Shown here in pieces: positions 1 to 64,000 of a stretch of 64,000 nt of DNA (position 1 is the first letter of the stretch; each line of letters begins with the position of its first letter). Made by a program: the position numbers and the translations under genes. This stretch comes from Candidatus Bathyarchaeota archaeon. GTDB taxonomy: Archaea; Thermoproteota; Bathyarchaeia; Bathyarchaeales; Bathycorpusculaceae. The notes under the pieces are model-generated. The model ran no database searches. It saw only the letters and a program-made list of their open reading frames with translations, and was not told the origin of the DNA. Where the stretch lies: positions 192,001 through 256,000 of the forward strand of contig CAVRFW010000009.1 in the NCBI GenBank assembly GCA_963720565.1, in the 5' to 3' direction.

Positions 1-134
1 GTAGCAGTGGAGTCTTCAGCCGCATGACGCAATGTTCGCTCGTCATCAGCCGTTACGATGACCCTGCTGAAAATTCCTGCGAAAGCTTCAGCGTAAGTAT
101 TCTCAACCTTATCAATATCTGATATTTTATCCAA
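1..134 (-). CDS. ftr: Formylmethanofuran:H4MPT formyltransferase (Ftr) family protein, probably the FtrII/EhaS-like paralogue; partial, runs off the window
   Basis: Not in the ORF track. Manual translation from TTG at 134 gives MDKISDIDKVENTYAEAFAGIFSRVIVTADDERTLRHAAEDSTA, matching the Ftr N-terminal pattern (ED/NT-F/Y-AEAF...R-V-I-V/I-TA). Start overlaps the upstream stop codon. Confidence 0.8.
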   Translation of the reverse strand, partial: MDKISDIDKVENTYAEAFAGIFSRVIVTADDERTLRHAAEDSTA

Positions 135-1209
135 GCCTCCCAACGGCTTCTCCCCTGACTTCCTTTCTAAACTTACTGCTTTCCTTAACCAACGTATCCA
201 TATTTTGAGCTGTTACTATTTGAACCTTGGGAAGGACAGAAGAGTAAACAGACAGGTATTGTTCGAGTAACGGTTCGACCACTCCTGCTCGTTTAAGAGC
301 ACGGCTATTCCAGTTTTCACACAACCTCAGAGTGTTTCTCTTCCCTTTCTTGAAGAAAAGACTGGCTATTACGGCAGTCACTATGCTGCTTTCAGACAAC
401 ACCGCTATTTCCGAGTTTTCAACCGCGTAGCCATTGCCGTTAAAAGAGACAGTTAACCCGCCGTTTTCCTTCACAAGTTTGAAGGCTTCAACGTCTGTTA
501 TGCTGTCTCCAACATACATAACGTCGCTCAAGTTCGCATGCAACTTTGCCACAGCATCTTCTATAGCTTCAGCCTTTTGGCTACCGCCGACCGTTTTGAC
601 TTCCGAGAAGACTCTGCCAATGCTCATTTTCGGAATTTCACTCCAAAAAATCCTATCTAGCTGAGCGATTATCTCCTGATCCCTAGCTGAAAAATCTCCT
701 ATCGCCTTTGCCCCTCTGGGAATACAAATCAATGGCGTTTGAACGATTTCATCTGCGATTTCTCGAAGCCTCCCCTTCTCTTTAGAGTTAACCGAGTACT
801 TGTCAATACTCAATCTGGTGCAGTACGTGTTGGCATAGGGGAAATCTAACGCTTCGCAGAGAGCTTCTATATAGTGTTCGTAACTCGTACTGACGATAAA
901 GGCACTAGCCATTGCTCTTACATGCTCCAGTGTGCTTTTGCTGTTGGCGATAAGCAACAGATTCTCAGCTGAGAATTCTCCGATTTGACCATCTGTTACG
1001 CCGTAGGCTTTCAGGAAGGGCAATATCAGTTTTAGCGTGCTGCCGGCAGAGTAGCCCTGCCTTTTAAGAACGTCAGCAAGCACATCATCATACTTGCTGA
1101 TGACCGTGAAGAGCTTATCGCCGTTTGGAACAAAATGAGCGGTTATCTCGAAGGCGTTATCGTTTCTGCTTATGGGTCCCTCACAGTCTGACATAAAAAC
1201 AGGTTTCAA
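127..1209 (-). CDS. HAD-superfamily phosphohydrolase, EhaR-like
   Basis: N-terminal DCEGP..NDNAFE (variant HAD motif I), VSTSY, and YVGDSITD (HAD acidic motif). Resembles the family annotated as energy-converting hydrogenase A subunit R. Confidence 0.8.
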   Translation of the reverse strand: MKPVFMSDCEGPISRNDNAFEITAHFVPNGDKLFTVISKYDDVLADVLKRQGYSAGSTLKLILPFLKAYGVTDGQIGEFSAENLLLIANSKSTLEHVRAMASAFIVSTSYEHYIEALCEALDFPYANTYCTRLSIDKYSVNSKEKGRLREIADEIVQTPLICIPRGAKAIGDFSARDQEIIAQLDRIFWSEIPKMSIGRVFSEVKTVGGSQKAEAIEDAVAKLHANLSDVMYVGDSITDVEAFKLVKENGGLTVSFNGNGYAVENSEIAVLSESSIVTAVIASLFFKKGKRNTLRLCENWNSRALKRAGVVEPLLEQYLSVYSSVLPKVQIVTAQNMDTLVKESSKFRKEVRGEAVGRLG

Positions 1210-2621
1210 GGCTTACGCCTCAACTTCTCCATATGGCTCAAACTTTTAGCTATATGCTGTTTCGAAGCCACATCGCTTCTATTCCACAAAGCTCCACCTT
1301 CAATCGCCCTCGCAGCCTCCAACGAATTCTGCCGTGCTTCCTCAATGGTTTCGCCAACGCCTAAGACGCCAACAGCTCTGGATTTCAACGCGTAGTTCTT
1401 GCCGTTTCTGACTTCCATGGATCCCGGATAAACACGGATCTTTCCACGGCACTTACTAACGAGAGAATTCGCTTTGGAAAGATCGACTGGAGTGTCAACC
1501 TCAGCAGCATTCACCAGGTCTGGAAAAACATTCGAGTATCCTCCGTAACTTGGCGGAACCTTGTAGGTCAAGACGGTGGCGGCTTTCTCCATTTCCAAGC
1601 GGGTCAAATTTCCATCAATAATCTTGAGGCAAACGTCAACGAAATCGTCCTTTAAAACTGGAAGAATATTCATGATTTCAGGATCTCCAGGGCGACTATT
1701 GTTCTCGAGAACTTTGATGCCGGAGCCTGTATGCATGAAAGCCAAGTACAACGGAACACCCCTCAAGGCCGAATCATCGCTAATCTTAGCCTTCCATTCT
1801 TGGAAGATTCTTGTGGCAAGCGCTAACTCGTCTTCCCGATCGGATATGGTTAGAAAAGGCAGTTTGTCACTTGCATCTTTGTAGGAACCCATCCCGCCAG
1901 TGTTTGGTCCCTTGTCGTCGTCAAATGCTCGTTTGTAGTCTCGCGTGTCAGGTAATGGAATAAAATGCCTGCCGTCGCATAGAGCTTGAAAACTTGATTC
2001 TTCACCATCAACTTTCTCTTCAATAATCACGGTGCCATACTGGAAGTTCGACATGAAATGCTCGAAGAGTTGCTCCCGAGTAGCGAAGTGATCGCCCCAG
2101 ACTCCCACTCCCTTTCCAGCTGCTGGTTTATCAGGCTTTACAACCGCCTTGTTCTCAAGCTCATCAAGCCAACTATTAACCGCCTTCTTAACGTCGCCAA
2201 TTCCTTCATAGTCGTCGCGATTGAAAATCTTGAAACGCGGGTTAGCTTCCGGCGCTATCTCTTCGAAAAGCAAACGTTGCTGAACCTTGCTAATTTCTAT
2301 CGCGTACTCTTGAGTGGGGCATATGACAGGTATGCCTGTGCGTTTCTCAATTAGGTCTCGAACGCCCTCTATTATAGGCTTTTCCGGACCAACCATGGCA
2401 AAATCGATTCTGTCCTTATTATCCTCAGCGAACTTGCAGATATCTTCGATATTCAAATCCGGTATAACCGCGTGTTTGAACGCTTTCTCCACGTTGAAAG
2501 GATTGCGTTGCTTGTCTGCGACGTAAAGTTCAACTTTGTGGTTCGGGCTTCTGGCGAAGGCATCAACTATTGCTGCCTCGCGTGCCCCGTATGAAACGAC
2601 TAGTATGCCTACTCTGTCCAT
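1206..2621 (-). CDS. purD: Phosphoribosylamine--glycine ligase
   Basis: GARE, VGPE, AAGKGV, DYKRAFDDDKGPNTGGMG and NSRPGDPE motifs. Confidence 0.93.
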   Translation of the reverse strand: MDRVGILVVSYGAREAAIVDAFARSPNHKVELYVADKQRNPFNVEKAFKHAVIPDLNIEDICKFAEDNKDRIDFAMVGPEKPIIEGVRDLIEKRTGIPVICPTQEYAIEISKVQQRLLFEEIAPEANPRFKIFNRDDYEGIGDVKKAVNSWLDELENKAVVKPDKPAAGKGVGVWGDHFATREQLFEHFMSNFQYGTVIIEEKVDGEESSFQALCDGRHFIPLPDTRDYKRAFDDDKGPNTGGMGSYKDASDKLPFLTISDREDELALATRIFQEWKAKISDDSALRGVPLYLAFMHTGSGIKVLENNSRPGDPEIMNILPVLKDDFVDVCLKIIDGNLTRLEMEKAATVLTYKVPPSYGGYSNVFPDLVNAAEVDTPVDLSKANSLVSKCRGKIRVYPGSMEVRNGKNYALKSRAVGVLGVGETIEEARQNSLEAARAIEGGALWNRSDVASKQHIAKSLSHMEKLRRKP

Positions 2622-2682
2622 GACAGATCGCCTGTTTACATAGAGAATTAACTGGAACGCTTAATTTGTTTTTTCGCTTGGT

Positions 2683-4164
2683 CTATTGGGAATCTTCGTG
2701 TTGCTCGTAGATTCTGCTTTTCTCTTCGTAACCGTTGAGGAATTTCTGTTTCATTTCGTCAGCAATCTCCTGCGCTAAGGGCGTAGGATACTTGCCCGTG
2801 ATGCATGCCAGACACAATTCATCCTGCGTCTGGCCTGTTGCGCGAACCAATCCGTCTATTGACTGGTAGCAAACCGCATCTGCACCAATGATTCTGGCAA
2901 TTTCATCTGGACTATGCTTCGAACCGATCAATTGCCCGTAAGTAGCCATGTCTATGCCATAAAAGCACGGTCCAATAATACGTGGAAAAGTAACGAACAT
3001 GTAGACTTTCTTAGCACCTGCTTTACGAATTTTTTCTATTACTACCTTAGTTGTGTCGCCACGGACTATGCTGTCCTCGGTTAGTATCACGCGTTTCCCA
3101 TCAACTTTTGGACCTAAAATGTTTACTTTGCGGTCTATCGTATTGAACCTCTCTTCGTTGAGGAGAATGAAAGCTCTTTCGGTCACGTACCGATGCCTGC
3201 GAGACGCCCGTTCCCACCTGAGTCCAGACTCTTCATGAACTCCCATTGCAGGGTCATCTCCAGTCTCAGGCACCGAAAGTACCACGTCCGCATCTTTCGC
3301 GATTTCAGGATACTCATGCACGATGTTTCTTCCGAAGTCTTCACGGATTTCATAAACGTATTTTCCGTTAAACCGCGAGTCAGGTCTAGAGAAATATGCA
3401 TACTCAAATGCGCAAAACGCCCTGCGTGGGTTATTGATTATCTGTGTTCGTTTGAACCCTTTTTCTGAAACCGTTACGAGTTCGCCTGGCTCCAATTCAA
3501 AATCTCTTGTGAAATTGTTAATGTCCAAACTCACAGTCTCCGACGAAAAAGCAAAAGTAGTTCCGTCTTGGCTGCGCCCAGCGCATAAGGGTTTAATGCC
3601 ATGGGGATCCTTGAAAGCGAAAAAGTCACCGGTTCCAGTTATGCCGGCCACAGAGAATGCTCCATCGACACTCTGCATACAAGCTCCAACAGCTGCCGTC
3701 AGGTCTTTTCCCTTCTCAAATTCAAGTAACAGTTTATGGCATAGCAAGTCTGAATCGCAACTGCAAACAAAATCTTGGAAGTTATCATTAATTTCATGTT
3801 TAAGTTGAAATGTGTTAACTATGTTGCCGTTGAACGAGAGTGCAATCTTCAAGTTTCCCATCGAGGCTAAAACTGGCTGGGTCCCCTGAATTATACTCAC
3901 ATCGTCACATTTGCCAGATGTTGTGTATCTGATGTTTCCGATGCCGATGTGACCAGGCAAGCGCTCGAACCATTCATGCAGAGCACTAGTTTTCAGTTTT
4001 GGGACTAGGTCGAGGTTTCTGTAAACGTGAAATTTCTCTTCGTTGAAAGTGAGGAAACCATGTGACTGATGTCCCCGGTGGTTTTGGGCGCGAAGACCCC
4101 AGTAAACGTGTGGGAAGACAGATTGCTTTTCAAAGTTTATTGCACCGAACACGCCACAGCCTAT
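2683..4164 (-). CDS. purF: Amidophosphoribosyltransferase (start extended beyond the ORF track so that the catalytic Cys is included)
   Basis: CGVFG N-terminus, HRG, RYTTSG, NGNIVN, CAFEYAYFSRPDS, EDSIVRGDT PRPP loop, CFYGIDM and CLAC. Confidence 0.93.
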   Translation of the reverse strand: MGCGVFGAINFEKQSVFPHVYWGLRAQNHRGHQSHGFLTFNEEKFHVYRNLDLVPKLKTSALHEWFERLPGHIGIGNIRYTTSGKCDDVSIIQGTQPVLASMGNLKIALSFNGNIVNTFQLKHEINDNFQDFVCSCDSDLLCHKLLLEFEKGKDLTAAVGACMQSVDGAFSVAGITGTGDFFAFKDPHGIKPLCAGRSQDGTTFAFSSETVSLDINNFTRDFELEPGELVTVSEKGFKRTQIINNPRRAFCAFEYAYFSRPDSRFNGKYVYEIREDFGRNIVHEYPEIAKDADVVLSVPETGDDPAMGVHEESGLRWERASRRHRYVTERAFILLNEERFNTIDRKVNILGPKVDGKRVILTEDSIVRGDTTKVVIEKIRKAGAKKVYMFVTFPRIIGPCFYGIDMATYGQLIGSKHSPDEIARIIGADAVCYQSIDGLVRATGQTQDELCLACITGKYPTPLAQEIADEMKQKFLNGYEEKSRIYEQHEDSQ

Positions 4165-4310
4165 TTTTAATCCCTTCTGTTAATGTCGAATGATGCCAAA
4201 AGGAGCTTTATCTACTTTTAGCACATTTTTAGTTAAAAGCCTCCTATTAATGAGGCGACCGAGGAACTACAGCATTCCGCAAATGCGGGCGTACGTGTGG
4301 CGAGTTTGCT

Positions 4311-5630
4311 CTATGGCGTCAGTCTGACTCTGTCCCGCGGATACAGAGTCACTTCGCGGATGTTCTTCTTGCCAGTCAAAACCATCGTAAGCCTTTCTAA
4401 GCCTATTGCCCAACCCGCATGGGGCGGCATCCCATAGTCAAAAGCTTGAAGATGATGCTTGAAGGCTTCAGGATTCAATCCTCTCTCATTTAGGCGGGAA
4501 ATTAGAAGCTCTTTCTCAGCGATTCTGGTTCCGCCAGACACCAATTCTATCCAACGCCACATCAAATCAAACCCTTCGCAAAGGTCGGGCTTGTCCCCGC
4601 GCGGTTTTATGTAGAACGCTTTAGAATGTGTTGGCCAATCGGTGATGAAATAGAAATGTGGGTATAGTTTTCCCAGAACCCTGAAGGCTTCAGTGGGTAT
4701 GTCCTCGCCCCATTGCACCTCAACGCCTTTTCCTTTCAAGTCGTCTAGCACATTGTCGTATGTTAAGCGTTTGAAAGGAATAACTGGAACCTCGATTCTG
4801 TGCTTAAGTATAGCCAACTCATTTGTGCAGTCTTCTTTTACGGTTTTGCAGGCGTGGTGTACAACCTGTTCAAGAAGCGCCATTACATCTTGGGCGTCGG
4901 CGAAGGCTTGTTCAATATCAACTGAAACGAATTCACTTAGATGTCTACGAGTGTGTGACTCCTCAGCCCTGAAAAAAGGCCCTACCTCGAAGACCTTCTC
5001 CAGACTCATTACAAGCTGTTCTTTGTACAATTGTGGACTCTGAGCGAGGAACGCTTTTTCGCCGAAGTAGTCTACGTTGAACAGCGCTGCACCGCCTTCG
5101 GTTGCTGATGCGATGATTCGCGGCGTGTGAACCTCCAAGAAGCCTTTTTCGAAGAGAAAATTTCGTATTGCATCCAAAGCGTGGTGTTGAATTTTGAATG
5201 CTGCAACATTCGCTTCTTGGCACAAGTCTAATGCTCTCGCATCTAAACGAGCTTCTATGTTCGCAGGCGTTTTACCCGTAATGTCAATTGGCAACTGGGC
5301 AGTGGCTGTGCTCAGAATTTTTATTTCCTTCGGAACCACTTCGACGCCTCTGGGAGTCATGTTGGTGTTCTTTACAGTCCCTTTCACGCCAATGCTGTAG
5401 CGTTTCTGCAGGGCGTCAGACTTCGATAATACTTCGGGACTAACTCTCTTTTTCGGTATGGTGATTTGAATTGTGCCTTCCCTATCTTGCATGATAACAA
5501 AGCGGATCCCGCCCAAATCACGAACTTCCCAAACCCAACCAAAAAGCGTAACCTCTTGCCCATCCAGTTTCGGCGTAACATTCGAAGAATAGTGGGTTCT
5601 GACCCATCCATCAAGGGAGTCCACGTTCAT
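4311..5630 (-). CDS. aspS: Aspartyl-tRNA synthetase, archaeal type
   Basis: OB-fold GWV..RDLGG, LAQSPQLYK, FRAEESHTRRHLSEF and GMPPHAGWAIGLERL. Confidence 0.96.
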   Translation of the reverse strand: MNVDSLDGWVRTHYSSNVTPKLDGQEVTLFGWVWEVRDLGGIRFVIMQDREGTIQITIPKKRVSPEVLSKSDALQKRYSIGVKGTVKNTNMTPRGVEVVPKEIKILSTATAQLPIDITGKTPANIEARLDARALDLCQEANVAAFKIQHHALDAIRNFLFEKGFLEVHTPRIIASATEGGAALFNVDYFGEKAFLAQSPQLYKEQLVMSLEKVFEVGPFFRAEESHTRRHLSEFVSVDIEQAFADAQDVMALLEQVVHHACKTVKEDCTNELAILKHRIEVPVIPFKRLTYDNVLDDLKGKGVEVQWGEDIPTEAFRVLGKLYPHFYFITDWPTHSKAFYIKPRGDKPDLCEGFDLMWRWIELVSGGTRIAEKELLISRLNERGLNPEAFKHHLQAFDYGMPPHAGWAIGLERLTMVLTGKKNIREVTLYPRDRVRLTP

Positions 5631-5648
5631 GAGTCAATGAGCTCCTCC

Positions 5649-6158
5649 TCAGTCTGCAAACTCGACACGTAAGGACATTTTACGCACTTTGCGGGCAATT
5701 TCCTTTAAAGCCTTCAGGTCAAAGGGTAACTGGGCACCGCGTTTTCTTTTCAGTATCACGCGCGTCTCCGTTGTTCCATCCGGCAGCCAAATCGTGTTTA
5801 TCGTGAGTATGTTGAAAGGAACGAACAAGTCTTCTAAGAACTTACGGTCGTCAACACCATATTCGAGAATGCGAACGGATTTGCCAGTTTCCTCACCTAG
5901 CGCCTTAATAATCTTGCCACCGTAACCCAGAAGTCGGGGTACGTCGCCGTGCCCAACGATTACGGCTAGGCTTTTCTCAACACTAATTGCCCTGTGAAAA
6001 CAAACGTTTTGCAGAGAAGGATACTTCTCCTCTAAAGAGAGCAGCAAGCGGGCTATTCTTAGGTCTAACTCGCTGATTTCGCCAGCCTTAACTTTTGCTG
6101 AACATTTTTGGCAAAGTATGCCGCTCTTAAGACAGAAGCTACATAGTTCCGTTTTCAT
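5649..6158 (-). CDS. NusA-like KH-domain protein with N-terminal CxxC/CxxC
   Basis: CSFC...LCQKC followed by the KH-like LLGYGGKIIKAL; archaeal NusA paralogue. Confidence 0.75.
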   Translation of the reverse strand: MKTELCSFCLKSGILCQKCSAKVKAGEISELDLRIARLLLSLEEKYPSLQNVCFHRAISVEKSLAVIVGHGDVPRLLGYGGKIIKALGEETGKSVRILEYGVDDRKFLEDLFVPFNILTINTIWLPDGTTETRVILKRKRGAQLPFDLKALKEIARKVRKMSLRVEFAD

Positions 6159-6226
6159 GTTGGAAGATGCCCTCTTGCGAACGAAAGAAGGAGCGGCGAG
6201 GTATTACTCTTCAAGTGGGTAGGTAC

Positions 6227-6505
6227 TTACCTTTCAAGCGTTATTTCTATACTGCTGACGTTAGTCAACTGACTGCCTTCTTCTAGAGGCATGATTTTGT
6301 CCGTTCCGATGCCAACATTCTTGACTTTTACATCAGGCAGAAATCGACGTCTTACTACTTCGGCTACATCGATTGCGCGACTTATGGATTGTCCACGAGC
6401 TTTAATGCTTACTTCTTTAGCTCCGCCGTGAAAGAAAGTAATGCACGCAAGTACATAGTTCATTACTGGTTTTTTGCCGATTAGCACCGTGTTGTCATCT
6501 GGCAC
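6227..6505 (-). CDS. albA: DNA/RNA-binding protein Alba
   Basis: [12 protein letters not shown] and [16 protein letters not shown]. Confidence 0.96.
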
Positions 6506-6757
6506 GCCCTTCGCTTGCTCCTAGTTTCCCCTTTTGATGATGTTTCATTAGTTTTTTGGTCGGTAAATAAATACATTGTGGTATCCATTTCACGTTTATT
6601 TTTTTCCTTTTTCAAGATTCCTCTACGTGCCACAAAACAAGTTCTAATGCAATTGAGACCATTCAGAATCAGACAACAATTATGCTGTATCTGTAGACAA
6701 AAGGTATATTTGACAGCGGGCTATCTTGCTTTTAACACTTAAAAAGAGGACCATCCT

Positions 6758-6919
6758 ATGCCCATACTAGATCCAGTTAAGAAAGCCATTGCCCAAAAAC
6801 ACAGGCTCTATATGAAGATCTGTCGGGACTGTAGAGTCAGAAATGCCGCCACCGCAACTAAATGCCGAAAATGCAAGGGCAAAAACCTCAGATGGAAGAA
6901 ACGCGAACTAGTAAAGTAA
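6758..6919 (+). CDS. rpl40e: 50S ribosomal protein L40e
   Basis: Below the ORF-track size cut-off. Manual translation: MPILDPVKKAIAQKHRLYMKICRDCRVRNAATATKCRKCKGKNLRWKKRELVK. GAGGA lies upstream. Confidence 0.93.
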   Translation: MPILDPVKKAIAQKHRLYMKICRDCRVRNAATATKCRKCKGKNLRWKKRELVK

Positions 6920-6931
6920 CACTCCTGCGTT

Positions 6932-7546
6932 TTAAATCGTTTTAGCCAATGTGTCCATACTGAAAACTGTGTTTGCACAACCGTTCTTGATTAAAGGTAT
7001 GGCTTGTCCAGCAACATCCATGCTTCCTAGAATTTCGCCGCCAATTTTCACTTCTTCTCCACATGCAACACCGACAATGCCCTCGTATTGTACAGTCTTG
7101 AGAATCTTGGGAACGCAAGATCCTCCCGGCAATATGTATACGTCGTATCCCTTTTCCCTTGCTAAATAATCTGCCTTGCTAATCAAACAGTCTTGGGAGC
7201 AGTGCGCGCAAGTGTAAGAGGGAATGCTCGCGTCAAAACTAGCCTTGCATCGGCTATCCATAAATTTTCGAGAGCAGTGTGAGAGAAAAAGCGCCCTCTT
7301 CTTGGTTTTCAGAAACTCTTTCCTTTTTAGCAGATTGACCGCTTGTAGGTCAATGAGGTCTTGCAGGAGAACTAAGGCATCCGAGAGATTAAGTCCAGTG
7401 GCTTCTTGAATCCTGAATTTGGTGATAATATCCTGTAGCGTATTAAATAGTGTCTTGTGCATCCTCTTGTTGTAGCTGATTCGTGCTATCTCAGTGAAGA
7501 AGAAACGTGGCACTTTTGAAAGATCAAAGGTGAACTTGTAGGGCAC
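6932..7546 (-). CDS. DUF116-family Cys-rich protein
   Basis: HCSR, CAHC..C, GYDVYILPGGS, GVAC..E and GC pattern. Confidence 0.75.
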   Translation of the reverse strand: MPYKFTFDLSKVPRFFFTEIARISYNKRMHKTLFNTLQDIITKFRIQEATGLNLSDALVLLQDLIDLQAVNLLKRKEFLKTKKRALFLSHCSRKFMDSRCKASFDASIPSYTCAHCSQDCLISKADYLAREKGYDVYILPGGSCVPKILKTVQYEGIVGVACGEEVKIGGEILGSMDVAGQAIPLIKNGCANTVFSMDTLAKTI

Positions 7547-7614
7547 AGTCTTTAACTAGTATCATCAAACTTAAAAAAATACCTACCGTTTTGCCAGGAA
7601 AGTTTTTGCTGATG

Positions 7615-7887
7615 CTATTCTTTTAACTCAGCTGAACCCAAGAGTTCTTTCATAGCCTTAATTTCTTTTCTCAAATCGCTAATCTCAGTTTCAAGATTGT
7701 TTGCTCTTGTCTCACCAGCTTTCTTGAGCTTTTCAATCTCCAGGAGGAGGCTTCCACGTTCTGTCTCTAACATGTTGATTCTTTCCCTCAGAGTCCTTAA
7801 AGTCTGTACTAATCCTTCACGAATCTCGCCAACTCTGTCCACCAGATTTTTAACGCTAGCTGATTTCTTGGCTTCAGTCACAGACAA
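7615..7887 (-). CDS. Small coiled-coil hypothetical protein
   Basis: Heptad-rich 90 aa ORF preceded by AGGAG. Confidence 0.65.
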   Translation of the reverse strand: MSVTEAKKSASVKNLVDRVGEIREGLVQTLRTLRERINMLETERGSLLLEIEKLKKAGETRANNLETEISDLRKEIKAMKELLGSAELKE

Positions 7888-7986
7888 GCTCTCCTTGACC
7901 CGAATTCCGATGAATATTTCGAATGTTTTCCAATTCGTGGTTCCTCCAATATGTGATTACGTGAAAAAAGAAAGTAGGATATGATG

Positions 7987-8961
7987 TTAGATACTTATCT
8001 GGAACATCAATCTTTCAACAAGTTCTTTGTACCGATTCCGAATAGTGACCTCAGTAACCTGTGCAATCTCAGCGATTTCCCTTTGTGTTTTTCTTTCACC
8101 TGTCAAAACCGAAGCTACGTAACTTGCAGCCGCAGCGATACCTGTCGGGCCACGCCCCGAAGTTAGTTTAAGCTCTTTTGCTGCTGCCAGAATCTTGTGT
8201 GCGATTTCCTCAACCTTTCCCTGCATTGTCAACTGATTCGAAAATTTCGTTATGTACTGACTAGGCCTAAGCGGCGGAATGGAGTAGTTGAGTTCCTTGA
8301 TTAGGAAACGGTAGCTGCGACCCACCTCTTTCTTGTTCACAGTTGATGATTGAGATATCTCATCTAATGTACGCGGTAACCCGCACTGCCTGCACGCCAG
8401 ATAGATCGAAGCAGACGTTACTCCCTGAATAGAGCGACCGCGTATTAGCCGCTCTTTCACTGCTTTCCTGTAAATCACTGACGCAGTTTCCAGAATGTTC
8501 TTTGGAAGATTCAGGTTGTTCGAGATCTTGGTGATTTCAGACAAAGCAAAAGCCAAGTTGCGTTCCGTTGCGTCTGAAACTCTTATACGCCGCTGCCATT
8601 TTCTGAGACGATACACCTGCGCTTTTTGTCCAGGTGAAAGGCTTTTGCCATAGATATCCCTGTCATGCCAGTCAATCGTTGTAGACAAGCCTTTGTCGTG
8701 AATTGTATAGGTTAATGGAGCACCTACTCTTGTCCGTTTTGACCTTTGTTCGTCGTCAAAAGCTCTCCATTCGGGTCCTCTATCCGCTATCTTAGCGGCA
8801 ACCACGAAACCGCAATCCATGCAGACTATTTCTGCGCACTCGTAATCCCGCATTAGTCTTGTACTGCTGCATTCGGGGCACGATTGAACTTTGAAGGATT
8901 CAACGCGTTGCGCTGAAGATGAAGAGCCTTCATCTCCATGCATCTCGTTATCTTCACTCAT
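7987..8961 (-). CDS. tfb: Transcription initiation factor IIB
   Basis: Zn ribbon CPEC/CMDC, GPEWRAF, two cyclin repeats and [13 protein letters not shown]. Confidence 0.98.
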
Positions 8962-8963
8962 TC

Positions 8964-9215
8964 TTATTTGCTCCGTTCCTTTTTCGAGAGAAGCATGTAC
9001 AGTTGCTTGCCAGCAAGTTTATCCGGTTCTCTAACTGTCGGTTTTACTATGGCATAAGGCGAAGAAACTGGACCGATTATGTCAAAGACTTTTCCAACTG
9101 TCTTTAAGTTCTCATCAACAACAGGGGCGCCGATTTTCGGGGTTTTATCGAGCTTGACAACGATGTTTTGGGACGGCGTTAGATTAGATACCCTTCCCAA
9201 TCTTTGCAACCACAT
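8964..9215 (-). CDS. gar1: H/ACA RNP protein Gar1
   Basis: [15 protein letters not shown]; conserved gar1-tfb order. Start placed at ATG 9215 (uncertain). Confidence 0.85.
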
Positions 9216-9368
9216 TCCCCTCTCGAAAAACAACAAACGACACCGTAATAGTTTATTTAAGTCTTTCTACGTCCACCGATCTATGATGGTCGGCACATCC
9301 CCTTTTCAGTAGAAACCTTCTTAAACAAGAAGTGTGGATAAGACTGTGCCTTTAAAGGGTGAGGCTAT

Positions 9369-9749
9369 ATGTCAAAACCATTCTATATAAAGTACGAAAT
9401 GCCGAAGGAAATAGTAGACGCAGCCTATGAAGCCCTCCAAATAGCTTCAAAAACAGGCGTAGTTAGAAAAGGAACAAACGAGGCAACAAAAGCTGTTGAA
9501 CGTGCAATAGCGAAACTCGTAGTAATATCCGAGGACGTTGATCCGCCGGAAGTCATAGCTCATTTACCTTTACTCTGTGAAGAAAGAAAAATCCCCTACA
9601 TATTCGTTCCAAACAAAGACAAAATAGGCATTGCAGTAGGAATTGATGTTCCATGTGCTTCAGCATGCATCATAAAAGAAGGCGACGCTGCAGGACTAAT
9701 CAAGGAAATAATCACGCGCATTGAGCAGGTCAAAAGAGGAGCTCAGTAA
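9369..9749 (+). CDS. rpl7ae: 50S ribosomal protein L7Ae
   Basis: [12 protein letters not shown] and EDVDPPEV. Confidence 0.97.
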
Positions 9750-9979
9750 TGAGCAAAGAAGCGAAAGCGTCAGCAGAAGAAGAACTAGTACCTTCAGAAG
9801 TTATTCAAGTAATCGCGCGTACGGGAGTAACCGGAGAAATTTCACAGGTTCGAGTGCGCATCTTAGAAGGAAAGGATAAAGGACGCATAATCACACGAAA
9901 TGTTAAAGGACCCATCCGAGTCCAAGACATCTTAATGCTCAGGGAAACAGAAAGAGAAGCCAAGAAAATCAACAGATAA
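9749..9979 (+). CDS. rps28e: 30S ribosomal protein S28e
   Basis: RTGVTGE, RNVKGP and LRETEREA. Confidence 0.96.
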
Positions 9980-10007
9980 AAACAAAGCCATCTTAGAGGA
10001 ATCTTGA

Positions 10008-10205
10008 ATGCCTAAACCACGCAAATGTTCATTTTGCGGAACTGACTTTCCAGCGGGCACAGGGATGATGTTCGTAAAAAACGACGGAGCTCTTTTGTGG
10101 TATTGCTCAGGCAAGTGTAAGAAGAGTTCATTGGGCTTTAAAAGAGACGCACGCAAGCTCAAATGGACAAAATACTTCGGCAAAGAAGAAAAAGGGAAAG
10201 CCTAA
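10008..10205 (+). CDS. rpl24e: 50S ribosomal protein L24e
   Basis: CSFCG...GTG...CSGKC...KWT. Confidence 0.96.
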   Translation: MPKPRKCSFCGTDFPAGTGMMFVKNDGALLWYCSGKCKKSSLGFKRDARKLKWTKYFGKEEKGKA

Positions 10206-10363
10206 ATCTGCAATCAAGACTTACCATAAGTCCATTCCGCACATTTCTTCAGTATTGCATTTACCAAAGGCAGAACGCCCTAGTCTTTCCTATTTCTCAG
10301 CCATTTTTGCGTTTGCTAGTAAAGACTATTACGTCTCTGGTTTAGTCTTTTGGAAAATAGTTT

Positions 10364-10468
10364 TGGTAGCGGGGACTAGATTTGAACTAGTGATCTCTGG
10401 GTCTCTCCGAGCAGCATCTAAGTGCTCTTATGAGCCCAGCGGGTTAATCCTGGCTACCCCACCCCGCT
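10364..10468 (-). tRNA. Initiator tRNA-Met (CAT) with a 26-nt intron at 37/38 (10403-10428) and encoded CCA
   Basis: Acceptor stem AGCGGGG/CCCCGCT with A1-U72, three consecutive G-C pairs in the anticodon stem (CTGGG/CCCAG), T-loop TTCAAAT and a BHB-like intron. Confidence 0.93.
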
Positions 10469-10601
10469 GAATTCGCACCCAAAGCGTTTTTGAATCCTTT
10501 TTATTTACTACCCATTGTCGAATATTAATAGTTTCTTTTTCACTTCTCGGTAAAGCATTTTAGTATCAATCATTAACTCTCTAAGAATGGTGCAGCATTG
10601 A

Positions 10602-11246
10602 ATGGACAAGCCATATTTGCACGAAATATCCAAACCTGACCTCGAGAATCCAGTTTTCGTCCAAGGCTTACCCGGTTTCGGCAATGTCGGAAGGATAGCA
10701 GCGCATCTATTGATTAAATTCTGCGACGCCAAACCTTTTGCTGAGCTGTACTCGCCTTATTTCCCAGACTATGTATCCATAAGCTCAAATGGAATATGCC
10801 ACCTGCCAAAGTACGAGTTCTACTCTGCCCAGATTGAAAAAAACAATCTTGTCATTATGACTGGAGAAACCCAGCCTTCATTTGATGATGTCCTGGCACA
10901 CTACAACATCTGCGGAGACATTTTGGATTTTGCCCAAAAAATAGGTTGCGGCTTCATAGTAACTATGGGCGGAGTTCCAATAACAGAAGACAAAACACAG
11001 GTGTATGTAGCAGCTACATCGCCGAGTCTCGCAACCGAATTTATGGAGAAAGGGGCAGTAATATATAGCAAAGGCAGAATAGTAGGTGGAACTGGACTTA
11101 CTCTGGCACTGGCAAAAGAGCGAAAGCTTGAGGGCATTTGTTTGCTTGGGGCCACAACAGGTTTCAAGGCTGATCGCGGTGCAGGATTCATGGTTTTCAA
11201 GTTCTTAATGAAGACCTTAGGAAAAGAGATAAAAGAAGGGTTATAA
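10602..11246 (+). CDS. PAC2-family proteasome assembly chaperone-like protein
   Basis: GLPGFGNVGRIAA, LYSPYFP and GICLLGAT. Confidence 0.85.
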   Translation: MDKPYLHEISKPDLENPVFVQGLPGFGNVGRIAAHLLIKFCDAKPFAELYSPYFPDYVSISSNGICHLPKYEFYSAQIEKNNLVIMTGETQPSFDDVLAHYNICGDILDFAQKIGCGFIVTMGGVPITEDKTQVYVAATSPSLATEFMEKGAVIYSKGRIVGGTGLTLALAKERKLEGICLLGATTGFKADRGAGFMVFKFLMKTLGKEIKEGL

Positions 11247-11286
11247 GAAAAACAGTGCACCTAGATAACAAGAGAGTTGTGTTAAG

Positions 11287-11517
11287 ATGAATGAGAATAG
11301 CAGTATTGGCGGGTTCGATTTGGACTCCAAATTCTGGAGAATCATAATGGTCATCGTGGCGGTTTTTCTAATATTTATCGGTCCAACATACGTATCCTAC
11401 CTGCTGAGCGATGTTCTTAGAATAGACTATGTTGCCTCATTGGTTGTCGGACTCGTCCTTTTCGCATTGGGCTTAGCACTGATAGTGTTTCTGACTCGAA
11501 AGAAAATCCTTACTTAA
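11287..11517 (+). CDS. Small membrane protein (two predicted TM helices)
   Basis: Two hydrophobic segments and a basic C-terminus. Confidence 0.65.
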   Translation: MNENSSIGGFDLDSKFWRIIMVIVAVFLIFIGPTYVSYLLSDVLRIDYVASLVVGLVLFALGLALIVFLTRKKILT

Positions 11518-11522
11518 TTTTT

Positions 11523-11578
11523 GCCTCAGATACCCCAGGGTGCATCATCACAATCAGCTTTTTGGATTCTTCATCGGC
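11523..11578 (-). ncRNA. Box C/D methylation guide sRNA
   Basis: Minus strand reads GCC G ATGAAGA(C) ATCCAAAAAG CTGA(D') TTG TGATGA(C') TGCACCCTGGGGTAT CTGA(D) GGC: all four boxes in order, a terminal GCC/GGC stem, 56 nt, intergenic. Confidence 0.8.
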
Positions 11579-11666
11579 GTACTCTAGGAACCAGAAACAG
11601 TTTTATTAACCATTCTTCGGCCTAACCTAGAAAGGCATATAAAATATTTCTGCAGATATACTTGTT

Positions 11667-12251
11667 ATGCAGCCAGGAAACAGGAAACGACTGGATGAAA
11701 TCACAAACAAGAATCAGGAAACGGCAAAAAGAACAACAATCATACTGGAAAAAGAAGAAAGAGAATACATAGACTCGCTTATAAGAGAAGGAAAAGAACC
11801 AGGGATTAAACCGCTCATCAGCAAAATGCTCAATATTCATAGAAACCTCACGATCTATGATTGGCGTTTTCCAGGAGAGTACTATTGCGGAATAAGCCGC
11901 ATAGCCATCGTAAACGTGGAACTACTGAACATTCTCACTCAACAAATCCCAAAGGAGAAATGGCGTGAAATCGGGAGAAAAATGGGCAGCGCCCTCAAAG
12001 TTTCACTCGAAACAACATTAGGACTTCAAACAACGCAACGCGAGAACTGGCAAAACGTGTTTGACAGATTAAAAGTTCAAGGCTTCGGGGACTTCTTTCT
12101 TAAAGACAAGTATCTCCTTCTAAAAACGCCATTTATTTCTGAGGTGGAAATTTGGCAAGGAATCTTAGAAAACCTTTTCGAGATAGAATTGGACATAAAA
12201 AACTCTGTGCCGCCAATGGTTTTTCAGATAAAAAACAAAGTCATTTCATAG
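11667..12251 (+). CDS. Hypothetical protein, possible ribbon-helix-helix plus V4R-like regulator
   Basis: RTTIILEKEEREYIDSLI resembles an RHH strand-helix; the C-terminal part has IGRKMG and QGFGDF, resembling V4R-type domains. Confidence 0.5.
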   Translation: MQPGNRKRLDEITNKNQETAKRTTIILEKEEREYIDSLIREGKEPGIKPLISKMLNIHRNLTIYDWRFPGEYYCGISRIAIVNVELLNILTQQIPKEKWREIGRKMGSALKVSLETTLGLQTTQRENWQNVFDRLKVQGFGDFFLKDKYLLLKTPFISEVEIWQGILENLFEIELDIKNSVPPMVFQIKNKVIS

Positions 12252-12539
12252 ATAACACAAATAGTTCCTGGGCTGGTGCAGAAAATGTTAAGATGGAATA
12301 GTTTATTAGAGAGACATCAGCTTAAGGTGCTTTCCAGTGGTAAATGATGAGGGATTGTGTTCATCAAAGGCGATTGCATTCATCTCAAGCAGAGGCAATC
12401 CATATAACTCGTTTCTAAACGAAAAGAAATTTAGCAAAATAAGCCTAGTCCCTCATGAGATGTGGCGTTTTTTTAACCAAGAATTTTGTTTAGTGTTAAG
12501 GTCAAATGTTAATACAAACATAAGAACAAGGTGCAAAAA

Positions 12540-13538
12540 ATGGAAAAAGTGAAGTTTGCAATACCTGCCGGCTCATTAGCCAAAGCGACTTTTGAAATAC
12601 TTCAGCGTTCCGGATACAAAGTGTCAGGACAGGAACGTACATATCGTCCTACGATAAACGACCCCAAAATCGAACTGAAAATCCTGCGACCTCAAGAAAT
12701 TCCCGTTTTCATCAGCGAAGGATTACAAGACGTAGGCATAACAGGTCAAGATTGGATTCGAGAAACCGGTGCTGATGTAGAAGTGCTTCAGAATTTGGAA
12801 TACGGAAAAATTAAGCTTATCGTAGCTGTTCCAAAAAGCTTCAAAACCAACTCGATCACTGACCTGATGGAACAATTATGGAGCAGAAGCAAGAATTTTA
12901 GAGTTTCAACCGAATACTTGAACATCGCCGCAGAATACATAAGGAATAATCCAGCTTACCGAAAGAGCTTCGGTGAATCAGAACCGTTGATTGTGACACC
13001 CTGGTGGAAGAAGGGTGACAACCCTCGAGCGAAAATATTCTTGTCATTCGGCGCTACGGAAGCCAAACCGCCGGAAAACTCGGACTGCATTATCGACGTG
13101 ACTGAAACTGGATCAACCATAGATGCAAATAATCTCAAAATTATCGACACAGTGATGAATTCTTCAGCAGTTCTGGTAGCAAACAAGAATTCATTAAAAG
13201 ACCCACAGAAGAAGGAGAAAATACTAGACATTCTAACTTTGCTCAAAGGAGTAGTTGATGGTTCTAAACGCATTCACATATTCGTCAACGTAAGAAAAGC
13301 CAACCTGCAGAAACTTCTCACGGAACTGCCTGCTTTGAAGAACCCGACAATAGCTCCATTGGCAGATGAAGCCTGGTGTTCAGTTAATACAATCGTCGAA
13401 AAAGATCTTCTAATTGAGCTATTACCCAGAATCCGCAAACTCGCTCAAGGGATAGTTGTTTACGAACCGAGGCAAGTGCTGGCTTTAGACCAGATAACCA
13501 AGAGAGAGAACACTAAATGTCCAACAAAGCCTACGTGA
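12540..13538 (+). CDS. hisG: ATP phosphoribosyltransferase, long form
   Basis: RPQEIP, DVGITGQDW, FGATEA, DVTETGST and a C-terminal regulatory domain. Confidence 0.95.
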   Translation: MEKVKFAIPAGSLAKATFEILQRSGYKVSGQERTYRPTINDPKIELKILRPQEIPVFISEGLQDVGITGQDWIRETGADVEVLQNLEYGKIKLIVAVPKSFKTNSITDLMEQLWSRSKNFRVSTEYLNIAAEYIRNNPAYRKSFGESEPLIVTPWWKKGDNPRAKIFLSFGATEAKPPENSDCIIDVTETGSTIDANNLKIIDTVMNSSAVLVANKNSLKDPQKKEKILDILTLLKGVVDGSKRIHIFVNVRKANLQKLLTELPALKNPTIAPLADEAWCSVNTIVEKDLLIELLPRIRKLAQGIVVYEPRQVLALDQITKRENTKCPTKPT

Positions 13539-14821
13539 AGATCTGGAAAGCCTCGACGTTGCCTCCGTACTGGTTCAGAAGGCAACCCCCAGAGCGGAAA
13601 GTGGCAGAACAAATCGACAACGAGGTCAAAGCAATTATAGACAAAGTCGCGAAGAGCGGAGACTCCGCATTGTTTGAACTCGCAAACAGATTTGACAAAG
13701 CCCAAATAGACAGCCAAAATCTAAGGGTTTCCCCCAAAGAAATTGAAGAAGCCTATGATGAAGTCAGCGAAAAGCAGGTTTCCGCAATAAAGTTCATGAA
13801 AGATAAAGTAAGTTGCTTTGAAAAGAAAATCTTTAGCCAAGCCGGTTTCGAGACTTACAAAAACGATATCAAGGTCCAAAGCGTGCTTCGCCCAATCGAG
13901 AGTGTTGGTTGTTACGTTCCAGGAGGTCGAGCTGTTTATCCAAGCACACTAGTCATGACCGTGATCCCAGCCAAGGTAGCAGGAGTTCCGAGAATCGTTG
14001 TTTGCTCACCGCCAAACACCAGAGGCAAGGTGAATCCCTTAGTTCTGGTCGCGGCGGATATCTGCGGAGTGAACGAAATCTTCAAGGTTGGGGGAGCACA
14101 AGCAATTGCAGCCTTAGCTTATGGAACAAAAACTATCTCGCCGGTCAAGAAAATTGTTGGCCCTGGAAATAAATACGTTACTACGGCCAAGATTATGGTC
14201 TCAAAGGATGTGGCAATAGATATGCCCGCTGGACCCAGCGAGATATTGATTTTGGCCGATGAAACAGCCAATCCTGAGTTCATCGTTCTCGATATGATAT
14301 CTCAAGCTGAACACGGCTATGATAGCGTTGCTGGACTTATAACCACTTCGAAGGCAATCGCAGATGAAGTGCAACGTTCGCTTGAAGAAAAAACATGCGT
14401 TGTGAAACGTGCGGAAATTGTTGCAAAGTCTATAGAGAAATACGCTTTCATAATAACCTGCAACGAAATTGAAGAAGCCATCAAGTTAGCGAATGTTTTT
14501 GCTCCTGAACACATTGAAATAATGGCTTGTAACCCCCGAAAAATAGCAGAGAAAATTACATCAGCTGGACTTATCCTCATAGGACCCTATAGCCCTGTGG
14601 CTTTGAGCGATTACGGCAGCGGAACCAATCATGTTCTGCCCACAGGTGGTTTCGGGCATGTCTACTCAGGCTTATCTGCATTTGATTTCGCTAGAAGGAT
14701 AAGTATAGTTGAGAGTTCAAAAGAAGGATTGCTAAGCGTCGCCTCCCGTGTGAAGGTGATGACTGAAGCGGAAAACCTTCCTAATCACTACAAAGCCGTT
14801 GAAAAGAGGCTCAAGAAATGA
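13517..14821 (+). CDS. hisD: Histidinol dehydrogenase
   Basis: GCYVPGG, GGAQAIAALAYG, DMPAGPSE, SQAEH and GTNHVLPT. Confidence 0.97.
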   Translation: MSNKAYVKIWKASTLPPYWFRRQPPERKVAEQIDNEVKAIIDKVAKSGDSALFELANRFDKAQIDSQNLRVSPKEIEEAYDEVSEKQVSAIKFMKDKVSCFEKKIFSQAGFETYKNDIKVQSVLRPIESVGCYVPGGRAVYPSTLVMTVIPAKVAGVPRIVVCSPPNTRGKVNPLVLVAADICGVNEIFKVGGAQAIAALAYGTKTISPVKKIVGPGNKYVTTAKIMVSKDVAIDMPAGPSEILILADETANPEFIVLDMISQAEHGYDSVAGLITTSKAIADEVQRSLEEKTCVVKRAEIVAKSIEKYAFIITCNEIEEAIKLANVFAPEHIEIMACNPRKIAEKITSAGLILIGPYSPVALSDYGSGTNHVLPTGGFGHVYSGLSAFDFARRISIVESSKEGLLSVASRVKVMTEAENLPNHYKAVEKRLKK

Positions 14822-15939
14822 ATCTGCAAAGCCAAAAGTGGCTGGATGAAAAGCTTGCAAGAATAGCTACACTCGAAAGCTATACCCCTGAAAAAACTGT
14901 TGAAGGCGTTGTGAAACAGTTCGGTCTTTCGCCTGGCGAGATTGTGAAACTTAACTTCAACGAAAACCTGTACATCCCAGGGGAAAAACTCGTTGTATTG
15001 ATGAAAGAAGTGGCGGAAGAGTGCGACTTGAGGCTCTATCCGCAAGAAGAAGAACAAAGACTGCGCGATGCCCTAGGTGACTACCTAAAACTTTCGCGGG
15101 TTTGCACAGCTGTCGGAAACTCGAGCGATGAAGTAATGGACAGAATCACCAGACTCTTCCTGGAGAAGGGCGACACAGCTGTCACGTTCTCGCCAACATT
15201 CAGCGTTTTCAAGTATTGTGTCCAATATCAAGGTGCAGGCTACATTGCGGTTCCACTGAAGAAGAGATTCAACCTCGATGTTGAGTCTATGGTTGCCGCA
15301 TTCACTCCTAAAACGAAGCTACTCTATCTGTGTTCCCCGAACAACCCAACTGGAAATCAGCTTGAACTTAAGGATGTTGAGGCTCTTATCGAGGTGTTCC
15401 CAGGCATCGTTATGGTTGACGAAGCATACGGAGAATATGCAGACTACTCCGTGATTCCCCTGATTAACAAATACGAAAACCTTGTTGTGCTGCGAACGTT
15501 CTCGAAAGCCTTCGGACTGGCAGGGCTAAGGCTTGGCTACGCCGTAGCAAATCCGACACTTGCTAACGCCATTAACAAGATACCTGCTCCTTACGCCATA
15601 AACGCTGTCACATTGACTATGGGCAGGAAACTCTTAGAAAACATTGCAATGGTGAGAGAAGCAGTCTCCGCGTCAAAGATTGAACGCGAAAAACTGACAA
15701 GATCCCTTAACGAGATAGCAGGCGTTGAAGCGTTCGATTCTTCAGCAAACTTTGTGCTGTTCAATGTAGGAAAACCATTTGAGGGTGTCTACCTGAACTT
15801 GCTTGAAAAGGGCTTGATAATCAAGAAGCTCGGAAGGCTCTTAGACTACAATAACTGCCTCAGAGTAACGGTGGGATTGCCTGAAATGAACGTAAGAATT
15901 CTAAACGCTCTTAGAGAGTATTTGAGTGATACACCATGA
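14818..15939 (+). CDS. hisC: Histidinol-phosphate aminotransferase
   Basis: NEN, SPNNPTG, DEAY and RTFSKAFGLAGLRLGY. Confidence 0.95.
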   Translation: MNLQSQKWLDEKLARIATLESYTPEKTVEGVVKQFGLSPGEIVKLNFNENLYIPGEKLVVLMKEVAEECDLRLYPQEEEQRLRDALGDYLKLSRVCTAVGNSSDEVMDRITRLFLEKGDTAVTFSPTFSVFKYCVQYQGAGYIAVPLKKRFNLDVESMVAAFTPKTKLLYLCSPNNPTGNQLELKDVEALIEVFPGIVMVDEAYGEYADYSVIPLINKYENLVVLRTFSKAFGLAGLRLGYAVANPTLANAINKIPAPYAINAVTLTMGRKLLENIAMVREAVSASKIEREKLTRSLNEIAGVEAFDSSANFVLFNVGKPFEGVYLNLLEKGLIIKKLGRLLDYNNCLRVTVGLPEMNVRILNALREYLSDTP

Positions 15940-16511
15940 GAGAAGACCAAGTTTACAGAAAAACAAAGGAAACAGAAGTCAAGTTGAAAGTAAACCTTGA
16001 CGGGGAAGGAAAAGTAGAAGCTAAAACGGGGATATCTTTCTTTGATCATATGCTTACTTCACTCGCGACACACAGCCTAATAGACATAACAGCCGAAGTG
16101 AAGGGCGATTTGAGGCATCATTCAGTCGAAGACCTTGCCATAGGCTTGGGAGAGGCACTGAATAAGGCATTAGGCAACAGAGAAGGAATAACCCGTTTCG
16201 GATACGCAATAACTCCCATGGATTGCTCCTTGGCGTTTGCAGCTGTGGATCTAGTCAAACGTCCATACTTCAAGGTTGACCTGAAATTAAGAGGTAAGAA
16301 AATCGAAGACATGACCACTGAAGACATCAACCACTTCTTTGAAACGCTTGCAACTTCGCTTTGCGCGAATATTCACATTTTTGTTCACTATGGCAGTAAC
16401 GACCATCACAAGGCAGAAGCAGCAATCAAAGCGCTCGCGCTTTCTCTAAGGCAGGCAGTAGCTTTCGACCAGAGAAGAAGAGGTGTGCCAAGCTCCAAAG
16501 GAGTTATTTAA
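15936..16511 (+). CDS. hisB: Imidazoleglycerol-phosphate dehydratase (monofunctional)
   Basis: FFDHML, HHSVED, NDHHKAEA and PSSKG. Confidence 0.96.
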   Translation: MREDQVYRKTKETEVKLKVNLDGEGKVEAKTGISFFDHMLTSLATHSLIDITAEVKGDLRHHSVEDLAIGLGEALNKALGNREGITRFGYAITPMDCSLAFAAVDLVKRPYFKVDLKLRGKKIEDMTTEDINHFFETLATSLCANIHIFVHYGSNDHHKAEAAIKALALSLRQAVAFDQRRRGVPSSKGVI

Positions 16512-17116
16512 TGCCGGAAGTAGTCATATTTGACTATGGCGTTGGCAACCTTCTCAGCTTGAAATGCGCTCTAGAAAAAGTTGGAGTTGAAGCAAAAATC
16601 AGCGTATTCCCAAAACACCTAAAAAACGCAGATGCCATAGCCTTACCCGGAGTAGGCAACTTTTCAGCTGCCATTTCAAGACTTGACACCGTAAAAGATG
16701 CGCTACTTGAAGCAGTTGAAAGAGGAACGCCACTCATAGGAATATGCCTCGGTTTGCAGTTGTTCTTTCAGCAAAGCGAAGAAGGTCCAGGAGCAGGCTT
16801 AGCACTATTTAATGGCAAGAATATTAAGTTAAAAGGTTCCGTTAAGGTGCCGCATATGGGTTGGAATACGCTCCGAATAACAAAACAAAACGAGCTTTTT
16901 GAAGGCGTTGGTGACGGGTCTTACGTGTACTTTGTCCACTCGCATTACCCGGTGCCTGCTGATGAACGGATTGTGGCGGCAGAAACGGAATATGACGTAA
17001 CTTTCACTTCAGCCGTCGTCAGCGAGAATGTTTACGGTACTCAATTTCACCCCGAGAAATCAGGCGACATAGGATTGAAAATTCTGAGCAACTTCGCCAA
17101 AATAATACGCAGGTGA
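16511..17116 (+). CDS. hisH: IGP synthase glutaminase subunit
   Basis: DYGVGN, PGVG, GICLG and QFHPEKS. Confidence 0.96.
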   Translation: MPEVVIFDYGVGNLLSLKCALEKVGVEAKISVFPKHLKNADAIALPGVGNFSAAISRLDTVKDALLEAVERGTPLIGICLGLQLFFQQSEEGPGAGLALFNGKNIKLKGSVKVPHMGWNTLRITKQNELFEGVGDGSYVYFVHSHYPVPADERIVAAETEYDVTFTSAVVSENVYGTQFHPEKSGDIGLKILSNFAKIIRR

Positions 17117-17850
17117 AACGTGACTTGCAGGTAATTCCGGCAATCGATTTGATGAACGGCAAGATTGTCCGATTATCCCGCGGCGACCCAAAAACCGCAA
17201 AGAGTTATGGTCAATTCGGCGGTCCTGTTGAAACTGCAAACAGGTGGAAACAAGAAGGTGCCGAGAAACTGCATATCATTGATTTGGACGCGGCTTTTGG
17301 CCTCGGGAACAATCTCAAGTCAATACTGGAAATCGCGAATAACTTGTCTTTGCCCATTCAGGTTGGTGGCGGTCTCCGAAAAACAGAAGACATCGAAAGA
17401 ATGCTTAGACTCGGAGTAAGCCAAGTCATTCTAGGCGCTTTGGCATTTAGCAAACCACAGACATTAACGCATATTCAAAAGAAATTTGGAGAGAGCAGAG
17501 TGATAGTCGCTTTAGATAATAGGGATGGACAAATAATGATTGAAGGATGGAAAACTCCAGCAGGTTCCGGTATGAAAGAAGCGATGGAAAGATTCACTGC
17601 ACTAGGTATTAGCACGTTTCTCGTTACTTCCATAACAAAGGATGGTATGCTTTCCGGACCCGATGTTGAAACACTAAGCGAAGCATGCAAGCACGTGAAT
17701 GCAAAGGTTATTGCTGCCGGCGGCATAGGTCGCTTGGATGATTTGACGATTTTGAAGAAAATCGGCATCGAAGGCGTCGTGATTGGCAAAGCCCTCTACG
17801 AGGGTAGATTCACGCTGAAAGAAGCTATAGAAACTGCGGGAGGAACTTAG
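17113..17850 (+). CDS. hisA: ProFAR isomerase
   Basis: IPAIDL, HIIDLD, QVGGGLR and DGMLSGPD. Confidence 0.95.
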
Positions 17851-17851
17851 A

Positions 17852-18655
17852 GTGACTTTAGCGAAACGTATAGTTCCATGTTTGGATGTGGAATCTGGAA
17901 AAGTCGTGAAAGGAATAAACTTTCTGAACCTCAGAAGAGCAGGTGACCCCGTCGAGTTGGCCAAGAGGTACTCTGATGAAGGTGCGGACGAGCTTGTGTT
18001 TCTTGACATAACGGCATCGTCGGAAAACAGAGATATACTGCGAGTCGTCGTTGAGGGCGTGGCGAGGGCAATCAACATACCGTTCACCGTAGGTGGAGGA
18101 ATACGCAGTGTTTCGGATGCCAGGCTCGTACTTTGCAGCGGGGCAGACAAGGTTTCAGTGAATACGGCAGCGGTTGAAAACCCACAACTGGTAACAAAAC
18201 TCGCCGAAGTCTTCGGACAACAATGCGTGGTAGTGGCCATTGACGCGAAAAGAAGACGCGATCAAACTGATGGAAAGGTAACAGTGGAAACGCGCGAAGG
18301 TCCAGTTTGGTTTGAGGTCTACACGTATGGAGGAAGAAAACCGACCGGTAAAGACGCGGTACAATGGGCTCTCAATGCTGTGGAGCTAGGCGCAGGAGAG
18401 TTTCTAGTAACCTCCATGGATAGGGACGGAACAGAGGATGGCTACGACTTAGAACTGACCCGCACAATTTCAGAAAGAGTGAATATCCCGATAATCGCAA
18501 GCGGTGGAGCTGGCAGACCTGAACATTTCCTCGAAGTGTTCACGAAAGGCAAAGCTGACGCGGCATTGGCAGCGTCTGTATTTCACTACAACAAGTATCC
18601 TGTTCCTGTGTTAAAAGCGTTCTTGGAAAAGCAGGGAGTTGTGGTTAGACATTGA
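17852..18655 (+). CDS. hisF: IGP synthase cyclase subunit
   Basis: [25 protein letters not shown] and ALAASVFH. Confidence 0.97.
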
Positions 18656-18984
18656 AAAATGATGATTTGTTCAAAAAACTTGATTTCAATAAGGGTAATG
18701 GCCTTATCCCAGTGATTGTTCAGGAAGCAGATACGAAGGAATTGCTAATGCTAGCTTACGCGAACGAAGAAGCGCTTAGAAAGACTCTGAGCACGGGATA
18801 CGCGCATTACTGGAGTCGTTCTCGGAATAAGCTGTGGCTGAAAGGCGAGACCTCAGGGCACACGCAGAAAATCAAGAGTATCCTAACAGACTGCGACTAC
18901 GACACGCTGTTGTACATAGTAGAACAGAAGGGTCCTCCATGCCACACTGGGAAAGACACATGTTTCCATAACAAGCTAAAATAA
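18652..18984 (+). CDS. hisI: Phosphoribosyl-AMP cyclohydrolase (no HisE domain)
   Basis: SRSR..LW.KGETSG, DCDYD and CHTG..TCF. Confidence 0.95.
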
Positions 18985-19063
18985 TAGACAATAGTTTTAA
19001 AGAAAAAACACTATTCCTAGTGGGGAGAATAATTCAGCTTTTATACGGATTGGTGAAGACTAA

Positions 19064-20119
19064 ATGACACTTCATGAAGCGATGCTTTACAAAAAGCAGA
19101 ATGACAAAAAAGTCAAGTGCCATTTATGCGCTCGCCGTTGCCTCATAAATGAAGGTGCAACTGGGTTTTGTTTGGTGAGAAAAAATGAAGGTGGAACCCT
19201 TTTCACTCTTAATTATGGCAAAGCAGTGTCAGCAGCTGTCGACCCAATAGGCAAGAAACCGTTGTCCCACTTCCACCCTGGCGCTCAGGTGATGTCTATC
19301 GCTGCGGCCGGCTGCAATTTCCGCTGTCAATTCTGTGACAACTGGATGGTCAGCCAAGACAAGGAAATCGGCGGTAAACCTTTTTCTTCCGCAGATGTCG
19401 TGAAGATGGCAAGAGAGAGAAATTGCCACGGAATCAGCTACACCTACACAGAACCGACGATTTACATGGAGTACGCTTATGACACGGCGAAACTCGCCCA
19501 TCAAGTCGGTTTCTTCAACAATTTTGTGACTAATGGATACATGACGCCTGAAGCCGTTAAGGTAATCGCCCCATACTTAGATGCGGCAACAGTTGACTTC
19601 AAAGCAGGAGGAGACCCTGACTTCTACAAGAACGTCTCTGCCGTCCCTGATGTAACGCCCATTTATGAAGCATTAAAAGAACTAAAACTAAACGATGTCC
19701 ACATCGAAATCACGAATTTGGTCATACCTAAGACAGGCGATTCTCTGGATAAAATACGCGATATGGCCATGTGGATTAAGAACTACCTGGGAAAAGATAC
19801 ACCTTTTCACCTGTTGCGTTTTCACCCAGACTACAAAATGACAACAGTTCCCGCAACACCTGTAGAAACTTTGGAAAAAGCGTATATGGTGGCAAAGGAG
19901 GCTGGACTAAACTACGCGTATCTTGGCAATGTACCAGGGCATCCAGCAGAGAATACTTACTGCCCAAACTGCAATGAACTTTTGATTAAAAGGTACAGTT
20001 TTGAGATCACCCGCTGGAACCTGACGAAGGGTATGCAATGTCCCGTTTGCAATCATCAGATTCCAATTAGGGGGAATCTGCATCCAGCAGGCGCTTCTTT
20101 TCCATATGCCTTGTTTTAA
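19064..20119 (+). CDS. amrS: AmmeMemoRadiSam-system radical SAM enzyme
   Basis: N-terminal CHLC..C, DPI.KKPL.HF, CNFRCQFC, YTYTEP and RFHPDY. Confidence 0.88.
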   Translation: MTLHEAMLYKKQNDKKVKCHLCARRCLINEGATGFCLVRKNEGGTLFTLNYGKAVSAAVDPIGKKPLSHFHPGAQVMSIAAAGCNFRCQFCDNWMVSQDKEIGGKPFSSADVVKMARERNCHGISYTYTEPTIYMEYAYDTAKLAHQVGFFNNFVTNGYMTPEAVKVIAPYLDAATVDFKAGGDPDFYKNVSAVPDVTPIYEALKELKLNDVHIEITNLVIPKTGDSLDKIRDMAMWIKNYLGKDTPFHLLRFHPDYKMTTVPATPVETLEKAYMVAKEAGLNYAYLGNVPGHPAENTYCPNCNELLIKRYSFEITRWNLTKGMQCPVCNHQIPIRGNLHPAGASFPYALF

Positions 20120-20172
20120 TACGTCAACAACTTCAATGTTAGAAGAGGCTTATATGGAGGCTTTGCGTTCTG

Positions 20173-21237
20173 ATGCTGTCGCTTTCAAATAACGAATCGG
20201 CGAAGAAAAGTCTAGCCAGATACTTCGCCGTTGTGAGGAACGAGAAACCAGCAAGGTTCCTACTGGCTAAAAAGCTTTCAGCCGAGTTCAGCAAAGACGA
20301 TTCGATTGAAGAGCTTTGGGCAATCCACGCAAGATGCATCGAGGAGTTAGCTAGAATTGAACGGGAAACAGGCGAAGGGGCAGTTTTTCCTGAAAGCCAC
20401 ACTCCGGAAAAGTCCTTCTTTGACCTTAAGATCGAAATTGCAGGAAGGCTTTTTCAAGTGTGTCATTTCTGCAGTCGTAGATGTAACGTTGATAGATCCA
20501 AGGGTGAGGTTGGCTACTGTAGATGTGGCGACTCGATGGAGGTGTCCAGCATTTTTGGACATTTAGGTGAGGAACCGGAGCTTGTGCCATCTGGAACAGT
20601 ATTTACGCTTGGCTGCAATATGCGCTGTTGTTTCTGCCAAAACTGGACAATCAGCCAATGGGTGGAAACCGGAGCAAAACTAAAGCCAGAAGACTTAGCT
20701 ATGAACGTCGCGCGTTTGCGTTTGGAAGGTTGTAGAAACGTAAATCTTGTGGGTGGAGAGCCAACGCCATGGATTTTGCAATGGCTAAAAACCTTCAAGT
20801 ACGTTAACGAGAATTTGCCTATTGTCTGGAACTCTAACGCTTACTATAGTCCAGAAACAGCCGAGCTCTTAGCGGGTTTTGCAGACGTTTACCTCTTAGA
20901 TTTCAAGTACGGACCAGGAAATTGCGCTCAAAGAATCTCTAGCGCTCCTGACTACTGGTCAACCTGCACCGAAAACCATGCGAAAGCCAAGAAGAACGGA
21001 GAATTAATAACACGAGTTCTCGTCCTTCCAAATCATCTGGATTGTTGCACCAAAGCGACACTCAACTGGATAGCTGAAAACTTGGGTGATGAAACGAGAG
21101 TAAACCTCATGTTCCAATATAGACCAGAATGGCGCGCTAATACCTTACCGGAGTTAAACAGAAGACTTACCGAGAAGGAACGCAAGAAAGCGATAGAAAT
21201 AGCTCAAGAATCAGGGTTGAAGAACTTCATAAAATAG
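20173..21237 (+). CDS. Radical SAM protein, PflX-like
   Basis: CHFC...C, HLGEEPELVPSGT, CNMRCCFCQN and QYRP. Confidence 0.85.
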   Translation: MLSLSNNESAKKSLARYFAVVRNEKPARFLLAKKLSAEFSKDDSIEELWAIHARCIEELARIERETGEGAVFPESHTPEKSFFDLKIEIAGRLFQVCHFCSRRCNVDRSKGEVGYCRCGDSMEVSSIFGHLGEEPELVPSGTVFTLGCNMRCCFCQNWTISQWVETGAKLKPEDLAMNVARLRLEGCRNVNLVGGEPTPWILQWLKTFKYVNENLPIVWNSNAYYSPETAELLAGFADVYLLDFKYGPGNCAQRISSAPDYWSTCTENHAKAKKNGELITRVLVLPNHLDCCTKATLNWIAENLGDETRVNLMFQYRPEWRANTLPELNRRLTEKERKKAIEIAQESGLKNFIK

Positions 21238-21392
21238 TCCACGTCCAAAAATAATGACTGTACAGCCCAACAAGCAGCTATCCTATTACTGTTCGCCCGA
21301 GTATAATGAACACACTAATTTGACTCAGGAGCCAATTAAGCCTTTTATAATAATTGGCGCAAGAATGTGCTTCTGTGTAAGTGATTGTATCA

Positions 21393-22250
21393 ATGGTGAA
21401 GTATCATGCGCTGGCTGTAGCTACAAAATTCTGGAAGCCAGGGGACAATTACCTAGACATAATTATCACCGCCGTAGACAAAAAACTGGAAAACGGTGAC
21501 TTCGTGGTTGTTTCAGAAAAGGCTCTCTCAACCTCCATGGGCAGAATTGCTGATGAAAGCACCGTCAGCCCAAGCCTAACTGCGAGGCTTCTCTCTCGGT
21601 TGTGGATGCAAATAATGTGGGGATATATTCTCGGAGCACTATGCCACTTTGGACAACGTTTGCTGCAGAGGCTTAGGCGATACCCACTCGAATATGGAAG
21701 CCGCCACAAACAAGTCACGCTGCAAAACGCTGGATTTCTCCAGTCACTGATGTTTGGTTCTGAAGGGGGAATCGACGGCTCCAATCTGCCTTACTCTTAC
21801 GTCAGTTTACCCTTAACCGAAGCATCTTCAGTAGCGGAAACAATTCAGCGTCGAATCCTGCGAGATCTCAAAAAACGCGTTTGCGTTATAATAGTGGACA
21901 CGGACAAAACCTACACCTTCAGGAACTTCAATTTCACTCCGCGACCAAAACCGTTGAAAGGCATTCACTCTTCTGCAGCTGTAGCCGCGTATATCATTGG
22001 TCGCGCGTTAAGGTTTAAGAAGAGATCAACCCCTCTTGCTGTAGCTGGATGTCACCTGCAGGCAATAGACGCTTTGAGAATCTCCAACATCGCTGACAGG
22101 ATCAGAGGTCCTGGTTCAGGCGCGACGGTTTGGGACATGGCTTCAAGGTTTAACGTCTCTGTTACAGATGTAAGCTGGGAAATGCTTGAGAAAGTCTGCC
22201 ACAAACCCATAGTCATCGTGAGATATGAGTCAACTGATCAACAAAAGTAG
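21393..22250 (+). CDS. CofE-like (F420-0:gamma-glutamyl ligase family) protein
   Basis: VVSEKA, GGIDGSN, IVDTD and TPLAV motifs. Substrate uncertain. Confidence 0.7.
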   Translation: MVKYHALAVATKFWKPGDNYLDIIITAVDKKLENGDFVVVSEKALSTSMGRIADESTVSPSLTARLLSRLWMQIMWGYILGALCHFGQRLLQRLRRYPLEYGSRHKQVTLQNAGFLQSLMFGSEGGIDGSNLPYSYVSLPLTEASSVAETIQRRILRDLKKRVCVIIVDTDKTYTFRNFNFTPRPKPLKGIHSSAAVAAYIIGRALRFKKRSTPLAVAGCHLQAIDALRISNIADRIRGPGSGATVWDMASRFNVSVTDVSWEMLEKVCHKPIVIVRYESTDQQK

Positions 22251-22301
22251 CGACGGTGATAGAGCAAAGAATAAACCTACCTTAGCCATAAAGGAAACGC
22301 T

Positions 22302-23816
22302 GTGACACTTATGGAAGAAACGAAGGAACTAGGTTTCTTCTTCAACCCCTGCTCAGTTGCCGTGGTCGGGGCAACCAGAAAAGAAGAAAAAGCTGGAAAC
22401 GTGATTTTTAGGAATTTTGCGACAAACAAATGTCGCGGAATCTTCAAGGGAAACATTTATCCTGTAAACCCTAACGAGAACTCAATCCTCGGGTTCAAAT
22501 GTTACCCGACCCTAATCGACATTCCTGAAGAACTCGACCTCGTCGTAATCGCTGTCCCCGCAAAAGTTGTTCCAAAGATTATGGAAGAAGCTGCCTCAAA
22601 CAAAGCCAAGACTGCAATAATAATCACTTCAGGTTTTAGAGAAATCGGAAATATTGAACTCGAAGAGCAAATTGTCGCCACTGCTAAGAAAAGCGGAATC
22701 CGCATTCTTGGACCCAACTGCCTTGGCGTTTTTTACTCCAAAACAGGCGTAGACACGCTCTTTCTGCCCGAAACGAAGATGTTAACCTCGGGCGATGAAA
22801 TAATCGCAACGCCAAGACCGCTCTTCGGAGACATAACCATAGTCACGCAGAGTGGAGCCTTCGGCGTCGCTGCCCTAGACTTCCTTACAGGACGCCAGAT
22901 TGGAATCAGCAAATTCGTCAGTTTTGGCAACAAATGCGACGTAACAGAATCTGAAATGATGCACTACATGCTATACGACAAGGAGACTACCGTCATACTC
23001 CTATACGTGGAAGACATTAAACACGGAAGAGATTTTCTTCGATTAGCCAAGAAAGTAACCCTGAAAAAGCCAATAGTAGCCCTAAAAGCGGGAAGAAGCG
23101 CCGCGGGCGCCAGAGCTGCCTCCTCACACACAGGAGCAATTGCGGGGTCAGACAAGGTGTATGACGCTGCTTTTGAAAAAACAGGGGTCATCCGAGCGAG
23201 AGACATGGAAGAATTCTTCGACAATGGAAAAGCATTGTCTATGCAGCCCCCAGCAAAAGGAAAAAACATCGGAATACTCACAGACGCTGGCGGTCCGGGC
23301 ATAATGGCCGTAGACGAATGCGAAAATAACGGCTTGAAAGTAGAAAGCTTTTCAGAAGATACACTGCAGAAGTACCAGAAACTCAAAGACCAAGGTGTGC
23401 TGCCTAGATTTGCAGCTGCCTCCAATCCAGTTGACCTCACTGGTTCAGCGACCGATGAAATGTTCGAAGTAGCGGCGGAGTTGATGTTTCAGGCACCTGA
23501 AGTTGAGGGAATAATCCTACTTGGACTCCACCACCTGCCGTCTCTCCAAGAAAAATACATCGATGGCGTCGCGAAAGTGGCCTGCAACTACGACAAGCCC
23601 ATTGTAATGTGCGACATCGGCGAGACAGAAATGGCTTTGTATACTCGTTTCAGATTTGACAAGTTAGGCATTCCTTCTTTTCCTTCACCGGAAGACGCTG
23701 CAAGGGCCATGGCTGCGCTGGTGAAATATGGTGCTTACTTGAAGAAGAACGGGTGTCTCGACGAACACATAAGCGAATTCTTAAAGAGAAAAGCCAAGCC
23801 TAGTTTCCTATTCTAG
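22302..23816 (+). CDS. acdA: ADP-forming acetate/acyl-CoA ligase, alpha subunit
   Basis: CoA-binding domain, GPNCLG, QSGA, ASSHTGA phospho-His and NPVDLTG. Confidence 0.9.
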   Translation: MTLMEETKELGFFFNPCSVAVVGATRKEEKAGNVIFRNFATNKCRGIFKGNIYPVNPNENSILGFKCYPTLIDIPEELDLVVIAVPAKVVPKIMEEAASNKAKTAIIITSGFREIGNIELEEQIVATAKKSGIRILGPNCLGVFYSKTGVDTLFLPETKMLTSGDEIIATPRPLFGDITIVTQSGAFGVAALDFLTGRQIGISKFVSFGNKCDVTESEMMHYMLYDKETTVILLYVEDIKHGRDFLRLAKKVTLKKPIVALKAGRSAAGARAASSHTGAIAGSDKVYDAAFEKTGVIRARDMEEFFDNGKALSMQPPAKGKNIGILTDAGGPGIMAVDECENNGLKVESFSEDTLQKYQKLKDQGVLPRFAAASNPVDLTGSATDEMFEVAAELMFQAPEVEGIILLGLHHLPSLQEKYIDGVAKVACNYDKPIVMCDIGETEMALYTRFRFDKLGIPSFPSPEDAARAMAALVKYGAYLKKNGCLDEHISEFLKRKAKPSFLF

Positions 23817-24274
23817 AAATCAACAGTAACTGTAATACTGTTGCCATCTCGGAGCTTCAACTTCTCCCTCAGGTTTTCAGCGGCTATAATCTCTAAGCAG
23901 TCTTCGGGATAATTGGTTACTTCTGGAATTATAATTGCGCATTTCAGTTTGCCCAGTTGCGCTTTGTAGAGCATTCCGCTGGAATAGCCTTCGACAGGGC
24001 AAATTTCTGTCGAAGATACTGTTTCAAGCAGTTTTTTGCGTTTTGTACTTTCTTCCGAAAGAATCAGGTTCAGGGTCCCTGGGTAGGGAGCAAAGCAGAG
24101 TTTTTCTTCGATTTGATGTCTGACCCATGGTAGCGACACGAATTTTTCGCCCTCTCTTGCTCCCGAGAAAATTTTGCCCGTGAGTTTTATTCTCTTCAAC
24201 AAGGGAGAAAGCCCCTGAGAAATCATTGGTTTGCGTTCTTGTTCATGAATTGCTATTTTTGTTCTTTTAGCCAC
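23813..24274 (-). CDS. ribK: CTP-dependent riboflavin kinase (no HTH domain)
   Basis: SG..EG, PYPGTLN and LEIIA..LR..L.L.DG. True start probably further downstream. Confidence 0.88.
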   Translation of the reverse strand: MAKRTKIAIHEQERKPMISQGLSPLLKRIKLTGKIFSGAREGEKFVSLPWVRHQIEEKLCFAPYPGTLNLILSEESTKRKKLLETVSSTEICPVEGYSSGMLYKAQLGKLKCAIIIPEVTNYPEDCLEIIAAENLREKLKLRDGNSITVTVDF

Positions 24275-24621
24275 TGTGCGACTTTTCTTAGAACGGGATC
24301 AGTGGATATGTCAATAACAGGGACAATCATTTTTTCTTTGGTTTCTATTGTTGGAGCGTACTTTGGCATAATTGAGTAACCAACAAACGTCCAGTAGACT
24401 CTGCCTGTCTCAATCAGCATCTTTGCGACTGTTGCTGTCGAAGCGGGAAGCGGAAAATAGAGAAAAACGACACCGTCTACCCAATAAAGTCCAGCTAATT
24501 TGCCGCCGGCGATTACGGATGTGAAGCGGGCAATATCATCGGGTGTGGGAAATTGGGTTTTTTCCATTATGACAATTTCTTTGAAGGGTTCATATTTGAC
24601 CGAGACTTCGTTTTTGTTCAT
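24253..24621 (-). CDS. Hypothetical protein
   Basis: Well-formed 122 aa ORF with GGTGA upstream; no motif recognised. Confidence 0.65.
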   Translation of the reverse strand: MNKNEVSVKYEPFKEIVIMEKTQFPTPDDIARFTSVIAGGKLAGLYWVDGVVFLYFPLPASTATVAKMLIETGRVYWTFVGYSIMPKYAPTIETKEKMIVPVIDISTDPVLRKVAQWLKEQK

Positions 24622-24737
24622 AAACCGTTCACCGAGCTACCGTGATAGTGTGCGGAGTTCCCTTTTAATATTATTGTCTTCTAGAAAAAGTTATAGAGCA
24701 GACAACCATTAAGCCTTGAACAACAGAGGTTAACGGC

Positions 24738-25817
24738 ATGCCCGAAATTCGTGTAGCACTCGTAGGCGTAGGCAACAGTGCCTCCGCACTCATTCAGGGA
24801 ACACAATATTACAAGGATGCGAAAGAAGACACCACTGTTCCCGGACTCATGCACGTAAACTTCGGCGGATACCATATCCGAGACATAAGATTTGTTGCCG
24901 CCTTTGAAGTTAACCGAGACAAGATTGGTAAAGACCTCTCGGAAGCTATTTTTACTAAGCCAAACTGCGCTGTCAAGTTTGCAGATGTCCCCAATTTGGG
25001 CGTAAAAGTTTCTCCCGCACCAATAATGGATGGCGTTGCAAAACACATGGAGAAAGTCTTCAACATCTACGATGAGAAGAAGGAGGGTAGCGCCGACGTG
25101 GTTAAGGTTTTGAAAGAAGCAAAAGCTGAAGTGCTCGTGAACTATCTGCCTGTTGGCAGCCGAGAAGCAACGCGGTTTTACGCCCGAGCTGCGATGGATG
25201 CCGGATGTGCTTTTGTGAATTGCATGCCAGAGTTCATCGGTTCAAACACTGAATGGGCAAAAAAATTCGAAGAAGCTGGATTGCCCGTGCTAGGTGATGA
25301 CATCAAAAGTCAAGTTGGCGCCACAATTTTGCACAGGAACCTTGTTCGACTCTGCATAGACAGGGGCGTGATTATTGATGAAACCTATCAGCTTAACTTA
25401 GGCGGAGACACTGACTTCTTAAATATGACTGTTGAAGAACGGCTACACACGAAACGAATAAGCAAAACTGAGGCGGTTACAAGTCTGGTGCCCTATGAGT
25501 TACCGACTAGGATTGGACCATCCGATTACGTGCATTTCCTTAACAACAAGAAAATATGCTATATTACACTTAAAGGCAGGAAATTCGGTGACCGACCAAT
25601 AACGATAAACGTAAAACTTGAAGTTGAAGACTCGCCAAACAGCGGGGGAGTAGTCATCGATTTGATACGTGCAGCCAAGATAGCTTTAGACAGAAAAATA
25701 TCTGGATCATTACTAAGCATGCCTTCTTATGCGTTTAAACATCCGCCGATTCAGGTGCCTGACTCTCAAGCTAAACAATGGACTGAAGACTGGATCATGG
25801 GAAAAAGAGAACGCTAA
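24738..25817 (+). CDS. ino1: myo-Inositol-1-phosphate synthase
   Basis: GVGN, YLPVGS, GDDIKSQVGAT, GG.TDFLNM and EDSPNS. Confidence 0.96.
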   Translation: MPEIRVALVGVGNSASALIQGTQYYKDAKEDTTVPGLMHVNFGGYHIRDIRFVAAFEVNRDKIGKDLSEAIFTKPNCAVKFADVPNLGVKVSPAPIMDGVAKHMEKVFNIYDEKKEGSADVVKVLKEAKAEVLVNYLPVGSREATRFYARAAMDAGCAFVNCMPEFIGSNTEWAKKFEEAGLPVLGDDIKSQVGATILHRNLVRLCIDRGVIIDETYQLNLGGDTDFLNMTVEERLHTKRISKTEAVTSLVPYELPTRIGPSDYVHFLNNKKICYITLKGRKFGDRPITINVKLEVEDSPNSGGVVIDLIRAAKIALDRKISGSLLSMPSYAFKHPPIQVPDSQAKQWTEDWIMGKRER

Positions 25818-25912
25818 ACATCCACGAATGGATATCAAGAAACGAAGCGTTTCTATGAAACCTTTTAAAGGTCGAGATTCAAAGACTATTCCGAGTTTAG
25901 AGGTGCAAATGC

Positions 25913-26323
25913 ATGGTGAAAGTTGATAAGTATGAAGTGCCAGAAGGTCTTTACTACTCCAAAGAGTTTTCTTGGATAAAAATCGAAGACGACAAGGTCC
26001 GCATGGGCATAACCGACTACGCACAACAACAGCTCAGGGAAATAGTCTACGCCGAATTGCCTGAAGCGGGAACAGAGGTAAAGCAGAACGAACCATACGG
26101 TACTGTGGAGTCAGTAAAAGCCGTTTCCGACTTGGTCGCAGCTGTGAGCGGAACGGTGGAAGAAGTCAACTCTGAAGCACAGTCCAAGCCTGAGATTCTT
26201 AACGAGTCCCCATTTGAAAATGGCTGGCTTGTAATTGTCAAGCCTTCAAATCTGCAAGCTGAACTGCCGAACTTGATGAATTTTGATCAAGCTGTCGAAT
26301 GGCACAAAAACCAAGGAAAATGA
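25913..26323 (+). CDS. gcvH: Lipoyl carrier, glycine cleavage H protein
   Basis: GITDYAQ, VESVKAVS (lipoyl Lys) and N.SP...GW. Confidence 0.93.
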   Translation: MVKVDKYEVPEGLYYSKEFSWIKIEDDKVRMGITDYAQQQLREIVYAELPEAGTEVKQNEPYGTVESVKAVSDLVAAVSGTVEEVNSEAQSKPEILNESPFENGWLVIVKPSNLQAELPNLMNFDQAVEWHKNQGK

Positions 26324-26334
26324 AGGAAGCCTCG

Positions 26335-27681
26335 ATGGTCAAGCGCATAGTAATAATCGGCGCCAACGCTGCAGGCGTTGAAGCTGCCTCAGCAGCGCGA
26401 AAAAAGGACCGTACAGCAGAGATTACACTTATAACTCAGGAAAAAACAGCCGGATACTCACGATGTGGCCTTCCATTCGTTATAGGCGGTCAGATACCAA
26501 ATTTCAAGGACTTGATAGTTTACCCGTCCGCATACTTCCAGATGCTGAAACTGATCTTGAAGAATGAAACAAAAGTCACAGCCATAAACACGAAAGAGAA
26601 GACAATCATAGCCATTGACAAGTCAGGCAACACTGAAACCCAGCAATACGACAGCCTGATAATAGCCACTGGAGCCGACGCCTTCATGCCACCGATAAAA
26701 GGAAGAGAGAAACAGGGAATTCTCTCTTTGCGAAACTTGGAAGACGGAGATAAAATACTGCAGGCCGTCCAAAATGGAGCTAAATCCGCTGTCATAATGG
26801 GCGCTGGTCTTATCGGGTTGGAAACAGGCGTAGCTTTGATCGAGAGAGGCCTGAAAGTAACCGTCGTGGAAATGTTGCCCCAGATTTTGCCCCAGATGCT
26901 GGACGCGGACATGGCTAAGCAGGTTCAGGAGCATCTGGTGGAGAAAGGCATGAGCATTCTAACTGGGAAAACAGTCGAAGAGTTTCTAGGTGACGACAAA
27001 GTAACTGGCATAATAGCAGGCGGAGAAAAAATTGAGGCAGACCTGTTCATAAGCGCCTTCGGCGTGCGAGCAAACACGAAACTGGCAGTTGACGCTGGAA
27101 TACCCTTGGGTGAAAGCCGCGCTATAAAAACCAACGCAAGAATGGAAACTGAAGTTAGAGACATATACGCCATCGGCGACTGCGCAGAAGCTCCCAACAT
27201 AATCACACACAGGCAGACGTGCGCTCAGCTTGGAACAGTCGCTGTTAGGCAGGGAAAGGTTGCTGGAATAAACTCTGCAGGAGAATACGCGCAGTTTGCC
27301 GGAGTCTTGGGATCCGCCGTAACACGGTTATTCGAGATTGAAGCTGGAGTAGTAGGCTTAACTGAAGCTTCAGCTGCTAAAGCCAGAATAGATGTAGTTA
27401 CTGGAGCCATCAGCTCCAAAACAAAGGCAGATTATTATCCTAATGCCAAACCTGTGAAGGTCAAGTTAATCGTCGAAAAAGAGTCACAGCGCATAATTGG
27501 CGCCCAAGTGGTCGGCGGTGAAGAAGTTACCCAACGCATAAACGCGGTAAGTTTTGCCATACAGAAGCAGATGACGATTCGAGAGCTCGCTAAAGCAGAC
27601 ACGGCTTATGCTCCCCCTCTGAATGAGACTTGGGAGCCCCTAGTGTTGGCTGCTGAAATGGTTCTTATGAAATTGCGTTAA
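26335..27681 (+). CDS. FAD-dependent pyridine nucleotide-disulfide oxidoreductase, Nox/CoA-disulfide reductase family
   Basis: GANAAG, single redox Cys in YSRCGLP, ATG, GAGLIGLE, AIGDC and YAPP. Confidence 0.88.
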   Translation: MVKRIVIIGANAAGVEAASAARKKDRTAEITLITQEKTAGYSRCGLPFVIGGQIPNFKDLIVYPSAYFQMLKLILKNETKVTAINTKEKTIIAIDKSGNTETQQYDSLIIATGADAFMPPIKGREKQGILSLRNLEDGDKILQAVQNGAKSAVIMGAGLIGLETGVALIERGLKVTVVEMLPQILPQMLDADMAKQVQEHLVEKGMSILTGKTVEEFLGDDKVTGIIAGGEKIEADLFISAFGVRANTKLAVDAGIPLGESRAIKTNARMETEVRDIYAIGDCAEAPNIITHRQTCAQLGTVAVRQGKVAGINSAGEYAQFAGVLGSAVTRLFEIEAGVVGLTEASAAKARIDVVTGAISSKTKADYYPNAKPVKVKLIVEKESQRIIGAQVVGGEEVTQRINAVSFAIQKQMTIRELAKADTAYAPPLNETWEPLVLAAEMVLMKLR

Positions 27682-27754
27682 GCAAGCCTTTTCTTCTTTT
27701 TTCCTCATCTTGAGCGTACCAGAAAAAATCGTAGTAGGAAGAACTCTATTTCTC

Positions 27755-28210
27755 TCATAGTCCTGGTTGCGTGAACGGGCTTGTCATTCCGACTAGAAGC
27801 TTGCCAAAAGTGTCGATATGCGTTTCTTCTTCACTGAGAATTTCTTCAAGCAAACGCCTTGTAGTAAAATCGCCTTCTTCGCTAGCAACTTGCAGGGCTC
27901 GCTTGTACAGAACAATTGATTCTTCCTCGTCTTGCTCGTCCTGCTTCAGCATTTCGATTAAGCTACCGCCAACGAATATGGGGTCTGGTTTGCTTGTTGG
28001 CACTCCATTTAGGTAATTAAGTCTCTCAGCTAGTTTCTCGGCATGCTTCATTTCAGTGATGGAAATTTTTCTAAAAATGTCTTTGACTACTGCTCCATCC
28101 AGTCCGGTTACCTGGACATGTTGCCACATATACTGTATGCTTACCTGCAATTCCTTAGCAATGCCTTTGTTCAAGAGGTCTAACAATTTCTCAGAAGCCA
28201 AAGGAATCAC
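27755..28210 (-). CDS. Bacterioferritin-like di-iron protein
   Basis: KEL...QY..H, EMKH, E..I..Y and EETH ferroxidase pattern. Confidence 0.82.
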   Translation of the reverse strand: MIPLASEKLLDLLNKGIAKELQVSIQYMWQHVQVTGLDGAVVKDIFRKISITEMKHAEKLAERLNYLNGVPTSKPDPIFVGGSLIEMLKQDEQDEEESIVLYKRALQVASEEGDFTTRRLLEEILSEEETHIDTFGKLLVGMTSPFTQPGL

Positions 28211-28342
28211 CCATAAACGATAGATTAGAATACGAATGAACGCTATTTAAAATGTGTTCCATTCCCGCCTAGGGAACGGATATTTCTGGGTTATAAACTC
28301 TCCACATGAAGGGATCAGGTGCTGATAATAAAGAAGTATTTG

Positions 28343-29551
28343 TTATGCCCAGAAGCTTTTTGAATATTCGCCTAAAACGCCCTCGTATATCTTCTTTGTC
28401 TGTTGCGCAATCTTTTCCCAATCGTACTTGTCCAGTATCTTCCTGTAGGCGTTTTCTACAAGGTTCTTCTTGTAGTTCTCATCTGTTAAAACTTTGACTA
28501 TTCCCCACGCCAGAGACTCAGGATTGTTCGGGTAAACCTTAACTCCTGTCCAATCATGATCTACGATTTCAGACAAACCACCTGTGTCTGAAACTACGAC
28601 GGGGCTCTTCGCTGCCATAGCTTCTAATGCAACTATGCCGAAAGGCTCAAAGAGTGAAGGTACAACCGAAACATCTGCGCATCTCTGAAGTCTGAGCAAT
28701 GTCGCATCGTCTGTGAATCCTGCAAAAAGCACTTTGTGCTCCATTTTCATGCTTCGCACTATGTTCAGGACCTGTTCTTTCATGTAGCCGCTTCCAACAA
28801 TAATGAATTTGGCATTGACCTTCTCTAGCACCTTAGGTACAGCATTAACCAAGACGTGAACTCCCTTCTCGTAAACTAGTCGTCCCACAAAAAGTACGAT
28901 CTTCTCTTCAGGCATAGCCCACCTTCTACGGAATGCTCCTAAATCCTCTTTTTGGAAGTCGCCAAAGACATGAGGCTTAACACCATTCGGAACCATAACT
29001 AGTTTATCTTGGGGAAGCCCAAAAGCCCATCGTACGTGCGAGACCATATACTCGCTGCAGCAGATCACTTTCCACGCCTCGTAAGTCAACCAAGCTTCTG
29101 TTTCGCTAATCATTTTCTCCGTATCTGTGTGGATTCCGTCCCTACGCCCAATCTCGGTCGAATGCATAGTAACCAGAAGCGGTTTCCTAAATACATGTTT
29201 CAGACCAATACCACAAGTGGCCACAAGCCAATCGTGAGCATGAAAGACATCAATCCCGCCAGGCAACTTTCTAGCTAACGCCGCCGCCTCTTTTTCCATG
29301 TTCAGGTTCATCAGATAAACCCAAGTTGCAAAATCCGGAGAGGGGTTCTTGTAGGAATCCACCCGATAAACCTCCACATCATCTATGACCTCGTGTGCAG
29401 GTGCGTCGGGAAAATCACATGTTATTACGTAAACTTTAACTCCTTTTTGGGCTAGGCTTTTGGAGAGGAAAAAGACATGAGGGGAAATTCCGCCTATAAC
29501 TCTGGGCGGAAACTCCCAACTTAGCATCATAACGCTCAACTCGTGTTTCAT
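28343..29551 (-). CDS. GT4 glycosyltransferase, glycogen-related
   Basis: SWEFPP..IGG, HAHDW, GRLVYEKG and EPFGIVALEAM. Confidence 0.92.
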   Translation of the reverse strand: MKHELSVMMLSWEFPPRVIGGISPHVFFLSKSLAQKGVKVYVITCDFPDAPAHEVIDDVEVYRVDSYKNPSPDFATWVYLMNLNMEKEAAALARKLPGGIDVFHAHDWLVATCGIGLKHVFRKPLLVTMHSTEIGRRDGIHTDTEKMISETEAWLTYEAWKVICCSEYMVSHVRWAFGLPQDKLVMVPNGVKPHVFGDFQKEDLGAFRRRWAMPEEKIVLFVGRLVYEKGVHVLVNAVPKVLEKVNAKFIIVGSGYMKEQVLNIVRSMKMEHKVLFAGFTDDATLLRLQRCADVSVVPSLFEPFGIVALEAMAAKSPVVVSDTGGLSEIVDHDWTGVKVYPNNPESLAWGIVKVLTDENYKKNLVENAYRKILDKYDWEKIAQQTKKIYEGVLGEYSKSFWA

Positions 29552-30183
29552 TTGTTTTTCAAGCCTCCGGATACTGCGCCGTATAGTGACAAAACTTCTT
29601 TCACCCAGGAGTTCGTATTAGGCTTGACAACCACTATTTTATCTCTCGGAACTTTGTATATCCTGATAATTTCATCGCGGATCCACTCTGTTTTTACGCT
29701 TATCTTTTTTGCTTCATAGAAGCCAAGCCACTCGATGCTTCTGATAGCCATGCTGTAGGGTGTGTTCGCTGCTGGAGAGCGATGGTCTTCAAGGCTTTCC
29801 ACTGAATAAACAAACGGTAAACCCAATCCGGTTTTCAAAATCACAGCAGCAGGCACGAAATGCCAGTCATATACATCAATAAGGTCGATCTGCCGGTTGG
29901 TGTTGAAGTAGATATTGGCTGCAACTCTCTCTACCTCTTGATTCAGGGTTAGAACCCATGTTAGTACGCCGATGTGAGTGCGAACAGGGTTGGAAACCCT
30001 AAAAACTTTCGTTCCGTTCGATTCTTCAGTTAAACCTGTCAGGAAGTCATGATATGTAACTAAATACGTTTCCACTTTATTCTTGACGAGTTGAGTTGTT
30101 AGCGCGCTTGTATATTCTGCAAGTCGGCCTACCACGCGTGGCGGGTATTCCCACGACAAAATCATAACGCGCATCAATTTCAC
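29548..30183 (-). CDS. GT4 N-terminal-domain-only protein
   Basis: SWEYPPRVVG start and parallel similarity to the adjacent GT4; lacks the GR..KG and EPFG domain. Confidence 0.75.
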   Translation of the reverse strand: MKLMRVMILSWEYPPRVVGRLAEYTSALTTQLVKNKVETYLVTYHDFLTGLTEESNGTKVFRVSNPVRTHIGVLTWVLTLNQEVERVAANIYFNTNRQIDLIDVYDWHFVPAAVILKTGLGLPFVYSVESLEDHRSPAANTPYSMAIRSIEWLGFYEAKKISVKTEWIRDEIIRIYKVPRDKIVVVKPNTNSWVKEVLSLYGAVSGGLKNK

Positions 30184-30446
30184 TACGTGAAAAGCGAGCA
30201 GACTTTAATTATTCCTCTTCCGTTTAGATAATAACGTTTTTTGCCTTCATTGTCATAGAAGCTTTCAGCGAAGCCCTCTGACTTATAGGTATCGAGGATG
30301 TTTTCGATTTCTGCTGGATCTCGTTGGAGAATCTGCGCTACATCGTCACCTCTTCTTGACAGGTCAGCTGCGGTCGCACATAAGTTATGTAGAGTCTGCA
30401 GGACTTTGTCCGGGAATGGAAGTTCTTCTCTCATATTTTGAGGCAC
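30183..30446 (-). CDS. Small winged-helix protein
   Basis: Helix-turn-helix followed by a wing ending KRYYL..RG. Confidence 0.6.
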   Translation of the reverse strand: MPQNMREELPFPDKVLQTLHNLCATAADLSRRGDDVAQILQRDPAEIENILDTYKSEGFAESFYDNEGKKRYYLNGRGIIKVCSLFT

Positions 30447-30507
30447 CCTGCCTTTCTTAATACTATTATCGATTTATCTTATAAACGCATATGCGTAACG
30501 GAAGCAG

Positions 30508-32055
30508 TTAGAAAAGCCTGAGTGCTTTCTTGACTTGCTTATTCAGTTTTACAAATCTCTGTTGTGCGGTCTGCGCAAGCGCTTTCCTGAGCAGCTTCCC
30601 TTTATTATTCAAGGTTTTTATAGTTCTCAATTGCTGCGCTAGAACTTGGTCGTGCAACGAATACTCTGCCCAACTCTCAAAATCTCCTCGGCAGTTGTGG
30701 AATTCAATTGATTTCTCATCCACTGATTGAAGGGCCTTTGCGAAACCTTTGAGGCTCCAGACCATTACGCCAGTGAAAAACTCTTTGCCGGCGTCTGTGT
30801 AGAATAAGAAGGGATCGTTTGCAGTGAAGATGGTGGTTCTGACTCGATTTTCAAAGTCAAGTATCGAAGATTGGGCAGTTACGAAAGCATCTGCAGCCGA
30901 CTGGTAGGGACTGAAGTAACTATGTACTTCGCCTGGTCCGCCGCCAGCTGTGAACATGTAATAGAGGTGGTCGCTTGTTTGGAAGTGTCGCCAAAGTCTT
31001 AGGTATTCTGGGTCCTCAGCTTCTTTTATGAAGGGTTCAAGTCTCCGCAAATTCGTATAGTAAGCCCATTGCATAGCGTTGCCGAGCCAACCGCTGCTGT
31101 CGCGTTCTAAGTCAGCCCATGAAACGGTTCCGCCCGATTCTGGTACGTTAATTTCTCCTTGAGCTTGATATTTTTCGATGACCTCTGAAGGCGTACTCAT
31201 TTGTAGATGTGGCCACTTGAGTATCTCTTCGGGCAGGTGACGAAGAAAGCTGTGGATACCTGTTTCTGGCCAGTGGTGTTCTCCAAAAGTTTCGTAGTCC
31301 GGGAAGATGTTTATGCAGTCGCCACGGGTATCTGCTAGCCAATGAGCGTATTTGTCTGCCGTAAGCGGCCACTCACTCCACCATCGGGCGCTGAAACGAA
31401 AGCCAATGTCGTCTGTGAGCTTGTAATTGCGGAGCAATATCCGAATCTTGCTTGAGCCTTTAGGCTTGTAGAGGTAGTTTGGGGATTTTTCGTGAAGTAT
31501 TTTTTCCACACCTTCAGTGAATATACCTTTGTATCCGAGATTTTCAACTACTTTTGCAATGGTGTTATTGTAGAGAAGTTCTGTATTCTCGAAAACGCTG
31601 GGTGAGTATCCGAGCAAGCTTTTGACTGCCTGGTGGTGCATTTTTACCTGTTCTATGAATTCTTCCTTCTCGGGGCAAAGGCTGCTAATCGAATGATAGT
31701 ATGTCTGATTTAGGAATTCGACGCACCCTGTGCTAGCGAGCTGTTTAAACGTTTCAAGGAGGTCAGCGTTGAACTTTTCGCACTGCTCCAAAAAAACGCC
31801 TGATACACTAAAAGAGACTTTTACTTTTCGTTTCTCCTTTCTGTACTCATCAATAACGTTGAGGAGTAATTCGTTCGATGGGAAATAGCATTTTTTTGAG
31901 GCGCGCTCAAAAATCTCCCTATCCACGCAATTGTCGAAATAATACTCAAAAAGTTCTTCCTTCTTCAACCGCCTAAAAACTTGGTTTTCCCAGAACAAAT
32001 TTCGCTTCAACCTGTGTGGTTGATGCACTTCAAACACAAACACTATATCCGTCAA
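30508..32055 (-). CDS. GH57 alpha-amylase family protein with C-terminal DUF5752-like domain
   Basis: EVHQP, NTEL, DYETFGEH and TSDHLYYM; C-terminal SIEFH..RGDFESW. Confidence 0.9.
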   Translation of the reverse strand: MTDIVFVFEVHQPHRLKRNLFWENQVFRRLKKEELFEYYFDNCVDREIFERASKKCYFPSNELLLNVIDEYRKEKRKVKVSFSVSGVFLEQCEKFNADLLETFKQLASTGCVEFLNQTYYHSISSLCPEKEEFIEQVKMHHQAVKSLLGYSPSVFENTELLYNNTIAKVVENLGYKGIFTEGVEKILHEKSPNYLYKPKGSSKIRILLRNYKLTDDIGFRFSARWWSEWPLTADKYAHWLADTRGDCINIFPDYETFGEHHWPETGIHSFLRHLPEEILKWPHLQMSTPSEVIEKYQAQGEINVPESGGTVSWADLERDSSGWLGNAMQWAYYTNLRRLEPFIKEAEDPEYLRLWRHFQTSDHLYYMFTAGGGPGEVHSYFSPYQSAADAFVTAQSSILDFENRVRTTIFTANDPFLFYTDAGKEFFTGVMVWSLKGFAKALQSVDEKSIEFHNCRGDFESWAEYSLHDQVLAQQLRTIKTLNNKGKLLRKALAQTAQQRFVKLNKQVKKALRLF

Positions 32056-32268
32056 AGTGGTTTGCCTTGCAAATCATTATCAATAAAAACGTTTATTTCT
32101 AGTTTGTCATCCTGAACTGTGCCAACTCGGTATGTGCATTGGAATTAAGACTGAAGAATTCCTTTGCATAATTCAGACTACATTTCTCCAAGATCTATGT
32201 TGATTTTCGGTCGGAAAATTAATTAAGTCAGAGATGCTGATACACTCGAAAAACATAGGTGATTCTGA

Positions 32269-33288
<1,020 letters not shown>

Positions 33289-33361
33289 AAACAAGCAACT
33301 AAAAACTTAAAAACAATTCCCAACTTTTCTTTTTTTCAACTTAACATGAGAGTGAGATAGC

Positions 33362-34594
33362 ATGGTGAAGTATCTAACCTTAGACGATGTCCAAGTAAAG
33401 AATAAAGTTGTCCTAGTAAGAGTTGACTTAAACTCAGAAATCGATCCAGAAACAAAAAAAGTAAACAGCGATGTGCGCATACGTGCACACGCAGAGACCA
33501 CGATTAAAGAACTAGCAGAAAAAGGCGCCAAAGTAGTTATCCTAGCACATCAAGGCCGAAAAGGCGACGCTGATTACACACCACTTAAACAACACGCTGA
33601 TATCCTAGGCAAAATCCTAAATTGCAAAGTCAAATACGTTGACGACGTCTACGGCGAAAAAGCAAAAAAAGCAATCAAGAAACTGCAGGGCGGCGAAATC
33701 CTCGTGTTAGAAAACGTGCGCTCATTCGATGGAGAAACAAAAAACGGCACCCCCGAACAGCAAGCTAAAACTGAACTTGTACAGAACCTTGCACCATTGG
33801 CTGATTTGTTTGTCAACGATGCTTTCGCTGCAGCCCATAGAGGTCACGCATCTATGGTGGGATTCACCGCCTTGCTGCCGAGCGTTGCCGGACGAATCAT
33901 GGAAAGTGAGCTCAAATCGCTAAGTAAAGCGTTAGAGAAGCCTGAGAAGCCTTGCGTTTATGTGATGGGCGGAGCTAAAGCAGATGACAGCCTTGAAATC
34001 AGCAAGTACGTGCTAAGCAATGGAATAGCAGACTATGTTATTGTCGGCGGCGTAACTGCACAACTATTCCTCGCAGCGAAGGGTATTAACTTAGGCAAGA
34101 GCAACATGGCCTTCCTAGCGAAGAAAGAACTGACTGGGCTGATTCCTGGAATTCAAGCATTGATGAAACAATATCCAGAAAAGGTTGTTGTACCTGTTGA
34201 TTTAGCGCTGGACGTAAATGGCAAGCGAAAAGAAATATCGGTTGCCCAATTCCCTACGGAATACTCTGTTTATGACATAGGAACCAAGACGGTTGAAAAA
34301 TATGCCAAACTCATTTCCAGTGCAAAATCGATAGTAGTTAGCGGTCCCATGGGCGTCTACGAAAACAAGGAGTTCAGTTACGGCACGCGAGGGGTCTTCG
34401 AAGCCATTGCTGCCTCGAAGGGTTTTTCGCTTGCCGGAGGCGGAAACACTATTGCTGCGATTCAGGAATATGGGCTATCAAAGAAGATAGGTTACATAAG
34501 CACGGCTGGTGGCGCACTAATCGAGTTTCTTATGGGTAAAAAATTGCCCGGTGTTGTAGCCCTAGAGAACGCTGTCAAGAACAAGAAAATCTAG
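33362..34594 (+). CDS. pgk: Phosphoglycerate kinase
   Basis: VRVDLN, AHQGR, LENVR, NDAFAAAHR, GGAK and STAGGA. Confidence 0.97.
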   Translation: MVKYLTLDDVQVKNKVVLVRVDLNSEIDPETKKVNSDVRIRAHAETTIKELAEKGAKVVILAHQGRKGDADYTPLKQHADILGKILNCKVKYVDDVYGEKAKKAIKKLQGGEILVLENVRSFDGETKNGTPEQQAKTELVQNLAPLADLFVNDAFAAAHRGHASMVGFTALLPSVAGRIMESELKSLSKALEKPEKPCVYVMGGAKADDSLEISKYVLSNGIADYVIVGGVTAQLFLAAKGINLGKSNMAFLAKKELTGLIPGIQALMKQYPEKVVVPVDLALDVNGKRKEISVAQFPTEYSVYDIGTKTVEKYAKLISSAKSIVVSGPMGVYENKEFSYGTRGVFEAIAASKGFSLAGGGNTIAAIQEYGLSKKIGYISTAGGALIEFLMGKKLPGVVALENAVKNKKI

Positions 34595-34749
34595 AGTCTC
34601 CCCCACTCCTTTTTTATTTGTTTAAACGGGAACTATCTGAATTCTGAAAATCCCTTTTTGAGAAAAAAGTATTCTGTCAAATCGCCATAGAAAGAAACAA
34701 GCGGATTCCGATAAATTTTGGTTACGTATGTAAATATGGCTGCAATTGA

Positions 34750-34956
34750 CTAAGAGTGCCTTCTTTCGTTTTCCCTCATCTGCCTGAGCATTTGTCCGGC
34801 GATGCTTGCTAAGAAGATAATGCTAAAAACCAGTGCACCAATGCCTATTTTGTAGGCTAGTTCCATATCGGAATAAAGCACAGCGAAGATTAGCACCATC
34901 ATAAGTGCTATCGTAAAGACTTCTTGGATGCCATAGGTATTCGATTTGAAACTCAC
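34750..34956 (-). CDS. Small membrane protein
   Basis: Two hydrophobic helices and a charged tail. Confidence 0.55.
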   Translation of the reverse strand: MSFKSNTYGIQEVFTIALMMVLIFAVLYSDMELAYKIGIGALVFSIIFLASIAGQMLRQMRENERRHS

Positions 34957-35235
34957 TTCTTATCCAGCCATTTTAGAGATTTTCCACAGCGACACTTATT
35001 AGCGTTCTCTTTTGCTGTTGTGCCAACTATAGATACGCAGCACACTGAAGAAGAGATTTTTGTTTGTTGAAAACCAAAAAGCGTCTGCTGGTGTTGCCTC
35101 GTCAGCGCCCGAGGTGGCGATGTCTTCCCGTTTAAATTCCTTTAGAAAATGGCTTAAGTTAAGCTTTTATAAGAACGCATATGAGTTGTTAGATGAGAAA
35201 AATGGCGTACTTCCTAGGGTGAGGGCGCAAAACTA

Positions 35236-38200
35236 ATGCCCTATATTAAGAAAATCGAACTCAAAGGCTTCAAGTCCTTCGGGCCTCAGACAGTTAAGGT
35301 AGTTCTAGATAGAGGTTTCACGGCAATTACGGGGCCTAACGGGAGCGGGAAAACCAACATAATGGATGCCTGCTTGTTCTCTTTGGGAGAGCTGAGCACG
35401 AGAAGAATGCGCGCTGAAAACGCTGCAAAACTTATCTTCCATGGTTCTGAAAAAGCAGGTCTCGAAAAGGCAAAGATGGCTAAGGTTATCATTCAATTCG
35501 ACAATTCCGATGGGACAATGCCTATTGACACAGTCACTGTGACCGTTTCGCGCGAAGTCTACAGAAACGGCCAAAGTGTTTACAGGTTGAACGGTAGGAG
35601 AATTTCGCGAGGGCATATTCTTGAAATTCTGTCAATGGCAGCAATAAGCAGCGCTAGTCAAAACATAATCCCTCAGGGTACGATAACACGCTTGACCGAC
35701 GTTAATCCTATGGAGCGCAGAAAAATTATTGAAGACTTGGTTGGAATTGCACAGTACGATGCTGAGAAAATTGAGGCAGAAGAAAAACTGCGTGCAGCAG
35801 ACATTTCAATTCGAACAGCTATGGGAAGAATCGACGAAGTGCAAAAAAGGTTGGACGACCTCGAGCGCGAGCGAAACCAACTTCTAAGATACAGTTTCAT
35901 TCAGGACGAAATTAAAAAGTTTGAAGCTGTGAAAATCTCGCATGAAGTCTTCCAACTAAGCAAACAAGTTGAAGAAAAACAGTCTCAAATAGACAAGATT
36001 CGCGGCAAAGTTGAGCGATTCAGAGAGCTTCGCGACGCGCGGCGGTCAAAAAGACGTGAAATTGAAGGCGACTGGCGGCAACTCAGTTCAGAAATCGTTG
36101 AAGGTGGTGGCTCGCAGGTCCTTAAAGTACAGATCAGAATAGGTGAACTGAAATCGAGACTAACGGAGCTAACTACAAAAATAAGCTCTGGGCAAGCAAG
36201 TTCCGAAAGCCTACGTCGCATAGGAGAAAACAACCGAGAACAGCACCAGTCCATCCAAAAAGAGATTCATGAAAATCGCTTGAAAATAAGATCATATAAA
36301 AACGAACACGAAAAGCTCCAAGCTCAAATTAGCACAAAAGAAGCTGAGCATGAAGCTCTCGCGCAGGAAACTGCCCAACTCTGGGGTGGATTGGGAGAAA
36401 ACAGCCACAAAATACGCGCTGTTGAAATGCAAATTGAAAGCCACCTTAAGCGTCTTGCCTTTCTGAGGTCAGAGTACACGAATGACAAGACAGCTCTCCG
36501 ACAAAACTGTGGAAGGCTCAAGAACCTGAATGTCAGAAATGAAAGGTTCAATTCGAATCTGGCTGAGATCGAAACTTCACTTATCGAACTTGACAAAGTA
36601 CAGAAGGATCAAAAAACCCAACTGAAGAATCTGGAATACACCATAGAGAGAAAGACCGGACAGAAAGAAACAGTAGGCAAGGAAATCGCAGACGCGGGAA
36701 GAATCGCCAATTCCGCCAAAGAGGCGGTGATCGAGTTCGCAACTCAAAGAGACTTGGCTGAGACTGTAGCGGCAGAGGAAAAGGCTCTCAGAAGCATAGA
36801 AGAAATGGGTGAGGTCGGCGCAATCTCCGGAGTCTTAGGTCGACTTCGTAACCTTATCAGAATAGACAAGAATTACAAGAAAGCTATTGAAGCTGCTGCC
36901 ATCGGATGGCTTGATGCACTTGTAGTAAAGGACATTGACTCAGCTTTCATGTGTAGCGAAACACTTAAGCGAATGAAACTCGGCAGAATCAAGATCATTC
37001 CTCTCCAAGGAACCAGCACCTCTAAAACCACAAAAATCCCAGACAGGGGGGGTGTGATTGGTCCTCTCTCTGCATTCATGAAGTTTGACAAAAACAATGA
37101 ACCTGCCGTTAACTACGTTTTCGGGGACACCATAGTGGTTTCAGATGACAAAATTGCCTTCTCTCTCTCAAACAGCGGTTACCGTGCAGTTACAATAAGC
37201 GGTGACTTGTACGAACCCGGTGCTTTTGAAAGCGGCTACTACCGTGCGCCTCTTGATTTTTCAACAATAATTCCCAGTGAAACAGCCATAAAAAGCTTGG
37301 ATGAAGCTGTCGGCGCCCTTCAACTGCATCTTTCACAAAGAGGCAACGACATATCGTCTTTTGAAGAAGAAATCGAAAATGCCAAGATTGAGATGACTCG
37401 TCTGTCAGAATCCATCGCTACCCTAGACAGAGAAATCGTGAGGGTGAAGCGAAGCGTCAAACGAACACGATTCAACGTTAGACATGTGGAAAAGACAAGC
37501 GCAAAATTAGACAGAGAGATTGCAGCCTACAAAGGCCGCATGGGAATGTACAAGTCGGAACGAAACTCGATCAAGAAAACGCTGTTGAGATTGCAGACTG
37601 AATTAGCAACTTTGAGGAAGAAAACTGATCTCGCACATATTCAGGAATTGGAGGTAAACCGAGAGAGAATAGCTGAGGAGATTATTTCTCTCAGGCAGAA
37701 CTTGGGTACAGTTCAAACTGAAATTTCCACTCGGCAATCTCAATTTGACAACGTGCTGCGTGTTGGATACCTGAACTCCAAGATTCAGGTTTCAAAGGTT
37801 GAACAGCAGCAAAGAAAATTGGAAAAGGAAGTGGCAGAAGCTCTGCAAGAACGCGAATCTCTCAAACAAGAATTATCCGAGTTAGACAAGAATCGCATTG
37901 AGCTCTCGAATGCAGTTTTCTCTGCAAGAGAAGAAGCCAAAAAATTCACTACGCAAATAGACGCTATTGACACAGAGCTTCGATTGCTAGATGCGGAATA
38001 CGAGCAGGCTGATCTCCTTCTAAATCAGCTTCAACTAGGCGTACAGACTTCTCAATTGCGGCTTCAGCAGCATCAGAATCAACTCCGGCAATCTGGATAT
38101 GAACAACCTCTGGAGACAACTGAGAAGCAAGTCGAGGAGGCTGAAACGTCAATGCGGATGATGCATTTTGAGCTTGAACGCGTTGGCGCAGTAAACCAGC

Positions 38201-38784
38201 TCGCCCTATCGCATTATGCTGAGCAGATTTCAAGGTATAGAGAGTTATCCTTGCGTTTGAATGAACTTGAAAGAGAAAAACAAGCCATAGTTCAGTTTAT
38301 GGACCAAATCGATAGCAAAAAACGCAAAGTCTTTATGAGCGCATTTGAAAAGATTAACGCGAACCTGCAGTCTTATTTCTCAAAGCTGACTGGTGGTGGA
38401 ACTGCATTTCTGCAACTTGAGAACCCGGATGAACCTTTCCAAGGCGGCATCGACATGATTGTACAATTTCCTAACAAGCCCAGCATTGTTGTCAGTGGTG
38501 CGAGCGGTGGGGAGCGGTCAGTTTCGGCGGTTGCTTTCATCTTCGCGTTGAAGGACTTTTCACCTTCCTCATTCTATATACTCGACGAGGTCGACGCCCA
38601 CCTAGATGCTTTTCATGTTTCAAAACTTGCTGAAGTGCTACTTGAAGAGGCTGGAAAAACCCAGTTCATAGTAATTACCTTAAAGCCTGAAATGGTAAAC
38701 AAAGCTCAAAAAGTCTACGGCGTATATGAACGCAATGGCGTTTCAAGTGTTATTTCTGCAAAGTTTCTGGAGGCGGCCAGTTAA
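35236..38784 (+). CDS. smc: Chromosome segregation protein SMC
   Basis: GFKSF, GPNGSGKTN, long coiled coils, hinge, SGGE and LDEVDAHLD. Confidence 0.96.
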   Translation: MPYIKKIELKGFKSFGPQTVKVVLDRGFTAITGPNGSGKTNIMDACLFSLGELSTRRMRAENAAKLIFHGSEKAGLEKAKMAKVIIQFDNSDGTMPIDTVTVTVSREVYRNGQSVYRLNGRRISRGHILEILSMAAISSASQNIIPQGTITRLTDVNPMERRKIIEDLVGIAQYDAEKIEAEEKLRAADISIRTAMGRIDEVQKRLDDLERERNQLLRYSFIQDEIKKFEAVKISHEVFQLSKQVEEKQSQIDKIRGKVERFRELRDARRSKRREIEGDWRQLSSEIVEGGGSQVLKVQIRIGELKSRLTELTTKISSGQASSESLRRIGENNREQHQSIQKEIHENRLKIRSYKNEHEKLQAQISTKEAEHEALAQETAQLWGGLGENSHKIRAVEMQIESHLKRLAFLRSEYTNDKTALRQNCGRLKNLNVRNERFNSNLAEIETSLIELDKVQKDQKTQLKNLEYTIERKTGQKETVGKEIADAGRIANSAKEAVIEFATQRDLAETVAAEEKALRSIEEMGEVGAISGVLGRLRNLIRIDKNYKKAIEAAAIGWLDALVVKDIDSAFMCSETLKRMKLGRIKIIPLQGTSTSKTTKIPDRGGVIGPLSAFMKFDKNNEPAVNYVFGDTIVVSDDKIAFSLSNSGYRAVTISGDLYEPGAFESGYYRAPLDFSTIIPSETAIKSLDEAVGALQLHLSQRGNDISSFEEEIENAKIEMTRLSESIATLDREIVRVKRSVKRTRFNVRHVEKTSAKLDREIAAYKGRMGMYKSERNSIKKTLLRLQTELATLRKKTDLAHIQELEVNRERIAEEIISLRQNLGTVQTEISTRQSQFDNVLRVGYLNSKIQVSKVEQQQRKLEKEVAEALQERESLKQELSELDKNRIELSNAVFSAREEAKKFTTQIDAIDTELRLLDAEYEQADLLLNQLQLGVQTSQLRLQQHQNQLRQSGYEQPLETTEKQVEEAETSMRMMHFELERVGAVNQLALSHYAEQISRYRELSLRLNELEREKQAIVQFMDQIDSKKRKVFMSAFEKINANLQSYFSKLTGGGTAFLQLENPDEPFQGGIDMIVQFPNKPSIVVSGASGGERSVSAVAFIFALKDFSPSSFYILDEVDAHLDAFHVSKLAEVLLEEAGKTQFIVITLKPEMVNKAQKVYGVYERNGVSSVISAKFLEAAS

Positions 38785-39483
38785 GTGGCAGCACCAATCA
38801 AGAAGCCTTTCTACTTGCGACCTCCATGGAACATCCTCTTTGAATTGAGCAAACTTGACAAACTCACACCGTGGAACGTCAATATTGCCTACTTGCTCCG
38901 ATCTTTTCTTTCAGAAATGGAAAGAATGGGACAAGTGGATTTCCGAGCTTCAGGCGTAGCTTTGGATTCTTCGGCATTAATCTACCTGATGAAGTCCAAA
39001 TTGCTGCTCACTCTTCAAGAGCCGCCTGTTCAGCCTAAAGCGCCGCAAGATTTTGTTCCCCCGCCTTTGTTTTTACCGCTTAGGCAGGAATTAACCTCGA
39101 CAACTATTCAAAACCTACTAGAAGTGCTGGATGAAGTGTTGAAAGGCGAGCACATGTTACATTTGGATAAGGTGGTTGCCCAACCCGTTCTGCCAGCAGT
39201 GTCCGACATTCTGCCTCAGTTTGAGATGTTCTTGGCTGAGATTGAAATGCAGATGGACAAGCTGTATCAAGTCCTCTGCGACAAAGTTAAAGGCGCTGGA
39301 ATAATCGAGTTTTCAAGCTTGACAAAAGGCATCGCCAAGATAGAAGCAATCCGCACGTTTATCCTGCTCCTTTTTCTAGCCCAGGATGGAAAGGTGGGTT
39401 TGTGGCAGGATGAAGAGACTGAAGAATTATACATAGCTGTGGGGAATTTGAACGTCGTCAAAAATGAAAAACCCGTTAGCTGA
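38785..39483 (+). CDS. scpA: Kleisin ScpA
   Basis: PWNVNI, YLMKS and FILLLFLAQDGKV.L.Q; lies between smc and scpB. Confidence 0.88.
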   Translation: MAAPIKKPFYLRPPWNILFELSKLDKLTPWNVNIAYLLRSFLSEMERMGQVDFRASGVALDSSALIYLMKSKLLLTLQEPPVQPKAPQDFVPPPLFLPLRQELTSTTIQNLLEVLDEVLKGEHMLHLDKVVAQPVLPAVSDILPQFEMFLAEIEMQMDKLYQVLCDKVKGAGIIEFSSLTKGIAKIEAIRTFILLLFLAQDGKVGLWQDEETEELYIAVGNLNVVKNEKPVS

Positions 39484-40051
39484 CCCAGGCGCTGAGGTTC
39501 CTCCTACGATTGACGAGAAAACCCAGGGATACCTGAGGCTGTTAGAGGCTGCCTTATACGTTTCGGGTCGTCCCTTGGATCTCAATGAGTTATGTTCAGT
39601 CTTAAGTACTCGGTCTAAGAAGAAAGCAAAGAAACTCACTGACGCGCTCAAACAAGAGTATTCCTCACGAAGCACCGCACTTGAGATACTAGAACTGAAG
39701 GACGAACGCTACGTTCTCCAGCTCAAAGCTGATTTTACACCACTCGTCAGGAAATTCGTCAACAGACCCCTTTTATCTTCTGGCCCATTGAAGACTCTTT
39801 CTTACATCGCTTATAGACAGCCAATTTCGCAAAAAAGAGTGATTGAAGTTCGAGGGCAACACGCATATGGTCACGTGAAACTTCTAAAAGACATGGGGCT
39901 AATAACAGCAGAAAGAAGCGGGCGTTCCATGGCACTTAAAACAACTGACTATTTTGCAGACTACTTCGCGTTAACACATGACACCCCAACCATGAAGAAA
40001 GAGTTGAAGCGCATTTTCGGTGAGGCATTCAAGGAAGACGGCCAAACCTAA
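39464..40051 (+). CDS. scpB: ScpB
   Basis: LEAALY, TLSYIAYRQPI and TT..FADYF. Confidence 0.92.
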   Translation: MKNPLADPGAEVPPTIDEKTQGYLRLLEAALYVSGRPLDLNELCSVLSTRSKKKAKKLTDALKQEYSSRSTALEILELKDERYVLQLKADFTPLVRKFVNRPLLSSGPLKTLSYIAYRQPISQKRVIEVRGQHAYGHVKLLKDMGLITAERSGRSMALKTTDYFADYFALTHDTPTMKKELKRIFGEAFKEDGQT

Positions 40052-40125
40052 AACGGATATGTTTATATGATGAAATAACGGTTGTAGTGAACACTCGAAC
40101 TAATTGACTAAAAAGGGAAATTGAA

Positions 40126-40524
40126 ATGTCAGTTTGGCACGGCAGCATGCGCAAAAGAAAACTAACGGGCGGCAGAAAAAGAGCTCACAGAGTCAAAAGG
40201 AAATATGAGAAAGGCTCCTTCCCAGCAGAGACAATTCTTGGAGAACCGAAACGGAGAAGTACAAAAGTTCAAGGCGGAAAAACCAAAACAAGGGCATTAA
40301 GCGACAAATATGCGTCTGTCACTGACCCGAAAACAGGCAAAACCGAAAAAACCGAGATTCAGCGTGTCGTCAAAAACAGGGCGAATGTCGACTACAATCG
40401 AAGAGGCGTAATTACCAAGGGAGCGGAAATAGCAACCTCACTTGGACTGGCTCGTGTTACGTCGCGTCCTGGAGGCGACGGCGTCATAAACGCTGTGCTC
40501 ATAGGCAAAGAAGAAAAAAGCTAA
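40126..40524 (+). CDS. rps8e: 30S ribosomal protein S8e
   Basis: RKLTGG, ITKGA and VTSRPG.DGVINAVL. Confidence 0.96.
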   Translation: MSVWHGSMRKRKLTGGRKRAHRVKRKYEKGSFPAETILGEPKRRSTKVQGGKTKTRALSDKYASVTDPKTGKTEKTEIQRVVKNRANVDYNRRGVITKGAEIATSLGLARVTSRPGGDGVINAVLIGKEEKS

Positions 40525-40526
40525 CT

Positions 40527-40829
40527 TCAATTCAGTTTTTGAGGCTCGCTTCGCATCTTCAACAACTGCTTGGCAATACTCTTCAATATCTGCTCTTTCG
40601 ACACTTTCTTTTCAACGAGTAGCATTCCCGTCTTAAGCCAAGGATTCTTAGGATAACCAACTTCCAGAACAATTTCGTGTTTTAAGCCAAGCTTTGAAGC
40701 AGCTTCCTGAATTTCCAAACTCTTCGGGGACTGCACCGCCATATTCTTCGATACTCTGCGTCCTTCATTTCTTGTTCTAGCTATGTCAAAGTATGCTGGC
40801 CAGATAATTGCTTTGTCTTGTTTACGCAT
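40527..40829 (-). CDS. srp19: Signal recognition particle protein SRP19
   Basis: IIWPAYFD, EGRRV and YPK.PW. Confidence 0.93.
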   Translation of the reverse strand: MRKQDKAIIWPAYFDIARTRNEGRRVSKNMAVQSPKSLEIQEAASKLGLKHEIVLEVGYPKNPWLKTGMLLVEKKVSKEQILKSIAKQLLKMRSEPQKLN

Positions 40830-40846
40830 GTAAGTTTTTCACCTTG

Positions 40847-42598
40847 CTATTTGTGGGTGTAGTATGCTGTAATTTTCGAGGAGACCTCACTTAGACACAC
40901 AAACCCGAAGCGTTCAAACTGTATTACAGTGTTCGGTTTTAACTTTTTGCAGGCACTCTCGGCAAATCCTTCATTTATTGTCGCATCAGGCATTGTGACT
41001 CGGCAGGGTACTTCTTGTCCTTCTGGGATCCAATGAATGAGTTTGGCTTTGGTTTTTCTTGCTTCTTCATAAGATTCACTAATAAAAACTGCATCTGTTG
41101 ACTTAGCTTTTCTGTTTTCGATTTTCACGTTGAAAAGCTCCATGCACCTAATCACGGTTCCAGCATCGACGTCAGCATCTTTCTTTGCTATCCATAGAGT
41201 AATGGTGTTGTCTTCTCCTTCGGGTGTTATGATGTATTGTCTGAATCCTTTTTCCGGTTTTTCTGGATGCAATGGAAGTTGAGTGTTGAAGGCTCGGCTG
41301 ACATGTTTAACCTTCAGCGCGACAGGGTCTAGGACGAAAAAGTATCTATCACTTGTCGGGTCTAGGATTTTGCGGTTATAAGCATAGAGATTTTCCCAAC
41401 TTAGGGTAACATCTTGCGGTTTGGGTCCAACATCAATTATCATCTTCTTGACAGCTTCAGATGTTATTCCGCGCTTTTTCAGAGCGAGGAAGGTTGCCAG
41501 ACGCGGATCGTCCCATCCTTTGTATAAGCCTTCCTTAATCCCCTGAACAATCTTAGACTTGCTAAGATATGCACCGGTTATTTGTAGTCTGCCGTAATGT
41601 ATAGCTTCGGGATATTTCCAGCCCAAATGCTTGTACATGTATTCCTGTCTGACTTTGTTGGTCAGGTGCTCTTTGCCGCGGATAACATGTGTAATTCCCA
41701 TTAGGTGGTCATCTAAACCAGCAGCCAAATTGTAAAGAGGCCAAACGCGATACTTGCTGCCTGCTCTCGGGTGCGGGAATTTTTCCGTGTCTATAATTCT
41801 CAGGGCTGGCCAGTCTCTCACGGCGGGGTTCGGATGTTCTAAGTCGGTTTTAACTCGGACCACGGCTTCCCCTTCCCCGTAACCCCCGTTAAGCATTTGT
41901 TTCCATCTCCCAATGTGCTCTTCTGGCAACAGATTGCGACAGTTGCATGGTTTGCCGGCTAATGTGCTCTCTCTGAACTCTTCAGAGACGCAGGTACAAA
42001 CATAGGCGTTGCCATCCAGCAAGAGTCGTTCGGTGTACTCGTAGTATATGGGCAACCGGTCACTCTGAATATATTCTTCATCAACTCTACATCCTAGCCA
42101 AGCCAAGTCTTCCCTGATTTTATCGTAAAATTCCAGCACAGGCTTTTTGACTTTGGGATCGGTGTCCTCAAAACGCAGTATGAATTTGCCCTTGTAAATG
42201 CGTGCATATTCGTGACTTAATATTATGGCTCTGGCTGAACCTAGGTGCAGTACGCAGTCCGGGTTTGGAGAAAAACGTGTAACAATCAACTCGTATTTAT
42301 CGGCGTTGGGCAACGGTGGAAGCCGCTTTTCTTCCTCAACCTTGTCCTTCTTTAAAGTTTCAGGCCATTCCTTCTCGACAATGGTTTTTTGTTCTTCGAC
42401 AGAAAGACTATTTACTTCGCAAACTACCTCACTTGTTAGGGTCGAAAGCTCTTTTACCTTAGTTTTTAGCTCCTTTCTTTCACCTATTATTTTTCCGATG
42501 AGTGCGCCAGCCTGAGCCTTTCCACCATGTTGTACTGCATTTAGCAGAGCACTCTTTCTAACAAGTTGCCTAAGTTCACTGTCATTCTCAAGTTTCAA
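40847..42598 (-). CDS. gltX: Glutamyl-tRNA synthetase, archaeal
   Basis: RFSPNP..LHLG, LRFEDTDP, THVIRGKEH, LSKS and QFERFGF. Confidence 0.96.
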   Translation of the reverse strand: MKLENDSELRQLVRKSALLNAVQHGGKAQAGALIGKIIGERKELKTKVKELSTLTSEVVCEVNSLSVEEQKTIVEKEWPETLKKDKVEEEKRLPPLPNADKYELIVTRFSPNPDCVLHLGSARAIILSHEYARIYKGKFILRFEDTDPKVKKPVLEFYDKIREDLAWLGCRVDEEYIQSDRLPIYYEYTERLLLDGNAYVCTCVSEEFRESTLAGKPCNCRNLLPEEHIGRWKQMLNGGYGEGEAVVRVKTDLEHPNPAVRDWPALRIIDTEKFPHPRAGSKYRVWPLYNLAAGLDDHLMGITHVIRGKEHLTNKVRQEYMYKHLGWKYPEAIHYGRLQITGAYLSKSKIVQGIKEGLYKGWDDPRLATFLALKKRGITSEAVKKMIIDVGPKPQDVTLSWENLYAYNRKILDPTSDRYFFVLDPVALKVKHVSRAFNTQLPLHPEKPEKGFRQYIITPEGEDNTITLWIAKKDADVDAGTVIRCMELFNVKIENRKAKSTDAVFISESYEEARKTKAKLIHWIPEGQEVPCRVTMPDATINEGFAESACKKLKPNTVIQFERFGFVCLSEVSSKITAYYTHK

Positions 42599-42620
42599 GG
42601 GAGTTACGCTCTCTTAATGA

Positions 42621-43691
42621 TTAAGCATTCCTTCTAATCAAGAATTCTGCGAATGCTTTTAGTTTTTCCTTAGCCTGTAGAGTAGGCAGGAGTCTTTCAA
42701 CACTCCTCCAGCTTTCTTCAACCATCTTATCAGCAGTTTTCCTGACATATTCTATTGCACCATATTTTTGCATTATCGCGATTGCCTCATCCCGCAACAC
42801 TTGATCGGGAGTATGCATATTCAGAATCTGAACGAGCCTCTTCCTGTCCACAACGTTTGCCTTTTTCAACGTGTGAATGACCATCAACGTTCGTTTGCCT
42901 TCAGTAATGTCCTGTCCAACACCGCCCTTCTTAGTGGCAAATTCTTTCCCCGTTAAGTCCAATATGTCATCCTGCATCTGAAATGCAACGCCAATACTTT
43001 CGGCGAAACGCCCCAGTCTTTCAACTAAACTGGTGTTTGCACCCGCAAAAACAGCCGCGAGTCTAGCTGCCATCCTTGCTAAAGTTCCCGTTTTGTACGC
43101 ACACATCTGCAAATAGTCTTGTTCCCTTAGTTTGTTTGCATCGGCTAAGCCTTTATGCCATGCAATATCCATAGCTTGACCCATGCTGAGATTTATCATC
43201 TCCTGCACGTAAACTTCATAGATGTCGCGGACCATTTCCGGAGGCATTCGCTCTTTCTTCTCCATAAGGGGCAGGAGAGGTAGGTAGTACATGGCGTTTC
43301 CAGCATTGACTGCCATGTCCAAGCCAAAAAGCTTGTAGGTGCACGGTTTTCCTCTTCGAAGCTGGGACCCGTCCTCTATGTCGTCGATAATCAGTGTGCC
43401 ATTGTGAACAACTTCTGGTATTATAGCAAAATCCACGAAGTCTTCAAAGTTTTTTCCCAGAGCCTCACAGATAATGAGGAAGAGAGCCGGGCGCCATCTT
43501 TTTCCTCCCCGATCTAGAATCTCCCAAATCGGCTCGGCAATCGCCTTGGTCAATGTTTCCACGTTGAAACCGTAATTCGGCGGACTGACTTTGAACAGAA
43601 TGGATTTCTCAGTGAACTCTCTAGGAATATACTTTTCAATGGCTTTGTCTATGAGGGGAGCTTTTTCTTCAAGAAATTCTGCAACATTCAA
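42621..43691 (-). CDS. idsA: Polyprenyl diphosphate synthase (GGPP synthase)
   Basis: GGKRWRP, DDIED, RRG, GQAMD, KT and FQMQDD. Start placed at TTG 43691, just past the fni stop. Confidence 0.88.
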   Translation of the reverse strand: MNVAEFLEEKAPLIDKAIEKYIPREFTEKSILFKVSPPNYGFNVETLTKAIAEPIWEILDRGGKRWRPALFLIICEALGKNFEDFVDFAIIPEVVHNGTLIIDDIEDGSQLRRGKPCTYKLFGLDMAVNAGNAMYYLPLLPLMEKKERMPPEMVRDIYEVYVQEMINLSMGQAMDIAWHKGLADANKLREQDYLQMCAYKTGTLARMAARLAAVFAGANTSLVERLGRFAESIGVAFQMQDDILDLTGKEFATKKGGVGQDITEGKRTLMVIHTLKKANVVDRKRLVQILNMHTPDQVLRDEAIAIMQKYGAIEYVRKTADKMVEESWRSVERLLPTLQAKEKLKAFAEFLIRRNA

Positions 43692-43695
43692 TCCC

Positions 43696-44800
43696 TTAGC
43701 GCGCTCCCCTTCTAGCGCATTTGTCAACATTGAAGCCTCTTGTTCTCAACCACTCGGCTGTCTTGCCCATTACCACCATGGGTGTCTCTGGCAGGTTTTT
43801 CACTTTTTCTGCTCCCACCAAGAACATGGTGTTCCTCAATTCTTCAATCATTGACGACAGCAATCGTTCGACATCTTTCGGTCCCTTAATTGCTGCTTCA
43901 AGCACTGGCTGAGTAACGCTAGCTGAACAGGCATTAAGCGCCAAAGCTTTAGCTACGTCCGTTCCAGCAGCGTATTCCACCAGACGCGATTACCGGAATC
44001 TTGACTGTTTGTGTTGTTTCAATAAGGCTCACTGCGGTTGGGATCCCCCAATCCCAAAAGGCCTCTCCCGCAACACGTTGGTTGTTGTTGCCTTCTCCTT
44101 TTGCACGGTAGTATTCAACCGCTGCAAAGCTTGTGCCCCCCGTCCCTCCAACATCTAAGCCCTTAACACCTGCTGCTTCCAATCTTGCCGCTTCTTCTGC
44201 AGAAATGCCTGCACCGGTCTCTTTCACAATAACTGGTTTATCTAGGTTTTCCGAGATTTCGCTAATCCTCGCGAGGATTCCTTTGAAGTCAGTCTGTCCT
44301 TCAGGTTGAACAGTCTCTTGCAACGCATTTAAGTGCACTGCGACTGCGTCAGCATCAATCATTTCTACGATCCTTTTTACCTCTTTTAGACCGTATCCAT
44401 GGACGAGTTGCACCCCGCCTATGTTTGCGACTAAGAAAGCTTTAGGTGCTTTCTTCCTAGCTATGGAGAATGTTTCCTCCATTTCTTTGTCTTCAATGGC
44501 TGCTCTTTGGCTCCCCACTCCCATCCCTAAACCTAGTTTCTCTACGGTTTCAGCTATTGCAGCGTTTATGCGTGTGGCTTCGGCCGTTCCCCCTGTCATT
44601 GCACCCACCAGCAGCGGTGCGGAGAATTTGTGACCCAAAAAAGTCGTAGTTAAGTCGATTTTCTGTTTGCTGACTTCGGGAAGAGCTCGGTGCACAAACT
44701 GAATATCTTCGAATCCTGAGGTAGCTTTTCTAGCTTGAGCTTTCTGATCTAGACAAATCTTGATGTGGTCTGCCTTGCGTTTCTTAGTTTCTTCAGCCAA
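43696..44800 (-). pseudogene. fni: Type 2 IPP isomerase interrupted by a +1 frameshift near 43967 (pseudogene or sequence error)
   Basis: RK.DH, AMTGG, GSQR, HLN.LQE, KETG and SGGIR in one frame; G.DVAKALAL...ELRNTMFLVG continues in the next frame. Confidence 0.85.
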
Positions 44801-44802
44801 TC

Positions 44803-45594
44803 CTATTCTCTCTCAATAACCGTGCCTTCCACTTTTTCACCGATAAGAGCTTTATAAACACGGTTAGGCTTTGAAGCATTCACGATGATAACTTGGATTT
44901 TCTGTTCTATGGCTGGAACAAGCTCGCTTATTTTGCCGAGCATACCGCCTGTGACGTCGGTAGAGACTGATTTGCCCAGTTTGTTTTTAATTTGCCCGAG
45001 TTCCTCCAAGCTCAGGTGCGTGAATAATTTGGCGTTTCTGTTTACCTTGGGATCTGCATCATACAACCCGTCAGTATCTACTCCAATCACTATTCTTCTG
45101 GCCCCGAGTTTTCTTGCCAGATGGGAAACAAGTTGGTCGCCTGAAACCACCGTAAACCCCAACTTGTCATCCAGAGTAGCGTCTCCATAGAGAACAGGTG
45201 CAAAACCCATGTTTAGGTAGGTTTTCAAGATGGCTTCATCAAAAATTTTTATTCTGCCGTTTTCCGTTGTCACGCAGCATGAAGGTGCAACACTAATCGC
45301 TGGGATGTTGTGCCAGACGAGGGAATCCATTACTAAACCGTTGAGAACGGTCATCACGTGGTGTGTCTCTGCAAAACCCATTTTTTGGGCTTCTTCTCGC
45401 AAGCCTTCCTTTATGCCGTATTTTTGTGCAGTGGGATGTCCGAAGCTTCCTCCGCCGTGTACTATTACAAGTCTTTTCAACTGTGTTTTCTCGATTTCCT
45501 CTGAAAGACGGTTTATTGCTTGAGTTCGGGCAACAAGCTCGCTACTCTTATCCGTTATCACTGAACCGCCGATCTTCAAGACTGTAGCTTCCAT
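44803..45594 (-). CDS. ipk: Isopentenyl phosphate kinase
   Basis: LKIGGSVIT.K, VHGGGSFGH, SGD and DVTGGM..K. Start trimmed to MEATVLK. Confidence 0.9.
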   Translation of the reverse strand: MEATVLKIGGSVITDKSSELVARTQAINRLSEEIEKTQLKRLVIVHGGGSFGHPTAQKYGIKEGLREEAQKMGFAETHHVMTVLNGLVMDSLVWHNIPAISVAPSCCVTTENGRIKIFDEAILKTYLNMGFAPVLYGDATLDDKLGFTVVSGDQLVSHLARKLGARRIVIGVDTDGLYDADPKVNRNAKLFTHLSLEELGQIKNKLGKSVSTDVTGGMLGKISELVPAIEQKIQVIIVNASKPNRVYKALIGEKVEGTVIERE

Positions 45595-45641
45595 TCCGTT
45601 CATTCCTTCAATCCTCAATCCGTTTACGAGGTACTTGCAGA

Positions 45642-46031
45642 TTAATCTTGCACTATGATAACGACGTCGTTCTCTATTCGAATAGTGTCTCCCATCTTGA
45701 TCTGTGAAATGTCGATTTTGTCCACGCATGGTATTTCTGATATTATTGCGCCCACAGCGACTACGGTCTCGCATTCCTTGTTGATAATACCTGCGGGGCC
45801 AGTGCCGTTTTTCTTCATCCTATACAGCGTATAAGAGCCAACGGTCGATCCTTTCCCATTTGGAAAAACGAGTATTTTGTCCTTCACAGTTTTTCCATAG
45901 AGTTCATGTCCCTTTTCGATGACCTCTCCCGTGTTGGGATCTACTCCGCCGTAGAACGATATGGGCTGTACCGTCGTTAAGGCTTTTCCTTCTCCTTTGC
46001 CTTTTGATATGATTCTTCCTTTTAGCTCCAT
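45642..46031 (-). CDS. Phosphomevalonate dehydratase small subunit (AcnX swivel domain, DUF126)
   Basis: ISFYGGVDP..G, GKGSTVGSY and GAII..IP. Start trimmed to MELKGR. Confidence 0.88.
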   Translation of the reverse strand: MELKGRIISKGKGEGKALTTVQPISFYGGVDPNTGEVIEKGHELYGKTVKDKILVFPNGKGSTVGSYTLYRMKKNGTGPAGIINKECETVVAVGAIISEIPCVDKIDISQIKMGDTIRIENDVVIIVQD

Positions 46032-47218
46032 TTTCCCGTAACCGCCGCTTCTATGCATTCTTCTATGCTTCCCATTTTTGTTTTCATGTCGTTTTGCCTT
46101 GAGTAGAAGCATCCTTTTGCCGAAGTTGTAGCCAAAGCTTTGAATCTGCCCTTCAACGGAGCAACTGCCATACACGTGTCGCAAGCGAATTTTCCGCCAG
46201 CCTTCTCAATTGTTTCGGTGTAACCACGTTTGTCTGCGAGTTGCTTGGCTGTTCTTGATGTGGCAACCCAGAATTCTGTGTTCTCTGAGATTTTTCTGTC
46301 TTTAAGAAGTTCTGCGACTTCGGAGATTTCTTTGATCGAACAATGAGGGCAGCCTACACAGACGAAATCGATGTAGTCGACGTCATCGTTAATGTTGTCG
46401 TAGGCTTCTCTAATGTCGCGTTGCTCAATTGTGACAGTTTCCCTGGGCGTCTGAAGGTTCTCCGTATCTGGCGTTATGCCTTTCATGTAGAAAAGCGGTT
46501 TGGCACCGTATGTTACGACTGAAGCACAGAAAGACTTCAACTCGTCAAGTTCCGCATCTTTTATCCCTGTAATGTATGGTATTTTGTTTTCAGCTTTTCT
46601 GCCGATGGAGTAACCTAGAGCCCCCCAATCAGACAACTTTGTCAAGTTAGCATTTACTTGAATCTTGATGTCGGCGGCTCGGTTCTCGTCTAAATGCAAC
46701 CCGTAGCAGGGTGTCTTACCAACAAATGCAGCCGCCAGAGCTGATGGCCCCCCTTCCCTGTTTGTCCTTGCGCCAATTACCGAATTCGCGAAGGTGACTG
46801 CTGAAGATTCGGACCAAGCGAGGTGTTCTCCATATCTTGGGAGGTTACCTATCAAATAGGGCGTACATGTGCAAGAGATGAGTATGCCCATTCGGCTAAA
46901 CGCATCGATCACTTGGTTTTGCTTCTCGGCGAATTCTTGACTGATGCCAAGTTGTCGCCAGTTCTCTAAGTCCATTCCAGCAGGATTCAAGGTGGTGAGC
47001 ACTTTTACTTGTCCGTCTCTTGCCAACTCGTTTAAGAATTCTAGTCCCGCATCGCCGAGGTTGTGGTACGAAACCCCTGCTACTTGGACGCTGCCAACTT
47101 TGACAAGGCGATCAGCACCATAAATATTGCCGAGAGCGACAAGTATCTCCATGCTTTTCTGGACAGCGTATCCTTCTTCACCGTCGAACATTCGTTGTTC
47201 TTTTTCTGTAAGATACAT
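46022..47218 (-). CDS. Phosphomevalonate dehydratase large subunit (AcnX, DUF521)
   Basis: TLNPAG, CTCTPY, ESSAV.FANSV.GARTN, GCPH and DTCM.V.P. Confidence 0.9.
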   Translation of the reverse strand: MYLTEKEQRMFDGEEGYAVQKSMEILVALGNIYGADRLVKVGSVQVAGVSYHNLGDAGLEFLNELARDGQVKVLTTLNPAGMDLENWRQLGISQEFAEKQNQVIDAFSRMGILISCTCTPYLIGNLPRYGEHLAWSESSAVTFANSVIGARTNREGGPSALAAAFVGKTPCYGLHLDENRAADIKIQVNANLTKLSDWGALGYSIGRKAENKIPYITGIKDAELDELKSFCASVVTYGAKPLFYMKGITPDTENLQTPRETVTIEQRDIREAYDNINDDVDYIDFVCVGCPHCSIKEISEVAELLKDRKISENTEFWVATSRTAKQLADKRGYTETIEKAGGKFACDTCMAVAPLKGRFKALATTSAKGCFYSRQNDMKTKMGSIEECIEAAVTGKWS

Positions 47219-47225
47219 GGTGACA

Positions 47226-48536
47226 TCACAGGTAACTGCTTAGGTTAACTTTTTTATATCTTTCTTTGGTGAAGCTCTTGTCTGTTTTTCCGAAAGGAAT
47301 AGTAGCGTCCAAACCCATTTTGCTTGTGGTGGCCTTTTTTCCCTCAGTTAAGTCTCCCGATGGATCCAGAGATGAACCTGGCTGATTTGACATGATGACG
47401 GTATTCTTGTCTGCTTGGTACCTGGTTGCGATAGCCCATTCGACCTCGTTAGGGTTGTAAATGTCGATGTCTTCATCCACTATGACGCAGTGTTTCAGTG
47501 ATTTGTGTCCGTCGAATGTAGCGTAGATTGCTTTTTTTCCGTCGTCCGTATTCTTCTTCTTTATCTGCACGACAGCATGAAGCCAACTGCAACCGCCAGG
47601 AGTTATGAAAACATCTTTACACTCGCAGACTCTGTTAACCTCGCTAAAGATTGTTGGTTCTTTGGGCATTCCCATTAGAAACTGATGTTCTTTTCGTCCT
47701 GGAAGTAATGTTTGGTAAATCGGCATTTCCTTATGAGTGACGCATTTAATTTCTATGATCGGTTGCTGTCTTATCCGGTCGATGGTTCCAGTCGTATCTA
47801 GGAATGGGCCTTCTGCGGTTTTCTGTTTGGTTATTCTTCCTTCAAGGACGATTTCGCACTGTTTTGGAACTTCGAGGTTTATGGTTTTACACTTCACTAA
47901 TTCAGTTTTCTCCAGTGCATTTGCCATTCCCAACTCGTCAACACCCATTGGCAGGGTCGTGGCGGCAGCGAGGAGAACAGCTGTTGAATTGCCTATACAT
48001 ATGGCTATGTCTAGTTCTCCACCGGATTTCTTGAGGGCTGTATCCGTCCCTCGGTTCTCAACGATTCTGGCTACGAAATGGTTCTTGTCAAGCAGCATTA
48101 ACCGGTGAAAACTCATGTTTCTGGCGCCGAACTCGGGGTCACGTACGATAGAGACGGCGGATGCAATGTATTTTCCCCCATCTTTTTCTGTATAGCGCAT
48201 TATTGGTAGCTCTGTTAAATCTACATCTTGTTCGATTATTTCCTGACATTCGCCTTTGTCTGCAATTTCTGGCACAACAGGATTGCTTAGAGCATAGGCT
48301 AACTTGTGCAGCAACTCGTTTCTCCCCATGCCTAAAGCTCGGGCAAACAAGTCCTTTGAAGACAATAACCCTGCAACAGCAGGCATTTCTGTTTCTTTGA
48401 TTTTTTCGAAGATTACAGGTTTTTCACCGAGCGCTTCCACTATGCCTGCCATCTCATACTCAGTTGAGACTTCCTTTCTTATCCGAATTAATTCTCCGCT
48501 TTTGCTTAGCTGTTCCAAGAAAGTTCTAAAATCCAC
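47226..48536 (-). CDS. UbiD-family decarboxylase, probable anhydromevalonate phosphate decarboxylase
   Basis: DGG.YI, SFHR, EGPF, VDEDID and SSLDPS; located in the mevalonate operon. Confidence 0.88.
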   Translation of the reverse strand: MDFRTFLEQLSKSGELIRIRKEVSTEYEMAGIVEALGEKPVIFEKIKETEMPAVAGLLSSKDLFARALGMGRNELLHKLAYALSNPVVPEIADKGECQEIIEQDVDLTELPIMRYTEKDGGKYIASAVSIVRDPEFGARNMSFHRLMLLDKNHFVARIVENRGTDTALKKSGGELDIAICIGNSTAVLLAAATTLPMGVDELGMANALEKTELVKCKTINLEVPKQCEIVLEGRITKQKTAEGPFLDTTGTIDRIRQQPIIEIKCVTHKEMPIYQTLLPGRKEHQFLMGMPKEPTIFSEVNRVCECKDVFITPGGCSWLHAVVQIKKKNTDDGKKAIYATFDGHKSLKHCVIVDEDIDIYNPNEVEWAIATRYQADKNTVIMSNQPGSSLDPSGDLTEGKKATTSKMGLDATIPFGKTDKSFTKERYKKVNLSSYL

Positions 48537-48576
48537 GGTGTATTCGACCTTGCTTTCATAATTATTGCGAATTCAC

Positions 48577-49518
48577 TTATATTTTTTGGAATCCGATTTT
48601 TGTTCGCAGCACTTCAAATCCTTCTTTCTCAATGGCTTTTGCCACTTTCTCCTGCAGTTCTTCTCCAGGAGTCAGCGCGGTCATGCAGCCTCCGCCCCCG
48701 CCACCTGTGAGTTTTGCGCCAAAAGCGCCTTGCGTTCTGGCGACTTCTACAAGGTGGTCAAGCTTTTGGCAGGAAACTTGGATTTCTTGCAGCAACTGAT
48801 GGTTTTCGTTCATTAGTTCACCGACTTTTTTGAGGTTAAATTCTTGGAGGGCTTTTCTCCCTGCGAATGCTACCTCTTCTGCACGCTTGAAAAGGGCGCA
48901 GTATTTTTGTGAGTTTTTCCTCTTCCTCTCTGCAACACCTTCCACCATGGCTTTGGTGTTCGCTACTATTCCGGTGCTGCCTATGACGATTTCAACGGGT
49001 CTTTTTATGGTTAGTCTCTCAAACAAGTCGGGTCCGCCGCTCATGTTTTTCTTGAACCACATTAATCCCCCGTAAGTTGCTGCGGTGTTGTCTATACCAG
49101 AAGGATTTCCAGCGTAAGCCTTCTCTGCTTCGTAAGCGATTTGATTTATCTTTTCATCTGGCAAGCTTCTGCCAAATTCTTGCGCGATTGCCCTAACGAT
49201 GGCGACGCTGCTTGCTGCAGAAGCGCCGAGTCCGCTGAAACCTGGAAGACTTCCCCCTATCCAGATGCTCAATGGCGTTCTGGGGTCAATTTCCATGGTT
49301 TTGAGCACTCTTTCTATTGATTCCAATTGCTGAAGACGTTTTTCTTCACTGTAGCCTTTCGCCGTTCTTCTTTCATCCTTTATCTTGATTCTTTTTCCAG
49401 TTTTTTTCACTTCTGCGTCATTGGTTGAATCAATGGCAGAAACGATTCCAGGCACGCCGTGGACGACGAAGTGTTCGCCGAACAAAATCACCTTTCCGAA
49501 CCCTGACCCTTTACCCAT
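48577..49518 (-). CDS. mvk: Mevalonate kinase
   Basis: GKVILFGEHFVV.G, GLGASAA, PSGIDN and KLTGGGGGG. Confidence 0.94.
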   Translation of the reverse strand: MGKGSGFGKVILFGEHFVVHGVPGIVSAIDSTNDAEVKKTGKRIKIKDERRTAKGYSEEKRLQQLESIERVLKTMEIDPRTPLSIWIGGSLPGFSGLGASAASSVAIVRAIAQEFGRSLPDEKINQIAYEAEKAYAGNPSGIDNTAATYGGLMWFKKNMSGGPDLFERLTIKRPVEIVIGSTGIVANTKAMVEGVAERKRKNSQKYCALFKRAEEVAFAGRKALQEFNLKKVGELMNENHQLLQEIQVSCQKLDHLVEVARTQGAFGAKLTGGGGGGCMTALTPGEELQEKVAKAIEKEGFEVLRTKIGFQKI

Positions 49519-49874
49519 CTTGGAGCACCGTGAATGGATAGATATGATTAGAACAGATAAAAATATTCTTTCTATGCGCTGGATTAAGCTCTAGACGCGC
49601 ATAATCTTCTTCTCTTTCTAAGACCAGCTGCGCAGGTTTGATTAGTTTTATGTCTCGGAAAAGGTCTGTGATTCATCCATGCTCTTTGATTCCCGAATTT
49701 TTGCTAAATGAATCTGCTATGTTGTGGAGTTTTCTTTGTTCATTCAAACGCGAAAAAATCTTTCAGATCTTCCTCGTTTCTTTAAAAATAGTTGCAGCAT
49801 AAGTTACACCGCAGGTTAATAGCTTTTCAAGGGCTAACAAAGGTGTCCGACTTGGTGGTTAGCTAACATCATCA

Positions 49875-50405
49875 CTATTCCCTAGCATGCTTAATAATGT
49901 GTGGAGCCTCGGGCGCTATAAGCAATTCGACGGATATTCGAACAGCGTCAGATGAACCCGGTATACAGAATAACACTTTTCCTTTAGTCACTCCAGCCAC
50001 AGCGCGTGACATTACCGCGGCGGAGCCCATCTTGTCATAACTCAAACGCCTAAAAATCTCGCCAAATCCGGGAAGTGTCTTCTCAAAGAAAGGTGAAGTC
50101 GCTTCTATGGTAACATCAGAAGGAGTGATTCCTGTGCCACCGCAGAAAATTGCGGAGTCTATGGCAGGATTATCCAAGACGCTCTTCACTGCATGATTAA
50201 TCATTACCATATCGTCTGAAAGGATTCTCTTAAATAAAACATTGTGACCAGCCTTTTTCAGAAAGAACTCGATGGTGTCACCCGAGACATCAGTTGCTTC
50301 TTCGCCCTTCTGCATGGATAAGTACCGAGATGTGCTGCAAATAAAAACGGCGAAGTTCAGAGTCTTTGGTGCTTGTGCCTTGTGCATTTTAGTGCTTTTG
50401 CTCAC
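49875..50405 (-). CDS. moaB: Molybdopterin adenylyltransferase, MoaB/MogA family
   Basis: D.SG, GGTG....DVT, PGFGE and SRA.AG. Confidence 0.9.
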   Translation of the reverse strand: MSKSTKMHKAQAPKTLNFAVFICSTSRYLSMQKGEEATDVSGDTIEFFLKKAGHNVLFKRILSDDMVMINHAVKSVLDNPAIDSAIFCGGTGITPSDVTIEATSPFFEKTLPGFGEIFRRLSYDKMGSAAVMSRAVAGVTKGKVLFCIPGSSDAVRISVELLIAPEAPHIIKHARE

Positions 50406-50848
50406 GACTGCAGCACCTGCTTCAACTTCTTAACTACATGGATGTTTTCAATCGCAGTCGTTGGGTATTGCCCTTCAGAATTCTTCTCATATTGCTTCAC
50501 CATGTCCCAAACTGTCAGTAAACCCGCTGAAACAGCCGCAAGTGCTTCCATCTCCACGCCAGTTTGAGCATTAGCTTTGACTGTCGCTGACACCTCAACC
50601 CTGGATTTGTCCAAAACCTTGGCTTGCACTTTTACACTTGTCAATGGCAGCGGATGACACAGAGGAATGAGGCTGCTTGTTTTCTTAGCGGCGAGGATTC
50701 CTGCGATTTTTGCTGTATAAAGCGGGTCGCCTTTTGCAGCTTTGCCTTCTTGAACTATTTTCACCGTTTCGACCTTCAACCTAATAGTTCCTTTGGCAGT
50801 TGCTTCCCTGTAAACTTCCGCTTTGCAGGAAACATCAACCATCGTCAT
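50402..50848 (-). CDS. moaC: Cyclic pyranopterin monophosphate synthase
   Basis: MVDV, LIPLCHP, TGVEMEAL and WDMVK. Confidence 0.96.
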   Translation of the reverse strand: MTMVDVSCKAEVYREATAKGTIRLKVETVKIVQEGKAAKGDPLYTAKIAGILAAKKTSSLIPLCHPLPLTSVKVQAKVLDKSRVEVSATVKANAQTGVEMEALAAVSAGLLTVWDMVKQYEKNSEGQYPTTAIENIHVVKKLKQVLQS

Positions 50849-51157
50849 CTATTTGTCCCCCAGATTTGATGCGTTCGATTGCTTATTTACCTGCTCCCAA
50901 ACCTCTATTAGGTTTTCTACCGCACGCGCTTTGGGTGAAGCTTCGTTGAACTTGTAGATGCGGATTCTTCCATAGACTGTTTGCTGAATTATGCCTTCAG
51001 CCTCCAGCAATATTAGATGTCTGTTTGTTGTTGAGTAATTTAGGCTTATTCTTCGCGCTATCTCGGAAACGTTAACCGCGCCCAACCTGGTGAGAAGCTT
51101 TAGAATTTTCATCCGTGGCTTTGAAGAAAACACGTCTTCCACATGCATAAGTATCAC
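50849..51157 (-). CDS. ArsR-like winged-helix regulator
   Basis: R.KIL, NVSEIAR, HL..LE..GII and GR.RIY. Confidence 0.8.
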   Translation of the reverse strand: MILMHVEDVFSSKPRMKILKLLTRLGAVNVSEIARRISLNYSTTNRHLILLEAEGIIQQTVYGRIRIYKFNEASPKARAVENLIEVWEQVNKQSNASNLGDK

Positions 51158-51379
51158 GTCTTCATCTTTTTCCGGGGGGATGCAGTTAAGTCTTTTTGCT
51201 CCAAAGATGAACCTTGGTTCAAGTTTTGTAGCAACCCGTTCGAGTTACATAGAATAGAAAACGTAAGCATAATATTCTGAGTATTTGCGGAAAAAATTAA
51301 TCTCTAATTCTTCACATTAGAATACTTGCTCTGCACTTTCTTTGTTTCGATACTGTGCACCCCAAAAAACATCATCCAG

Positions 51380-52561
51380 CTATTCATCTCGCTCTAAAGA
51401 AGTCGTTAGTTCTTTTTCCAGTTGGGTTGCTGGAACCGTTGGTAACGAAATACGCGTAGCTCTTCCCCGAGTGCCAATTGAAGCGACTTCGGTTTTTAGT
51501 ATGCCCAACGCAGACAGGAGCTGAACGTAGTTCCAGAGTTGAGTATGACTATTAGGCTTTTCCCCGTATTCTTCACATACGACGGCGTAAGCCTTTTCAA
51601 CATCCGACAAAGATGCATAACCCTTCTGAGCATCCTTAAAAATCCGGACCGCGCCTAGCAAGAACAGTTTTTCATGTCTTCCAAGGGAGGATAACTCGCT
51701 CTTGTGCAAAGTAGGAATTATGCTAGAAACTGCTTCTCTAACGCATTCGGGTTCTACTTCGTCCATGTTCTCTGCATCTGCGTACTTTCCAGCGCGCCAC
51801 AACAACTCAATAGCGAAGCGAGCATTCCCACTCTCTGAAACAGCTAGCTCTGTAACCAGATCAACAACATCCTCTCCTACTACGTTAGGCTCGAAAGCCA
51901 TAGCCACTCTATCGCTCAGGATAGCTTTGAGTTGGGCTTTGTCATATCTTTCTAGGTTAATCACGTTACGTTGCAAAGTGCTTCGTGCACTTGCGTCTAA
52001 CTTCTCGACGGCTCTTAGGTCCCGCAAAATACACAACAGCGAGATGCGTTGTGGTTTTCCGGCTCGCATTTCCTGAAGTCGCGTCAGCGAATAAACAGTC
52101 TCCGAGCCTTCTTTTTCAATAAGTGTGTCAAATTCGTCCAAAGTTAGGATAACAAAAGCGTTTTCCTCATCCAAAATCTGCATTAAGGTTCTTAGAACCT
52201 CTTCAGTTGAGTAGCCCCGGCTAGGGAAAGTCGGGCGAAAGGCAGTTAACGCGTGCTGGAGTACGAAGAAGAGTTTGCCACGGTATTCGCGGCAGTTAAT
52301 ATGAATAAAACGGAATTTCAGGTTTTGCTTATTCGCTTCAAGAGTAATGTCAGCGCCAAATCGTCGGGCGAGTGCTGTTTTTCCGGTGCCTACATCGCCT
52401 GTTATGATTACTCGTTGTGTCATGCGTTCGGGGAAATGCAAGAGGAAATTGAAGAATTCCATGAGTAAGCGGCGCTCTTTCTCCCTGTGGGGCAGGCGGG
52501 GTGGAACGTAGTTTATGTCAAGTTTTGTCTCATCTTTAAATACGCTTTTGTGAAACATCAA
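51380..52561 (-). CDS. cdc6: Orc1/Cdc6 replication initiator family protein
   Basis: Y.P.RLPHRE, Walker A GDVGTGKT, INC, LDEFD, GNAR.AI and C-terminal wHTH with RGR. Confidence 0.93.
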   Translation of the reverse strand: MMFHKSVFKDETKLDINYVPPRLPHREKERRLLMEFFNFLLHFPERMTQRVIITGDVGTGKTALARRFGADITLEANKQNLKFRFIHINCREYRGKLFFVLQHALTAFRPTFPSRGYSTEEVLRTLMQILDEENAFVILTLDEFDTLIEKEGSETVYSLTRLQEMRAGKPQRISLLCILRDLRAVEKLDASARSTLQRNVINLERYDKAQLKAILSDRVAMAFEPNVVGEDVVDLVTELAVSESGNARFAIELLWRAGKYADAENMDEVEPECVREAVSSIIPTLHKSELSSLGRHEKLFLLGAVRIFKDAQKGYASLSDVEKAYAVVCEEYGEKPNSHTQLWNYVQLLSALGILKTEVASIGTRGRATRISLPTVPATQLEKELTTSLERDE

Positions 52562-52822
52562 GGTTTGTGCCTGACCTTAGCCGTTCGTCATCCGCTTTTT
52601 TCGTTTGGTTGTTAGTGACTGCTAATTTCTGAAACAAACACTAATTTAAATGCATTAGGAGAGTTCTTTCTTTATTGTGGTTTTTTTCGAGGTTAGTGCT
52701 TCATCTTTTTGATAGTTCTTCACCGTTAGGGTCACATACGGACTCAAAGTCTGTATCTGCAATTTCGCAAGCTTCTACTCTCGCTTGACGCTTTTTCAAA
52801 ATAGTCATTGGGAGTTATTGCT

Positions 52823-52869
52823 TAGTTGTTGATAACCAGCTTTAGGAATCAGTTGTTTATCAACTACTA
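52823..52869. repeat. Imperfect inverted repeat (19-nt arms, 16 of 19 matching, 9-nt spacer) upstream of cdc6
   Basis: TAGTTGTTGATAACCAGCT ... AGTTGTTTATCAACTACTA, read directly. Confidence 0.6.
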
Positions 52870-53433
52870 CTATCAAAGTCTTCGATTTTCAGTCAAAAAA
52901 TAGCCTGTATCTACCCTCAGGACGCTATCAAAAGCTATGTAGAGCAAGGCGATCGGAAACTTCGACCGCCTATGTTTCTCTCCAAAATCCCAATCACATG
53001 TGAACGCAGTAATGCGTATTCAATAGCCTCCGTAGTCTCTTCTAACAGCGCATGGAAAAGAAAAGAATTCATTTTCATTTGGCGCAATGCTTGTGTCTTA
53101 CTCGAATCCGTTATTGAAGCAGTTGGTTCTGCTTCAGAGTAGTAGGAGAAGAACAATCATTTTGACGTGCGAATTCAAAGTCCTTCTTCCAAACACTGCG
53201 AGATGTATGCCTATATGGAGGAATTGTTTGTCAACAAATGTTTACTAAGAATATGGAGTGTCAAGCGGGTTTGATATTGCAACGTTGACAAAGAATCTTC
53301 TTCAACTGACAAGTTTAAATCTTCAAAAAAACTGAAGGGTTAGTGCAGCCTATTATTTTTGGTAGGACATTGGAGATTTCTTCATAAAAACCTTTTTAAA
53401 TGAATTATGTGAATTCTATTTCCGATACATCAA

Positions 53434-54009
53434 ATGATACCCAAATATTTCTTTCTAACTAAGGGAGTTGGCAGACATAAAGAACAACTCCAAAGCTTCG
53501 AACTAGCTCTAAGAGACGCTGGCATCCACTATTGCAACCTTGTTAATGTCTCAAGCATAGTGCCGCCTGGCTGCAAATTGGTTTCAAGAGAGCAGGGACT
53601 AAAGATGGTGCAGCCGGGAGAAATAACCTTCGTTGTAATCGCTAGGAATGCCACCAATGAACCGCATAGGCTGCTGGCATCATCTATAGGAGTAGCCATT
53701 CCGTCGCGTAAGAACCAGTATGGCTATCTGTCTGAACATCATTCTTATGGGCAAACTGATGGCAAAGCCGGAGACTACGCAGAGGACCTAGCTGCAACAA
53801 TGCTCGCAACTACCATGGGGATTCAGTTTGACCCTGAAACAGCTTGGGATGAAAGAAAACAGCTTTTCAAAACCAGTGGCATGATAATCAAAACAACCAA
53901 CATAACCCAGACGGCGATAGGAGACAAAACCGGGATGTGGACAACAACAGTGTCTGCAGCAGTTTTTGTTCCCGCGAAGAACGGCAAACTTGGAAAACCT
54001 ACGCAATAA
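53434..54009 (+). CDS. pdaD: Pyruvoyl-dependent arginine decarboxylase
   Basis: [20 protein letters not shown] cleavage site and GYLSE. Confidence 0.92.
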
Positions 54010-54155
54010 CACCAAGCACTATTGGAATAGTGTCTTATGCTTAAGAATAATTGATGGAGAAATTGCCAGTTGGCGGGAAGGAGTTAGTCCGCGCCTCAAG
54101 ATGCAAAAGTCTTTAACCCGTTTTTGATTATGAATCGAAAAGAAAGGAATAGTCT

Positions 54156-55076
54156 TTGTTACTAGCACGCATCTTGAATGATTCAAAGAAGAAAGCCGTT
54201 TTAATGACGGTTTTGGCAGGTTTTTTATGGGGGACGTCTTTTCCGGCAATAAAAATCGGCTTGCAGTTCATGGATGCTTATACGTTTGTCTTCTTGAGGT
54301 TTCTAGTTGCTTCGATAGCATTACTAGCTGTGGCATTGCTGACTAAGAACTTAAGTTTCGAATTCGGTAATAAGCGGCTTATTCTGTTTCTGGGCTTATC
54401 CAATGGCATTGCCTACCTACTGCAGTATGTGGGTATGGTTGGCGTTGCTGCATCTGAATCTTCCCTATTTGTCAACCTGAGCGCTGTGTGGGTTGCGTTA
54501 TTGAGTGCTTTGGTTCTGAAAGAGCGTTTAGGTTACAAAAAATGGTTTGGTGTTACCATCAGTTTTATCGGAGTTGTATTGATAACCACCAATTTAGATT
54601 TCGTGGCAATCGGCAAAAGCAACATTATACCTAACTTTCTTGTAATCAGCTCTGGCATACTGTGGGCTGTCTTCACAGTCTACAGCAAGCCGATGGTGAG
54701 AGAAAGTAAGAACATTATTAAGTCGATGACTTGGTTAATGCTCTTCACAATGTTGCCCTTGCTGCCTATTGGGACTTTTTCAGCCGGGACTTTCATTTTA
54801 TTGCCATGGAACGCTTGGCTCGCCATTCTCTACACTGCACTCTTTTGCTGGGTAATTCCTTACTACTTGTGGCTAAGAGGGCTAAAGCATATTTCACCCG
54901 TTACTTCTTCAGTGGTTCTCTTAACTGAGATAGTAGTGGCAGTTTCTATTTCCACGATCTTCCTCGGAGAAGCCTTAACGGTGACTTCCAGCTTTGGCGC
55001 GATCTTCATTACAGTCGCAATGTTGTTGGTTTCGCAAGCAGACCAGAGCGAGAAAAACGCCTCTACAATAGCTTGA
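54156..55076 (+). CDS. EamA/DMT family transporter
   Basis: WGTSF..IK, R.L.A, L.ER and about 10 hydrophobic segments. Confidence 0.88.
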   Translation: MLLARILNDSKKKAVLMTVLAGFLWGTSFPAIKIGLQFMDAYTFVFLRFLVASIALLAVALLTKNLSFEFGNKRLILFLGLSNGIAYLLQYVGMVGVAASESSLFVNLSAVWVALLSALVLKERLGYKKWFGVTISFIGVVLITTNLDFVAIGKSNIIPNFLVISSGILWAVFTVYSKPMVRESKNIIKSMTWLMLFTMLPLLPIGTFSAGTFILLPWNAWLAILYTALFCWVIPYYLWLRGLKHISPVTSSVVLLTEIVVAVSISTIFLGEALTVTSSFGAIFITVAMLLVSQADQSEKNASTIA

Positions 55077-55266
55077 ATCCAATGTTGATTGAGGTGTCAA
55101 CAGTTTGGCTTGTTCATTTGTTTCAGATTGCTAATGGAGCTTTTCATAATCGCCATTTTCTCAGCCACTGCAACACTTAGACAACGTACGTCAATTCCTC
55201 AAGAAATAATAGTGGCTCCATATAATTAACTGATAAAACAAAGCCATCCTGAGAGGACCATATAGC

Positions 55267-55692
55267 ATGAAATATGCAGGAAGAACGGCCACTGCAATAA
55301 TACCCTGTCCCAAAGGCACAATTCTCCTGATAAAAAGGTCTACACAGCCCTTTGTAGGATATTGGGCTTTGCCCGGTGGCAGAGTCGAGTCTGAAGAGAC
55401 AGTTGAGCAGACAATAGTGAGAGAAGTGAAAGAGGAAACAGGATTGGACACCGAGGTAGTATGCAAGATAGGCGATTATCACGAGCAAGGAACTCAAGAT
55501 GGCGCAGAGTATGACTATTACCCCGCGTGTTTTCTGGTGAAAACAATCGGAGGCTTAATCAGAAAGCAAAAGAGCGAAATTCAAGATATCAAGCTTTTCG
55601 GCATAGGTGAAATTCCCAAATCGTTGGCATTCGAGCATAATCGAATGATTAAGGACTACATCAAGTTGCGCGAAACTGAGAAGCTACACTGA
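55267..55692 (+). CDS. NUDIX hydrolase
   Basis: Nudix box PGGRVESEETVEQTIVREVKEETGL, and LAFEH. Confidence 0.92.
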   Translation: MKYAGRTATAIIPCPKGTILLIKRSTQPFVGYWALPGGRVESEETVEQTIVREVKEETGLDTEVVCKIGDYHEQGTQDGAEYDYYPACFLVKTIGGLIRKQKSEIQDIKLFGIGEIPKSLAFEHNRMIKDYIKLRETEKLH

Positions 55693-55762
55693 TTTCCTCT
55701 AAGTGCACACTATTCGGCGGGGCATCAATTTGATGTTTGCTGACAATACTGCAGTTATTTGA

Positions 55763-56521
<759 letters not shown>

Positions 56522-56538
56522 CAGAGAGATAGAAAACC

Positions 56539-57420
56539 ATGAAAGTCGAGGCGGAATGCGCATCTTGTCTACTGGCTAGAGCAACTGCAGAGGCTTACTT
56601 AGCTACAACAAACCCTGCTTTGCGTTTCAGAGCTATTAAAGAAATTGTAAAACTTATAAACAGGGATTTCGGACCAACGACTGTTCCTGCAGACATCGGA
56701 ACCAAGCGGGATCGCATGATAAAACAGCTGACCAGCAACGACGATCCTTACCGCCGAAACAAGAAGATGAGTAACGAGAAAGCCTTGAAGCTGCTACCAA
56801 ACGCGAGAAAACTCGTGGAACAGGGTCACACTCAGCAAGAGCGGTTCAAGAAAGCCTGTTTATGCGCAATAGTGGGCAACATCATGGAATTCGACATTCC
56901 CGGGCACAATTTTGCGTTTAGCGATTTGGCGAAATGCCTTAGGACAGCCGCAAAGCAGCTAGCGGTAGATGATATTGACAAAGCGTACAGCTTAGCTAAG
57001 AAGGGACAGAGAGTTCTTTATTTAGCTGACAATGCTGGCGAAATTGTTTTTGACACGCTATTGGTTGAGCAGTTAAAGAATATGGGGTTAAATGTAACTT
57101 ACGTTGTTAAGGGTGGTCCAATAATCAATGATGCAACCTTGGAGGATGTGGAGTTTTCGGGAATGAACAAGTTAGCCGATTCCATCTTAACGACAGGGAC
57201 TGATGCAGTTGGGTTGCTTGCCAAGGAGGTTTCGGCTGAATTCATGGAGATCTATAACTCTGCAGAGCTTGTTTTTGCAAAAGGAATGGGATACGCTGAA
57301 ACCTTAACTGAGTACAAGCTTACTAAGCCTCATTTTCTCTTGTTCAGAACCAAATGTAATCCTGTAGCTAACTTCTTTTGCGTTCCCCGCGACAGAAATA
57401 TCGCGAAGCTGATGCCCTAA
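56539..57420 (+). CDS. DUF89/ARMT1-like damage-control phosphatase
   Basis: N-terminal CxxC, DPY...K, GN..EF, DNAGE..FD, NDAT and KGMG. Confidence 0.88.
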   Translation: MKVEAECASCLLARATAEAYLATTNPALRFRAIKEIVKLINRDFGPTTVPADIGTKRDRMIKQLTSNDDPYRRNKKMSNEKALKLLPNARKLVEQGHTQQERFKKACLCAIVGNIMEFDIPGHNFAFSDLAKCLRTAAKQLAVDDIDKAYSLAKKGQRVLYLADNAGEIVFDTLLVEQLKNMGLNVTYVVKGGPIINDATLEDVEFSGMNKLADSILTTGTDAVGLLAKEVSAEFMEIYNSAELVFAKGMGYAETLTEYKLTKPHFLLFRTKCNPVANFFCVPRDRNIAKLMP

Positions 57421-59496
57421 ATGAACTTGCCCGCAATAAGAATAGGTCAGAAAGACCTTTCGGTTTTTGATGATGCCATTCACAAAGAATGGTTGGTGAC
57501 AAATGGACTTGGTGGGTACTCTTCTTCCACCATTTTGGGCATAAACACGCGAAAATACCACGGTTTGCTCGTTGCTGCATTGGATCCACCCGGCGACCGC
57601 ACTGTTTGTCTTGCGAAGCTGGATGAAGAAGTTGTACTGGGCAACAGGATTCTGCCAATTGGCGCTAATGAGTTTAGAGACGTGATATATCCTCAGGGTT
57701 ATTTTTTCTTGAAAGAGTTTTCGGTGTCACCGTTTCCTCGGCAAATTTACGAAGTGGAAGATGTCGAGATCGAAAAGACAGTTTTCATGCCAAAAGAGAA
57801 AAACGTTACAGTCGTTGTTTACGACCTTGCTAACAAAAACGACTTCGAAGCGAAGTTTAGGATTTATCCTCTTACGAGTTGCAGGCATATACATTCAGTC
57901 GTAGATCGATGGAGAAATCCTTTGGAATTTTCCCAACAGCAAAATGAAAAAGCAGTTGAGATGGCCTTCAACAATCCGAATGCCAAAATTCAAGTTCGAA
58001 CCACTAATGGTGCTTTCACCGCGAAACAAAACTGGCTTGACCGCCTATACTACCGTGAAGAGAGCAATCGAGGTGAAAGCAGCGTTGACGATTGTTATCA
58101 GCCAGGCTACTTCGAGGTAATGGTTTCACCCGGACGCAAAGAACAATTTGCGGTGGTCGCAAAGGCAGGCAAGAACTATCCGGAATCTCTGGAGAATATT
58201 GATTCTATCGGTAGAACAATGCAGCAAGTCCGCGACTTGATGAAGGAGGCTCTGGACGAGCGTCGTGCTGTGCTTGCTAAGTTTTACAGTTTGCACAAGC
58301 AAGTGCCTGAATGCGATTGGTTAAAGTGGATCATTCTATCTGGAGATTCGTTTGTTGTAAGGAAAGACTGCAGTGAGAACTCCATTGTGGCTGGTTATCA
58401 CTGGTTTGAACCATGGGGTAGAGACACATTCATTTCATTACCTGGTTTGATGCTAACTACTGGAAGGTTTGAGGATGCTAAAAGAATTTTCTCAGATTAT
58501 GTTCATCACTCTTTGCATGGCTTGATTCCAAATTTTGTTCAGGACAGATTCGGAACTCCTTCATACAATACTGTAGATGCCACGTTATGGTTTGTAAATG
58601 CAGTGCTGCAATACATCAAGTATACTGGCGACGTCAGTTTTGTCCAAAGAAAGTTATGGGAAAACCTGAAAGCCATTGTTGCCGATCACAAGGAAGGCAC
58701 CGATTACGGAATTCATCTAGACAATGATGGTTTGCTCAGGCACAACTCTCAACTCACGTGGATGGATGCTACGGTAGACGGTCGCGCAGTGACTCCGCGT
58801 GCTGGAAAAGCCGTTGAAATTCAGGCACTTTGGTATAATGCACTGAGAACGATGCAACTTTTAGCGGAGAGGTTTGAAGAAGCACACCTTATTGAAGAAT
58901 ACACTGACATGGCTGAGAAAACCAGAAAGAGTTTTAACGTGAAGTTTTGGAATAGCGAAAGCAACTGTTTGTTCGATGTATTGCTGGATTCTGGGGCTGA
59001 CCTTTCACTTCGTCCCAATCAGGTTATTGCTGCTTCGATGGATTTTCCAGTTTTGGACAGCAGTAGAGTTGAGTGTGTACTTGACATTGTCCAACGTGAG
59101 CTACTGACACCTTATGGGTTGCGCACTCTTGCGCGGGGTGATCCGAAATACCGAGGTTCGTACACAGGAGACAGAAGAAGCAGAGATCAAGCTTATCATA
59201 ATGGAACGGTATGGCCTTGGCTCATAGGACCTTTCGCAACAGCCTTTCTTAAAGCTAAAGATTGCCTGGACAACCGAACACAAACTGCACTGAAAAACTT
59301 ATTGCTGCCTTTGGTTACTGAGCAAACCTGCCAAGCGGGATTGGGATCTATAAGCGAAGTCTTTGACGGGGAACCTCCTCATTTGCCAAGGGGATGTATT
59401 GCACAAGCATGGAGCGTGGCTGAACCACTGCGCGCTTACATCGAAGACGTTATGCAGGCTAGACCGAGATATGAAAAAGAGTTCGTTCACCCTTAA
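57421..59496 (+). CDS. Glycogen debranching enzyme (amylo-alpha-1,6-glucosidase), archaeal type
   Basis: EWLVTNGLGG, AGYHWF..WGRDTFISLPG, TWMDA, RPNQ, YHNGTVWPW and QAWSVAE. Confidence 0.92.
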   Translation: MNLPAIRIGQKDLSVFDDAIHKEWLVTNGLGGYSSSTILGINTRKYHGLLVAALDPPGDRTVCLAKLDEEVVLGNRILPIGANEFRDVIYPQGYFFLKEFSVSPFPRQIYEVEDVEIEKTVFMPKEKNVTVVVYDLANKNDFEAKFRIYPLTSCRHIHSVVDRWRNPLEFSQQQNEKAVEMAFNNPNAKIQVRTTNGAFTAKQNWLDRLYYREESNRGESSVDDCYQPGYFEVMVSPGRKEQFAVVAKAGKNYPESLENIDSIGRTMQQVRDLMKEALDERRAVLAKFYSLHKQVPECDWLKWIILSGDSFVVRKDCSENSIVAGYHWFEPWGRDTFISLPGLMLTTGRFEDAKRIFSDYVHHSLHGLIPNFVQDRFGTPSYNTVDATLWFVNAVLQYIKYTGDVSFVQRKLWENLKAIVADHKEGTDYGIHLDNDGLLRHNSQLTWMDATVDGRAVTPRAGKAVEIQALWYNALRTMQLLAERFEEAHLIEEYTDMAEKTRKSFNVKFWNSESNCLFDVLLDSGADLSLRPNQVIAASMDFPVLDSSRVECVLDIVQRELLTPYGLRTLARGDPKYRGSYTGDRRSRDQAYHNGTVWPWLIGPFATAFLKAKDCLDNRTQTALKNLLLPLVTEQTCQAGLGSISEVFDGEPPHLPRGCIAQAWSVAEPLRAYIEDVMQARPRYEKEFVHP

Positions 59497-60530
59497 GATT
59501 GCATGATTTTCTTGAGTTCTGCTGCTGCGGTTTCAGGCCTGACAGTGTTTATGTGCATTCCGGTGTTTTTCTCGAATCCTGCCCATATGGACAATTGCGG
59601 GTAAACTTCCAAGTGCCAGTGATAGTATTTCTCGGTGCTTTTCTCTAGAGCAAGGTGGATGCCAAAGTTGTATGGTGGATCGTTTACCAAATCTTTCACT
59701 CCCCTTAAGCTGTTTTTCAAGATTTTAGCGAAGCTTTCAATTTCTGTTTGTGTTAGGTTAAGCAGGTTGGAGCTGTGTTTTTTTGGCATTATCCAAAACT
59801 CCATGGGGTTTACGCTTGCGTAGGGAGTGAAGACCACAAAGTTAGAGTTTTTCTGCACCAGTCGGGGGCTATTAGATTCTTCCTTGAGAACGTTACAGAG
59901 AGCGCATTCCCCGTGTTGGTTCCAGTAGTCCTTACTTGCGGACACTTCTTCTTCGACTATTCGGGGCATGATTGGCGTTGTGACTATCTGGCTATGTGCA
60001 TGTGAAAGCGATGCACCAGCTTCTTTGCCGTAATTTCGAAATATCGAAACATACTTGACATAAGGTTTTACGCTTAAATCACGAAGCCTGTCAATATAGG
60101 CGTTAATCAAGAGCGATAGCTGCGAAAGTTCAGCGTTCTGTGGATGTGCATCATGGATTGGTGATTCGACTAAAACCTCGTGGTGTCCGACGGCATAACC
60201 GTAACTTTTATTTTTCATAATCTGTCCAGGGGTTGTTGTGTCTTTCGGGGGAGCGAAGGCAGGAAAAAGGTTGGGTACGCTGCGAACAAGCCAGTTCTTG
60301 TGGCGCAGGCTTTCTGTGTCTTTGTCTTTCACAATTTCACCGTTAGACTTCAGATAGAGCAAGACTGCTGGGGGGGTAAGATGTTCATTTCCTGCACAGA
60401 GAGGACAGACGGCGTTTTGAGTTACTTCGACTCTGGGTTTGGCAAAGTCTGTGGGTCTTCTGCCGCGTTCCGTGGCAATTACGACCCAGCGATTAAGCAA
60501 GTAATCTTTTCTAAGCTCATTGTAGGCCAT
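59493..60530 (-). CDS. galT: Galactose-1-phosphate uridylyltransferase family protein
   Basis: ELRKD, RP, CPLC.GNE, N.FP, GASLSHAHSQ and HWHLE. Start trimmed to MAYNEL. Confidence 0.88.
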   Translation of the reverse strand: MAYNELRKDYLLNRWVVIATERGRRPTDFAKPRVEVTQNAVCPLCAGNEHLTPPAVLLYLKSNGEIVKDKDTESLRHKNWLVRSVPNLFPAFAPPKDTTTPGQIMKNKSYGYAVGHHEVLVESPIHDAHPQNAELSQLSLLINAYIDRLRDLSVKPYVKYVSIFRNYGKEAGASLSHAHSQIVTTPIMPRIVEEEVSASKDYWNQHGECALCNVLKEESNSPRLVQKNSNFVVFTPYASVNPMEFWIMPKKHSSNLLNLTQTEIESFAKILKNSLRGVKDLVNDPPYNFGIHLALEKSTEKYYHWHLEVYPQLSIWAGFEKNTGMHINTVRPETAAAELKKIMQS

Positions 60531-60774
60531 TGTAAATAAGTCCCGACACAGAAGAGATAATGTGGCTGACATTTTAGCATTTCCGAAACAAAATAGAGAA
60601 CGCATTTTCGGTTCATGCAAAGAATTAATGTATTAAATATCCAATCACCGGGGCGAATTGCAGCATATGTGAAGCCGTTTCGTGTTTGATGAGCGTATTG
60701 GTTTGAAACTGGGGAAAGTATTTATTAGACGTGTGAAACTTACTTCGAACCGTCAACCAAAAGGATGATTCGAA

Positions 60775-61530
60775 ATGACCCTGCAAAAAGGAGACTTCAT
60801 ACTGATTGATTACACGGCTAAGGTGAAAGAAACAAACGAGGTTTTCGACACCACTCTCGAGGAGATCTCTAAGAAAGAACATCTCCATAAGGAGGGCGAA
60901 TTCTACGAGCCAAAACTTGTTGTTCTTGGCGAGAGTTGGATGCTCAAAGCCCTAGAGGAAAATCTGACATCTATGGAGCCAGGCAAGGCTCAAACGGTAG
61001 AAATTGCCCCCAAAGACGCCTTTGGGCAACGCGACCCAGAAAAAGTTAAACGGGTTCCACTTAAACAGTTGACAGCAAAAGGAACAAACCCAGGCATCGG
61101 AATGCGAATAGACTATAATGGTAAGATGGCTGTTGTCCGCTCAATCGGCGCAGGAAGAGTGCTTTTGGACTTTAATCCTCCACTGGCAGGCAAGACTCTG
61201 GTTTATGACGTAACGGTAAACAAAAAGCTGGAGACGAACGAAGAAAAGATCGCGGCCCTAATACACCGTAGAGTACCTCTTGCAGAAGAATCAAAGTTCA
61301 ATTTCCTAATCAAAGAAAAGACTCTGAATATCGATATGCCTGAAGACACGTTTTATATAGAAGGCATACAGATTGCAAAACGTGGCATAGCTATGGATGT
61401 GCAGCGCTTCCTGCCTGAACTCTTGGAAATCAAGTTCGTTGAAACCTTCAAGAGCGAGCCCAAGCCCGAAACCAAATCAGAACCGAAAATCGAAACAAAG
61501 TCCGAATCAGCACCAGAAACCCAAACCTAA
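60775..61530 (+). CDS. FKBP-type peptidyl-prolyl isomerase, long archaeal SlyD-like
   Basis: DYT, VFDTT, AFG.RD and DFNPPLAGK.L. Confidence 0.92.
   Translation: MTLQKGDFILIDYTAKVKETNEVFDTTLEEISKKEHLHKEGEFYEPKLVVLGESWMLKALEENLTSMEPGKAQTVEIAPKDAFGQRDPEKVKRVPLKQLTAKGTNPGIGMRIDYNGKMAVVRSIGAGRVLLDFNPPLAGKTLVYDVTVNKKLETNEEKIAALIHRRVPLAEESKFNFLIKEKTLNIDMPEDTFYIEGIQIAKRGIAMDVQRFLPELLEIKFVETFKSEPKPETKSEPKIETKSESAPETQT
61456..61527 (+). repeat. Three degenerate 24-nt units encoding EPKPETKS/EPKIETKS/ESAPETQT in the FKBP tail
   Basis: Read directly from the translation. Confidence 0.6.
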
Positions 61531-61561
61531 GGGTACGACACAACTATATCCAAAACCAGAC

Positions 61562-62620
61562 TTAATTAATAACACCAGTTGCCTTTGCCACTTTCTCACA
61601 GGCTTCATAGTCTAACTTCAATTTGTGAAGAATAGTATAACGTTCAGGCCTTACGTTTGCAGCAACATCCAAGGCCTTAACAACCTCCTCATCCCTAACG
61701 CCCAATTCGCCAGCTGTTGTGGGTGCACCAATCCGCTTAAGCGTGTCTCGTATCCGTTGCCAATTCGATCTGTGAAGGTACGCCACTAGCACGGATCCCA
61801 CACCACATTGTTCGCCATGCATGCCATGTGGACAATTTCCCATGTCAAGAGCATGACTAAACAAGTGTTCTGATCCGCTGCATGGGCGACTGCTTCCTGC
61901 AATGCTCATGGCAACTCCGCAGCTAATCAGAGCTTCAAGCAGAAGTCGCAAGCCTTCATCGTTCCCAAGTTCTACCACTTCAGCGTTCTGGATCAATAGC
62001 TTGGCGCTCATCAGCGCGAGGCTGGCAGCATATTCGCCGTAGTATTCGTTTCTTTCTTCGTGAGCGAGTCGCCAATCCTTTACTGCTGTGAACTTTGAAA
62101 TTACGTCTCCGCAACCGCTTATTACGGAACGCCATGGAGCCTTGGCTATTACATCTGTGTCGGCAATTATCGCCAAGGGCGCCTGCGCCATTATTGAATA
62201 GGGTTTGTCAAATCCCTTAACCGAAGCCAATGGGCTAGCGATGCCATCATGAGACAACGTTGTTGGTATGCTTATGAAAGGGACTCCTTGACGGAAAGAA
62301 CTTATTTTAGCAGCGTCAATCTTGGTTCCTCCACCGACGCCGAGAACAACCCGAGGTCTCCACGATTTTATTCTTTCCTCAACCATCAAAACATCTCTAG
62401 TGGTTGTTGTGTCAACAATCAAAGTGTCAACAACGATGCCTTTTTGTTCTAGCATGTCGCGAACTCGTTTTCCTGCAACCTCGCAACTCTTCAAGCCTCC
62501 GATTATTAAGGCTGACCCGCTGAGGTTGAGCCTCTGCATCACTTCTGTAACGCGTGATAGAGTCCCATTCCCAACAATTACTTCACGAGGAAGCTGCATA
62601 TAATGGTAAGGCGAAGACAA
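61562..62620 (-). CDS. egsA: sn-Glycerol-1-phosphate dehydrogenase
   Basis: GGG..ID, PT..SHDGIAS, SRPCSGSEH and HGEQCG. Confidence 0.95.
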   Translation of the reverse strand: MSSPYHYMQLPREVIVGNGTLSRVTEVMQRLNLSGSALIIGGLKSCEVAGKRVRDMLEQKGIVVDTLIVDTTTTRDVLMVEERIKSWRPRVVLGVGGGTKIDAAKISSFRQGVPFISIPTTLSHDGIASPLASVKGFDKPYSIMAQAPLAIIADTDVIAKAPWRSVISGCGDVISKFTAVKDWRLAHEERNEYYGEYAASLALMSAKLLIQNAEVVELGNDEGLRLLLEALISCGVAMSIAGSSRPCSGSEHLFSHALDMGNCPHGMHGEQCGVGSVLVAYLHRSNWQRIRDTLKRIGAPTTAGELGVRDEEVVKALDVAANVRPERYTILHKLKLDYEACEKVAKATGVIN

Positions 62621-62896
62621 TTCGAATACCTGTTCAAGTCCTTTAGTTTTATTCTCTGCTGAACAGCTTAAAACCTTTTGGAAGTCACCGGGTTGCTATT
62701 ACCAAAAACTACAGAAACACCTGCTTCATAACTACGCAGAGATTTTGGAGGTAACGCACAACCAAAAAACAAATCCCAAGAGCATTCCCTTCGGAATTCC
62801 TAAACCACAATATTAATAAACATCACAAAATGATTAAATGTTGCTTTGCTTCCTAGCGAAGAATTCGCTAAGATCAGTTTTAGGGAGACAAATAAT

Positions 62897-63544
62897 ATGG
62901 TACAGAACGATGCAACTAGCCAATTGGTCCTGAAAGGAACAACAACAATAGGCGTCGTCTGCAAAGATGGCGTAATCTTAGCTTCAGATACACGTGTAAC
63001 GATGGGTTACTATGTAGCACACAAATTTGGAAAAAAAGTCTATAGAATAGACGATCACTTAGGCATGACAATCGCTGGAACAGTTGCAGATGCCCAACGC
63101 GTGGTGGATATTCTAACTGCCAATGCACAACTCTACAGAATAAACATGGATAGACCCATGCCGGTGAGTTCTGCAGCCAGGCTTACAGCTAACCTCTTAT
63201 TCAATAACAGATATGTGCCGCTATCCACTCAAATTCTAATCGGCGGATTAGACGATTCAGGTCCACACGTTTTTAACATAGATCCCTACGGGAGCTTAAC
63301 AGAAGAGAAATTTGTCTCAACAGGATCTGGTTCACCCATAGCCTACGGCGTATTGGAAGACAAGTACAGAGAAAACATGACGATTGCCGAGTTGTTGCCT
63401 ACCATTGTTAGAGCAGTAAACGCGGCGATGAAACGTGACATTGGCAGCGGCAACAGTTACAATATTACAGTAATAGACAAAAACGGGTATCGGGAACTAA
63501 CCGAAGAGGAGAAGCGCAACCTGCTGGAAGATCGAGGAAGTTAA
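62897..63544 (+). CDS. psmB: Proteasome beta subunit
   Basis: Propeptide then G-TTTIG, AG.VADAQ, TGSGS..AYGVLE and RD..SG. Confidence 0.96.
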   Translation: MVQNDATSQLVLKGTTTIGVVCKDGVILASDTRVTMGYYVAHKFGKKVYRIDDHLGMTIAGTVADAQRVVDILTANAQLYRINMDRPMPVSSAARLTANLLFNNRYVPLSTQILIGGLDDSGPHVFNIDPYGSLTEEKFVSTGSGSPIAYGVLEDKYRENMTIAELLPTIVRAVNAAMKRDIGSGNSYNITVIDKNGYRELTEEEKRNLLEDRGS

Positions 63545-63549
63545 AAGGC

Positions 63550-64000
63550 GTGGCTAGAAGCTCAGAAAAAGAGAAAGACAAGATAGAAATTAGCCACTAC
63601 ATTCTCGAACATGTTCCCAGAGAAGCAGAAGTGACCAGAATAGAATATGAAGGCCCAATGCTTGCTGTCTACACAAAGAAGCCGGAGGTCCTTGTTGAAC
63701 AAGGCAGCATTGTTGCAGAAATTGTTGGAGTAATAAGAAAACGGATAGTCATACGCCCAGACCCTTCAGTGCGGCTGCCAGAAACTGAAGCAGAAAGAAT
63801 AACACGCGAATTGATAGCGGCTGAAGCAGAGATAACAGACATCACCTTTGACCCAAGCCTAGGCGAAATAATAATCGAAACAAAGAAACCTGGCTTGGTG
63901 ATTGGAAGAAACGGGGCTGTCTTGCAGGAGATTATCAAGAAAACCAAATGGCGCCCACACGTTCTGAGAAGTCCTCCGATTAAATCTAAGATAATCACTC
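63550..64000 (+). CDS. fttA: aCPSF1/FttA beta-CASP ribonuclease with KH domains; partial
   Basis: Not in the ORF track. From GTG 63550: ...VTRIEYEGPMLAVYTKKP...KRIVIRPDPSVR...KKPGLVIGRNG; conserved psmB-aCPSF1 order. Confidence 0.9.
   Translation, partial: MARSSEKEKDKIEISHYILEHVPREAEVTRIEYEGPMLAVYTKKPEVLVEQGSIVAEIVGVIRKRIVIRPDPSVRLPETEAERITRELIAAEAEITDITFDPSLGEIIIETKKPGLVIGRNGAVLQEIIKKTKWRPHVLRSPPIKSKIIT

Follow-up and report, generated by a model that had tools for sequence, protein, structure and literature searches.

Which enzyme carries out the third step of purine synthesis, the formylation of glycinamide ribonucleotide (GAR) to FGAR, in an archaeon in which neither of the two known enzymes for it is found, and what is a paralogue of the formyltransferase Ftr doing next to the genes for the preceding steps? 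The question is raised by the beginning of the window (the whole stretch of DNA analysed, 64,000 nucleotides from a Candidatus Bathyarchaeota genome), whose minus strand carries purF (amidophosphoribosyltransferase; 2683..4164), purD (GAR synthetase of a divergent type; 1206..2621, 471 aa), an EhaR-like HAD-fold gene (127..1209, 360 aa, with a phosphoserine-phosphatase-like core and an extra C-terminal domain) and the 5' end of the gene for Ftr2, an EhaS-like Ftr paralogue (1..143, PF01913 E-value 3.4e-9), which crosses the window edge. The preliminary description had read these four co-directional genes as a system in which Ftr2 formylates GAR or its riboside, and their presence, orientation and tight packing are borne out: purD and the HAD gene overlap by 4 nt (1206-1209), and the HAD gene and Ftr2 by 8 nt from a TTG start at 134, which leaves the 44 codons originally counted inside the window, or by 17 nt from TTG 143, which leaves 47. 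The gap between purF and purD is 61 nt.

Beyond the edge, the rest of the Ftr gene completes a two-lobe paralogue of 309 aa (L001:15214-16143, minus strand; PF01913 143.5 bits, PF02741 184.2 bits), followed with a 4-nt overlap by a ribokinase-like PfkB gene (L001:14303-15217, minus strand; PF00294 177 bits). Convergent to the latter lie purQ (L001 13502-14320), purL (L001 11114-13498), purS (L001 10866-11117) and purM (L001 9674-10808), so that the downstream neighbours that had been predicted, a ribokinase and further pur genes, are in place and the order is purF-purD-HAD-Ftr2-PfkB facing purQ-purL-purS-purM. Purine steps 1, 2, 4 and 5 are thus encoded around the module, and step 3 is the sole gap, which is the argument from context for assigning that step to it.

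The lack of purN and purT noted for the window holds for the whole host genome (88.8% complete, which bears on all its absences): PF00551, the domain sought for PurN, has no match there, and the best match to the PurT model TIGR01142 reaches 53 bits (cut-off 502) and falls in a 1096-aa carbamoyl-phosphate-synthase-like frame. Neither a FolD domain nor an Fhs above cut-off was found in the same genome. FwdA (815 bits) and Mch are encoded on contig C1 and a canonical Ftr (Ftr1) on contig C5, which indicates that formyl-tetrahydromethanopterin (formyl-H4MPT) is made; purine step 9 is covered by PurP. A module lodged among purine genes, in a host with neither known step-3 enzyme, probably performs step 3 itself, and on genomic grounds we put the probability that the HAD protein, Ftr2 and the PfkB kinase together supply the conversion of GAR into FGAR at roughly 0.6.

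Enzymes of the Ftr family transfer a formyl group between H4MPT and a primary amine, and within them Ftr2 forms a separate clade. It exceeds the cut-off of the subfamily model NF002554 (335.5 bits against 297) and stays below that of the fhcD equivalog TIGR03119 (225.6 against 292.6), shares 36% identity with the host's Ftr1, and is split from it in trees with SH-aLRT values of 99-100; the concern that it might be the genome's only canonical Ftr is removed by the copy on C5. The two-lobe fold family (PF01913 plus PF02741) is common to Ftr2 and to all four solved Ftr/FhcD proteins, Ftr (PDB 1FTR/2FHJ, 1M5H, 1M5S) and FhcD (6S6Y), which it matches with E-values of 3e-49 to 2.6e-25, and Ftr2 residue E257, shared by all 16 Ftr2 sequences compared, lines up with the FhcD Glu described as oxyanion-stabilising (Hemmann 2019). 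Ftr2 differs from the solved proteins in extra residues around 83-92, and from canonical Ftr in its location in a purine cluster, away from Fwd/Mch genes, and in its proposed acceptor, which would be a glycinamide compound.

As to the HAD protein, its Pfam and NCBIfam HAD matches are weak, and its homologues carry the JGI label 'energy-converting hydrogenase A subunit R', in agreement with the EhaR assignment first made. Across 23 sequences, some as little as 19% identical, D8, E10, G11, S107, K212 and G234-D-S-I-x-D239 never vary. Its profile matches PDB 1Y8A (AF1437 of Archaeoglobus fulgidus; E 3.9e-50), and a Foldseek search with its AlphaFold model (pLDDT 94.2) places 1Y8A at the top (TM 0.80/0.91), with SerB-type phosphoserine phosphatases next; the EhaR family therefore extends to A. 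fulgidus. The kinase keeps the DTTGAGD motif. Members of these three families, likewise ordered HAD-like, Ftr-like and ribokinase-like, close the eha operon of Methanothermobacter as EhaR-EhaS-EhaT, whereas the trio described here lies between purD and purQLSM. This equation draws on the accessible portions of papers and on PDB 1Y8A, and the HAD nature of EhaR on the JGI labels; in the part of Kaster 2011 (PMC3087415) available, EhaS is Ftr-like and EhaT ribokinase-like, with a role that is not known.

Does the module replace the known enzymes across species? Ftr2 and EhaR were profiled against purN and purT, as had been suggested, in 381 Thermoproteota genomes, 257 of them PurD-positive, and Ftr2 and PurN/PurT-like genes turned out to be mutually exclusive: a PF00551 or PurT-like gene occurs in 0 of the 46 Ftr2 genomes and in 199 of the 211 PurD-positive genomes lacking Ftr2 (3 of the 90 in the PurT-like set exceed the curated cut-off, and those below about 330 bits are PurT-like by similarity only). 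Among the remaining 12 are two in which EhaR is present and a contig end truncates Ftr2; seven of the other ten are less than 90% complete. Since related genomes are not independent, this pattern overstates the count of independent events. Within a single family (f7), Ftr2 and EhaR occur in one genome and a PurT-like gene in three; the sole Bathyarchaeia genome without Ftr2, EhaR, PurN or a PurT-like gene (G021) lacks purD too. The slot directly after purD is occupied in relatives by a PurT-like gene (G306, G246, G008, G158, G344, G211) or by PurN (G165). Matches to the HAD protein, limited to the window's own class, come from 47 genomes with Ftr2 or its contig-end remnant and from three with a divergent PF00551 enzyme, and from none of the five Bathyarchaeia genomes with a PurT-like gene. 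Two genomes (G280, G304) have Ftr2 and no EhaR match to the window's protein, and in G280 a remote EhaR-like ORF lies upstream.

Linkage to pur genes is well kept in close relatives and is not general across the Ftr2 clade. Related genome records, almost all of them under Bathyarchaeota or Bathyarchaeia titles, supplied 80 loci with Ftr2 68-81% identical; at least one pur gene is present in 75 of these, the HAD gene is adjacent in 71 and PfkB in 74, and no hydrogenase gene was seen among the neighbours matched by the window's proteins. Of 79 metagenome loci of the clade, 20 are in a module, 28 are unjudgeable and 31 (of the 51 distant loci judged) are solitary, with no pur, HAD or PfkB gene nearby; these form subclades of their own with varied neighbours. 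A glycine-cleavage H protein gene adjoins the solitary gene in L123, L161 and L171, and Prs or RpiA plus SurE adjoin some others (L120, L164).

One lineage retains the HAD and kinase genes and has, in place of Ftr2, a divergent formyltransferase of PurN fold along with FolD, a swap that supports a role of the module in GAR formylation. One genome (G378) has the order purF-purD-[divergent PF00551 formyltransferase]-HAD-PfkB-FolD, the enzyme having PurN proteins as best PDB matches and aligned HP and DEGP motifs; in two others (G037, G069) the HAD gene is present, PfkB overlaps FolD a few genes off and the PF00551 enzyme, 50% identical to that of G378 in the case of G069, is encoded elsewhere. 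As HAD and kinase also accompany a PurN-fold enzyme, the chemistry probably exceeds a simple formylation of GAR by an Ftr. The claim that Ftr2 formylates GAR thus stands in part, favoured by the linkage, the second Ftr and the exclusion, and weakened by this swap and by the solitary metagenome loci.

How would three proteins make FGAR? The primary amine of the acceptor would attack the formyl carbon of N5-formyl-H4MPT in Ftr2, ordinary chemistry for the family, with the glycinamide amine in place of the aminomethyl group of methanofuran, and HAD and kinase would manage the 5'-phosphate: the HAD protein would strip it off GAR, Ftr2 would formylate the riboside, and the kinase would re-phosphorylate the product with ATP, giving FGAR for PurLQS at a net cost of one ATP. 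Our inference covers which compounds are the substrates and the donor, in what order the three reactions run, and what HAD and kinase do; formyl-H4MPT as the donor stands at about even odds, and the detour via the riboside is tentative and rather doubtful. GAR itself is the direct substrate of PurN and PurT, and PurN, to our knowledge, requires neither phosphatase nor kinase; the rationale for requiring both here is unproven, which counts against the preferred reading. PurN would share the step with the module, and its fold is unrelated to that of Ftr2 and its donor is a folate. Precedents for the other two partners, likened by description and not by sequence, are HldE with GmhB in heptose synthesis, a PfkB kinase and a HAD phosphatase acting on one sugar phosphate, and the aminoimidazole riboside kinase of Salmonella, a PfkB kinase acting on the riboside of a purine intermediate; we know of none tied to a formyltransferase, unlike the trio. 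PurT, an ATP-grasp enzyme, draws on free formate via formyl phosphate according to the accessible part of Brown 2011 (PMC3261824), and its ATP cost would equal that of the module if the kinase step is real.

According to the same part of that source, Archaeoglobi, four Methanobacteriales and M. kandleri lack the GAR formyltransferase, and formyl-H4MPT is not believed to be a formyl donor, a point against the preferred reading. Ftr2 is known in Archaeoglobales, M. kandleri, M. marburgensis and ANME-1, the last without PurN and PurT, a link to Ftr2 not being drawn in the portion of Chadwick 2022 (PMC9012536) available. No published proposal of the module as a GAR formylation system was found in the literature; if true, it would account for a long-missing archaeal formyltransferase.

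It is rather unlikely that Ftr2 alone formylates the nucleotide GAR, with HAD and kinase in side jobs such as rescuing intermediates that have lost their phosphate, removing a toxic phosphate ester or supplying ribose phosphate to PRPP synthesis. Intact Ftr2 stands without adjacent HAD or kinase genes in four of the 80 genome loci (L036, L043, L064, L073), in genomes with purD, without PurN or PurT, and with a HAD protein 27-33% identical encoded elsewhere; G381 keeps Ftr2 intact downstream of a HAD gene reduced to a 53-residue relic, and the solitary metagenome loci point the same way. However, the restriction of HAD matches to genomes with Ftr2, its remnant or the divergent PF00551 enzyme, the retention of HAD and kinase where another fold replaces Ftr2, and the translational coupling and invariant catalytic motifs favour a core role for them. 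That Ftr2 is a mere second isoenzyme of the catabolic or anabolic Ftr reaction, its position among pur genes being meaningless inherited synteny, is scarcely credible: it retains both lobes, the catalytic Glu and an above-cut-off NF002554 score, and is transcribed below Ftr1 in ANME (available part of Chadwick 2022, PMC9012536), but the deep, well-supported split from Ftr1, the reading frames overlapping pur-linked genes and the exclusion with PurN/PurT-like genes speak against it.

The trio might instead serve another ribose phosphate or C1 pathway (PRPP supply, or synthesis or repair of methanopterin or methanofuran), step 3 falling to an unrecognised enzyme such as a paralogue of PurP, an ATP-grasp, formate-dependent enzyme. 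Two adjacent PurP-like genes in the host, best named models of the kinase that are ribokinase and ribose-1-phosphate kinases (all under cut-off) and the Prs or RpiA plus SurE neighbours would suit this, but this tandem PurP pair also occurs in G002, which carries a PurT-like gene, G378 has the HAD/kinase module and no PurP match, and both the exclusion and the swap would go unexplained; we consider it improbable. Very improbable is a route that bypasses free GAR: Ftr2 would place the formyl group on free glycine (or on some other small amine), and the divergent PurD would couple N-formylglycine with phosphoribosylamine to give FGAR. The H protein neighbours fit it, as does a distinct PurD co-varying with HAD: the TIGR00877 score is 254 bits (cut-off 288), listed genomes with an EhaR match score similarly weakly (E 1e-61 to 1e-81), and the five Bathyarchaeia genomes that carry a PurT-like gene but not EhaR reach 1e-99 to 1e-113. 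Nevertheless, G360 combines a low-scoring PurD (E 8.2e-73) with no EhaR match, HAD and kinase would be left without a role, and the use of N-formylglycine by any PurD has no support.

The purD product has GARS_N, GARS_A and weak GARS_C domains. That of purF has GATase_6/7 domains and scores 315.8 bits with TIGR01134 as a protein (cut-off 350) and 323.3 bits as a genome frame (model positions 1-432). The listed ORF (4152..2683) begins at a mechanical GTG at 4152 that would lose the catalytic Cys; the frame extends upstream as K-I-G-C-G-V-F-G, with no ATG, GTG or TTG ahead of the Cys, to an ATA codon (4164-4162) followed by Gly-Cys, in agreement with the end coordinate given earlier. The start is probably this non-canonical ATA, which would put the Cys after Met-Gly; the codon two before the Cys, tallied in 65 related loci, is ATA in 51, ATG in 9, ATC in 4 and ATT in 1.

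Steps 1, 2, 4 and 5 of the purine pathway are encoded around three genes, HAD-Ftr2-PfkB, whose products are an EhaR-like protein of the HAD fold, an EhaS-like paralogue of Ftr and a ribokinase-like (EhaT-like) kinase, respectively, and step 3, the formylation of GAR to FGAR, is the sole one without a gene. Based on sequence comparisons, the probability that these three proteins together make FGAR can be put at roughly 0.6. As the preliminary description had it, four co-directional genes are present on the minus strand of the window, overlapping by 4 nt (purD/HAD) and, given a TTG start at 134 for Ftr2, by 8 nt (HAD/Ftr2). These are purF, with an ORF listed from GTG 4152 to 2683; purD (471 aa, 2621-1206), with GARS_N, GARS_A and weak GARS_C domains; the HAD-fold gene (360 aa, 1209-127); and the N-terminus of the Ftr-family gene, which leaves the window after 44 codons (from TTG 134) or 47 codons (from TTG 143). 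The complete Ftr2 gene (309 aa, PF01913 plus PF02741) is located at L001:15214-16143, minus strand, L001 being the retrieved locus C9:176001-192200 beyond the window edge and the window itself corresponding to G000:C9:192001-256000. There, a PfkB kinase of 304 aa overlaps the Ftr2 end by 4 nt, and purQ, purL, purS and purM are convergent to it, so that all the downstream support that had been predicted, i.e., an EhaT-like ribokinase, purQLS and purM, is found past the window edge.

Starting purF at GTG 4152 costs the protein its catalytic Cys, and automatic gene calls from this codon would give a PurF without its nucleophile. Such a Cys-less PurF was first suspected, but rejected in favour of an upstream ATA start: the frame upstream of the GTG reads K-I-G-C-G-V-F-G, with no ATG, GTG or TTG before the Cys (window 4152-4182, minus), and across the 65 related loci tallied, the second codon ahead of the Cys is ATA in 51, ATG in nine, ATC in four and ATT in one, often with a stop just upstream. 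Therefore, purF most likely starts at the non-canonical ATA 4164-4162 and encodes a normal, Cys-bearing PurF. PurD is of a low-scoring type (TIGR score 254 bits, cut-off 288), with E values from 1e-61 to 1e-81 in the HAD-bearing genomes listed and from 1e-99 to 1e-113 in PurT-type Bathyarchaeia; the compared genomes G381-G384 also hold the higher-scoring type, and G360 is an exception to this PurD/HAD pattern. As for purM, it is split in the source genome into two overlapping frames (L001:9674-10808, or C9:185674-186808, plus strand) of 227 aa (AIRS N domain) and 204 aa (AIRS_C). The 49 related loci that contain purM all have it as one ORF, and the split is a frameshift, due either to an assembly error or to a broken gene.

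The source genome (2.09 Mb in 13 contigs, 45% G+C, estimated completeness 88.8%) encodes FwdA (815 bits) and Mch (386 bits), which show a methanofuran/H4MPT C1 pathway and hence an organism that makes formyl-H4MPT. Besides the intact Mch on contig C1, the match to a second Mch-like gene (G000:C11:40807-41768, minus) falls into three segments whose frames differ, probably a paralogue with frameshifts or in decay. The absence of purN and purT, previously limited to the window, could be extended to the genome as far as it is seen (about 11% of it is not): PF00551, the Pfam family of the folate-dependent PurN, has no match in the whole genome at 88.8% completeness, and the best genome-wide match to TIGR01142, the model of the formate- and ATP-dependent PurT, reaches 53 bits of a cut-off of 502. 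The same 88.8% complete genome yielded neither the C-terminal domain of FolD nor any Fhs over cut-off. Judging from this gene content, with some 11% of the genome unseen, the organism would be devoid of both known step-3 enzymes, and nothing in it points to a folate formyl pool. The second formylation (AICAR, formate plus ATP) is covered by two adjacent PurP genes. This tandem PurP-like pair (G000:C5:419848-421313) is also found in G002, a compared genome with a PurT-like gene, and one of the copies is without an assigned role, as is PurP cluster II in the available text of Brown 2011 (PMC3261824).

Both Ftr lobes are recognised in Ftr2 above the Pfam cut-offs (PF01913, 143.5 bits over 27; PF02741, 184.2 over 25), and the NCBI subfamily model NF002554 scores 335.5 bits (cut-off 297). 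Nonetheless, the equivalog model TIGR03119 gives only 225.6 of the required 292.6 bits, below equivalog level, and Ftr2 falls outside the canonical clade. Neither is it the only Ftr of the genome, an objection that had been foreseen: a second, canonical one (Ftr1) is encoded on contig C5, with 190.6 bits for PF01913 in the genome search, where Ftr2 obtains 145.4, and 36% identity between the two. The Ftr tree that had been suggested separates them as well. Among 53 full-length representatives at 50% identity, 16 Ftr2 rows part from 37 Ftr1 rows with an SH-aLRT of 99, and a second tree of 134 rows, for which one genome locus in four was taken together with six picked ones, all the metagenome loci that could be used, 15 representatives of Ftr2 and 13 rows of Ftr1, places 121 Ftr2-type against 13 Ftr1 rows with an SH-aLRT of 100. 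Residue E257 does not vary among 16 Ftr2 sequences; it lines up with the Glu of an 'EIVI' stretch in 1M5S, 1M5H, 1FTR and FhcD (6S6Y), and was equated with Glu252 by residue count, assuming an offset of one residue; an oxyanion-stabilising role of this Glu in FhcD is described in the available part of Hemmann 2019. According to the same part, a primary amine attacks the formyl carbon of formyl-H4MPT in the Ftr family, and this is the chemistry that GAR formylation requires. Those Ftr proteins that are longer, in the set of 50%-identity representatives, either have an FwdA-like or FwdC-like part attached or show no extra Pfam domain, and none of them is fused to a HAD or PfkB part; P0161 and P0166 are Ftr1-type proteins fused to an amidohydrolase (FwdA-like) or a GXGXG (FwdC-like) part. 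Matches in the ESM Atlas are Ftr clusters only, labelled Bathyarchaeota and Methanobacteriota, and ten Ftr2 representatives belong to clusters labelled, e.g., 'Thermoproteota archaeon' or 'Candidatus Aenigmarchaeota'.

Regarding the partners, the HAD motifs D8-x-E10-G, S107, K212 and G-D235-S-I-x-D239 are invariant across 23 sequences with identities as low as 19%, so all four catalytic motifs that define HAD phosphatases (nucleophile Asp, Ser/Thr, Lys and acidic pair) are kept, as is the Rossmann-like core with its cap. The residue at +2 is a Glu (E10), where HAD proteins usually have an Asp. The profile finds a single solved relative, 1Y8A (AF1437 from Archaeoglobus fulgidus, E 3.9e-50), filed as a hypothetical protein, which is also the best Foldseek match of the AlphaFold model (pLDDT 94.2; TM 0.80/0.91), followed by SerB-type phosphoserine phosphatases, MtnX and 5'-nucleotidase III. 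Given the conserved motifs and these structural matches, the HAD protein seems to be an active phosphatase or phosphotransferase of small molecules. 1Y8A places the EhaR-like family in Archaeoglobus, a genus without PurN or PurT (Brown 2011, available text) within an order that has Ftr2 (Chadwick 2022, available text). The kinase is a PfkB member (PF00294, 177 bits), and its catalytic DTTGAGD stretch is kept when aligned with 3H49. Among named models, it scores best with ribokinase and ribose-1-phosphate kinases, every named kinase model staying below cut-off, including the ribokinase equivalog TIGR02152 (172.4 bits vs 299.65).

The arrangement is widespread among relatives. In 80 genome loci with an Ftr2 68-81% identical to that of the source genome, whose neighbours were scored by tblastn with the window's own proteins, HAD adjoins Ftr2 in 71 and PfkB does so in 74, at least one pur gene is present in 75, and the full order purF-purD-HAD-Ftr2-PfkB / purQ-purL-purS-purM is kept in 44; the concern that the pur linkage might not be conserved thus finds little support among these relatives. 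The closest proteins and loci are mostly titled 'Candidatus Bathyarchaeota/Bathyarchaeia archaeon', and equally similar genes come under titles of other groups (three Euryarchaeota and one each of Thorarchaeota, Sulfotelmatobacter and Nitrososphaerota). HAD is absent next to Ftr2 in nine loci, two of them without room upstream. One locus, L045, contains an inverted duplicate (purF purD HAD Ftr2, then PfkB Ftr2 HAD purD purF on the other strand) that may be a palindromic assembly artefact. In G280, a genome of another class (L096:8480-11484), a very remote EhaR-like ORF (19-24% identical, motifs kept) overlaps the Ftr2 start by 4 nt, and a canonical Ftr1 is convergent right after Ftr2, followed by CdhC/CdhD genes. 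Six short contigs of the metatranscriptome library X19, 90-99% alike, cover portions of the HAD gene, PfkB, purQ and the end of purF; none of the six spans a gene junction, DNA carry-over is possible, and they are given no weight here. Run X20 is probably DNA, not RNA.

Is the presence of Ftr2 coupled to the lack of the known enzymes? Five profile searches (Ftr2, PF00551, PurT-like, HAD and PurD) were carried out over the same 381 Thermoproteota genomes. The Ftr2-profile scores are bimodal, with 47 genomes at or above 335 bits (407-471 for full-length genes) and the Ftr1 type ending at 280. PF00551 was found in 115 genomes, HAD in 50 (all within the window's own class) and PurD in 257, while a PurT-like gene (E 1e-60 or better; bands of 435-510, 300-329 and 206-268 bits) occurs in 90, only three of which exceed the curated cut-off, the lower bands being PurT-like rather than proven PurT. 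The 257 PurD-positive genomes comprise 108 with PF00551 only, 87 with a PurT-like gene only, one with both, 46 with Ftr2 and neither of the two, five with HAD and no Ftr2-type match, and ten with none of the four (seven of them less than 90% complete). In two of the HAD-only genomes, G109 and G348, the HAD gene is at a contig end, in the former followed by an Ftr2-like fragment. Put differently, PF00551 or a PurT-like gene is present in 0 of the 46 Ftr2 genomes vs 199 of the other 211, in a set where relatives are not independent and the exclusion pattern amounts to few independent events. The window's class comprises 57 genomes: 47 have Ftr2 or a remnant, three HAD plus a divergent PF00551 enzyme, one PF00551 alone, five a PurT-like gene and one (G021, also without purD) none of these; family f7 contains both states (G029 vs G002, G117 and G342). 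The pattern is complementary and free of contradiction, and the proposed profiling of Ftr2/EhaR against the absence of purN/purT has therefore resulted in mutual exclusion in the 381 genomes examined.

The exclusion also has a positional counterpart. In many relatives, purD is directly followed by the gene of a step-3 enzyme, which is PurT-like in G306, G246, G008, G158, G344 and G211 and PurN in G165, and this slot is occupied by HAD-Ftr2-PfkB in the source genome. In G378, a single strand carries purF and purD, followed by the gene of a divergent PF00551 protein, a HAD gene whose product shares 44% identity with that of the window, PfkB and FolD. This PF00551 protein scores 42 bits, matching only profile positions 63-148, and its best solved relatives are all PurN, with the 'HP' and 'DEGP' stretches aligned. 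G037 and G069 possess HAD too, and a few genes away a PfkB overlapping FolD by 32 nt; their PF00551 enzyme is encoded elsewhere (in G069, 12 kb away and 50% identical to the G378 copy). Hence, where Ftr2 is missing, a formyltransferase of another fold and a folate-donor enzyme replace it and HAD and the kinase stay, which connects the three genes with formyl transfer during purine synthesis and is, in our opinion, the most telling result. This PurN-fold plus FolD variant uses folate. As HAD occurs in none of the five PurT-type Bathyarchaeia, HAD and the kinase accompany a non-standard formyltransferase and not pur genes in general.

The simplest scheme that gives each of the three proteins a job would be a phosphatase, a formyltransferase and a kinase acting in turn: HAD would remove the 5'-phosphate of GAR, Ftr2 would formylate the resulting glycinamide riboside from N5-formyl-H4MPT, and PfkB would restore the phosphate with ATP to give FGAR. 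The gene order HAD-Ftr2-PfkB matches this order of reactions, a weak hint only. The Ftr reaction runs near equilibrium, and it could be pulled by the two irreversible flanking steps or by FGAM synthetase. Such a three-part system would probably be unlike either PurN or PurT, and constitutes a new use of the known Ftr enzyme family. A close precedent is the EhaR-EhaS-EhaT trio, i.e., adjacent HAD-like, Ftr-like and ribokinase-like genes in the same order, which also adjoin each other in the majority of the 80 related loci; however, the neighbours here are purD, purF, purQ, purL, purS and purM instead of the end of an eha operon. The available text of Kaster 2011 (PMC3087415) describes EhaS as Ftr-like and EhaT as ribokinase-like, co-transcribed with eha, and considers roles in methanogenesis or sugar activation 'very unlikely'. 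In what is available of Brown 2011 (PMC3261824), seven purine-making archaea lack a recognisable GAR formyltransferase for step 3 and formyl-H4MPT is not regarded as a formyl donor; against this view, the reverse reaction of the Ftr family formylates a primary amine from formyl-H4MPT. The accessible part of Chadwick 2022 (PMC9012536) describes Ftr2 and, separately, the missing PurN/PurT, whose enzyme is called 'as yet unidentified', with the two not linked there. Outside subscription journals and supplements, the literature search found nothing linking Ftr2/EhaS to GAR formylation.

A broader proposal is tentative, and rather doubtful as a whole: a modular riboside route in which HAD and PfkB are constant and the formyltransferase is either Ftr-fold (formyl-H4MPT) or PurN-fold (via FolD), EhaR/EhaS/EhaT being purine enzymes, as had been surmised for the first two, and the gap being filled in Archaeoglobi, Methanobacteriales, Methanopyrus and ANME-1. 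That the riboside route represents a third entry for purine carbon 8 is conceivable, with the odds against it. With FGAR made by the module, whatever the route, anabolic formyl groups are predicted to come straight from the methanopterin pool, and three genes long listed as Eha hydrogenase subunits would be reassigned. In any case, the locus names three concrete genes for the step-3 gap in a group abundant in sediments, so that this gap in the purine synthesis of archaea can be tested directly.

The original proposal, that the Ftr paralogue formylates GAR or its riboside from formyl-H4MPT in place of PurN/PurT, is thus favoured by comparative genomics (context, exclusion and swap), but it is not proven by experiment and has to accommodate solitary Ftr2 genes. 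Four of the 80 genome loci (L036, L043, L064 and L073) hold Ftr2 alone. These four genomes, in which neither PF00551 nor PurT was found, have a purD of 325-438 bits, adjoining unrelated genes in the two neighbourhoods looked at, and their only HAD, 27-33% identical, is located elsewhere. Just upstream of the intact Ftr2 of L036, a 53-residue HAD remnant (G381:C1:2417712-2417870; 58% identical to residues 308-360) is the trace of a broken-up module. A metagenome scan that extended to more distant genes of the Ftr2 type, sharing 37-77% identity with that of the window, ordered by likeness to the distant representative P0124 and hence not a random sample, provided 79 loci with an Ftr2-type ORF, of which, under strict criteria, 20 are in the module, 31 are solitary with enough flank and 28 could not be judged. 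In the 134-row tree, the module-embedded genes group into two clades (10 changes of the label suffice, vs 34.5 in shuffles) and the solitary ones occupy three others. Therefore, the evidence from pur linkage holds for only part of the Ftr2 family, and Ftr2 may work without adjacent partners or have a further role. Dispersed operons are common in archaea, so the solitary genes do not refute FGAR formation by the module. Neighbours of solitary Ftr2 vary across the 18 annotated loci: L164 has RpiA and SurE near it, in L120 it stands between Prs and a small HAD, and CODH/ACS genes are close in L196, as in the genome locus L096 of G280. In one subclade, a glycine-cleavage H protein gene lies directly downstream of the solitary Ftr2 (L123:8915-9337, L161:8910-9323 and L171:4507-4929), followed in L161 by an MtdB-like gene, and this neighbour could point to a role of that subclade linked to glycine or C1 units.
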